DNA from: Pyrodictium delaneyi
Lineage (GTDB): Archaea; Thermoproteota; Thermoprotei_A; Sulfolobales; Pyrodictiaceae
Length of the DNA stretch: 32,000 nucleotides
NCBI RefSeq assembly: GCF_001412615.1
Contig: NZ_CP013011.1
Coordinates: 870,001-902,000, forward strand
Direction of reading: 5' to 3'
In this document: positions 1 through 32,000 of the stretch, one piece after another
Layout of the letters: every line of letters starts with the position of its first letter
Position numbering within the stretch: position 1 is the first letter of the stretch
The notes under the pieces: generated by a model
What the model saw: the letters and a program-made list of their open reading frames with translations, nothing else
Told to the model about the DNA's origin: nothing
The model's database searches: none
Made by a program: the position numbers and the translations under genes

Positions 1-56
1 CTCTTCTGTGGCTCTGGCGTGCTGCCGGGGGTGCTCTGGGTGGTGGTCCCTCTGTA

Positions 57-68
57 GGGGGGGGGGGG
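57..68. repeat. G12 homopolymer tract
   Basis: Twelve consecutive G at 57-68. It follows a TAG at 55-57 and lies about 70 nt upstream of the likely aminotransferase ATG (139). Confidence 0.9.
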
Positions 69-138
69 CGTGTGTAGGTTTTTATCGCGGGTTCTACTGG
101 TTCGGGGGTGGTGTGCTGGTGTGGCGCGCTTCCTCCTA

Positions 139-1260
139 ATGACGCCGGGTCCGACGGTTGTGGATCCCGACGTCCTGTTGGAGATGGCCCGGCCGACGAT
201 GAACCATGTGTCGCCGGAGTTTGACGAGCTGCACCGTGAGACACTGGGGCTGCTGGGGAGGGTGTTCGGCACCGGGGGCCGTGTCATACTGTTCCCGGGG
301 AGTGGTACTGCCGCGATGGAGCTGGCGGTGCGGAGTGTCGTCGGCCCTGGGGACCGTGTGCTCGTGCTCCGTGCGGGTGTGTTCGGGGACTATCTCGCCG
401 AGGCGGCCCGGAGCGTTGGGGCGCGGGTCGACGTGGCCCGGGTGGAGCCCGGCAAGGGGTTTACGGCGTCTATGCTGGAGGAGTACCTGTCCGGGGCCAG
501 CTATTCCGCTGTGTTGTTCCAGCACGTGGATACCTCTACTTCTGTCGCTAACCCGGTGGCCGAGCTAGCTAGGGTGGCTAGGAGGCACGGCGCCCGGGTT
601 GTGGTGGACGGGGTGGCCTCGATAGGCGGTATGGAGATGAGGATGGACGAGTGGGGCGTAGACGTGTGCTTCACGGGCTCGCAGAAAGCGCTCTCCACTC
701 CGCCAGGCCTAGCCATAGTGGCCTTCCGCGAGGGGTTCGAGCCCCGTAGGGACACCTCGACACTCTTCTTCAACGTGGAGAAGCTCCTCGCGGAGATGGA
801 GTCTACCCGGAACTACTACCTCACACCAGCAGTCAACCTAGTATACGGCCTCAACAGGTCGCTCAAGCGGATGATAGAGGGGGAGGGGCTCGGGGAGCGC
901 TACCGCCGCCACCGCGTCATGGCTGAGGCTGTGCAGGCCGCTGTCGAGGCACTGGGGCTCCAGCTGGTCGCCGAGAAGCCCTTCCGGGCCCGCACAGTCA
1001 CAGCCGTCTACTTGCCCCGGGGCATAGAGTGGCCAAGGCTCTACACGGAGGCCCGGAGGAGGGGCGTAGAGCTAGCCGGGGGCCTCGGCGAGCTGAAGGG
1101 CAGGATATTCAGGATAGGACACATGGGCGAAACCACGGTAAACGACATAGCCGCCACGATAGCCGTGCTCGAGAGGGTACTCGCCAGGCTAGGCTACAGC
1201 GTTAAACTAGGCAAGGGGCTAGAGGCTATGCAGCAAGTCCTAGACAGCCATGGATACTAG
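139..1260 (+). CDS. Class-V pyridoxal-phosphate aminotransferase (serine-pyruvate / alanine-glyoxylate aminotransferase family)
   Basis: ORF 70..1260. The N-terminus LLMTPGPTVVDP...NHVSPEF is typical of the AGXT/SGAT family, and the PLP-lysine motif is FTGSQKALSTPPG. I prefer the ATG at 139 (MTPGPT) over the GTG at 70, whose extra 23 aa look non-native. Confidence 0.9.
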   Translation: MTPGPTVVDPDVLLEMARPTMNHVSPEFDELHRETLGLLGRVFGTGGRVILFPGSGTAAMELAVRSVVGPGDRVLVLRAGVFGDYLAEAARSVGARVDVARVEPGKGFTASMLEEYLSGASYSAVLFQHVDTSTSVANPVAELARVARRHGARVVVDGVASIGGMEMRMDEWGVDVCFTGSQKALSTPPGLAIVAFREGFEPRRDTSTLFFNVEKLLAEMESTRNYYLTPAVNLVYGLNRSLKRMIEGEGLGERYRRHRVMAEAVQAAVEALGLQLVAEKPFRARTVTAVYLPRGIEWPRLYTEARRRGVELAGGLGELKGRIFRIGHMGETTVNDIAATIAVLERVLARLGYSVKLGKGLEAMQQVLDSHGY

Positions 1261-1426
1261 GCGATACCCGGGGGATCCTGGGCGGCGGGCCGTAGGGCAC
1301 GACACACCCTCTACCCCCTCGTAGCTGCAGGGGCAGTCATGGCAGCCCCTGGACTAGTGCTGGGTCCTGGTGGTTGGTTCGTTTCTGTATCCCCTGGCTG
1401 CTGTACCGCTACCGCTGCTGCCACGC

Positions 1427-1434
1427 TATTTAAG
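1427..1434 (+). promoter_or_regulatory. TATA-like box (TATTTAAG) upstream of the antitoxin gene
   Basis: TATTTAAG sits about 40 nt upstream of the GTG start at 1473, in an otherwise G+C-rich spacer. Confidence 0.3.
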
Positions 1435-1472
1435 GCTACGAGGATTGTTGTTAGAGCTGGAGGGCTGCGGCT

Positions 1473-1676
1473 GTGGCTAGGATAGTTCGTGCCCGGTACG
1501 AGAAGGGCGTACTAAGGCCTTTGGAGGATCTCGGGCTAGATGAGGGTGAGGAAGTGATAATAAGAGTGATTAGTGTTGAGGAGAGACGTCGTGTATTGAG
1601 GAAGTATAAGGGTGTCCTGGGTCCTGTTGACGAGGAATTGTTGGAGGAGGCGCTGGAGGAGGCAGAAACTCTTTGA
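1473..1676 (+). CDS. AF2212-like (DUF104) antitoxin, VapB-type partner of a PIN toxin
   Basis: 67 aa. ARYEKGVLRPLEDLGLDEGEEVIIRVI matches the KGVLKPLEPLDLPEGEEV signature of DUF104 antitoxins, followed by an acidic C-terminal tail. Its stop overlaps the start of a PIN reading frame (TTGA at 1673-1676). Confidence 0.75.
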   Translation: MARIVRARYEKGVLRPLEDLGLDEGEEVIIRVISVEERRRVLRKYKGVLGPVDEELLEEALEEAETL

Positions 1677-2120
1677 TCTATGTGGATGCTAATGCCCTGG
1701 TATACCTCCTCCATGATGTTAGGCCTAGATCCGATATAGTAGAGGATGTACTGAGCCGGGAGGATAGGGTATACACTAGTCTACGCACCTTAGAGGGGTC
1801 TCCTACGTCCTGATACGTGTAAAGGCTACGAGGCAGTATGGGGTACGAGGAGTACATGGGGTAAGAGAGGCTATAAAGCGCTATGGGCTTGGCTTCGTGA
1901 AGAGGGAGCTGGAGCAGCTACGCGGCATTATCAGAGATTATGGTGTAGAAGTGCTACCCGACATAGCTGCTCTTGACGAGCTACACGAAACCATGTGAGG
2001 TACAAGCTTCTCCCAGGTGATGCACTGATAGCCCTTACATGTAGACGCTACGGTATCGGGAGAATACTGACCTTCGACGAGGACTTCAAACGGGTACCGT
2101 GGCTAGAAGTAATACCCTAG
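1673..2120 (+). pseudogene. vapC: PIN-domain (VapC-type) toxin disrupted by two apparent 1-nt deletions
   Basis: Hand translation gives three consecutive frames:
- 1673-1810: LIYVDANALVYLLHDV...SLRTLEG, then TGA at 1811
- 1801-1995: SYVLIRVKATRQYG...IAALDELHETM, then TGA at 1996
- 1998-2117: RYKLLPGDALIALTCRRYGIGRILTFDEDFKRVPWLEVIP, then TAG at 2118
The four PIN acidic positions are all present (YVDAN, TLE, PGDA, FDEDF) but are spread over the three frames. Confidence 0.7.
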
Positions 2121-2151
2121 TTCGGCGTAGGACGACATAGTTAGCCATACT

Positions 2152-2203
2152 CTGCTATACCCCTACATGGAATCCTCCTTAGGGGTAGGATGTAGTATAG
2201 CAG
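2152..2203. other. Interrupted 14-bp stem-loop in a convergent intergenic gap
   Basis: CTGCTATA (2152-2159) pairs with TATAGCAG (2196-2203). CTACAT (2163-2168) pairs with ATGTAG (2190-2195). There is a 3-nt bulge and a 21-nt loop. Confidence 0.5.
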
Positions 2204-2312
2204 GCTTACTGGAGATAACAACCATAACTATGTGGTGAGAGGCGCCATATGGTGTTGCCTGGCCTAGTGTGTTAGCTGAGCTATCCGGGGAGAAGGATGA
2301 GGGCCCCTGGGG

Positions 2313-2744
2313 CTAGTCTTCGACTACTAGCTCTTCTTTTATCTCCGGGTTGATCCTCTTTATGCTCGCGTATACTGGGCAGCTGTTCCGGACTAGCCTG
2401 TATAGCTTCTCCGCGGTGTCCCGGTCTAGCCCGGCTACGTGTACCCGTATCTCGAGCTGCTGGAGGCCGTGGCCTAGCCGGAACCTGCCGTTGACCTTTA
2501 TCCGGACCTTGTAGGGCTTGTTTATGCCTAGCCGGCTAGCTATCATCCTGAACATGAACGCTTCGCATGAGGCTAAGCCTGCTAGGAATAGCTCCAGGGG
2601 TGTGGGCTTGCCCGCTTCTCCCCCATACTCTGGGGGCTCCGAGGCCTCTATGACCGCGCCGTTGCCGGTGTGGATCGTGGCTGTGGGTGTCTCGGGTGTT
2701 GTCTCGGCTTCTACGGTTATGGGTGGTATCTGGTGCTCCTGCAT
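2313..2744 (-). CDS. osmC: OsmC/Ohr-family peroxiredoxin-like protein
   Basis: 143 aa with the two family cysteines in context: PLELFLAGLASCEAFMF and VRNSCPVYASI. Confidence 0.85.
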   Translation of the reverse strand: MQEHQIPPITVEAETTPETPTATIHTGNGAVIEASEPPEYGGEAGKPTPLELFLAGLASCEAFMFRMIASRLGINKPYKVRIKVNGRFRLGHGLQQLEIRVHVAGLDRDTAEKLYRLVRNSCPVYASIKRINPEIKEELVVED

Positions 2745-2985
2745 TCCCGTGTTTCACCGCGAACAAAACGATGTTTACACAAGTTAATATCAGTGGTGCC
2801 GTATACACGGCCAGACGTAGCACGAGGCAGGACAAGGAGACCCCCCGGACGCCCCCGGGGGCTCCTCTACGGGCTGGGTATGGTGCCCCCGGGCTCTAGG
2901 CGGGGCGACTGTTTTAATCCGGAGCCCATGCCATACATATACCTAGTGCCTGCATCCATACTCTGTACGCCACAGGTGGTGTATC

Positions 2986-3546
2986 ATGGCTGCTCCCCGG
3001 CCCATGACCCTGGATGCGCTCCTGTCCGCGTTCGGCGGCGAGTCTATGGCCCATATGAGGTACCTCCTCTTCGCCGAGATAGCCGAGAAGGAGGGCTTCG
3101 GGAACGTCGCGAGGCTCTTCCGGGCGGTGGCGTTCGCGGAGCAGGTGCACGCCCGGAACCACTTCGAGAAGCTCCGCGGCCTAGACCTGGACGCCAAGGT
3201 TGTCGCCGGCGCGCCGTTCGGCCCGGGCCCAACCTCGAAGAACCTAGAGATGGCGATCAGAGGCGAGGAGTTCGAGGTAGAAGAGATGTACCCAGCCTAC
3301 ATCGCGGTAGCCGAGCAGCAGGGGGAGAAACAGGCTGCGCTCAGCTTCCGCTGGGCCCTAGAGGCCGAGAAGACGCACGCCCAGCTCTTCCGCAGAGCCA
3401 AGGAGGCCGTAGACCGGGGCGAAGACCTCGCCATCGACGGCAACATCTGGGTGTGCCCCGTCTGTGGCCACACCTACGTCGGCCCAGAGCCCCCAGACCG
3501 GTGCCCCATATGCGGCGCCCCCCGGGAAAGATACGTGAAGTTCTAG
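2986..3546 (+). CDS. rbr: Rubrerythrin
   Basis: 186 aa. Diiron four-helix-bundle motifs are present (ESMAHMRYLLFAEIAEKEG, FAEQVHARNH, EEMYPAY, LEAEKTHAQLF), with a C-terminal rubredoxin knuckle CPVCGH...CPICGAP. Confidence 0.95.
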   Translation: MAAPRPMTLDALLSAFGGESMAHMRYLLFAEIAEKEGFGNVARLFRAVAFAEQVHARNHFEKLRGLDLDAKVVAGAPFGPGPTSKNLEMAIRGEEFEVEEMYPAYIAVAEQQGEKQAALSFRWALEAEKTHAQLFRRAKEAVDRGEDLAIDGNIWVCPVCGHTYVGPEPPDRCPICGAPRERYVKF

Positions 3547-3583
3547 CCCCGTCCGCCCTGGGGTCTTAGCTGGCGCTTTTCTC

Positions 3584-3769
3584 CTAGCTGTGGCCTGGCA
3601 TGCCTTGTGGACCGTGCTCTAGGTAGTAGTCTGGGTTCTTTTCGAACTCCTTCTTGCACATCGGGCTGCAGAAGTAGTATATCCGGCCCTTGTAGACCGT
3701 CCTGTAGGGCGTCTTCTCCGGGTCTACTTTCATCCCGCAGACAGGGTCTACCGCCTCGTGGCCTGCCAC
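3584..3769 (-). CDS. YHS/TRASH-domain metal-binding protein (CopM-like copper chaperone)
   Basis: 61 aa. DPVCGMKVD...YYFCSPMCKKEF is the YHS/TRASH cysteine pattern. It lies immediately downstream of copA on the same strand. Confidence 0.85.
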   Translation of the reverse strand: MAGHEAVDPVCGMKVDPEKTPYRTVYKGRIYYFCSPMCKKEFEKNPDYYLEHGPQGMPGHS

Positions 3770-3924
3770 GCCTCCTCCCTCCCGGGTTTACATCTACTTG
3801 GCCGTTCCGGTGTTTTCTGGTGCTGGTCGGCTGCTACCCGGGGTGTAGCCAGTCCGTAATGCTAAGCTGGTATGCTGTCTCGAGCTCGAGGGGTTCTGGG
3901 CTAGACGTCTGCTGGGCGTGTTGG

Positions 3925-6360
3925 CTACTGTATTAGGCGTCTGCTTAGGAGTAGCGTGTTGAGGGTCACGGATATGGAGCTCAACGCCATGGCTGCAGCT
4001 GCCGCCTCTGGCCGTAGCATGAGCCCGTGCGAGGGGTAGAGCGCGCCTGCTGCGACCGGGATTAGGGTCGCGTTGTAGAGGAAGGCCCAGAGGAGGTTTA
4101 GCCGGATGAGCCTGTAGATGCCCCTGGCAGCCTTTATGGCTGTTACTACTCCGCGTAGGTCGTCGCGCACGAGGATTATGTCGCCAGCCTCCTTGGCTAT
4201 ATCGGTGCCTCGTCCCATGGCTATGCCTACGTCGGCCTGTGCGAGGCTCGCTGCGTCGTTGATCCCGTCGCCCACCATTGCTACGACCTCGCTGCGGCGC
4301 TGAAGCCCGCGTATCATCTCCGCCTTGTCTTCCGGGCTTGCCTCGGCTATGACGTGGTCTATGCCCAGCTGCCTCGCCACAGCCCATGCTGTCACACGGT
4401 TATCGCCGGTCAGCATGGCCACGCGCAGCCCCATGCGATGCAGAGTCTCGATGACCTCGCGTGCATGGGGTCTAGGCCTATCGGCGACCGCTACGACGCC
4501 GGCTAGCTTACCGTCCACCGCGACGTATACTATCGTCGCGCCTAGCTCCCGGAGCCTCCTCACGTCCTCCTCCGCCTGCGCAAGGTCCACCTCGAAGCCC
4601 TTCATCAGCTTCTCGTTGCCCACCGCTACAGTCCCACCGGAGACCACCGCCACGACGCCCTGGCCGGGGATCGCTGTGAAGCTCTCTGGCTCCGGTGGCT
4701 CTACTCCAGCCTTCCTGGCTGCCTCCACGATGGACCTAGCTATCGGGTGTTCACTCCTCTTCTCGGCCGCCGCGGCTAGAGCTAGCAGCTCGTCCCTCGG
4801 GAAGCCGTAGGTCACAATCTCTATGACCTCTGGACGGCCGATGGTGAGGGTACCAGTCTTATCAAAGACTACCATTGTCAGCTTTACCGCCTTCTCTATG
4901 GACTCAACGTTCCTTATCACCACGCCCCATCTCGCAGCCTGGCCGAGCCCCGCGACTACTGCTAGGGGCGAGGCTAGACCTAGAGCGCAGGGGCAGGCGA
5001 TGAGCAGCACAGAGGCGAGGAAGACGAGCGCCTTTCCAAGCGGCAGACCCGCCACGAAATACCAGTAGATGAACACCGCAGCTGCAATCCCCATGACGAG
5101 CCACGCGAATACGCCGGCAACTCTGTCGACGAGGCGCTGTATCGGAGGCTTACCTGCCTGGGCATGCCTTACAAGCCTGACTATCTGGGCGAGCACCGTG
5201 TCCTTGCCTACGCGCGTTACGCGGACACGTAGGTAGCCGGTCGTTAGCATGGTCCCGGCTATCACGGGGTCGCCTGGCTTCTTCTCCACTGGTATAGGCT
5301 CACCAGTCACCATTGACTCGTCGACGTATCCATGGCCCTCCTCGACAATGCCATCGACCGGTATCCGCTCACCAGACTTCACGGCGACCAGGTCTCCGAC
5401 CCGGACACGGCTTAGCGGCACCTCCTCCTCGGCTCCATCTTTTACCAGCCTCGCTACTGGGGGCTGCAGCTCGAGCAGCTTCCGGACCGCCTCACCAGTA
5501 CGCAGCTTCATCTTTGCCTCAATGTACCTGCCCAGCAGTATGAAGGAGACTATGAAGGCTGGTGCCTCGAAGTATGTCTCGGACTCTATGAGGCCAAACA
5601 TAGCGGCTACGCTGAGGACATAGGCGGCGCCGCTGCCGAGGGCTACAAGGGTATCCATACCAGCCGACAGGTTCCTCAGAGACCTGACAGCGCCGACGAA
5701 GAATCTACGTCCCCCGACTACTAGCACGAATGTAGCTATGAGGAAGCCCGCAAGGTCTACTACCTGCTTGGGGAGCCCTAGTAGGGGCTTTGCTAGATAC
5801 ATGAGTAGAGCTAGGATGATCGAGGGCGGGAGGCTGAGGAGTACAAGGCGCCTCAGCTCAGCAACCTCGCGCTCTGCTATCCGCTGTTCAATACCCTCGA
5901 GATCAGACTCCTCGGCTCCAACCTCGACTACACGGTAACCCATTGACTCCAGGTGCTTCCTAATCTCGTCCACAGTAAGTGTCAGCGGGTTATAGGTTAC
6001 TATCACCTTCTTAGCTGTGTGGAGAGCCTTGACCTCGACAACCCCTGGTATCTTCGACAGCTTGTTCTCTATGGTGAGCTCGTCGCTAGGGGTGCTTAGG
6101 TTCTCAATTATAAACACTGCTTCTTCACGGTAAACGTCGTAGCCGACCTCGCGTACAACCCTAACTATGTCCTTAAGACTCGTGGTTGAAGGATCGAACT
6201 CAACTACAGCTTCTCCTGTAGCGAAGTTTACTGAGACCCCACTGACACCATTCACTCTACGCAGAGCCTTCTCGATAGTTACCGCGCAGTTCGCACAGTG
6301 CATACCGAGCACACGTAGCTTCATCGCTGCCCGTCTCTGCTCCTCAGTAGTTATCCTCAT
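3925..6360 (-). CDS. copA: Copper-translocating P1B-type ATPase
   Basis: 811 aa. It has an N-terminal HMA domain (GMHCANC), the CPC transmembrane metal site (LIACPCALGLASP), the phosphorylation motif DKTGTLT, plus TGEP, MLTGDN and GDGINDA. A start at M13 (MKLRVLGMHC) is equally possible. Confidence 0.97.
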   Translation of the reverse strand: MRITTEEQRRAAMKLRVLGMHCANCAVTIEKALRRVNGVSGVSVNFATGEAVVEFDPSTTSLKDIVRVVREVGYDVYREEAVFIIENLSTPSDELTIENKLSKIPGVVEVKALHTAKKVIVTYNPLTLTVDEIRKHLESMGYRVVEVGAEESDLEGIEQRIAEREVAELRRLVLLSLPPSIILALLMYLAKPLLGLPKQVVDLAGFLIATFVLVVGGRRFFVGAVRSLRNLSAGMDTLVALGSGAAYVLSVAAMFGLIESETYFEAPAFIVSFILLGRYIEAKMKLRTGEAVRKLLELQPPVARLVKDGAEEEVPLSRVRVGDLVAVKSGERIPVDGIVEEGHGYVDESMVTGEPIPVEKKPGDPVIAGTMLTTGYLRVRVTRVGKDTVLAQIVRLVRHAQAGKPPIQRLVDRVAGVFAWLVMGIAAAVFIYWYFVAGLPLGKALVFLASVLLIACPCALGLASPLAVVAGLGQAARWGVVIRNVESIEKAVKLTMVVFDKTGTLTIGRPEVIEIVTYGFPRDELLALAAAAEKRSEHPIARSIVEAARKAGVEPPEPESFTAIPGQGVVAVVSGGTVAVGNEKLMKGFEVDLAQAEEDVRRLRELGATIVYVAVDGKLAGVVAVADRPRPHAREVIETLHRMGLRVAMLTGDNRVTAWAVARQLGIDHVIAEASPEDKAEMIRGLQRRSEVVAMVGDGINDAASLAQADVGIAMGRGTDIAKEAGDIILVRDDLRGVVTAIKAARGIYRLIRLNLLWAFLYNATLIPVAAGALYPSHGLMLRPEAAAAAMALSSISVTLNTLLLSRRLIQ

Positions 6361-6661
6361 GCTCTTCTTCTTACCCGTGGAGCCGCTGGCCGTACCAGCA
6401 CCACCCCGGCCACAGAAAGCTAGGCTAGAGCACGTCTATGCTTATATCCCCGGCACCGGGTACAATACCAGCAGTCATGCCCGCTGCTCCATACACTCTA
6501 GCGTTTGGCCAGCCACAACAAGGATCCTAGAGGCAATCAAGTGTCGTCTGCAACCCTTGCAAGCCCACGAGGAGCCTGGAGGAAACACGCCATAGAGTGC
6601 CTGGAGGCCGGGTAGCTGTCGCTCCTTAAGCTACACTGCTATGCATTGTCTGTCTATGTTG

Positions 6662-8068
6662 TTAGCCTGGGCTGCATGCCTCTCTGCTCAGCCGCTCGTA
6701 GTCCTCCAGGGTGATTATGTGCTCGTCTGGTAGTGTTGCTGGCTCTCCTTCAAGCTCGCGTACTGCTAGCAGGTAGATGGTCTCAGAGGGCTTGACCGGT
6801 AGATGCTGGGCTTTCGCCCGCAGCTTGTCTAGTTCGCGGCGTGCCTCCACGGCTGTTAGGGCTGCCCACTTTGCCTCGGCTACGAGTAGCCGTGGCGGCT
6901 CTAGGGTCTCGTCTAGTGCTACCAGGTCTATCTCCATGCCACGGTGCCACCAGGGGCCCATGCGGGTCGGGGTTACCCCTAGCTCGCCGTTCTGCGCCAT
7001 CCGCCCGACTATCGCTGCTAGGGTTTCCTCCCACACGCCGGGCATCACGTTGGCCTCGAAGTCCCTCCGGACAGCTTCTACGACCTTCTTAGAGAGGCCT
7101 AGCTCTATTGCAGAGCGGTGGCGGGGTATGTAGCGGAACCAGAAAGCCAGGAACCGGTCTGCGACCCGGTAGCGGGCCCTACCCCTCCCAAGTATGGGAG
7201 CGACGCGCTCCACTAGGCCCATCTCCTCTAGGACTCGGAGGTACTTGGAGAGGCTCTCCGCGGGGACGCCACTCCGCGAGGCTATCTCGCCATAGCTCGT
7301 CGCGCCGCCCGCTATGGCTTCTAGTACCGCGTAGTACCGGGTCACCTCGCGTAGCTCCTCCCGGAGCAAGTACCTGGCCTCGTCGAGGAACCGGGCGTTG
7401 GGCCTCAGCATGAGTCTCTCGACGTTCTCCCAGAGATTCTCGCTGGGGTCTACCTCGGCTAGGTAGCCGGGGACGCCGCCTACTACGCCGTAGAGGCGGA
7501 GAGAGTCGCCTGGGCTCCAGCCCGGGGTGAAGCACCTAGCCTCCAGGGGGCCGAGAGGCTGGAGCCTCATCACACCAGTCAGCCGGCCGTAGAGGGGGCT
7601 ACGCTGCGAAAGCACGCCCTCACTGAAGGAGACGAGACTACCCATAAGAAGGATAAACACCCTCGTCCCCGATAGCCTGGTATCCCAGACGGCTTGTAGC
7701 GTAGAGAGGAGCCCAGGGCTAGCCGCGGCCGCGTACTGGAACTCATCGATGACAAACCCTATTCTCTCCTTCTCGGCGAGACGGGCCAGGTAGAGGAGCA
7801 CTTGCCTCCAGCTGGTAAACGGCCTCTCCTCGAGTAGCTCGTCCCCCGTGAACTCTGCTAGCTCCAGGCTAAGCTTCTCTAGGAGCCTCTGCTCTGGCAC
7901 CTCCTCCGCCACGAAGTAGAAGACCCGACGCCCCTTCATCCACTCCCATACAAGCCGGGTCTTCCCAACCCGGCGGCGCCCATAGACCAGCAGTAGCTCG
8001 GCACGGCCGCTTCTCCAGTGCTCCTCGAGCCAGCCCAGCTCCCGCCTACGGTCAACAAACAGCGCCAC
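6662..8068 (-). CDS. Archaeal ATPase (Arch_ATPase/AAA) fused to a wHTH and a DUF234 PD-(D/E)xK-like C-terminal domain
   Basis: 468 aa with a GTG start. Walker A is GRRRVGKT and Walker B is GFVIDEFQY. The central segment YAVLEAIAGGATSYGEIA...YLRVLEEMGLV looks like a winged helix. The C-terminal MEIDLVALDE...LLVAEAKW fits a D...E-x-K nuclease-like motif typical of DUF234. Confidence 0.9.
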   Translation of the reverse strand: MALFVDRRRELGWLEEHWRSGRAELLLVYGRRRVGKTRLVWEWMKGRRVFYFVAEEVPEQRLLEKLSLELAEFTGDELLEERPFTSWRQVLLYLARLAEKERIGFVIDEFQYAAAASPGLLSTLQAVWDTRLSGTRVFILLMGSLVSFSEGVLSQRSPLYGRLTGVMRLQPLGPLEARCFTPGWSPGDSLRLYGVVGGVPGYLAEVDPSENLWENVERLMLRPNARFLDEARYLLREELREVTRYYAVLEAIAGGATSYGEIASRSGVPAESLSKYLRVLEEMGLVERVAPILGRGRARYRVADRFLAFWFRYIPRHRSAIELGLSKKVVEAVRRDFEANVMPGVWEETLAAIVGRMAQNGELGVTPTRMGPWWHRGMEIDLVALDETLEPPRLLVAEAKWAALTAVEARRELDKLRAKAQHLPVKPSETIYLLAVRELEGEPATLPDEHIITLEDYERLSREACSPG

Positions 8069-8082
8069 TGGTACCAGACCCT

Positions 8083-8125
8083 AGAGTACAGACTCTGGAG
8101 TCTCAGACTCTAAAGTCTGTACTCT
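8083..8125. promoter_or_regulatory. 43-bp near-perfect palindrome (candidate operator or RNA hairpin) upstream of the DUF234 ATPase gene
   Basis: AGAGTACAGACTCTGGAGTCTCAGACTCTAAAGTCTGTACTCT. Checked by hand, 19 of 21 positions are complementary around the centre at 8104, and the outer arms are a perfect 12 bp. It starts 15 nt upstream of the GTG at 8068. On the minus strand it contains a TTTAGA TATA-like element. Confidence 0.6.
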
Positions 8126-8282
8126 TCGCGCCTACAGCCATCTTATGAAGGGGGTTCGACACTCTGTATCCGAGGGCCTGTGAGGAGCCGTCCACCTTGC
8201 GGGGGACGAGCCCCCTGGGGAGGGCTGTGAGCTTTTTGGGCGCCGCCGAGGCCCCCTCCTTATACACGGGTGCCGCAGTGTT

Positions 8283-9131
8283 ATGTCTAGTTGCGCCGCT
8301 GGACTCATTGCCCTACTGCTCCCGGGCATCATTGTCTTCTCCGTGATCGCCTACGTGGTAGGGCTCCCGGCATGGTGCCCACCCGGGGCAGTACTGATAG
8401 CCGGTAGCTGGCTCGCCCTGGGCTTCGGGCTCTTCACCGCGCTAGTGCTGCTGCCGCGGCTCTGCCGGGTGAACACAAGCATCGAGGACGGCTACCTGGT
8501 CGCACGCCTGGGCCGCTGCGGGGTGCTCCGCGTCCCATTGGGCAGCGTGAAAGAGGCCCGGCTCCTAGACCGCGCCCGGCCGGTGCTCAGGCTCGCCGGC
8601 ACAGCAGTACCCGGCTGCTACTACTCTGGGCTCTTCAGGGACAGCGATCTCGGCAAGGTGAGGCTCTATAGCGAGAGGCTCGACAACCTGCTACTAGTGG
8701 TCACAGAGGACGGCGAGAGGATAGTGCTGGGCGGCGACGCCCCAAAGGCGCTCAGGGAGCTGGAGGGGAGGAACGGCGAGGGGCCCCGCGGGAGGCCGGT
8801 GCTGGAGCCCCGGAGCCGGAGATTGGCGGCCGCCGCCCTCGGGGTCTTCGCCTTCTTCACGCTGGCTGCTGTGATGCTCTATCCGCTGCTCCCCGACGTG
8901 GTCCCGGTACACTACTCCGGGGACTGGCGGCCTGACAAAGTGGGCTCTAAGACCGAGCTACTGGTGATAATAACGGTAGTATCGGCCATCGGGTTTGCCG
9001 TCACGGGGGTGCTCTACGCTTTCGCCAAGGAGGATCCCGGGCTCCCCCTCGTAGCGCTTCCCCTAGCCCTCGGCTTGGGCATGCTAATGCTGAGCACGGT
9101 TGTCCTCGGGCTCTGCACGCCGCCGGGCTAG
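8283..9131 (+). CDS. Membrane protein: N-terminal TM pair, bacterial-PH-like domain and DUF1648-like C-terminal TM module
   Basis: 282 aa.
- Hydrophobic N-terminus: LIALLLPGIIVFSVIAYVV, LIAGSWLALGFGLFTALVLL.
- Soluble middle resembling a bPH fold: IEDGYLVARLG...VRLYSERLDNLLLVVTEDGERIVL.
- C-terminal PDVVPVHYSGDWRPDKVGSK matches the DUF1648 signature and is followed by TM helices. Confidence 0.7.
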   Translation: MSSCAAGLIALLLPGIIVFSVIAYVVGLPAWCPPGAVLIAGSWLALGFGLFTALVLLPRLCRVNTSIEDGYLVARLGRCGVLRVPLGSVKEARLLDRARPVLRLAGTAVPGCYYSGLFRDSDLGKVRLYSERLDNLLLVVTEDGERIVLGGDAPKALRELEGRNGEGPRGRPVLEPRSRRLAAAALGVFAFFTLAAVMLYPLLPDVVPVHYSGDWRPDKVGSKTELLVIITVVSAIGFAVTGVLYAFAKEDPGLPLVALPLALGLGMLMLSTVVLGLCTPPG

Positions 9132-9778
9132 CCCTCTACCTCTACGCCTAGCACTTTCTCGACCTCCTCCCGGGTTATCGGCCCCCTCCGCAGTATCCTG
9201 GGCGGCCGGGTCGTGAGGTCTACTACTGTGGAGGGTGTGCCACCGGGTGCTGGACCAGCGTCGAGAACTATATCGACACGATCGCCGAGCTGTTCCAGGG
9301 CCTCCTCCGCGGTCCTCGGGCTGGGGCGGCCGTGGAGGTTAGCGCTCGTGCCGACGAGTGCGCCGCCGGAGGCGCGTATCAGCTCCAGCGCCACGGGGTG
9401 CGCGGGCATCCGTACCCCGACTTTCCCGGTGCCGCCGTGGAGCTCCTCTGGCAGCTGGGGCCGGGCCTCCAGGACTATGGTAAGGGCTCCGGGCCAGAAC
9501 CTGTCCATGAGCCTCCTGGCCTCCGGTGTGACCCTGGCGAGCCTCTCTGCGGCCTCGGAGCCCGAGACTAGGACGGGTAGCGGCCGGCCGAGAGGCCTCT
9601 CCTTGGCCCGGTAGACCCGTAGCACGGCCTCGCGGCTAAGGGGGTCGGCGCCGAGCCCGTAGACAGTATCGGTAGGGTAGACTACTAGCCCGCCTCCTCT
9701 TACGGCGCGGGCTGCCTCCTCTATCGCCCGGGGGTCTGGCTGCTCGGGGTCTACCCTGATAACCCTGGGTCTCGCCAC
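9128..9778 (-). CDS. L-threonylcarbamoyladenylate synthase, short YrdC/TsaC-type (no Sua5 C-terminal domain)
   Basis: 216 aa with YrdC-domain motifs VVYPTDTVYGLGADP, WPGALT, VGVRMPAHP, GTSANLHGRPSP and PSTVVDLT. Confidence 0.9.
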   Translation of the reverse strand: MARPRVIRVDPEQPDPRAIEEAARAVRGGGLVVYPTDTVYGLGADPLSREAVLRVYRAKERPLGRPLPVLVSGSEAAERLARVTPEARRLMDRFWPGALTIVLEARPQLPEELHGGTGKVGVRMPAHPVALELIRASGGALVGTSANLHGRPSPRTAEEALEQLGDRVDIVLDAGPAPGGTPSTVVDLTTRPPRILRRGPITREEVEKVLGVEVEG

Positions 9779-9809
9779 TAGAGGCTCCCCGTGTAGGGGG
9801 AGAAGGAGG

Positions 9810-10217
9810 GTGATAGAACTTCTATTCGTATACGGCTCGCTCCGCCGCCGTGGCAGCGCCCACGAGCTGATGAAGGGGGCCCGGTTCCAGGGCTCAGCGC
9901 TGCTCCGGGGCTACACGCTGGCTGTGCTGGAGGGCTATCCAGCCGCCCTACCGTGCCGCCCCGAGGCGGACTGTGCTGTGGAGGGCGAGCTCTACACGGT
10001 GCCCTATTGGCTCCTTCCTGGCCTAGACCGGTACGAGGGCCCCTTGTACGAGAGGAGGCTGCTCCCCGTGGAGCATGGCGGGAGGGAGATTCGTGCCTGG
10101 GTCTACGTTGCCCGCGGCAGCGCCGCGGCCTGGGGCCCGCTGCTAGCCCGGTGGAGAAGCAGGAGGAGAGGGGATCCAAAGACCAAAGAAGGGGGATGGG
10201 GCTACTCGCGGCGATAA
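9810..10217 (+). CDS. Gamma-glutamylcyclotransferase / AIG2-like family protein
   Basis: 135 aa with a GTG start preceded by GGAGG. LFVYGSLRRRG, VEGELY and LDRYEG are the GGACT/AIG2 fold signature. Confidence 0.8.
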   Translation: MIELLFVYGSLRRRGSAHELMKGARFQGSALLRGYTLAVLEGYPAALPCRPEADCAVEGELYTVPYWLLPGLDRYEGPLYERRLLPVEHGGREIRAWVYVARGSAAAWGPLLARWRSRRRGDPKTKEGGWGYSRR

Positions 10218-11098
10218 GGCACGCCTACGTGGCTCGGCGGCCTTACGCGGTGGAGTACGCCGGCGACCGCGGCTAGGGTGACTATGTAGGGTATCGTGTT
10301 CAGCAGCGTGTCTGGCACCACGCCCTTGACACCTGGGAGCACCTTTACCCACTCGCGGAACGTATCGAAGAACCCGAATAGCGCGGCGCCGCCGAGGGCT
10401 AGTAGAGGGTTCCAGTTGCTGAACACGACGAGGGCTAGCGAGATGAAGCCACGGCCCGCGGCTATCTCCTTGGTCACTGTGCTGAGCCAGTCAATGCTCA
10501 TGAAGGCGCCCGCGAGCCCGGCGAGCATACCACCGTAGACTACTGCGGCTGTCTGGAGCCTCTCGACCCTCACACCCACTGTGTCAGCTGCCTCCGGGTT
10601 CTCGCCCACAGCACGCAGCTTAAGGCCGAGGCTGGTACGGAATAGTACATACCAAGTCGCTATGGCTATAGCTATCGCTGCTATGGTGACGGGGCTTATA
10701 CCGGCCACGTGGGGGACGCGGGCATACTCGGGCACCTGGTGTTGGCCAGCGCTATGCCAGTAGACGATAATCATGTAGGGGACTAGGCCGTAGGCGAGCG
10801 TGTTGACACCCACACCTGGGATAATATGGTCGCCCTTGAGGTAGACCGTCAGCACAGCGTGTAACAGGCCCAGCGCGGCGCCAACCAGTATGCCAGCTGC
10901 GAGACCGACCCAGGGGCTCCCAGCAGCCTCGCCCGCCATCGCGCCGGCTAGCGCGCCGAGCATTATGATACCCTCAAGCCCTATGTTGACTATGCCGGCC
11001 CTCTCTGCTACTATCTCGCCCACAGCAGTCAAGAGTATAGGCGTCATAGCGTAGAGTACTCCCAGGGTGAAGTCCAGGACTACGCTGGCCTCAGGCAC
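10202..11098 (-). CDS. ABC transporter permease (BMP/nucleoside-type importer, second permease)
   Basis: 298 aa and polytopic. NIGLEGIMLGA-like motif (VNIGLEGIIMLGALAG). It overlaps the upstream permease gene by 8 nt. Confidence 0.85.
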   Translation of the reverse strand: MPEASVVLDFTLGVLYAMTPILLTAVGEIVAERAGIVNIGLEGIIMLGALAGAMAGEAAGSPWVGLAAGILVGAALGLLHAVLTVYLKGDHIIPGVGVNTLAYGLVPYMIIVYWHSAGQHQVPEYARVPHVAGISPVTIAAIAIAIATWYVLFRTSLGLKLRAVGENPEAADTVGVRVERLQTAAVVYGGMLAGLAGAFMSIDWLSTVTKEIAAGRGFISLALVVFSNWNPLLALGGAALFGFFDTFREWVKVLPGVKGVVPDTLLNTIPYIVTLAAVAGVLHRVRPPSHVGVPYRRE

Positions 11099-12221
11099 GG
11101 CTCCCAGCCCCCTCCATGGTACTCCCCGCCTTCTCCACGCGAGCTAGCTCGAGCCTCCTACGCCTATACTCAAGGATTAGGCGCAGTGTACCCGGCACAG
11201 CCAGGGCTATGATTATCACACCCTCGACTATACGAACCATCTCGAGCGGGACGTGGGCATAGATCTGCATGCCCTTGGCCCCGGCCTTCAGCGCACCCAC
11301 CAGGACCGAGGCGCCTATTATCCCGAGCGGGTGGTTCGCGCCGATGAGAGCCACGGTTATCCCGTCGAAGCCTAGGCCGGCTAGGTTGCTCAGCCCCGTG
11401 GTTATCGCGTAGTGTGGCGGCCTCCCCAGCACCTCCCCGGCGCCCGCGAGGCCAGCAGCCACGGCGCCGACGAGGAAGGCGAGCACCATCATCCGCTCTA
11501 CACTTATCCCGCCGTAACGGGCTGCGCGGGGGTTGAGCCCTGCTGCACGCAACTCATAGCCGTGGACCATGTGCCATAGCAGCACATAGGTGAACAACGT
11601 GAAGCCCAGGGATATGAGCAGGCTCGCCGAGAGCTCAGTGCCCCTGGCGAGCAGCGGGAGGCGGGCGCCCGGCGGCACCGAGACAGTCTTAGACGGGTCG
11701 TGGGGGTCATAGACCACGTAGACCCTCATGTACTCGGTTAGCCAGAAGGCTATCCAGTTCAACATTATCGTGGATACTACCTCGTGGACTCCCCGCCGTA
11801 CCTTCAGTAGTGCAGCAGCTAGCCCCCAGAGGGAGGCCAGAGCTACACCCGCCAGCAAAGCTGCCACTGTGCCCAGGGGGCTGTCTAGGAAGCCTAGGCC
11901 GCTACGCGCAGCATAGGCCACTAGGACGGCGCCTAGAGCGCCCATGTAGAGCTGGCCTTCGGCGCCTATGTTGAATAGGCCTGCCCGGACGCCGACCGCG
12001 AAGGTGATGCCGGTGAGCATTACAGGAGCTGCGAAGCTAAGCGTCATAGTGAGCGAGTAGGTGTCCAGGATGCTGGACTCGAGGAGGTAGCGGTACGCCT
12101 CCCAGGGATTGTAGCCGCTAAGCCACATGATAGCTGCGCCGACGAGTATACCCGCTGCAAGCGCTATAGCGGTCTCACCCAGCTTGAGCAGTGCATCCCG
12201 GACCCAGCTGGGAACATGCAT
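11091..12221 (-). CDS. ABC transporter permease (BMP/nucleoside-type importer, first permease)
   Basis: 376 aa and polytopic, with the FNIGAEGQLYMGA motif typical of this permease family. It is co-oriented with the ATPase gene. Confidence 0.85.
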   Translation of the reverse strand: MHVPSWVRDALLKLGETAIALAAGILVGAAIMWLSGYNPWEAYRYLLESSILDTYSLTMTLSFAAPVMLTGITFAVGVRAGLFNIGAEGQLYMGALGAVLVAYAARSGLGFLDSPLGTVAALLAGVALASLWGLAAALLKVRRGVHEVVSTIMLNWIAFWLTEYMRVYVVYDPHDPSKTVSVPPGARLPLLARGTELSASLLISLGFTLFTYVLLWHMVHGYELRAAGLNPRAARYGGISVERMMVLAFLVGAVAAGLAGAGEVLGRPPHYAITTGLSNLAGLGFDGITVALIGANHPLGIIGASVLVGALKAGAKGMQIYAHVPLEMVRIVEGVIIIALAVPGTLRLILEYRRRRLELARVEKAGSTMEGAGSRA

Positions 12222-12250
12222 TACCTAATCCACCCCGCTGCGTATCCATC

Positions 12251-13771
12251 TTATGCATGGGTTGTCTCGGCAGCGCCACCCATTAGGAGGCCTAGCCGCT
12301 CCTCGGTCAGCTCCTCGGGCTTCGCGACTGCAACGAATCTACCCTCGTACATAACCGCTACCCTGTCACTGAGCTGCATGACCTCGTCAGTGTCAGCAGA
12401 GACTAGTAGAACAGCCCGGCCCTCGTTACGTAGCTTGACGAGAAGCCGGCGAATATACTCGGTAGCTGCGACGTCGAGGCCCCTCGTGGGCTGGGCAGCA
12501 ACCACCACCAGCGGGTCCTTCGAGAGCTCGCGGCCTACGAGCAGCTTTTGCTGATTGCCGCCGCTGAGGTGCCTCGCCGGGCTCCGGAGGCTCGGCGCTA
12601 CCACCTCATACTCTTCGACGATCCTCTCAGCATGGCTTGCAACGCTACTCCAGTCTACGAGGCCGAGGCGGCGGAGGAACCGGCTCCACCGGTGGATGCC
12701 CAGAATACTGTTCTCGGCGACACTCATGTCTAGGACGAGGCCGGTCTTACGCCGGTCCTCCGGTATATGCGCGAGGCCCAGCCTGTAGAGCTCCGAGGGA
12801 GGCAGGTTCGTCACGTCCCGGTCCGCGAGGTATACGCGGCCGCGTTCAGCCGGGCGCAGCCCCGTTATCGCCTCGACTAGCTCCGCCTGGCCGTTCCCCT
12901 CCACCCCAGCGATGCCGAAGATCTCACCACGGCGCACCTCGAAGCTCACACCACGTACCGCCCAGCGGCCATGCTCGCCCCTAACCCAGAGATCCTCCAC
13001 CCGGAGCACCGGCTCGCCAGGCTTCGCCGGAGGCTTCTCTATCCGGAACACTACCTCGCGGCCTACCATCATCCGCGCGAGCTTCCTGGGCTCGACCTCC
13101 TCGCGGGTGAGACTACCAACCACCCTGCCCCGACGCATCACGGTGATCCGGTCAGCGATCTCCATTACCTCGCGGAGCTTGTGCGTGATAAAGACTATTG
13201 TCTTCCCGCTGTCCCGGAGCCGGCGGAGCGCGCGGAACAGCTCCTTGGTCTCAATCGGGGTAAGGTTAGTCGTAGGCTCGTCCAGGATAAGCACGTCTAC
13301 CTCGCGGAACAGCATACGGAGAATCTCGATCCTCTGCCTTACACCAAAAGGCAGCTCCTCAACCACATCGTCCAGGGGAACCTCCAGCCCGGTCTCCCGC
13401 ATCAGCTTCTCGATCCTCTCCCGGGCGCCCCGTAGCTCCCGGCCACCTAGGCCGAGGACAATGTTCTCATAGGCTGTAAACACGGGGACAAGCGATAGAT
13501 GCTGGTGAACCATCCCTATACCATGACGCAATGCGTCAGCGGCAGAGCGGAACCTGACGCGCCGCCCACGCAGGATTATCTCGCCACGAGTCGGGCGGAG
13601 GAATCCCGCCAGGATCTTCATCAGCGTAGTCTTCCCAGCACCATTCTCGCCGAGAAGCCCGTGAATCTCCCCCGGCTCAAGCCGGAGGTCAACGCCACGG
13701 AGAGCCACAGTACCATCAGGATAGACCTTAACTATACCCCGCATCTCGACAACGGGACTGCCACCGGGCAA
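12251..13771 (-). CDS. ABC transporter ATP-binding protein with duplicated ATPase domains
   Basis: 506 aa. Motifs: Walker A GENGAGKTT, Walker B LILDEPT, second domain GVEGNGQ, signature LSGGNQQK. The TTG start is at 13771, and the ATG at 13744 (MRGIVKVY) is an alternative. Confidence 0.95.
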   Translation of the reverse strand: MPGGSPVVEMRGIVKVYPDGTVALRGVDLRLEPGEIHGLLGENGAGKTTLMKILAGFLRPTRGEIILRGRRVRFRSAADALRHGIGMVHQHLSLVPVFTAYENIVLGLGGRELRGARERIEKLMRETGLEVPLDDVVEELPFGVRQRIEILRMLFREVDVLILDEPTTNLTPIETKELFRALRRLRDSGKTIVFITHKLREVMEIADRITVMRRGRVVGSLTREEVEPRKLARMMVGREVVFRIEKPPAKPGEPVLRVEDLWVRGEHGRWAVRGVSFEVRRGEIFGIAGVEGNGQAELVEAITGLRPAERGRVYLADRDVTNLPPSELYRLGLAHIPEDRRKTGLVLDMSVAENSILGIHRWSRFLRRLGLVDWSSVASHAERIVEEYEVVAPSLRSPARHLSGGNQQKLLVGRELSKDPLVVVAAQPTRGLDVAATEYIRRLLVKLRNEGRAVLLVSADTDEVMQLSDRVAVMYEGRFVAVAKPEELTEERLGLLMGGAAETTHA

Positions 13772-13910
13772 GAGACCAGCCCAGCCCCCCAGCAGCCCCG
13801 GCCACGAGACACCCCTAAAACAACACCGAGCCCCTCGGAAGAACCAAAGACCAGTAGCCCGGTAGCACCACAGACCCCTCTATGCCCAGAGTACGAGGTA
13901 GAACCAATGC

Positions 13911-14351
13911 TTAGGGCTCTTGTATGCCACTAGTCGTAGTGTTCTCCTCTAGAGCCTCTTTCAGGGCCTCAAGCACGGCTACCAGCTCCTCAGGGACAAC
14001 TGTACAGCTGCCCCAAGGATCTCCCTTCTCGGCCCATGCTTTAGCCACGGGCACGCCATTCACGTTGATCCGTACAAGCACTTTGTCTGCTGTAACAGGT
14101 GGGAGCCAGACTGTACCCCTATAAGGCCTTATAATCAGTGCTTGCGTCACGAAGTAGCCCTGGAGGGATAGTATGTGGTAGTCTACGACTAGCGTGCCAT
14201 TTGGCAACAGGGTGGTAGTTGCTGCAGGAGCTAGCCCGTAGGGAGCCTCGGTGCCTATAGGTGGCTGGTCGAGCGGGTCTATGTAGACGCCTATGGGGCC
14301 TCCGTGGTTTAGGATGAGGCATAGTCCTAGCAGGTTGCTTGTATAACGCAC
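13911..14351 (-). CDS. Hypothetical protein (orphan ORF inside the ABC operon spacer)
   Basis: 146 aa with a GTG start. I recognise no motif. Codon choice (ATA, CTA, AGG) and amino-acid composition look native rather than the Arg/Pro/Gly-rich pattern of spurious frames. Confidence 0.4.
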   Translation of the reverse strand: MRYTSNLLGLCLILNHGGPIGVYIDPLDQPPIGTEAPYGLAPAATTTLLPNGTLVVDYHILSLQGYFVTQALIIRPYRGTVWLPPVTADKVLVRINVNGVPVAKAWAEKGDPWGSCTVVPEELVAVLEALKEALEENTTTSGIQEP

Positions 14352-15157
14352 CCACTTGACCTCAACCGACGCAAGCTCCCTAATGCTGAGGAACGCTGGG
14401 TTTGTAGAGGCAGAGTATGTTAACGGGGTTGGTACCAGCCTCCTGCTTTACCCGTACCTGTACCGGCGCCCTATAGACCCCGGCATTGTAGTTGTATTAC
14501 GCGTATCCTCAGACAACAAGTGCTATTGGGCAGTAGGCTCCACGGTATGTTTACCGTTGCTTCTGCGCCGCTACAGCTCCCGCTAGCAGGTAGAGCAGCA
14601 GCTGCTACTACCAATATCGTCGCGCAGGGACACTTGACATCCCCCGCTGCCCCACAGCAAGGACACAGCTGCTGGGGTAGACGGTAGACCCATAGCCTGC
14701 ATGCACCCGGAGCCCGTAGGACAAGCCTTATTCCATCGTGAGGTGCCCCGCTCGGAGTATCAACTATTACCTCTAGCCCCTGGCCCGGTCTCGGGAAGAC
14801 TATATGGTAGCCGTGGTTCTCTAGCGCCTGGAGAGCGTGGAGAGCCGCTAGTATGCTAGCTAGAAGCAGGGCTAGGTGTGCTAGGCGGAGCAGAAGAGGA
14901 CACCTCCCAGACTACTATATGCCCGGTCTATCACAGTATATGCTTTCCATCCACATGCTTTCCGACCCACCGTTTCCGGTGGTATACACTGCTCTGGGGC
15001 TGCTTCCATGAAGCCCCTCAGGGGTACTACCGGGCCATGCAGAACGAGGCTAAGCGTCTACAGGATGCGAGAGCCCTAGAAGGGTAAGGCTGGAAGAGGG
15101 GTATGGGGAGAGCGTGAAAAATGCTGTAGAGTAGGGCTTCGGAGGCTTAGAGGGTTA

Positions 15158-16096
15158 TTAGCCTGCCTTGAGTTGTTCGCGTATCTGCTGTATCTCGTTG
15201 GCATCCATTGGTATCATCTTCTCTATGTCGCTAAACTTTAGGCCCATGACCTCTATGTCCTTGTTCTCCTTGAGGATCTCGCCTAGCTTGTAGGCCTCCT
15301 CCCAGATCCAGTCTGGTATCTGCTCCCTCATCGCCTTGACCTTCTCGTATATCTCCTGCTTCTGCTCAGGCTTGATGCTGCCGGCCTCGACTGCTATCTC
15401 TAGGAAGGTCTCTAGGTCCTCTAGCTTGCTTAGGCCTACGCCGCCCTCCTTGAGGCCTAGCTCCATTATGCCGCCGTACTTGTCTATCTTGCCCTCGTAG
15501 TAGGCTAGGGCCCTCTCAACGGCCTTGTAGACGCCTACGTCTACGCGCTTCATCATGCTGGCTAGTATGAAGCCTGGCTTAATCCAGTCCTGGTCCGCGT
15601 CAACGCCTATGGCGAATGGCGGGCCCATGTCGCGGCCCTGCTTCTTAGCAGCCTCTGCTACTGCCTCGAAGATGCCTAGGCCGGTGGCGCCGGCCACGTT
15701 GTAGACTACGCAGGCGCCCTGGCCTAGCTGGGCTTCAGTCGCAGTCTTACCGCGGGCCGGGTCGTTGAAGGCACCAGTGTAGGTGTATAGTATCCTTAGG
15801 GGCTCGACCTTCTTACCCTCGTGCTGCTCGAATATCTTCTCACCGTAGCGTATGCCCCAGTAGTAGCCTGCCTCGAACTTGTAGAGTACCGGTATCTCCA
15901 TACCCAGGACTACGCCTACTGCTTTGCAGCCGTAGTAGTGGGCCACCATGCCGGCTAGGGCGCCAGCTAGTGCGCTGCCCTCGTGCTCCTTGAAGAGCAC
16001 GCTTAGCACGTTAGGCTTGTCGGGTATGTAGCCGTCTATTATGGCGAAGAGCTGGTCAGGGTACTCGTCGGCCACCTGCTTAACCGCGTCAGTCAT
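15158..16096 (-). CDS. BMP-family ABC transporter substrate-binding protein, C-terminal fragment (frameshifted gene)
   Basis: 312 aa. MTDAVKQVADEYPDQLFAIIDG...AFNDPARGK...VGVDADQD is the core of the Bmp/PnrA-like fold. It overlaps the N-terminal fragment by 8 nt in another frame. Confidence 0.85.
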   Translation of the reverse strand: MTDAVKQVADEYPDQLFAIIDGYIPDKPNVLSVLFKEHEGSALAGALAGMVAHYYGCKAVGVVLGMEIPVLYKFEAGYYWGIRYGEKIFEQHEGKKVEPLRILYTYTGAFNDPARGKTATEAQLGQGACVVYNVAGATGLGIFEAVAEAAKKQGRDMGPPFAIGVDADQDWIKPGFILASMMKRVDVGVYKAVERALAYYEGKIDKYGGIMELGLKEGGVGLSKLEDLETFLEIAVEAGSIKPEQKQEIYEKVKAMREQIPDWIWEEAYKLGEILKENKDIEVMGLKFSDIEKMIPMDANEIQQIREQLKAG

Positions 16097-16505
16097 CAGT
16101 GAAACCTACCGCCACTATTACGGCACACTTGCCGTCCTTGGCTAGGGTGCGTAGGTTGGGGAGGTAGTCGCTCTCGCTAGTGCTCTGAACCTCCACGACC
16201 TCTAGGCCGAAGTCCTTGGAGGCCTTGCTCGCGCCGAGGTAGGCCATGTCGTTGAAGCTTAGGTCGCCACGGCCACCAACGTCGTAGACGACACAGATCT
16301 TGTTGCGCTCAAGCTTCTGCCCGGCCGGCGCAGTTGTGGTAGTTGCTGTGGCCTCCTTTGCTGGTGTTGCTGTTGTCTCCGGCGTAGTAGCGGTCTTCTC
16401 AGCCACGGGTGCAGCTTGCTCGCCGCCACGCATTAGGGTGAAAGCTGCGACACCCGCTATGATTACGAGGATTGCTACTGCTGCGAGGAGTGTTCTAGTC
16501 TCCAC
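16089..16505 (-). CDS. BMP-family substrate-binding protein, N-terminal fragment (TM anchor, Thr-rich linker, start of BMP domain)
   Basis: 138 aa. It has the TM helix LLAAVAILVIIAGVAAFTL and the linker TATTPETTATPAKEATATTTTAP. ICVVYDVGGRGDLSFND then begins the BMP domain. The frame ends VAVGFTDD*, where homologues continue GF-LMTDA. Confidence 0.8.
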   Translation of the reverse strand: METRTLLAAVAILVIIAGVAAFTLMRGGEQAAPVAEKTATTPETTATPAKEATATTTTAPAGQKLERNKICVVYDVGGRGDLSFNDMAYLGASKASKDFGLEVVEVQSTSESDYLPNLRTLAKDGKCAVIVAVGFTDD

Positions 16506-16656
16506 TCTAGCCTCACCGGGCTGTGAGAGGCTGGAAGGGATACCCTTCTATAGGCTTACCACGTTGAGCCACACCCGTACCTGTGATACCCGCTCCCGGC
16601 TACACCATCTAGCCGTCTCAGTTTGTGGTCTGGCCGGTTACAGGCATGGCTAGAGC

Positions 16657-17325
16657 CTAGGAGGCTAGGAGTAGCGCGATAACCCCTGGTGCTACTAGTG
16701 TTACCACCAAGCCATGCGTTAGGGCTACTGTCGCCTCGTACGCTCCGCCGTGGAGAGCCACCACTGGGAGCCCGGTATCCATGGTGGTTGCTCCACCTAC
16801 CGCTATGGCTTCTAGCCGTAGACCGCGGCGGGCGAACACCGGGTATAGGGCTATGTGGAGGCTCTCCCTGAGCAGGTTGGAGAGGAACGCTACTACACCG
16901 TAGACGGGGTCTACCCGGGCTATGGCCGGGCCTGCGAGGCTATACCAGCCCGCCGCTGCGCCCAGAGCAGCAGCCACCTTCGGAGGCATAGTGCCAGTTA
17001 TAGCCGCTAGTACTGCTGCAGCCGCCGCGCTAGAGGCTGTAGTAGATGCAGCGAGGAAGAGGCCCTGGAGCCCCGCCTGGCGGAGGCGGAGCCGCTGCGC
17101 AGGCAGCTGTCCGCCTATAGCTACACCCGCTGCGAATACGAGGACTATGAGGAGCGTGTCGACGACTCCAGGCGGCGGTGTGTAGCCCATGTGGCCGAGG
17201 AGTATGCCGGCCAGGAGAACCAGCAGTGTCGAGAGGGGCTGCAGTAAGGCGCTGGGCTTCACCGCTCTAGGCACCCCTTGCCCAAGGGGCCCGGCAAGGG
17301 CCGAATAAAGAGGCGGGTCTACCAC
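16657..17325 (-). CDS. lysO: LysO/DUF340-family exporter, large subunit or half
   Basis: 222 aa and polytopic. AAGWYSLAGPAI resembles the GGWYSLSG motif of YbjE/LysO. Confidence 0.7.
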   Translation of the reverse strand: MVDPPLYSALAGPLGQGVPRAVKPSALLQPLSTLLVLLAGILLGHMGYTPPPGVVDTLLIVLVFAAGVAIGGQLPAQRLRLRQAGLQGLFLAASTTASSAAAAAVLAAITGTMPPKVAAALGAAAGWYSLAGPAIARVDPVYGVVAFLSNLLRESLHIALYPVFARRGLRLEAIAVGGATTMDTGLPVVALHGGAYEATVALTHGLVVTLVAPGVIALLLAS

Positions 17326-17367
17326 TCTAGCCTGCTGCGCGGGCTAACAGTTTAGAGTATGGGCTAG

Positions 17368-17748
17368 TTGTGGCCTCCGACTGGTGTAGCCATCTTGGAC
17401 TGCAGGGAGGTCTTGGAGGGCGTCTGCTCCAGGATAACTTACTGTAGCAGAGACCTTGTCGTCATGGAGTCCCGGATTCAGCGTGGCGCCCGCGTACCCA
17501 AGCACAGCCATGGCTCGGTGCAAGCGACGTTCTGTCTCGCCGGGAGGCTCCTGCTCGGGATAGAGGGCCGTGGGGAGAGGGTGCTGAGCCCCGGCGACTA
17601 CGAGGTAATACCCCCAGGTGTCCCGCATTGGGCCGTGGCCCTCGAGGACAGCCTGGTGGTCGACGTTAACGCGCCCCTAACGAGGGACCGGCTGGAGCTG
17701 GCCCGGAGGCTCGGGGCGGACTGCCCGGAGGAACCACGCGGGGCCTAG
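17368..17748 (+). CDS. Cupin-domain protein
   Basis: 126 aa with a TTG start. Cupin motif 1 is PKHSHGSVQATFCLAG and motif 2 is GDYEVIPPGVPHWAV. The start position is uncertain. Confidence 0.65.
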   Translation: MWPPTGVAILDCREVLEGVCSRITYCSRDLVVMESRIQRGARVPKHSHGSVQATFCLAGRLLLGIEGRGERVLSPGDYEVIPPGVPHWAVALEDSLVVDVNAPLTRDRLELARRLGADCPEEPRGA

Positions 17749-18035
17749 CGTCTATCCCTACGAGTGAGCCGGAGGACGAGGACAGCAGCCGCGAGACTAG
17801 CAGCCGCTGTCACGGCAGCATAGGCTATGCTCGAGAAGGCTATACTTGCTAGCATCTCGCGGCTGCTCCCTCTCAGGCTGCTCCCCGCTTCTACGCCAAC
17901 TGTGAAGACTATCCCGTAGACCATCAAGAAGAGCGCCCCGTCCACAGCGCGGCCTAGTCTACGGTAGAGCCCCCGCCGGGCCAAGAGGAGTCCAAGGACT
18001 ACTCCGGCGGCCAGCGCGGCAGCGAGTAGCAGCAT
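17745..18035 (-). CDS. LysO/DUF340-family small membrane protein (N-terminal half)
   Basis: 96 aa with three hydrophobic helices. Its size and position are typical of the small DUF340 partner of a split LysO. Confidence 0.55.
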   Translation of the reverse strand: MLLLAAALAAGVVLGLLLARRGLYRRLGRAVDGALFLMVYGIVFTVGVEAGSSLRGSSREMLASIAFSSIAYAAVTAAASLAAAVLVLRLTRRDRR

Positions 18036-18087
18036 CCCTCCGCCAGCCCCGTAGCCCTACTGGACACACAAGCCCCGTGAAGAAGGG

Positions 18088-18807
18088 CTAGGCGTGCTCT
18101 AGCTCGCTGCAGCTCTGCCAGCCTAGGAGACCTAGGAGCCTCTGCACCTCCCGGACCGCCGCCTCCAGCCTCGTCTGCTCCACCCCGGGCACCCCAGCTG
18201 CTAGTATGAGGATGCATCTGGTCTCGGGGCGTATCATCGTCTCCCTGCTATCGCGGTGCGGGTAGAGGTGCATCACGACGTCCCGCGAGTCGATCATTAT
18301 CGGCGTGCCCTTCTCGAGCCGCTCCGGGTCCCCACCTATGGGGTGGAACTCCTCTCCGCCCTGGGCTAGGGTTATCCTAGCGGGTGGCTGGAACTGCCCA
18401 GCATCGTAGAGGCCTATAGGCACCATGTACCGGGCCGACGCTATGTTGCCCGCGTCCACAACCGGGTTTATCCTCGGCCAGCGGCCCCGCAGCGCCCTCC
18501 TCACCAGAGCCTCGCTGCTAGGCCGGGTCTTCGTCGGGTCTATGCCTATCCTCCAGTAGAAGTCACGGTACGCCCGGACCACCGGATCGTTCCTTAGGGT
18601 CTCAAGGCTATAGCGGCTCTTGAGCTCCTCAAGAAGCCGCTCCTCCTCGGCCCGTAGCGGCCCAGGGTCAAGCTCGCTGACCGGTTTACCCCACGCGAGA
18701 CTGTAGGCTACGCGTATACCCAGCCCCCTTGCAGGCTCCTCGACGACAACGATTCCCTTTAGCTCTCTGCAGAACTCCTCACAGCTAGCCACACCGCAAC
18801 ACCCCAA
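18088..18807 (-). CDS. B3/B4 tRNA-binding-domain protein (PheRS-beta B3/4-like, stand-alone)
   Basis: 239 aa. RNDPVVRAYRDFYWRIGIDPTKTRPSSEALVRR...INPVVDAGNIASARYMVPIGLYD matches the B3_4 domain pattern. Confidence 0.75.
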   Translation of the reverse strand: MGCCGVASCEEFCRELKGIVVVEEPARGLGIRVAYSLAWGKPVSELDPGPLRAEEERLLEELKSRYSLETLRNDPVVRAYRDFYWRIGIDPTKTRPSSEALVRRALRGRWPRINPVVDAGNIASARYMVPIGLYDAGQFQPPARITLAQGGEEFHPIGGDPERLEKGTPIMIDSRDVVMHLYPHRDSRETMIRPETRCILILAAGVPGVEQTRLEAAVREVQRLLGLLGWQSCSELEHA

Positions 18808-19105
18808 GAGACGACTGCAAGGAAGCTACAGAGGGGAACAAAACGACCACTCCTTAAACTGTCCACGCCCCTACACAGCCACAGCCATGCCAAGGCTAAG
18901 TGCCGAACCACTATACCAGTTTCCCGCCCACCATCACAACCTTGAGAAAGAATTACAAGGAAATAGATCTTGAGCTATAGAAGGCCTTTCAACATCAAAT
19001 GTGCCGGCTTAGGGAAGAGGAGAGTAGTATCCACGGGCATCAAAGTTACTAGTAGAGTACGTATAGATGCATAAAGTGGGATTGATTATTGTTTAGGGTC
19101 TGCCT

Positions 19106-19110
19106 AAAAA
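19106..19110 (-). terminator. Oligo-T tract just after the stop of the 858-aa gene
   Basis: The minus strand reads TAA-CCCACC-TTTTT. The T5 tract begins 7 nt after the stop codon, which fits an archaeal oligo-T terminator. Confidence 0.4.
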
Positions 19111-19116
19111 GGTGGG

Positions 19117-21693
19117 TTAGGAGGCTCTTCTCACCATAAGGTAGGCTATCGCGGCACCAATTACCACGCCGAGTATGAGGGCTGGCGCTGCTGTCGCCGC
19201 GCCTCCACCAACTGTTACCTTCTTCTCGACTATCTTCTCGCTGGTTATTGTCGACGTCTCTGTCGTTGTTACAGTGGTTGTTGCTGTCTTCGTGACTGGC
19301 TGTGTCACGGTGGCTGTATGGGTTACAGTGTCTGTCTTTACTAGTGTTGTTGTCACTGTGACTGTTGTTGTCTCTACTGTCTCGGGCATAGCTAGGCTCT
19401 TTACGGTGGTGTCAATCCAGACTGGGTTTGTCATTGCTAGCTTTCCTGCCGTGTCGTAGACTATTACCTGTACCCAGGGCTGGCCTGGTGTTGCTAGCAC
19501 CTCTTCTGCTGGTAGCTCTAGTGCTAGTTCTCTGTGCTGCTCTCCGTTGAACTGGATCTGTTTGACTGGCTTACCGTTGGCTACTACCACGAGCTTCTTG
19601 AGGCCGTTGACCGCCCATAGATCTAGTTCTAGTACTATCTTCCCGTCCTCGGGTGCTATCGTGCTACCCGGTAGCGGGTACATGAACACCATGGGCCCGT
19701 AGGTTATGAATGTGTGTCCGTGCCTCTCGGCCATAGCGAATGCTTCAACTGTAGCTGTCCTTCCTAGGTAAGCGCATACGCGTGGACTGCCGGTTGTGAA
19801 GCCGCTCCATATGTCGTGGGTGTCGCTTCCAGCTGTGAGGTAGTAGCGGATGTTGTTACTCCACATCTTCCATAGGAGTGTTACTGTCTGGTTGTCAGTC
19901 TTATCCCACCTGCCGTTTATCTCGACGTTAGTGTAGAATGGATTATAAATTCCTGGGAGTTTGTCGTCAAGCCAGCTCTCCCAGTATCCTCCCCGGAACG
20001 GGTGGTTTACGCGGATTACTAGTGCCCCTGCTTCCCAGGCGTCCTCTATGAGGCTCTCCGGGGTATCCTTGTTGATCGTCCTGGTGACGGGGTAGGGGTT
20101 GAAGTGACCCCATCCCGGCGATACTTCTATACTTGGTATGAATGGCATGCCCCGGGTCTCTGCCCACTTGGCTATCTCAGCCTGGTTAGCTACACTGTCA
20201 TGGTCGCTGACGAAGGCGAAGTCTAGGCCTGCTGCGCTCTGAGCTACGACCAGGTAGGGCGGCGGGGTTCTGCCGTCAGCTATGTCGCTGTGGTGGTGGA
20301 GGTCGGCACAGTAGTAGCCGTACTGGTTGGGATCTACGAGGATTTTTACCTCCACGGTCTTCTCGATTGTCTCGCCTGGCTTCACCTCGACGTTTGTGAG
20401 CACGACCGGCTTGGCTAGGAAGCCCCCAGCATGGTTCACAGTGATGTTGTAGACGCCGGGCGCCAGCTCTACTATCGCCTCTCCCTGCTTCTCAGGGAGC
20501 GTGTAGAAGATGCGGCTGCCCAGGAACATTAGTGGCGGTTTCTCGCCGCCCTCGGGGAGGACCGCAGCATCTAGGGGTCTGCCTGTGTCTGCGTCGCGTA
20601 TGTGGAGTATCAGTTTGCCGCTGGGCTTTAGGTCGGTGAAGTCTACACGGGCCTCAGCGCCCACCTCTACTGTGACTGAGTGCTTGCTGCTGGGCCCGTA
20701 GCCCTCTGCCCAGGCCTGGAGCGCGTAGCTGCCGGATGGCAGTGCAATGGTGTACTCGGGCTTCTCGCTATAGCCCCAGCAGAACGGCTTCCCCGTCGAG
20801 AGGAAAGCGACTATGTACGCGGGTGCTACTGGCTCGCCGCCAGCAGCTACTGTGCCCGCAACAGTGCCAGTCTCGCCAGCAGCCTCTGCGGCGACGGCAC
20901 ATGAGTTGGGCTCGGGCAGGAATACTAGCTTAGCCGTATAGACTCTGGTCTCGCCCGGCTGTATAGTGGCTATGGTGAGCGGGTCTACCCATGAGGTGCT
21001 GGTCGAGAGGTGTGTGTAGTACGGCGCTATGAGGCCAATTGTGTAGTCCTTATGGTAGCCTACAACCCACTTAGCGTCCTCGGGTATGCCTAGCTCTGCT
21101 AGGGGCGTCGGCTTGTAGTGTTTACCCGTGCCGAATCCTGGGCTAAAGGTCCAGCCTCTCTCAAGACTCATAGCAAAGCCTTGTACAAGGTTCTCTAACG
21201 CCTTGTCGCCAGTGTTGGTCACCTCCGCCGTGATTACCAGGTAGGGCTTGTCGGACGGCAGGTAGAATGTTATCTCCACCTTTAGGGTCTCCCAGTACCC
21301 GACCTCCCGGAGCCAGACCCCCGTCTCGTTGCTGCCATACTCTATGCTCTCTAAGTCTATCTTGGGCCAGCGGCCCCACCCGTTAGCTAGGAAGCTGAAC
21401 TGGGCCAGGGTGTCCTGGAGGATCTCACCATTCTCTACCGGGGCAGCATCGACAATGAAGCCGCGGGGCACGCCCCACGGCGGGCTAGTGCTTATACCGA
21501 ATGTGACTGCAAGATATTGGTTCATAAGCGTAATATCATGCTCGCCGTTAGCCTCACCCTCCGGTATCGGGGTAGGGCCTACGATTATCTTTGCCCCGGT
21601 CTCAGGGGACGATGCGGCCGCTGTGAGGGGGGACACCGCCGAGAGGGCTGCTAGAACTAGTAGGAGAAGGGCCCACATCCTCACCGGCGCCAC
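19117..21693 (-). CDS. Secreted, membrane-anchored PHP-domain metallohydrolase (CehA/McbA-like) with N-terminal beta-rich modules
   Basis: 858 aa.
- Signal peptide MWALLLLVLAALSAVSPLTAAAS. The likely true start is the ATG at 21678, preceded by GGTGAGG.
- Carboxypeptidase-regulatory-like repeats: GTVAGTV...YALQAWAEGYG and LILHIRDADTGRPL.
- PHP motifs YYCADLHHHSDIADG and FAFVSDHD.
- C-terminal Thr-rich stalk (TTTVTVTTTLVKTDTVTHTATVTQPVTKTATTTVTTTETST) and TM anchor with a basic tail (LILGVVIGAAIAYLMVRRAS). Confidence 0.8.
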   Translation of the reverse strand: MAPVRMWALLLLVLAALSAVSPLTAAASSPETGAKIIVGPTPIPEGEANGEHDITLMNQYLAVTFGISTSPPWGVPRGFIVDAAPVENGEILQDTLAQFSFLANGWGRWPKIDLESIEYGSNETGVWLREVGYWETLKVEITFYLPSDKPYLVITAEVTNTGDKALENLVQGFAMSLERGWTFSPGFGTGKHYKPTPLAELGIPEDAKWVVGYHKDYTIGLIAPYYTHLSTSTSWVDPLTIATIQPGETRVYTAKLVFLPEPNSCAVAAEAAGETGTVAGTVAAGGEPVAPAYIVAFLSTGKPFCWGYSEKPEYTIALPSGSYALQAWAEGYGPSSKHSVTVEVGAEARVDFTDLKPSGKLILHIRDADTGRPLDAAVLPEGGEKPPLMFLGSRIFYTLPEKQGEAIVELAPGVYNITVNHAGGFLAKPVVLTNVEVKPGETIEKTVEVKILVDPNQYGYYCADLHHHSDIADGRTPPPYLVVAQSAAGLDFAFVSDHDSVANQAEIAKWAETRGMPFIPSIEVSPGWGHFNPYPVTRTINKDTPESLIEDAWEAGALVIRVNHPFRGGYWESWLDDKLPGIYNPFYTNVEINGRWDKTDNQTVTLLWKMWSNNIRYYLTAGSDTHDIWSGFTTGSPRVCAYLGRTATVEAFAMAERHGHTFITYGPMVFMYPLPGSTIAPEDGKIVLELDLWAVNGLKKLVVVANGKPVKQIQFNGEQHRELALELPAEEVLATPGQPWVQVIVYDTAGKLAMTNPVWIDTTVKSLAMPETVETTTVTVTTTLVKTDTVTHTATVTQPVTKTATTTVTTTETSTITSEKIVEKKVTVGGGAATAAPALILGVVIGAAIAYLMVRRAS

Positions 21694-21903
21694 CTCCGAT
21701 AACTTACACAGGGAGAGATGTGGGGGACATAATAATGCTAGTCTTGCCCACTACATAAAATGAACTATCATGAAGCTCCGCGGGCTACACGTTGGCAGGC
21801 CTTTACGAAACCAAGCTGGCTCACAAGAGGGTATTACTTCACCGCTGTACCATGTTTCTTACTATTTAACTGCACGGCCGAGCGCTAGTGCAGGATCAGA
21901 GTT

Positions 21904-23271
21904 TCACTGCTGGAGCCATGTTTGGGGTTCGCCTTCCCGCCTCCATCCACCGGCTAGGATTAGGCGGAGGGCCTCAGCCTCGTCTATGCCCTGGTGCTCG
22001 GCTACCGCCTTCGCCAGCTTTCTGTACCACCAGGGGTGCAAGTGGTACGCGATGTGTATCTCGTAGAGGTGCATTGCCGGGCAGGCTATGCAGCCTATCC
22101 TCGTGAGACCGTAGTGGTATAACTGGCTGAGGGGGATCCCGCGCTCAGCGAGGTATAGCTGGACTACTAGCCGGGGCCAGTGGTGTATCGGCAGCGCCCG
22201 TGCCACGCCGGGTATGAGGGGGTTCTGGCCGAGCCTCGGCGTCCGGGCCCGGTTTGTGCTCTCCCAGCGCCGGGCTCCGTCGAGGACGAGCTTTGCGCCG
22301 ACGCGGCTGTAGAAGCGGCGGAGAGGTTGGAGCTTGAGTAGCCGGGTGCACCAGCGGTCGTCCCGGGTCATGAGCCCGCGCTTCGCGACCTCCTCTAGGG
22401 GGTCCACGTCGGGCTCTACTACCTCGAGGTCCACGCCTAGTATTGAGGCTATCCGCTCGGCGTGCCTCCTAGCCTCGGGGTACTCCATACCGGTGTCGGC
22501 GTAGACTGCCACGATCCTCTCCGGGCCAAGGGCCTCCCGGGCCAGGCTGAGCACAGCCGTGGAGTCCGCGCCGCCGCTGAAGGCGACGTAGACCCGGCCT
22601 TGGCTCGCCTGTACCCGGGCGTAGGCGCGGCGGATGAACTCCCGGGCCTCGGAGGCAAGGCCGCCCACTATCTCCGCGTTGCGCTCCACTGCTGCGTCTA
22701 GCTCGGCTGGCGGGAGGGGCTTGAGCCCCTGGGGCGCCATGTCCTTGACCTTGACTGTGCACTCCTCCCCGTCTGCTTCGACTACGCGGGCTGGCCCGAC
22801 CCAGCCTCGCGAACCGACTATGACCCAGCGGCGGCCCAGGCAGCTCTCCGGGCTGAGTCGGATCTTCTTCCCCTTTAGCCTGGGCCCGGGGCCGCGGGCC
22901 TCCACGACCCCGGCGCCTAGGCTTGCTGCTAGGCTGGCTAGGGCCCCGCTTGGGTGGAGCACCCATCCCCGCCGGCTATACTCGACCACGCCTAGCCGGA
23001 GGGCTTCCGCGAAGACCTCGGCTGCGTACTCGCCGCTCGGCGCTGGTACTCGGTGGAATACGACTAGCTTATCCCGGAGCCCCGGGTCAGCACCGAAGGC
23101 TAGTCTAGCCAGTGTGTCTAGGAGGCGGCGCTCGTAGCGGCCTGCTAGCCAGTAGTCTCCCCGGACCCGCCAGCACACTTTGCCGGAGCCCCGGCAGCCT
23201 AGCACAGGGACGCTTGGGTCGCGGAGCCAGCCGAGCCTCTCCAGCGCCTCTAGCAGCCCCTGCAGCGCCAT
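21904..23271 (-). CDS. PP-loop ATP pyrophosphatase of the PAPS-reductase family with an uncharacterised ~215-aa N-terminal extension
   Basis: 455 aa. The PP-loop VYVAFSGGADS has SGGADS encoded at 22561-22578 (checked by hand). DDRWCTRLLK, LDGARRWES and C-terminal GCIACP are also present. I recognise no motif in residues 1-215. Confidence 0.8.
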   Translation of the reverse strand: MALQGLLEALERLGWLRDPSVPVLGCRGSGKVCWRVRGDYWLAGRYERRLLDTLARLAFGADPGLRDKLVVFHRVPAPSGEYAAEVFAEALRLGVVEYSRRGWVLHPSGALASLAASLGAGVVEARGPGPRLKGKKIRLSPESCLGRRWVIVGSRGWVGPARVVEADGEECTVKVKDMAPQGLKPLPPAELDAAVERNAEIVGGLASEAREFIRRAYARVQASQGRVYVAFSGGADSTAVLSLAREALGPERIVAVYADTGMEYPEARRHAERIASILGVDLEVVEPDVDPLEEVAKRGLMTRDDRWCTRLLKLQPLRRFYSRVGAKLVLDGARRWESTNRARTPRLGQNPLIPGVARALPIHHWPRLVVQLYLAERGIPLSQLYHYGLTRIGCIACPAMHLYEIHIAYHLHPWWYRKLAKAVAEHQGIDEAEALRLILAGGWRREGEPQTWLQQ

Positions 23272-23303
23272 AGCCGCTGCTCCCCGTCCCCTGGGCCGCC
23301 GGG

Positions 23304-24560
23304 CTACTGCTCCGGGCCCGTTGATAGCAGCTTCTCTACCGCCTCCTCTAGGGCATGGTCGGGTAGACGGCCCTTAGCCTCGACAGTCGCGGCTACGTTG
23401 AAGCCGCAGCCACCGAGCTTCTCGGCTATCTTACGTGCTGCTACTCCTCCCCACGCGTAGGACGACACAACGAGGACACGTTGCCCCGCTGAGGCCTTAC
23501 TGCAGAGCAAGCCCAGCACATAATCCATCAGCGGGAATACGTGGGCCTCGTAGGTGGCGGCGCCAACTACCAGATATCCCGCGTCGAGAGCCTCGCCTAT
23601 CACGTCTGCTATACTAGCCCTCTCAGCGTCTGTGAACCTATAGACCGACACTTCTAGACCCCGTGCCTCCAGCATACCAGCTATACGCTCCATAGCCTCC
23701 TCCACAGCACCGTACATACTTGAATAGACTACCACCGCCCGGCTTCGATCAAGCCGTCCCTGGGCCCAGCCCTTGTAGAGCTCTATAGCTTCCTGTACAT
23801 GCTTCTCTATAACCATACCGTGCAGGGGTGCCAACATCTTGGGCTCTAGTCCTGCAAGCTTATCCAGTGCCTTTGTCACCCAGCTCCTATATGCACCAAT
23901 GATTGTTGCAAAGTATTTCCTCATGAAATAGATGTAGTATTTGAAGACTTCTGGGTTCCCACTATCCACTAGTACGCCGGGCACTGAGTAGGCACCAAAC
24001 GCATCCCCCGTGAAGAGGATCTGCTCGGGCTCCAGTAGGCTCATCATAGTCTCGGGCCAATGGAGCCACGCCGTCTGAATGAAGACCAGCTTTGTGTCGC
24101 CACCGAGGCTTAGCTCTAGGCCGTCCTTTACCGGTTTGAACCTCTCGATGCGGAGCCCGTAGAGGCCCTCAAGCATACCCTTAGCCAGGGGATGCGCGTA
24201 GACCGTGGCACGGCTCGCATGGCCTAGAACCCTTGGGAGTGCACCACTGTGGTCGGGTTCAGCATGCTGAACTACTATGGCGTCGATATCTCTGGGGTCT
24301 ACTATGCGGCGCAGCGCGGAGAGGAAGATGCCCTCGAACCCCTTCTTCACGGTATCAATGAGCACTATGCGCTCTGGCCCGGTAACGATGTAGGCGTTGT
24401 AGGTTACGCCTTCCGGTATCTCCCAGAGGGCCTCGAAGAATCTTATCCTCTCGTCATCTACACGGATCAAATAGACGCTAGGGGATATCTTCTCAACACG
24501 TACACGAGGACCTGTATGAAACACCTCGTGCCCTCTGTGAATGCCGTCATGTCCGCACAA
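23304..24560 (-). CDS. fprA: Flavodiiron protein (FprA-type: metallo-beta-lactamase plus flavodoxin domains)
   Basis: 418 aa. The diiron site is VVQHAEPDHSGAL. The fold also shows TAWLHWPETM, FTGDAFG and the C-terminal flavodoxin-like AVVVYSSMYG...YLVVGAATYE. The start is uncertain (TTG at 24560 or GTG at 24524). Confidence 0.9.
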   Translation of the reverse strand: MCGHDGIHRGHEVFHTGPRVRVEKISPSVYLIRVDDERIRFFEALWEIPEGVTYNAYIVTGPERIVLIDTVKKGFEGIFLSALRRIVDPRDIDAIVVQHAEPDHSGALPRVLGHASRATVYAHPLAKGMLEGLYGLRIERFKPVKDGLELSLGGDTKLVFIQTAWLHWPETMMSLLEPEQILFTGDAFGAYSVPGVLVDSGNPEVFKYYIYFMRKYFATIIGAYRSWVTKALDKLAGLEPKMLAPLHGMVIEKHVQEAIELYKGWAQGRLDRSRAVVVYSSMYGAVEEAMERIAGMLEARGLEVSVYRFTDAERASIADVIGEALDAGYLVVGAATYEAHVFPLMDYVLGLLCSKASAGQRVLVVSSYAWGGVAARKIAEKLGGCGFNVAATVEAKGRLPDHALEEAVEKLLSTGPEQ

Positions 24561-24624
24561 GGTGTAGACTCCTCCGCCACGTGTATAGCCGTGACAAGCC
24601 TAGCATTATATCTTGGCGTCTGCC

Positions 24625-24630
24625 TTTAAT
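24625..24630 (+). promoter_or_regulatory. TATA-like box (TTTAAT) upstream of the HerA-like gene
   Basis: TTTAAT lies 25-30 nt upstream of the GTG at 24655. This spacing is consistent with a leaderless or near-leaderless archaeal transcript. Confidence 0.3.
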
Positions 24631-24654
24631 CTGTGAACCAGGGTTGAGATACTG

Positions 24655-26337
24655 GTGAAGGAGCAAACAAGGACGGATAACATCTTGGACACGATAGCTA
24701 TAGTGCTTAGTGGCTCCACGACTGATACCGTTAAGATGCAGCTCACAGTGGCGGGCGAGCGGGTAGCTCGCGAGGGCCTCCTAGTGCTCGTGGAGGCTCG
24801 CCGTGGCGAGGAGAAGGTGATAGCCCGGATAGAGAGGATAGTCCCTGTCAACGAGTTCTATCTGGAAGGCGACCTCTGGAGTGAGGCGCGGCGCCGCGGC
24901 CTAGAGCCTCCGCTTCTCGAGGAAGCGGCACGCCGTTACACCCTCGCTGAGGCTGCTGTTCTAGGCCGGGCCGGGCCCCGCGGCCTCGAAGAGCTGAGTG
25001 CACCACCGCTTCCCGGTGACCGCGTGAGGCTCCTGGGCCCTGGCGAGCTACGTGAGGCCCTAGGCCTCTCGGAGGACGAGCCCGGGATAGTCTGGTTTGG
25101 AGAGCTACTGGGCTACCAGGGGCTCGGGCTCCCTCTCGACGTGGAGAACATTACTATGCACGTAGGGGTGTTCGGAGAGACTGGCAGCGGGAAGAGCTAC
25201 GGCGTCGGCTACCTCCTCGAGCTCCTATCGCGCATCCCCCTAGGCGACGGGGCTTACGGCGCACTGCCAGCCATAGTTGTGGATGCTAACGGCGACTACC
25301 TGGACTACTACGAGGCCTACGCCTCCGGCAAGCAGGTGGGCGAGTACCGCCGGGTCTACCGGCTAGTCTTCCCTAGTAGTCCTGCCCGGTACCGGCCCTA
25401 CACCAAGCCCGTAACGATAGACCTGGACGGGTTCACAGCCCGCGAGATAGCAGAGTTCATCATAACCTACAAGGCTGGAGGTGTGGAGCTCAACGAGCTC
25501 CAGGTCTCGGGCCTGGAGCGGGTCCTCCGGGAGCTAGAGGCCATGGGCTATGGATTTACCGAGCTGCTCACGGAGAGGATAAGCCTCGTCTACGACATGC
25601 TCGACGAGCTTAGCCGAGGCCGCAGCGCCGCGATACACGCGCAGACCGCCCGGGCTATCCGCGCAGCGCTAGAGAAGTTCCACCGGGACATAGTGGAGGG
25701 CTACCGCGTCATATCCCGGAAGCCGGGCCTCGACACGGGCTTCATCGAGGAACTTACCCGGGAGCCGGGGCTAGCTATACTGGACTTCTCAGCGGAGGGC
25801 GCGCCAGGGGTACCACTCCCGGTCCGCCAGCTAGTAGTGGCGTACCTGGCCCGGCTCCTCTACAAGCAGTTCACCCTCTACAAGATAAGGGGCGAGGAGC
25901 GCTACCTGGTGCTGGTGCTCGAAGAGGCGCAGAACTACGCGCCGAACCCCCGGAGCTACCCGGTAGCCTGGAGCCTTGCAAGGGACTACCTCTCCCTGAT
26001 AGCGACGCAGGGCCGGAAGTTCGGCCTCAGCCTCGTCCTGGTGAGCCAGAGACCCATCTTCGTGGACCCCGTTGTACTCTCCATGCTCAACACGTGGATA
26101 ATATACAGGCTCCCCGTAGAGGACGTGGGCTACGTCTCGCGGGCTAGCGGCGGGCTTCCCAAGACGCTGGAGCGGAGGCTCACCAAGCTCCCACGCGGCG
26201 TAGCCGTAGTCACCGGGCAGATGAACGTGCTAGGCTTCCCAGTGCTGGTTAGAACCGGGAGGAGGAGCGTAGGCCACGCTATGGGCCGCACCCGGGTAGT
26301 CGAGACACTGCGCCGCCTCTACAGCACGGGAGGCTGA
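24655..26337 (+). CDS. herA: HerA-like (DUF87, FtsK/HerA superfamily) hexameric ATPase/translocase
   Basis: 560 aa. The N-terminal barrel-like segment is IAIVLSGSTTDTVKMQL...GLLVLVEARRGEEKVIARIERIV. Walker A is GETGSGKS (25174-25197) and Walker B is LVLVLEEA (25906-25929). GRKFGLSLVLVSQRP is also present. Confidence 0.85.
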   Translation: MKEQTRTDNILDTIAIVLSGSTTDTVKMQLTVAGERVAREGLLVLVEARRGEEKVIARIERIVPVNEFYLEGDLWSEARRRGLEPPLLEEAARRYTLAEAAVLGRAGPRGLEELSAPPLPGDRVRLLGPGELREALGLSEDEPGIVWFGELLGYQGLGLPLDVENITMHVGVFGETGSGKSYGVGYLLELLSRIPLGDGAYGALPAIVVDANGDYLDYYEAYASGKQVGEYRRVYRLVFPSSPARYRPYTKPVTIDLDGFTAREIAEFIITYKAGGVELNELQVSGLERVLRELEAMGYGFTELLTERISLVYDMLDELSRGRSAAIHAQTARAIRAALEKFHRDIVEGYRVISRKPGLDTGFIEELTREPGLAILDFSAEGAPGVPLPVRQLVVAYLARLLYKQFTLYKIRGEERYLVLVLEEAQNYAPNPRSYPVAWSLARDYLSLIATQGRKFGLSLVLVSQRPIFVDPVVLSMLNTWIIYRLPVEDVGYVSRASGGLPKTLERRLTKLPRGVAVVTGQMNVLGFPVLVRTGRRSVGHAMGRTRVVETLRRLYSTGG

Positions 26338-26349
26338 GGGCCGGGGGCC

Positions 26350-27531
26350 GTGGAGGAGGGCGATAAGCTGCCAGAACCGCTCGAGCGTAAAATGCGAGAG
26401 ATGCTAGACGTACAGCAGAGCGAGCCAGAGCTAGTAATGAGGATCATCGAGCAGGCGTCGAGGCGTCGGAGGCAGCGGGAGGCCCTATACAGCGTGCTCC
26501 GCCGGCTCGGCCCGCTAGTCTACGATGAGATGCAGAGGCGTGGACTGCTCCACCCTGTACCGCAGCCCCTCTCCGGCGAGACCAGCTACGGCGTCGACGG
26601 CTCCCGGCAGGTGGTTGGGGGCCGGCTCGGCCGCTACTACATCTTCCTCTCCACTACCCTGGTGACTCTGCCCCGGGGGCTGAGGAGTACTAGGATCAAC
26701 ATAGTTTTCCCGGGCGTGGACATAATAGAGGTCGTGGACCCCACGGGGGCTAGCATCGAAGCCGCCGCGGAGGCCGCTATGATGGTTCTGGAGACGCTGA
26801 CGCTCCGCAAGCTAGCAAATGTCGAGCCGGGGCTAGTCTTCATAGACGGGCCTATCGTGGACCCACCAGCCCGGCTCGACCCCAGCAACTCGGTGCAGGC
26901 AGTGAGGGAGCTCCTCAACGCGCCAGCCGAGGAGGCACTACGGATTGTAGAGGAGTACCACCGGCTACGGGCTAGGACTCTAGCAGAGCTTGTGGAGCAT
27001 GGACACACGGTGGTAGGGCTTGTTAAGAGAATCGGCCAGGTATCCATGCTCTCCTCACATCTAGCGAAGATAGGCATCAGTATTGACGGCTATATGGGTG
27101 ACGAGGACCTAGTGTTAGCCCTTACCGCTACCGCGAAGAGTAGAGGAAGTGGTGTGTTCTACACCGAGCCAATAGAGGCCACAAGTCTGCCTCAGGACGT
27201 CTACCGGGAGTACCGGGTCGCAGGGCTACGCGTCTATGCTAGCTACACGTTCTCCCGGTACACGCTCCGACCCTACCGCATCGAAGTAGCCGTGGACCAA
27301 GGTGCAGATCCAGGCGAGGTTATAAAGAGGGTAGTTGCGGCTGCTCACGGACTTACCGTGCCTGGCCAGAGCTACCCACTGCCGGTGGTGCTCGCGCACG
27401 AGAAGTCCAGGATACGCCGTGGGCTGGCCCAGCTAGTCTACCGGGAGGTGTTGACTCGCGCCTCGCTGCCCGAGGGCGACCCGCTAGCCGACACTTTGAA
27501 GGCCCTCCTGGTCAAGCTGGATGAGTCCTAG
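26350..27531 (+). CDS. nurA: NurA-like 5'-3' nuclease
   Basis: 393 aa, starting 12 nt after the HerA-like stop. The NurA catalytic pattern is present: YGVDGSRQ (Asp codon at 26596-26598), MMVLETL, VFIDGPIVDP and C-terminal PLPVVLAHEKS. Confidence 0.8.
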   Translation: MEEGDKLPEPLERKMREMLDVQQSEPELVMRIIEQASRRRRQREALYSVLRRLGPLVYDEMQRRGLLHPVPQPLSGETSYGVDGSRQVVGGRLGRYYIFLSTTLVTLPRGLRSTRINIVFPGVDIIEVVDPTGASIEAAAEAAMMVLETLTLRKLANVEPGLVFIDGPIVDPPARLDPSNSVQAVRELLNAPAEEALRIVEEYHRLRARTLAELVEHGHTVVGLVKRIGQVSMLSSHLAKIGISIDGYMGDEDLVLALTATAKSRGSGVFYTEPIEATSLPQDVYREYRVAGLRVYASYTFSRYTLRPYRIEVAVDQGADPGEVIKRVVAAAHGLTVPGQSYPLPVVLAHEKSRIRRGLAQLVYREVLTRASLPEGDPLADTLKALLVKLDES

Positions 27532-27557
27532 AAGCCGAGCGCGGGGCGCCGGGAGCG

Positions 27558-28142
27558 GTGCTAGGCAGGCTACGTGGCAGGGTTAGAGTCGTCCTGGAGG
27601 CCGCTGCTGCCCCACTAGCCGTGCTGCCAGCCGACTTCTACACCGTGCTCGGACTAGCCGGGGCTCTGGCCTACCTCTGGGCTGCCCACAGCGGGAACGT
27701 AGGGCTCGCAGCCCTGTTGCTCGCCGTAAGCGGTCTCCTCGACGCGCTCGACGGGGCTGTCGCCCGGCTTCGGGGAGAAGCTGGCCCCCGGGGAGCATAT
27801 CTCGATAGTCTCCTCGACAGGGTGGCCGACATAGCCTACGCGGCCGGGTTCCTCGCCCTCGGCTACCCGGTGTGGAGCGTACTAGTATTCCTCACAGGGG
27901 CGTTGCTGACCAGCTACGCCCGGGCACGCTATGAGTCCCTAGCAGGAAGAAGCATGGAGGGCATCGGCCTACTAGAGAGGAGCGACCGGCTAGCCGCCCA
28001 GCTCATAGTACTCCTAGTCCACGCGCGGCTGGGCCTCGAGGCCGCAGCCCGGCTTTACACCGTCCTAGCCGTGCTCGCATGGATCACCTTTGCTGAGAGG
28101 CTAGTAAGGGGTTACACTCAGCTCCCCCGTCGCCAGAGCTAA
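27558..28142 (+). CDS. CDP-alcohol phosphatidyltransferase family protein (archaetidylinositol-phosphate-synthase-like)
   Basis: 194 aa and polytopic. The family signature D-G-x2-A-R-x8-G-x3-D-x3-D is present as LDALDGAVARLRGEAGPRGAYLDSLLDRVAD. Confidence 0.85.
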   Translation: MLGRLRGRVRVVLEAAAAPLAVLPADFYTVLGLAGALAYLWAAHSGNVGLAALLLAVSGLLDALDGAVARLRGEAGPRGAYLDSLLDRVADIAYAAGFLALGYPVWSVLVFLTGALLTSYARARYESLAGRSMEGIGLLERSDRLAAQLIVLLVHARLGLEAAARLYTVLAVLAWITFAERLVRGYTQLPRRQS

Positions 28143-28310
28143 GTCATGCATTGCTTTGACGGGCCCCTATACGTGTATGGAGACTGGCTTGTAGAGAATA
28201 CTAAAGAATGCTGGAGCCGAAGTGGTGGCCCCGTGTAGCTGCTGCTGTGCAGTACCGCGTGCCCCTGGAGCCGCCGGGGAGGCTGTTGTCCCGTTTACGA
28301 TTCTGCAGGC

Positions 28311-30383
28311 TTGTATGTAAAGGGTGTCCTGGAGTTGAGGAGGGTAGGGATAGACATAGGTGGCACCTTCACCGACCTCGTGGCCTTCGACGACGAGACC
28401 GGCGAGCTGAAGAGCCTCAAGGTGTTGACGACGCCCCGTGAACCCTGGAAGGGCTTCATGGAGGCTCTACGCCAGCTTGGCTGGGAGCTAGACAGTGTTG
28501 AGGTTGTCATCCACGCGTCGACGCTAGGTACCAACCTCTTCCTAGGCCAGGTGGGGCTCGAGCCCCCGCCCGCCGTGCTGATAACTAACAAGGGGTTCCG
28601 CGACATACTGGAGATAGGGAGGCAAAACCGTCCAGAGCTATACAATCTCTTCTTCCAGCGGCCTCGGCCGCTCATCCCCCGGTCGCGGCGGCTTACAGTG
28701 GCAGGGAGGATTGGGCCCAGGGGCGAGGAACTAGAGCCCCTCGACGAGGACGCCGTCCGCCGGATAGCCCGGGAGTGGTGCAGCCGAACCAAGGTATTCG
28801 TAGTAGCATTCCTCCATAGCTATGCTAACCCGAGCCACGAGAAGCATGCCAAGCAGATCATCGAGGAAGAGTGTCCTGGCGCCCTAGTAGTGGCGAGCCA
28901 CGAAGTGGACCCACAGCCGAAGGAGTACGAGCGCACAAGTACCACGGTTGTGAACGCGTTGCTGAAGCCAGTGCTCTCCTCCTACCTCTCTAGGGTCGCC
29001 GGGGAGCTCCGCTCCGCGGGGTTCAAGGGGCGGCTGCTAGTCATGCAGAGTAGTGGTGGTGTAGCCGGCGTAGAGCAGGCCGTGGAGAGGCCCGCGGCCT
29101 TCATCGAGAGCGGGCCCGCTGCTGGCGCCGTGGCTGTGGCCTACTTCTCCCGGCTAATGGGCATAGAGTACGCTATAGGCTTCGACATGGGCGGCACCAC
29201 GGCTAAGGCTTCGTCCATAGTCGGCGGCGAGCCCCTCGTGGTCCCAGAGTACGAGGTAGGCGGCCGCGTCCACATGGGGAGACTGCTACGGGGCTCCGGG
29301 TACCCTGTCCGCTACCCCTACATAGACATAGCCGAGGTCAGCGCGGGCGGCGGCACCATAGCATGGGTCGACGCCGGCGGAGCGCTACGCGTGGGCCCGA
29401 TGAGTGCTGGCGCCGACCCGGGCCCCGCCTGCTATGGCCGTGGAGGCCGCGAGCCTACTGTGACTGATGCCCAGCTCGTGCTTGGCCGGCTGCCCGAGGA
29501 GCTGGCTGGTGGGAGGATAAGGCTGCGGAGAGACCTCGCAGAAGAGGCCATAGGGAGGCTAGCCGATAGGCTCGGCATGGAGACTGTCGAGGCCGCCGCC
29601 TCTATCATAAGGATAGCCAACACCGTTATGTCGAGGGCGCTGCGGCTCGTAACCATCGAGAGAGGATATGACCCCAGGTTCTTCGCCCTCTACGCGTATG
29701 GCGGCGCTGGACCCCTCCACGCCGTGGAGCTGGCAGACGAGCTGGGAGCAAAGGAGGTAGTGATTCCCCCGCTGCCCGGCGTGTTCTCGGCGCTGGGGCT
29801 ACTCGTCACGGATTACCGCCACGACTTCCACATGGCAGTAATGCGGAGAACGGACAAACTCGCCGAGGAGGAGCTCGAGAAGGTCTTCGCCGAGATGGCC
29901 GAGAAGGCACTAGCCATGCTACGCGGCGAGGGCGTGCCCGAGGACCGGGTACAGCTAGTCCGGAGGCTCGACATGAGGTACCAGGGCCAGGCCTACGAGC
30001 TGAGCATCCCCTACCGCGGGAGCCTAAGGGAGGCCGTGGAGGAGTTCCACCAGATGCACCGCGAGAGGTACGGGTTCAGCCTCCCCGACGCCCCAGTGGT
30101 GGTGGTTAACGCGAGGCTCACAGCCTACGGCATCGTGGCTAAGCCCCGGCTCCCCCGGGCAGAGCCCAAGCCGTATCGGCCAGAGCCTGCCGGCCGGAGA
30201 CGCGTCTACTTCGACGAAGCCGGGTGGACAGAGACCCCCATCTACAGGAGGGCCGGGTTACGCCCTGGCGCCGAGATCGAGGGCCCCGCCGTCATAGAGT
30301 CCGACGATAGCACTGTGCTTGTTCCTCCCGGCCACTATGCCCGCGTTGACGAGTTCTACACAATCCGCATAGAGAGGCTCTAG
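28311..30383 (+). CDS. hyuA: Hydantoinase/oxoprolinase A subunit (HyuA family)
   Basis: 690 aa with GIDIGGTFTDLV, SSGG, GFDMGGTTAK and AYGGAGPLHA. The in-frame TTG at 28335 (MRRVGIDIGG) is an alternative start. Confidence 0.95.
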   Translation: MYVKGVLELRRVGIDIGGTFTDLVAFDDETGELKSLKVLTTPREPWKGFMEALRQLGWELDSVEVVIHASTLGTNLFLGQVGLEPPPAVLITNKGFRDILEIGRQNRPELYNLFFQRPRPLIPRSRRLTVAGRIGPRGEELEPLDEDAVRRIAREWCSRTKVFVVAFLHSYANPSHEKHAKQIIEEECPGALVVASHEVDPQPKEYERTSTTVVNALLKPVLSSYLSRVAGELRSAGFKGRLLVMQSSGGVAGVEQAVERPAAFIESGPAAGAVAVAYFSRLMGIEYAIGFDMGGTTAKASSIVGGEPLVVPEYEVGGRVHMGRLLRGSGYPVRYPYIDIAEVSAGGGTIAWVDAGGALRVGPMSAGADPGPACYGRGGREPTVTDAQLVLGRLPEELAGGRIRLRRDLAEEAIGRLADRLGMETVEAAASIIRIANTVMSRALRLVTIERGYDPRFFALYAYGGAGPLHAVELADELGAKEVVIPPLPGVFSALGLLVTDYRHDFHMAVMRRTDKLAEEELEKVFAEMAEKALAMLRGEGVPEDRVQLVRRLDMRYQGQAYELSIPYRGSLREAVEEFHQMHRERYGFSLPDAPVVVVNARLTAYGIVAKPRLPRAEPKPYRPEPAGRRRVYFDEAGWTETPIYRRAGLRPGAEIEGPAVIESDDSTVLVPPGHYARVDEFYTIRIERL

Positions 30384-30395
30384 GAGGGAACAACC

Positions 30396-32000
30396 ATGCT
30401 GGACAAGATAACAGTCGAAGTGATAAGACACGCAGCCATCTTCACCGCAGAGGAGATGGGCATCGTCCTGCGGAACACCGCGTTCAGCCCAAACATAAGG
30501 GACCGTCTCGACTACTCCTGCGCAGTCCTGGCACCGAGCGGGGAGCTAGTAGCACAGGCCGAGCACATCCCAGTACACCTCGGCAGCATGCCCGTCGGAG
30601 TAAGGAACATGGTAGAGGCGCTGGAGAGAAACGGTGTCAGCTTGGGTCCCGGCGACGTCGCAGTCTCCAACGACCCATACATAACCGGGACACACCTCAA
30701 CGACGTTATGGTGCTTAAGCCCGTCTACGTGGACGGCGTGCTCGTAGCCTACGTGGCCAACAAGGCCCACCACGTAGACGTGGGCGGCCTCATACCCGGT
30801 GGCATCGGGGCGGGGGTGCGCAGCCTACGCGAGGAGGGCCTAGTGATACCCCCAGTGAAGATAGTCGAGAATGGCCGGCTACGAGAGGACATTGTGAGAC
30901 TCATCGAGTCCAACGTGAGGACGCCCAGGTATCTCCGCGGCGACCTGATGGCGCAGCTAGCCGCCCTCAACACTGGGGAGAAGAGGGTACAAGAGCTAGC
31001 TAGGCGCTATGGCGTTGAGACATTACTCGAGGCCTGGGAGGAGATACTAAGCTACACCGAGCGTTATACCCGGACCATCCTCCGCAGCCTAGCCAAGGAG
31101 AGAACCGGGGTCTACACTGCAGAGGACTACGTGGAGCTGGAGAGCGGCGAGCTGGCCAAGATACGGGTCCGGCTAGAGATAAGCCCTGAGCGCATAGTAG
31201 CTGACTTCACGGGGACCGCTAGGCAGGTCGAGGAGCCTCTCAACGCGGTCTACGGCGTAACCGTGGCCGCTACGACCTACGCGATAAAGGCCGTGATAGA
31301 CCCCGACATGCCGATGAACAGCGGGTTCTACAGGGTCGTCGAGATACGGGCGCCCCGGGGGACACTGGTCAATCCTGTGCCCCCTGCCCCAGTCGGCGGG
31401 GGCAACGTGGAGACATCACAGAGGATAGCAGACGTTGTCCTACGCGCCCTAGCTGAGGCGTTCCCTGGCCGCGTGCCCGCCGCGAGCTGCGGGACTATGA
31501 GCAACCTCCTCCTGGGCGGCAAGGGCTGGGCATTCTACGAGACCATAGGCTGCGGCTCTGGCGGCAGGCCATGCTGCGACGGCGTAGACGGCGTACACAC
31601 CAATATGACCAATACGCTGAACACCCCGATAGAGGTGGCTGAGGCAGAGTACCCGCTACTCTTCCGCGCCTACGAGCTACGGCCCGACAGCGGCGGTCCA
31701 GGGCGGAACCGGGGAGGCCTAGGCATAGTCCGGGCTGTCACAGTGCTCGAGGACGACGTCACCGTAACGGTGTACGCGGAGCGCCACCAGTTAAGACCAT
31801 GGGGGCTGGAGGGTGGAGGAGCTGGAGCACCATTCCGCAGCTACGTGATAAGGGCTGGCGGGGAGAAGGTAGAGCTACCTCCTAAGGCCACGCTGAGGCT
31901 AGGCCGCGGCGACACCGTCTACGTCGAGACGCCGGGGGGCGGCGGCTATGGGGATCCCTGCGAGAGGCCCCGGGAGCTAGTAGAACGCGACATAGAAGAC
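30396..32000 (+). CDS. hyuB: Hydantoinase/oxoprolinase B subunit (HyuB family), 3'-truncated by the window edge
   Basis: It is absent from the ORF track because no stop is reached. The ATG at 30396 lies 12 nt after the hyuA stop. Hand translation gives MLDKITVEVIRHAAIFTAEEMGIVLRNTAFSPNIRDRLDYSCAV...NDPYITGTHLND...TMSNLLLGGKGWAFYETIGCGSG. Spot-checked stretches (30396-30780, 31494-31560, 31970-32000) are open in this frame; I did not read every codon to 32000. Confidence 0.9.
   Translation, partial: MLDKITVEVIRHAAIFTAEEMGIVLRNTAFSPNIRDRLDYSCAVLAPSGELVAQAEHIPVHLGSMPVGVRNMVEALERNGVSLGPGDVAVSNDPYITGTHLNDVMVLKPVYVDGVLVAYVANKAHHVDVGGLIPGGIGAGVRSLREEGLVIPPVKIVENGRLREDIVRLIESNVRTPRYLRGDLMAQLAALNTGEKRVQELARRYGVETLLEAWEEILSYTERYTRTILRSLAKERTGVYTAEDYVELESGELAKIRVRLEISPERIVADFTGTARQVEEPLNAVYGVTVAATTYAIKAVIDPDMPMNSGFYRVVEIRAPRGTLVNPVPPAPVGGGNVETSQRIADVVLRALAEAFPGRVPAASCGTMSNLLLGGKGWAFYETIGCGSGGRPCCDGVDGVHTNMTNTLNTPIEVAEAEYPLLFRAYELRPDSGGPGRNRGGLGIVRAVTVLEDDVTVTVYAERHQLRPWGLEGGGAGAPFRSYVIRAGGEKVELPPKATLRLGRGDTVYVETPGGGGYGDPCERPRELVERDIED

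Follow-up and report, generated by a model that had tools for sequence, protein, structure and literature searches.

A second HerA-NurA gene pair of Pyrodictium delaneyi, paralogous to the canonical repair genes and plausibly linked to defence

HerA and NurA form the textbook end-resection machine of archaea, and a structural study from 2026 reportedly raises the question of whether the role of the complex is end resection or, instead, destruction of foreign DNA. Modification of DNA with 7-deazaguanines is reported for bacteria and viruses. Experiments have shown that DpdA and ArcS2 together modify DNA, producing dPreQ0 and dG+ in phage DNA (PMC10516641). Several nurA-herA paralogue pairs of Crenarchaeota were already described in 2012; three or more pairs are found in crenarchaea, of which only one is the repair pair, and the Pyrobaculum pair PAE2154/2155 is unexplained (Bernick et al. 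2012, PMC3396285). Other systems combine HerA-type translocases with different partners. TdpABC (PDB 8WET/8WFD), a compact system consisting of a PP-loop modifier, a HerA-fold translocase and a nuclease, sets a precedent for such combinations in thermophiles (PMC12914056). In Sir2-HerA and DUF4297-HerA a HerA-fold hexamer scaffolds an effector. Also reported are HerA/FtsK 'capture' systems, which contain AAA+ ATPases of Orc/Cdc6 type, and the BREX-related capture (BRC) system (PMC10853773, PMC12839542).

We analysed a stretch of 32,000 nucleotides from Pyrodictium delaneyi (the window), which contains a HerA-type ATPase gene followed by a NurA-type nuclease gene (Table 1). As stated in the original prediction, the two genes are co-oriented and separated by 12 nt in the ORF list, suggesting co-transcription. 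The intergenic region upstream is likely to be the promoter of this putative two-gene operon; TATA-like A/T-rich boxes (TTATAT around 24606 and TTTAAT around 24626) are located 27-45 nt 5′ of the GTG. Both proteins are longer than their Sulfolobus counterparts, the solved chains of which comprise 500 aa (HerA) and 339 aa (NurA).

Table 1. Position of the gene pair and of associated features in the window.
Feature	Coordinates	Strand	Description or evidence
HerA-type ATPase gene Pyrde_0893	24655..26337	+	ORF, 560 aa, GTG start
NurA-type nuclease gene Pyrde_0894	26350..27531	+	ORF, 393 aa, GTG start
Intergenic region common to the pair and the divergent flavodiiron gene; putative promoter	24561..24654	+	sequence reading
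PP-loop / PAPS-reductase-domain protein, BrxP/SspD/DndC type, C-terminal CxxC	21904..23271	-	455 aa; Pfam PAPS_reduct 117 bits

Pyrde_0893 matched the Pfam DUF87/HerA central domain (PF01935) with 77.2 bits at a cut-off of 23.2, and its top sequence-profile match was the classical Sulfolobus HerA. The motifs GETGSGKS, LVLVLEEA and GRKFGLSLVLVSQRP named in the original prediction were all present in the translation, in which Walker A (GETGSGKS) spans residues 174-181, Walker B (LVLVLEE) provides E423/E424 and QGRKFG...SQRP provides the arginine-finger positions R454 and R466. In a 14-sequence multi-phylum alignment G174-S181, E423/E424, R454 and R466 were invariant. No match to the Pfam HAS-barrel model was found in the protein. 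The AF2 model (pLDDT 85.9) displayed the expected N-terminal beta-barrel of HAS-like type followed by a RecA-like core, and with a helical insert the predicted structure contains the full HerA architecture. Foldseek aligned it with the solved HerAs 9X1M, 4D2I and 7WRX over 550-650 columns (TM 0.6-0.74), the top matches being 9X1M from T. kodakarensis (E 3e-29) and 4D2I from Sulfolobus (TM 0.74). Judged from motifs and model, Pyrde_0893 is a full-length HerA-fold paralogue, a hexameric-type DNA translocase/ATPase. Assignment to the CedD (Ced-Ted) DNA import ATPases was rejected, as the protein reached 46.9 bits compared to a cut-off of 600 and the window is free of ced or ted genes.

Pyrde_0894 matched Pfam NurA (PF09376) with 33.0 bits (cut-off 21) over profile positions 3-254 of 254. 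The motifs GVDGS, LETL, FIDGP and LAHEKS of the original prediction were all present in the translation, and the conserved active-site residues are D83 (GVDGS), E148 (LETL), D166 (FIDGP), K226 and H350 (LAHEKS). The first four residues were invariant in all 53 family members and H350 was present in 46 of the 53. In the alignment with 2YGK and 3TAI, these motifs coincide with DG[GS] and AH. Furthermore, the protein exhibits a long helical N-terminal extension (aa 9-63). The only significant PDB match of its AF2 model (pLDDT 77.9) was the Sulfolobus NurA 2YGK (probability 1.00, E 2.8e-5), aligned over 315 columns at 15% identity and a modest TM of 0.41/0.49, and a profile of the nuclease family matched solely the NurAs 2YGK, 3TAI and 9X1L_G. 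Compared with the ATPase motor, the nuclease has an about twofold higher rate of evolution. By sequence and modelled fold Pyrde_0894 is a NurA nuclease that has diverged strongly while keeping its active site intact.

The pair shares both folds, adjacent genes and catalytic residues with the canonical HerA-NurA complex (4D2I/2YGK; 9X1L/9X1M), which also gave the best structural and profile matches. By analogy, threading of DNA by a hexamer plus dimer is probably common to both. In contrast to the canonical genes, the pair belongs to a lineage of its own. A second HerA, P0265, is encoded on the same P. delaneyi contig about 67 kb from the pair and is 27% identical to Pyrde_0893. P0265 belongs to a lineage of 713-aa HerAs, which in Pyrobaculum neutrophilum lies in a nurA-herA-mre11-rad50 operon (locus L081; nurA-herA-Metallophos-SMC_N). 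Pyrde_0893 remained below the cut-offs of the canonical equivalog models NF040937 HerA_Thermprot (66.7 vs 800 bits) and NF040819 helicase_HerA (59.2 vs 970). Pairwise similarity of Pyrde_0894 to canonical NurAs was undetectable, including those of Hyperthermus and Pyrolobus, in which a separate canonical NurA is present. Moreover, linkage to mre11-rad50 was observed in none of about 75 loci. In the 32-kb window itself, Pfam scans of all sizeable ORFs revealed no Mre11/Rad50 domains and phmmer searches with Pyrobaculum Mre11, Rad50 and NurA as queries gave no match, as had been noticed from the sequence. That a herA without adjacent mre11/rad50 is unusual, as the original prediction had it, does not hold for Pyrodictium, because in this genus the canonical HerA gene, too, stands as an orphan. 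Given P0265 in the same genome, the mre11-rad50 operon of its lineage and the missed equivalog models, the two genes cannot be a sole pair clustering with the canonical ones. Pyrde_0893/0894 is a second HerA-NurA pair, paralogous to the canonical repair genes and distinct from the canonical module.

The pair belongs to a small, discrete and mostly archaeal family with some members in bacterial MAGs. Among 1.84 billion representatives 43 clusters of the ATPase were found at E<=1e-30. Scores of full-length members exceeded 270 bits, and those of the next HerAs were about 100-120 bits; with a family HMM, members reached 390-940 bits and the other lineage of HerA about 92. Branching of the family tree does not track taxonomy and is compatible with horizontal transfer. 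The family was essentially absent from viral contigs, and no Thermoproteales members were recovered in the genome scan. Partnership with the nuclease is common: in 53 loci with adequate flanks, a NurA-like gene was adjacent to the ATPase gene in 41 and within 4.5 kb in 45, and the nuclease HMM recovered partners in 55 loci. The adjacency in 41 of 53 loci lends indirect support to a putative hexamer-dimer complex of the two proteins. Some members of the clade of the window pair retain only the ATPase (L014, L016, L020 and L059).

Outside Desulfurococcales the pair usually resides in a five-gene module, for which several gene orders exist, consisting of HerA, NurA, a giant AAA+ protein, a TGT-like protein and a DUF5591 protein. 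No description of this module was found in the searchable literature. In the 37 loci outside the clade of the window pair, the giant gene occurred in 36, TGT in 20 and DUF5591 in 17. The giant protein of about 1400 aa is an Orc/Cdc6-like AAA+/coiled-coil protein with a P-loop and matched no Pfam, PADLOC or NCBIfam family. The TGT-like protein contains only the catalytic domain of ArcTGT (125 bits; DpdA 46 bits), and the ArcS core motif was conserved in all 13 DUF5591 (ArcS2-like) proteins. Since TGT and DUF5591 correspond to the enzyme pair known for 7-deazaguanines in viral DNA, a modification-dependent restriction system is suggested. According to family HMM scores and a single tree clade system, ATPase and nuclease of the window are orthologous to the versions in this module. 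In the clade of the window pair, TGT or DUF5591 was found in none of 16 loci and the giant gene in 5. The closest herA-nurA relatives retain the giant gene, located divergently upstream in L005, L006 and L011 and a few kb downstream in L010 and L017. In P. delaneyi the region from -24.6 kb to +10 kb around the pair contained no homologue of the giant, TGT or DUF5591 genes, and none was detected in the window and the adjoining 10 kb or in the closest relatives of P. delaneyi.

The relatives of the window pair resemble the Dpd system and viral DpdA with ArcS2 in that their operons also encode a transglycosylase of the TGT family and a DUF5591 protein with the ArcS core. Their transglycosylase, however, is nearer to ArcTGT than to bacterial DpdA, homologues of DpdB, DpdC and DpdD-K were not noted, the restriction side would consist of HerA-NurA and the giant AAA+ protein, and the window carries none of these modification genes. 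The module is built on the same theme as the capture systems and BRC, which combine a translocase of HerA type with a nuclease effector and a large AAA+ protein containing winged-helix elements, in some cases also with a TGT. In contrast, NurA is not mentioned in these reports (PMC10853773, PMC12839542), and PglZ, DUF6079, DUF4007 and GNAT of BRC were not seen here. Similarity to Sir2-HerA and DUF4297-HerA is structural (TM about 0.6); the effector here is NurA, and the models NF042943 (67.6 vs 800 bits) and NF042944 (58.6 vs 850) were clearly missed.

The surroundings of the pair were as originally described, with a flavodiiron gene (ODP plus flavodoxin) and a CDP-alcohol transferase, the latter matching the archaetidylinositol-phosphate synthase model with 171 bits (cut-off 180). 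The pair sits in a housekeeping neighbourhood of metabolic genes, the synteny of which is stable across P. delaneyi, P. occultum, Hyperthermus and the Pyrodictiaceae MAG L004. Sequence identity within Pyrodictiaceae follows taxonomy (87 > 76 > 71 > 57%). Within the block the ATPase gene ranks first in conservation (87%), ahead of the lipid synthase, which is atypical for a defence gene. The second most conserved gene, with 80% identity to P. occultum, encodes the PP-loop protein, which matched PADLOC BrxP with 124.7 bits and SspD with 45 bits. It is located 1.4 kb from the pair on the opposite strand with the flavodiiron gene in between. Proximity of the PP-loop gene to the ATPase gene is conserved in P. 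occultum, Hyperthermus and L004; in L014 it lies immediately 5′ of the ATPase gene in the same orientation. Of these five related Pyrodictiaceae genomes, four reflect plain synteny. Outside this family the linkage was not seen, and 80 metagenome loci of PAPS-reductase homologues contained no HerA-like or NurA-like neighbour. The PP-loop protein is a possible partner of the pair. Adjacent integrases, CRISPR arrays or further defence genes were found neither in P. delaneyi nor in the orthologous loci; the pair reached the threshold of no anti-phage model of PADLOC or NCBIfam, and the nuclease lacked any PADLOC match.

As the best overall explanation, to which we give about an even chance, we propose a non-canonical HerA-NurA that degrades foreign or unmarked DNA and derives from a modification-dependent restriction module. 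By analogy to the solved HerA-NurA complexes, the hexameric ATPase ring would use its N-terminal barrel to dock to a dimer of the nuclease and, powered by ATP, thread duplex DNA into the nuclease for degradation. The gene context of the relatives points to an ancestral restriction system, in which the transglycosylase pair would mark host DNA with 7-deazaguanine, the giant ATPase would sense or recruit, and HerA-NurA would destroy DNA devoid of the mark. The Pyrodictium lineage may have retained only motor and nuclease, with the BrxP-like PP-loop neighbour as a candidate for self-marking. ATP-driven degradation of such DNA, rather than canonical end resection of double-strand breaks, is the most likely role of the pair. 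The original prediction of a paralogous defence machine stands as to the paralogue, given P0265 and the missed equivalog models, whereas its defence part is circumstantial: the five-gene module, in which relatives from other phyla lie next to enzymes of DNA-modification type, and the BrxP-like gene are set against housekeeping synteny and the lack of a matching defence model. A defence role of the locus is nevertheless plausible. Counted against restriction are also the missing modification gene in the operon, the conservation of the ATPase, the near absence from viral contigs and a BrxP-like linkage known from five related genomes only.

As motor and nuclease alone were kept beside a single suggestive neighbour, a domesticated housekeeping role is also conceivable. 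The pair would then serve as a second machine for processing chromosomal DNA, for instance to resect ends by an alternative route, to process forks or to break down damaged DNA at >100°C. It would be inherited vertically in Pyrodictiaceae and have lost its tie to any modification or sensing partner. Synteny, identity tracking taxonomy, the top rank of the ATPase, the missing module genes, ATPase-only clade members and the match to Sulfolobus HerA all fit this reading, but Pyrodictiaceae also keep the canonical HerA and NurA lineages and thus leave no obvious vacancy, the wider family is linked to modification enzymes with branching compatible with horizontal transfer, and the nuclease evolves faster than the motor; we regard it as rather unlikely. 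An ordinary repair pair in dispersed arrangement, with mre11-rad50 elsewhere, would agree with the PGAP name of the nuclease, 'DNA double-strand break repair nuclease NurA', and with the dispersed repair genes of Pyrodictium. It is refuted by P0265, the Pyrobaculum operon, the separate canonical NurAs and equivalog models missed by more than tenfold, and retains very little probability.

Alternatively, the PP-loop enzyme might phosphorothioate host DNA and the HerA-like/NurA-like complex translocate on and degrade unmarked DNA, in functional analogy to TdpC and TdpAB of thermophilic bacteria. BrxP is experimentally a phosphorothioation enzyme, tdpABC modification requires TdpC alone (PMC12914056) and TdpA is HerA-fold, which suits the BrxP score, conservation and position of the PP-loop gene. 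However, TdpA gave the weakest match of nine HerA chains (20.8 bits), the nuclease profile missed TdpB (no match at E<=1), no BrxC/SspC-type partner ATPase was seen, and the PP-loop gene lies outside the operon in mostly syntenic loci without metagenomic counterparts, so that we consider this three-gene system improbable. A CRISPR-associated accessory pair, resembling the nurA-csm6-herA clusters of Thermoproteales, draws on such paralogue pairs in Crenarchaeota (PMC3396285; PMC3973734) and has next to no probability: the window contains no CRISPR repeat array and, by Pfam scans, no cas or csm6, and the orthologous loci lack them too.

Returning to degradation of unmarked DNA, a bolder version can be offered only tentatively. 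The pair would be the motor-nuclease core of a modification-dependent restriction family of archaea that has so far gone undescribed. Five genes would act together in most phyla, ArcTGT/DpdA-like and ArcS2-like enzymes marking chromosomal DNA with an archaeosine-type 7-deazaguanine and the ~1400-aa AAA+/coiled-coil protein and HerA-NurA destroying unmarked DNA. Pyrodictiaceae would have swapped this base-modification module for a BrxP-like phosphorothioate backbone modifier, giving rise independently to a Tdp-like system.

For annotation, the repair-nuclease name on Pyrde_0894 and its orthologues has probably been transferred wrongly. If the proposed role is true, the action of HerA-NurA as a restriction effector could be tested in a concrete example. 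Cellular DNA of archaea would then be expected to carry 7-deazaguanine modification, and a candidate defence system of archaea that is missing from PADLOC-DB v2, Pfam and NCBIfam would be gained.

ORF calling confirmed both co-oriented open reading frames, 12 nt apart, and every motif quoted in the original prediction was present in their translations. In Pfam, the first product, Pyrde_0893, matched the HerA central domain (DUF87) at 77 bits and the second, Pyrde_0894, matched NurA at 33 bits, in agreement with the proposed families. The AF2 model of Pyrde_0893 (pLDDT 85.9) comprised an N-terminal barrel and a RecA-like core and aligned over its full length with solved HerAs; the repair proteins of T. 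kodakarensis and Sulfolobus matched best, followed by the Deinococcus and anti-phage HerAs. For Pyrde_0894, a pairwise sequence search against solved proteins gave no match, Sulfolobus NurA was the sole significant PDB match of its AF2 model (pLDDT 77.9), and a profile of the nuclease family (30 sequences) matched just the three solved archaeal NurAs, weakly. Residues D83, E148, D166 and K226 were invariant among 53 homologues and H350 was nearly so, which argues for a diverged yet active-looking nuclease. The reported absence of Mre11 and Rad50 from the 32 kb was borne out: Pfam scans of every sizeable ORF found neither, and phmmer with Pyrobaculum Mre11, Rad50 and NurA returned nothing. Concealment of both genes in the flanks was rejected after a negative motif scan of 78 loci and negative phmmer searches with the Pyrobaculum proteins.

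Features of the window and of related loci. L numbers denote genome or MAG loci of relatives, with coordinates local to each
Feature	Location	Strand	Remarks
HerA-like ATPase Pyrde_0893	window 24655..26337	+	560 aa; name by exact-sequence look-up
NurA-like nuclease Pyrde_0894	window 26350..27531	+	393 aa; name by exact-sequence look-up
PAPS-reductase-domain gene	window 21904..23271	-	PADLOC BrxP (BREX type 4) 125 bits, SspD 45 bits; also DndC
Flavodiiron gene	window 23304-24560	-	
ATPase_2/DUF234/wHTH gene	window 6662-8068	-	PADLOC candidate defence model PDC-S27, 133 bits
Palindromic tandem	window 8075-8117		15-nt unit
Split Bmp/PnrA-type gene	window 15158-16096 and 16089-16505	-	overlapping ORFs
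Five-gene module, examples	L034:3585-12464, L033:1420-10306, L055:6880-15554, L037:6863-15692, L032:6856-15851		
Sulfolobales module variant	L061:6478-14455, L066:6374-14411, L063:593-7025		
Other HerA/NurA paralogue pair	L041:3-2663		Njordarchaeota
Other HerA/NurA paralogue pairs	L056:13812-17157, L015:14504-15763	-	
Canonical-lineage HerA	L082:10001-12142		P. delaneyi
Canonical-lineage HerA	L078 and L080		P. occultum and P. abyssi
Canonical-lineage HerA and 436-aa NurA	L079:8698-12139		Pyrolobus
Canonical NurA	L003:5507-6841	-	Hyperthermus butylicus

The ATPase scored an order of magnitude below what the curated HerA equivalog models for Thermoproteota repair, euryarchaeal repair, anti-phage and CedD proteins demand. 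A 715-aa HerA from the flanking sequence of a related MAG reached 227 and 179 bits on the repair models, far above the window's protein. Its family includes proteins of P. occultum, P. abyssi, Pyrofollis, Pyrolobus and Pyrobaculum, and since the Pyrobaculum neutrophilum member belongs to an operon of the order nurA-herA-Metallophos(Mre11)-SMC_N(Rad50), this is the canonical repair lineage. The representative in P. delaneyi itself, P0265 (ALL00884), is encoded on the window's contig, some 67 kb away from the pair, and shares only 27% identity with the pair's ATPase. The postulated paralogy is correct: the window's pair is a paralogue and not the repair module. Hyperthermus and Pyrolobus likewise encode a separate NurA of about 440 aa, orthologous to that of the Pyrobaculum operon and without pairwise similarity to Pyrde_0894. 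Several nurA-herA paralogue pairs have been known from Crenarchaeota since 2012 (PMC3396285). The canonical HerA of Pyrodictium is an orphan gene, and scattered repair genes are usual for the genus.

Canonical-lineage HerAs of the Pyrodictiaceae are unusually long (712-715 aa versus about 500-610 aa elsewhere), and UniProt flags a SWIM-type domain in that of P. occultum. In Hyperthermus butylicus only about 3 kb separate the canonical NurA gene from the non-canonical pair; it lies upstream on the opposite strand, with no adjoining HerA, Mre11 or Rad50 gene.

Close relatives of the ATPase were found in most archaeal phyla, with identities of 45-55% between phyla. They form a small, discrete family of 43 clusters at E<=1e-30 among 1.84 billion representatives, separated by a clear score gap from other HerAs. 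Genes were called in 74 genome loci and used to build HMMs. Among the 53 loci with enough flank, a NurA-like gene was adjacent in 41 and within 4.5 kb in 45. Outside the window's clade, 36 of 37 loci encode a giant protein of 1000-1500 aa, about 1400 aa in the five-gene loci of the table, nearly always directly after the ATPase, with an N-terminal GEWGxGKT Walker A and a DE Walker B motif, hints of winged helices and a long C-terminal coiled coil. It belongs to no Pfam, PADLOC or NCBIfam family; these libraries and a PDB profile search gave generic P-loop and coiled-coil matches only. Unbiased clustering of neighbours yielded two further partners. The TGT-like protein (about 340 aa) is limited to the catalytic domain of ArcTGT (1IQ8, 125 bits; DNA-guanine transglycosylase DpdA, 46 bits), with the catalytic DSGG motif kept and the zinc site mostly kept; the DUF5591 protein (about 250 aa) carries the ArcS core motif in all 13 members. 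The five genes are co-oriented in Bathyarchaeia, Korarchaeia, Thermoplasmata, Archaeoglobales, Hydrothermarchaeota and others, and permuted elsewhere. Examples of carriers are Stygiolobus sp. CP850M, Ca. Methanodesulfokora and those Saccharolobus or Sulfolobus strains that possess the TGT-DUF5591-herA-like operon.

Sulfolobales display the order TGT-DUF5591-herA-like-1020aa-235aa-nurA-like, in which the two genes of the 3.7-kb gap mimic the positions of mre11 and rad50 in the canonical operon. Their identity with mre11-rad50 was rejected, as the P-loop protein of about 1020 aa and the protein of about 235 aa have no Pfam phosphoesterase or SMC domains. Members of the three- to five-gene module also occur on contigs binned as bacterial (L019, L029, L031, L042, L071 and L073; Crocinitomicaceae, Poribacteria, Bacteroidota, Calditrichaceae and Cyanobacteria); either bacteria acquired them horizontally or the contigs were mis-binned. 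In some genomes (L041, L056 and L015), another, different HerA/NurA pair lies within a few kb of the module, so several HerA-NurA lineages can co-cluster.

In a neighbour-joining tree, calculated without support values, the window fell into a clade specific to Desulfurococcales, in which the genes run herA->nurA. Next to it lies a multi-phylum nurA->herA->giant clade, whose branching departs from taxonomy. Early branches of the window's clade keep the giant gene, either divergently upstream (L005, L006, L011) or a few kb downstream (L010, L017), and a few members retain the ATPase alone. No giant gene was within reach in the group of Pyrodictium, Hyperthermus and locus L004 (for P. delaneyi, from -24.6 kb to +10 kb), and a TGT or DUF5591 gene was nearby in 0 of 16 members of the clade. 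With all three partners missing near the Pyrodictium pair, what the window carries is a derivative reduced to two genes.

Conservation of the lipid transferase, flavodiiron and hydantoinase neighbours stops at the nearest Pyrodictiaceae, and we therefore regard their linkage as plain synteny; a functional tie of the pair to the flavodiiron or CDP-alcohol transferase genes was rejected on this ground. The flavodiiron protein shares only 41% identity with the one at the same position in P. occultum versus 54% with that of Hyperthermus, which hints at non-orthologous replacement or fast divergence inside a conserved block. Elsewhere in the window, the archaeal ATPase_2/DUF234/wHTH gene is directly preceded by a possible operator, a tandem of the palindromic unit CAGACTCTAGAGTCA. 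The split gene for a Bmp/PnrA-type substrate-binding protein is a single 448-aa call in another P. delaneyi assembly, owing to either a frameshift or a sequencing difference.

Second in conservation within the block is the PAPS-reductase-domain gene, whose product has an unexplained N-terminal region of 220 aa. Its position near the ATPase gene is conserved in five Pyrodictiaceae genomes, one of which has it directly upstream and co-oriented. BrxP has been shown to produce phosphorothioate DNA, and in tdpABC of thermophiles one PP-loop modifier is joined by a nuclease and a translocase of the HerA fold (PMC12914056; PDB 8WET). As a hypothesis only, this gene could be a replacement modifier for the window's pair. 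Such a Tdp-like arrangement appears improbable. The gene's retention near the ATPase speaks for it. Against it, by profile scores TdpA was the weakest HerA match and TdpB was undetected, so that TdpAB orthology was rejected; the PP-loop gene lies on the other strand behind the flavodiiron gene; and a metagenome scan from the PP-loop side found HerA-like or NurA-like genes at 0 of 80 loci.

Whether foreign or unmarked DNA is what the pair acts on, with the Tdp-like variant counted in, we judge to be evenly balanced. Such a role is suggested by the company of the relatives (modification enzymes and a giant sensor-like ATPase), a branching pattern in the tree that would fit horizontal transfer, the BrxP-like neighbour and a nuclease that evolves fast (58% identity between two Pyrodictium species versus 87% for the motor). 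Canonical HerA-NurA, moreover, was recently argued to degrade both strands and to be possibly antiviral (PMC12977600). Against it at the window locus stand an operon without a modification gene, stable synteny of housekeeping character, the very conserved ATPase, the lack of any membership in the defence libraries and near absence from viral contigs (four weak partial matches in IMG/VR). A domesticated housekeeping machine for DNA processing is a possible, rather doubtful reading. Through the gene context of its relatives, the originally suggested defence role is a plausible candidate function for the window's pair. Very little weight falls on canonical repair, given the paralogy, or on a CRISPR accessory, as neither arrays nor cas genes were found. 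DNA import of the CedD/Ced-Ted type was rejected as well, with a weak NCBIfam match only and no membrane or ced genes.

We found no account of the five-gene module in the searchable literature. In viruses, DpdA together with ArcS2 inserts preQ0 into DNA and converts it to deoxyarchaeosine, and this ArcS2 is exactly the DUF5591 core of the module (PMC10516641). 'Capture'-type defence has been proposed for HerA translocases with Orc/Cdc6-type AAA+ proteins, winged-helix domains, nucleases and sometimes a TGT; NurA is unmentioned there, and the TGT-containing system is composed differently (PMC10853773, PMC12839542). Together with these precedents, the partners make the module a candidate modification-dependent restriction system, apparently an undescribed one that works through 7-deazaguanine modification. 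This five-gene context of the relatives, located outside the window, is the more novel result.
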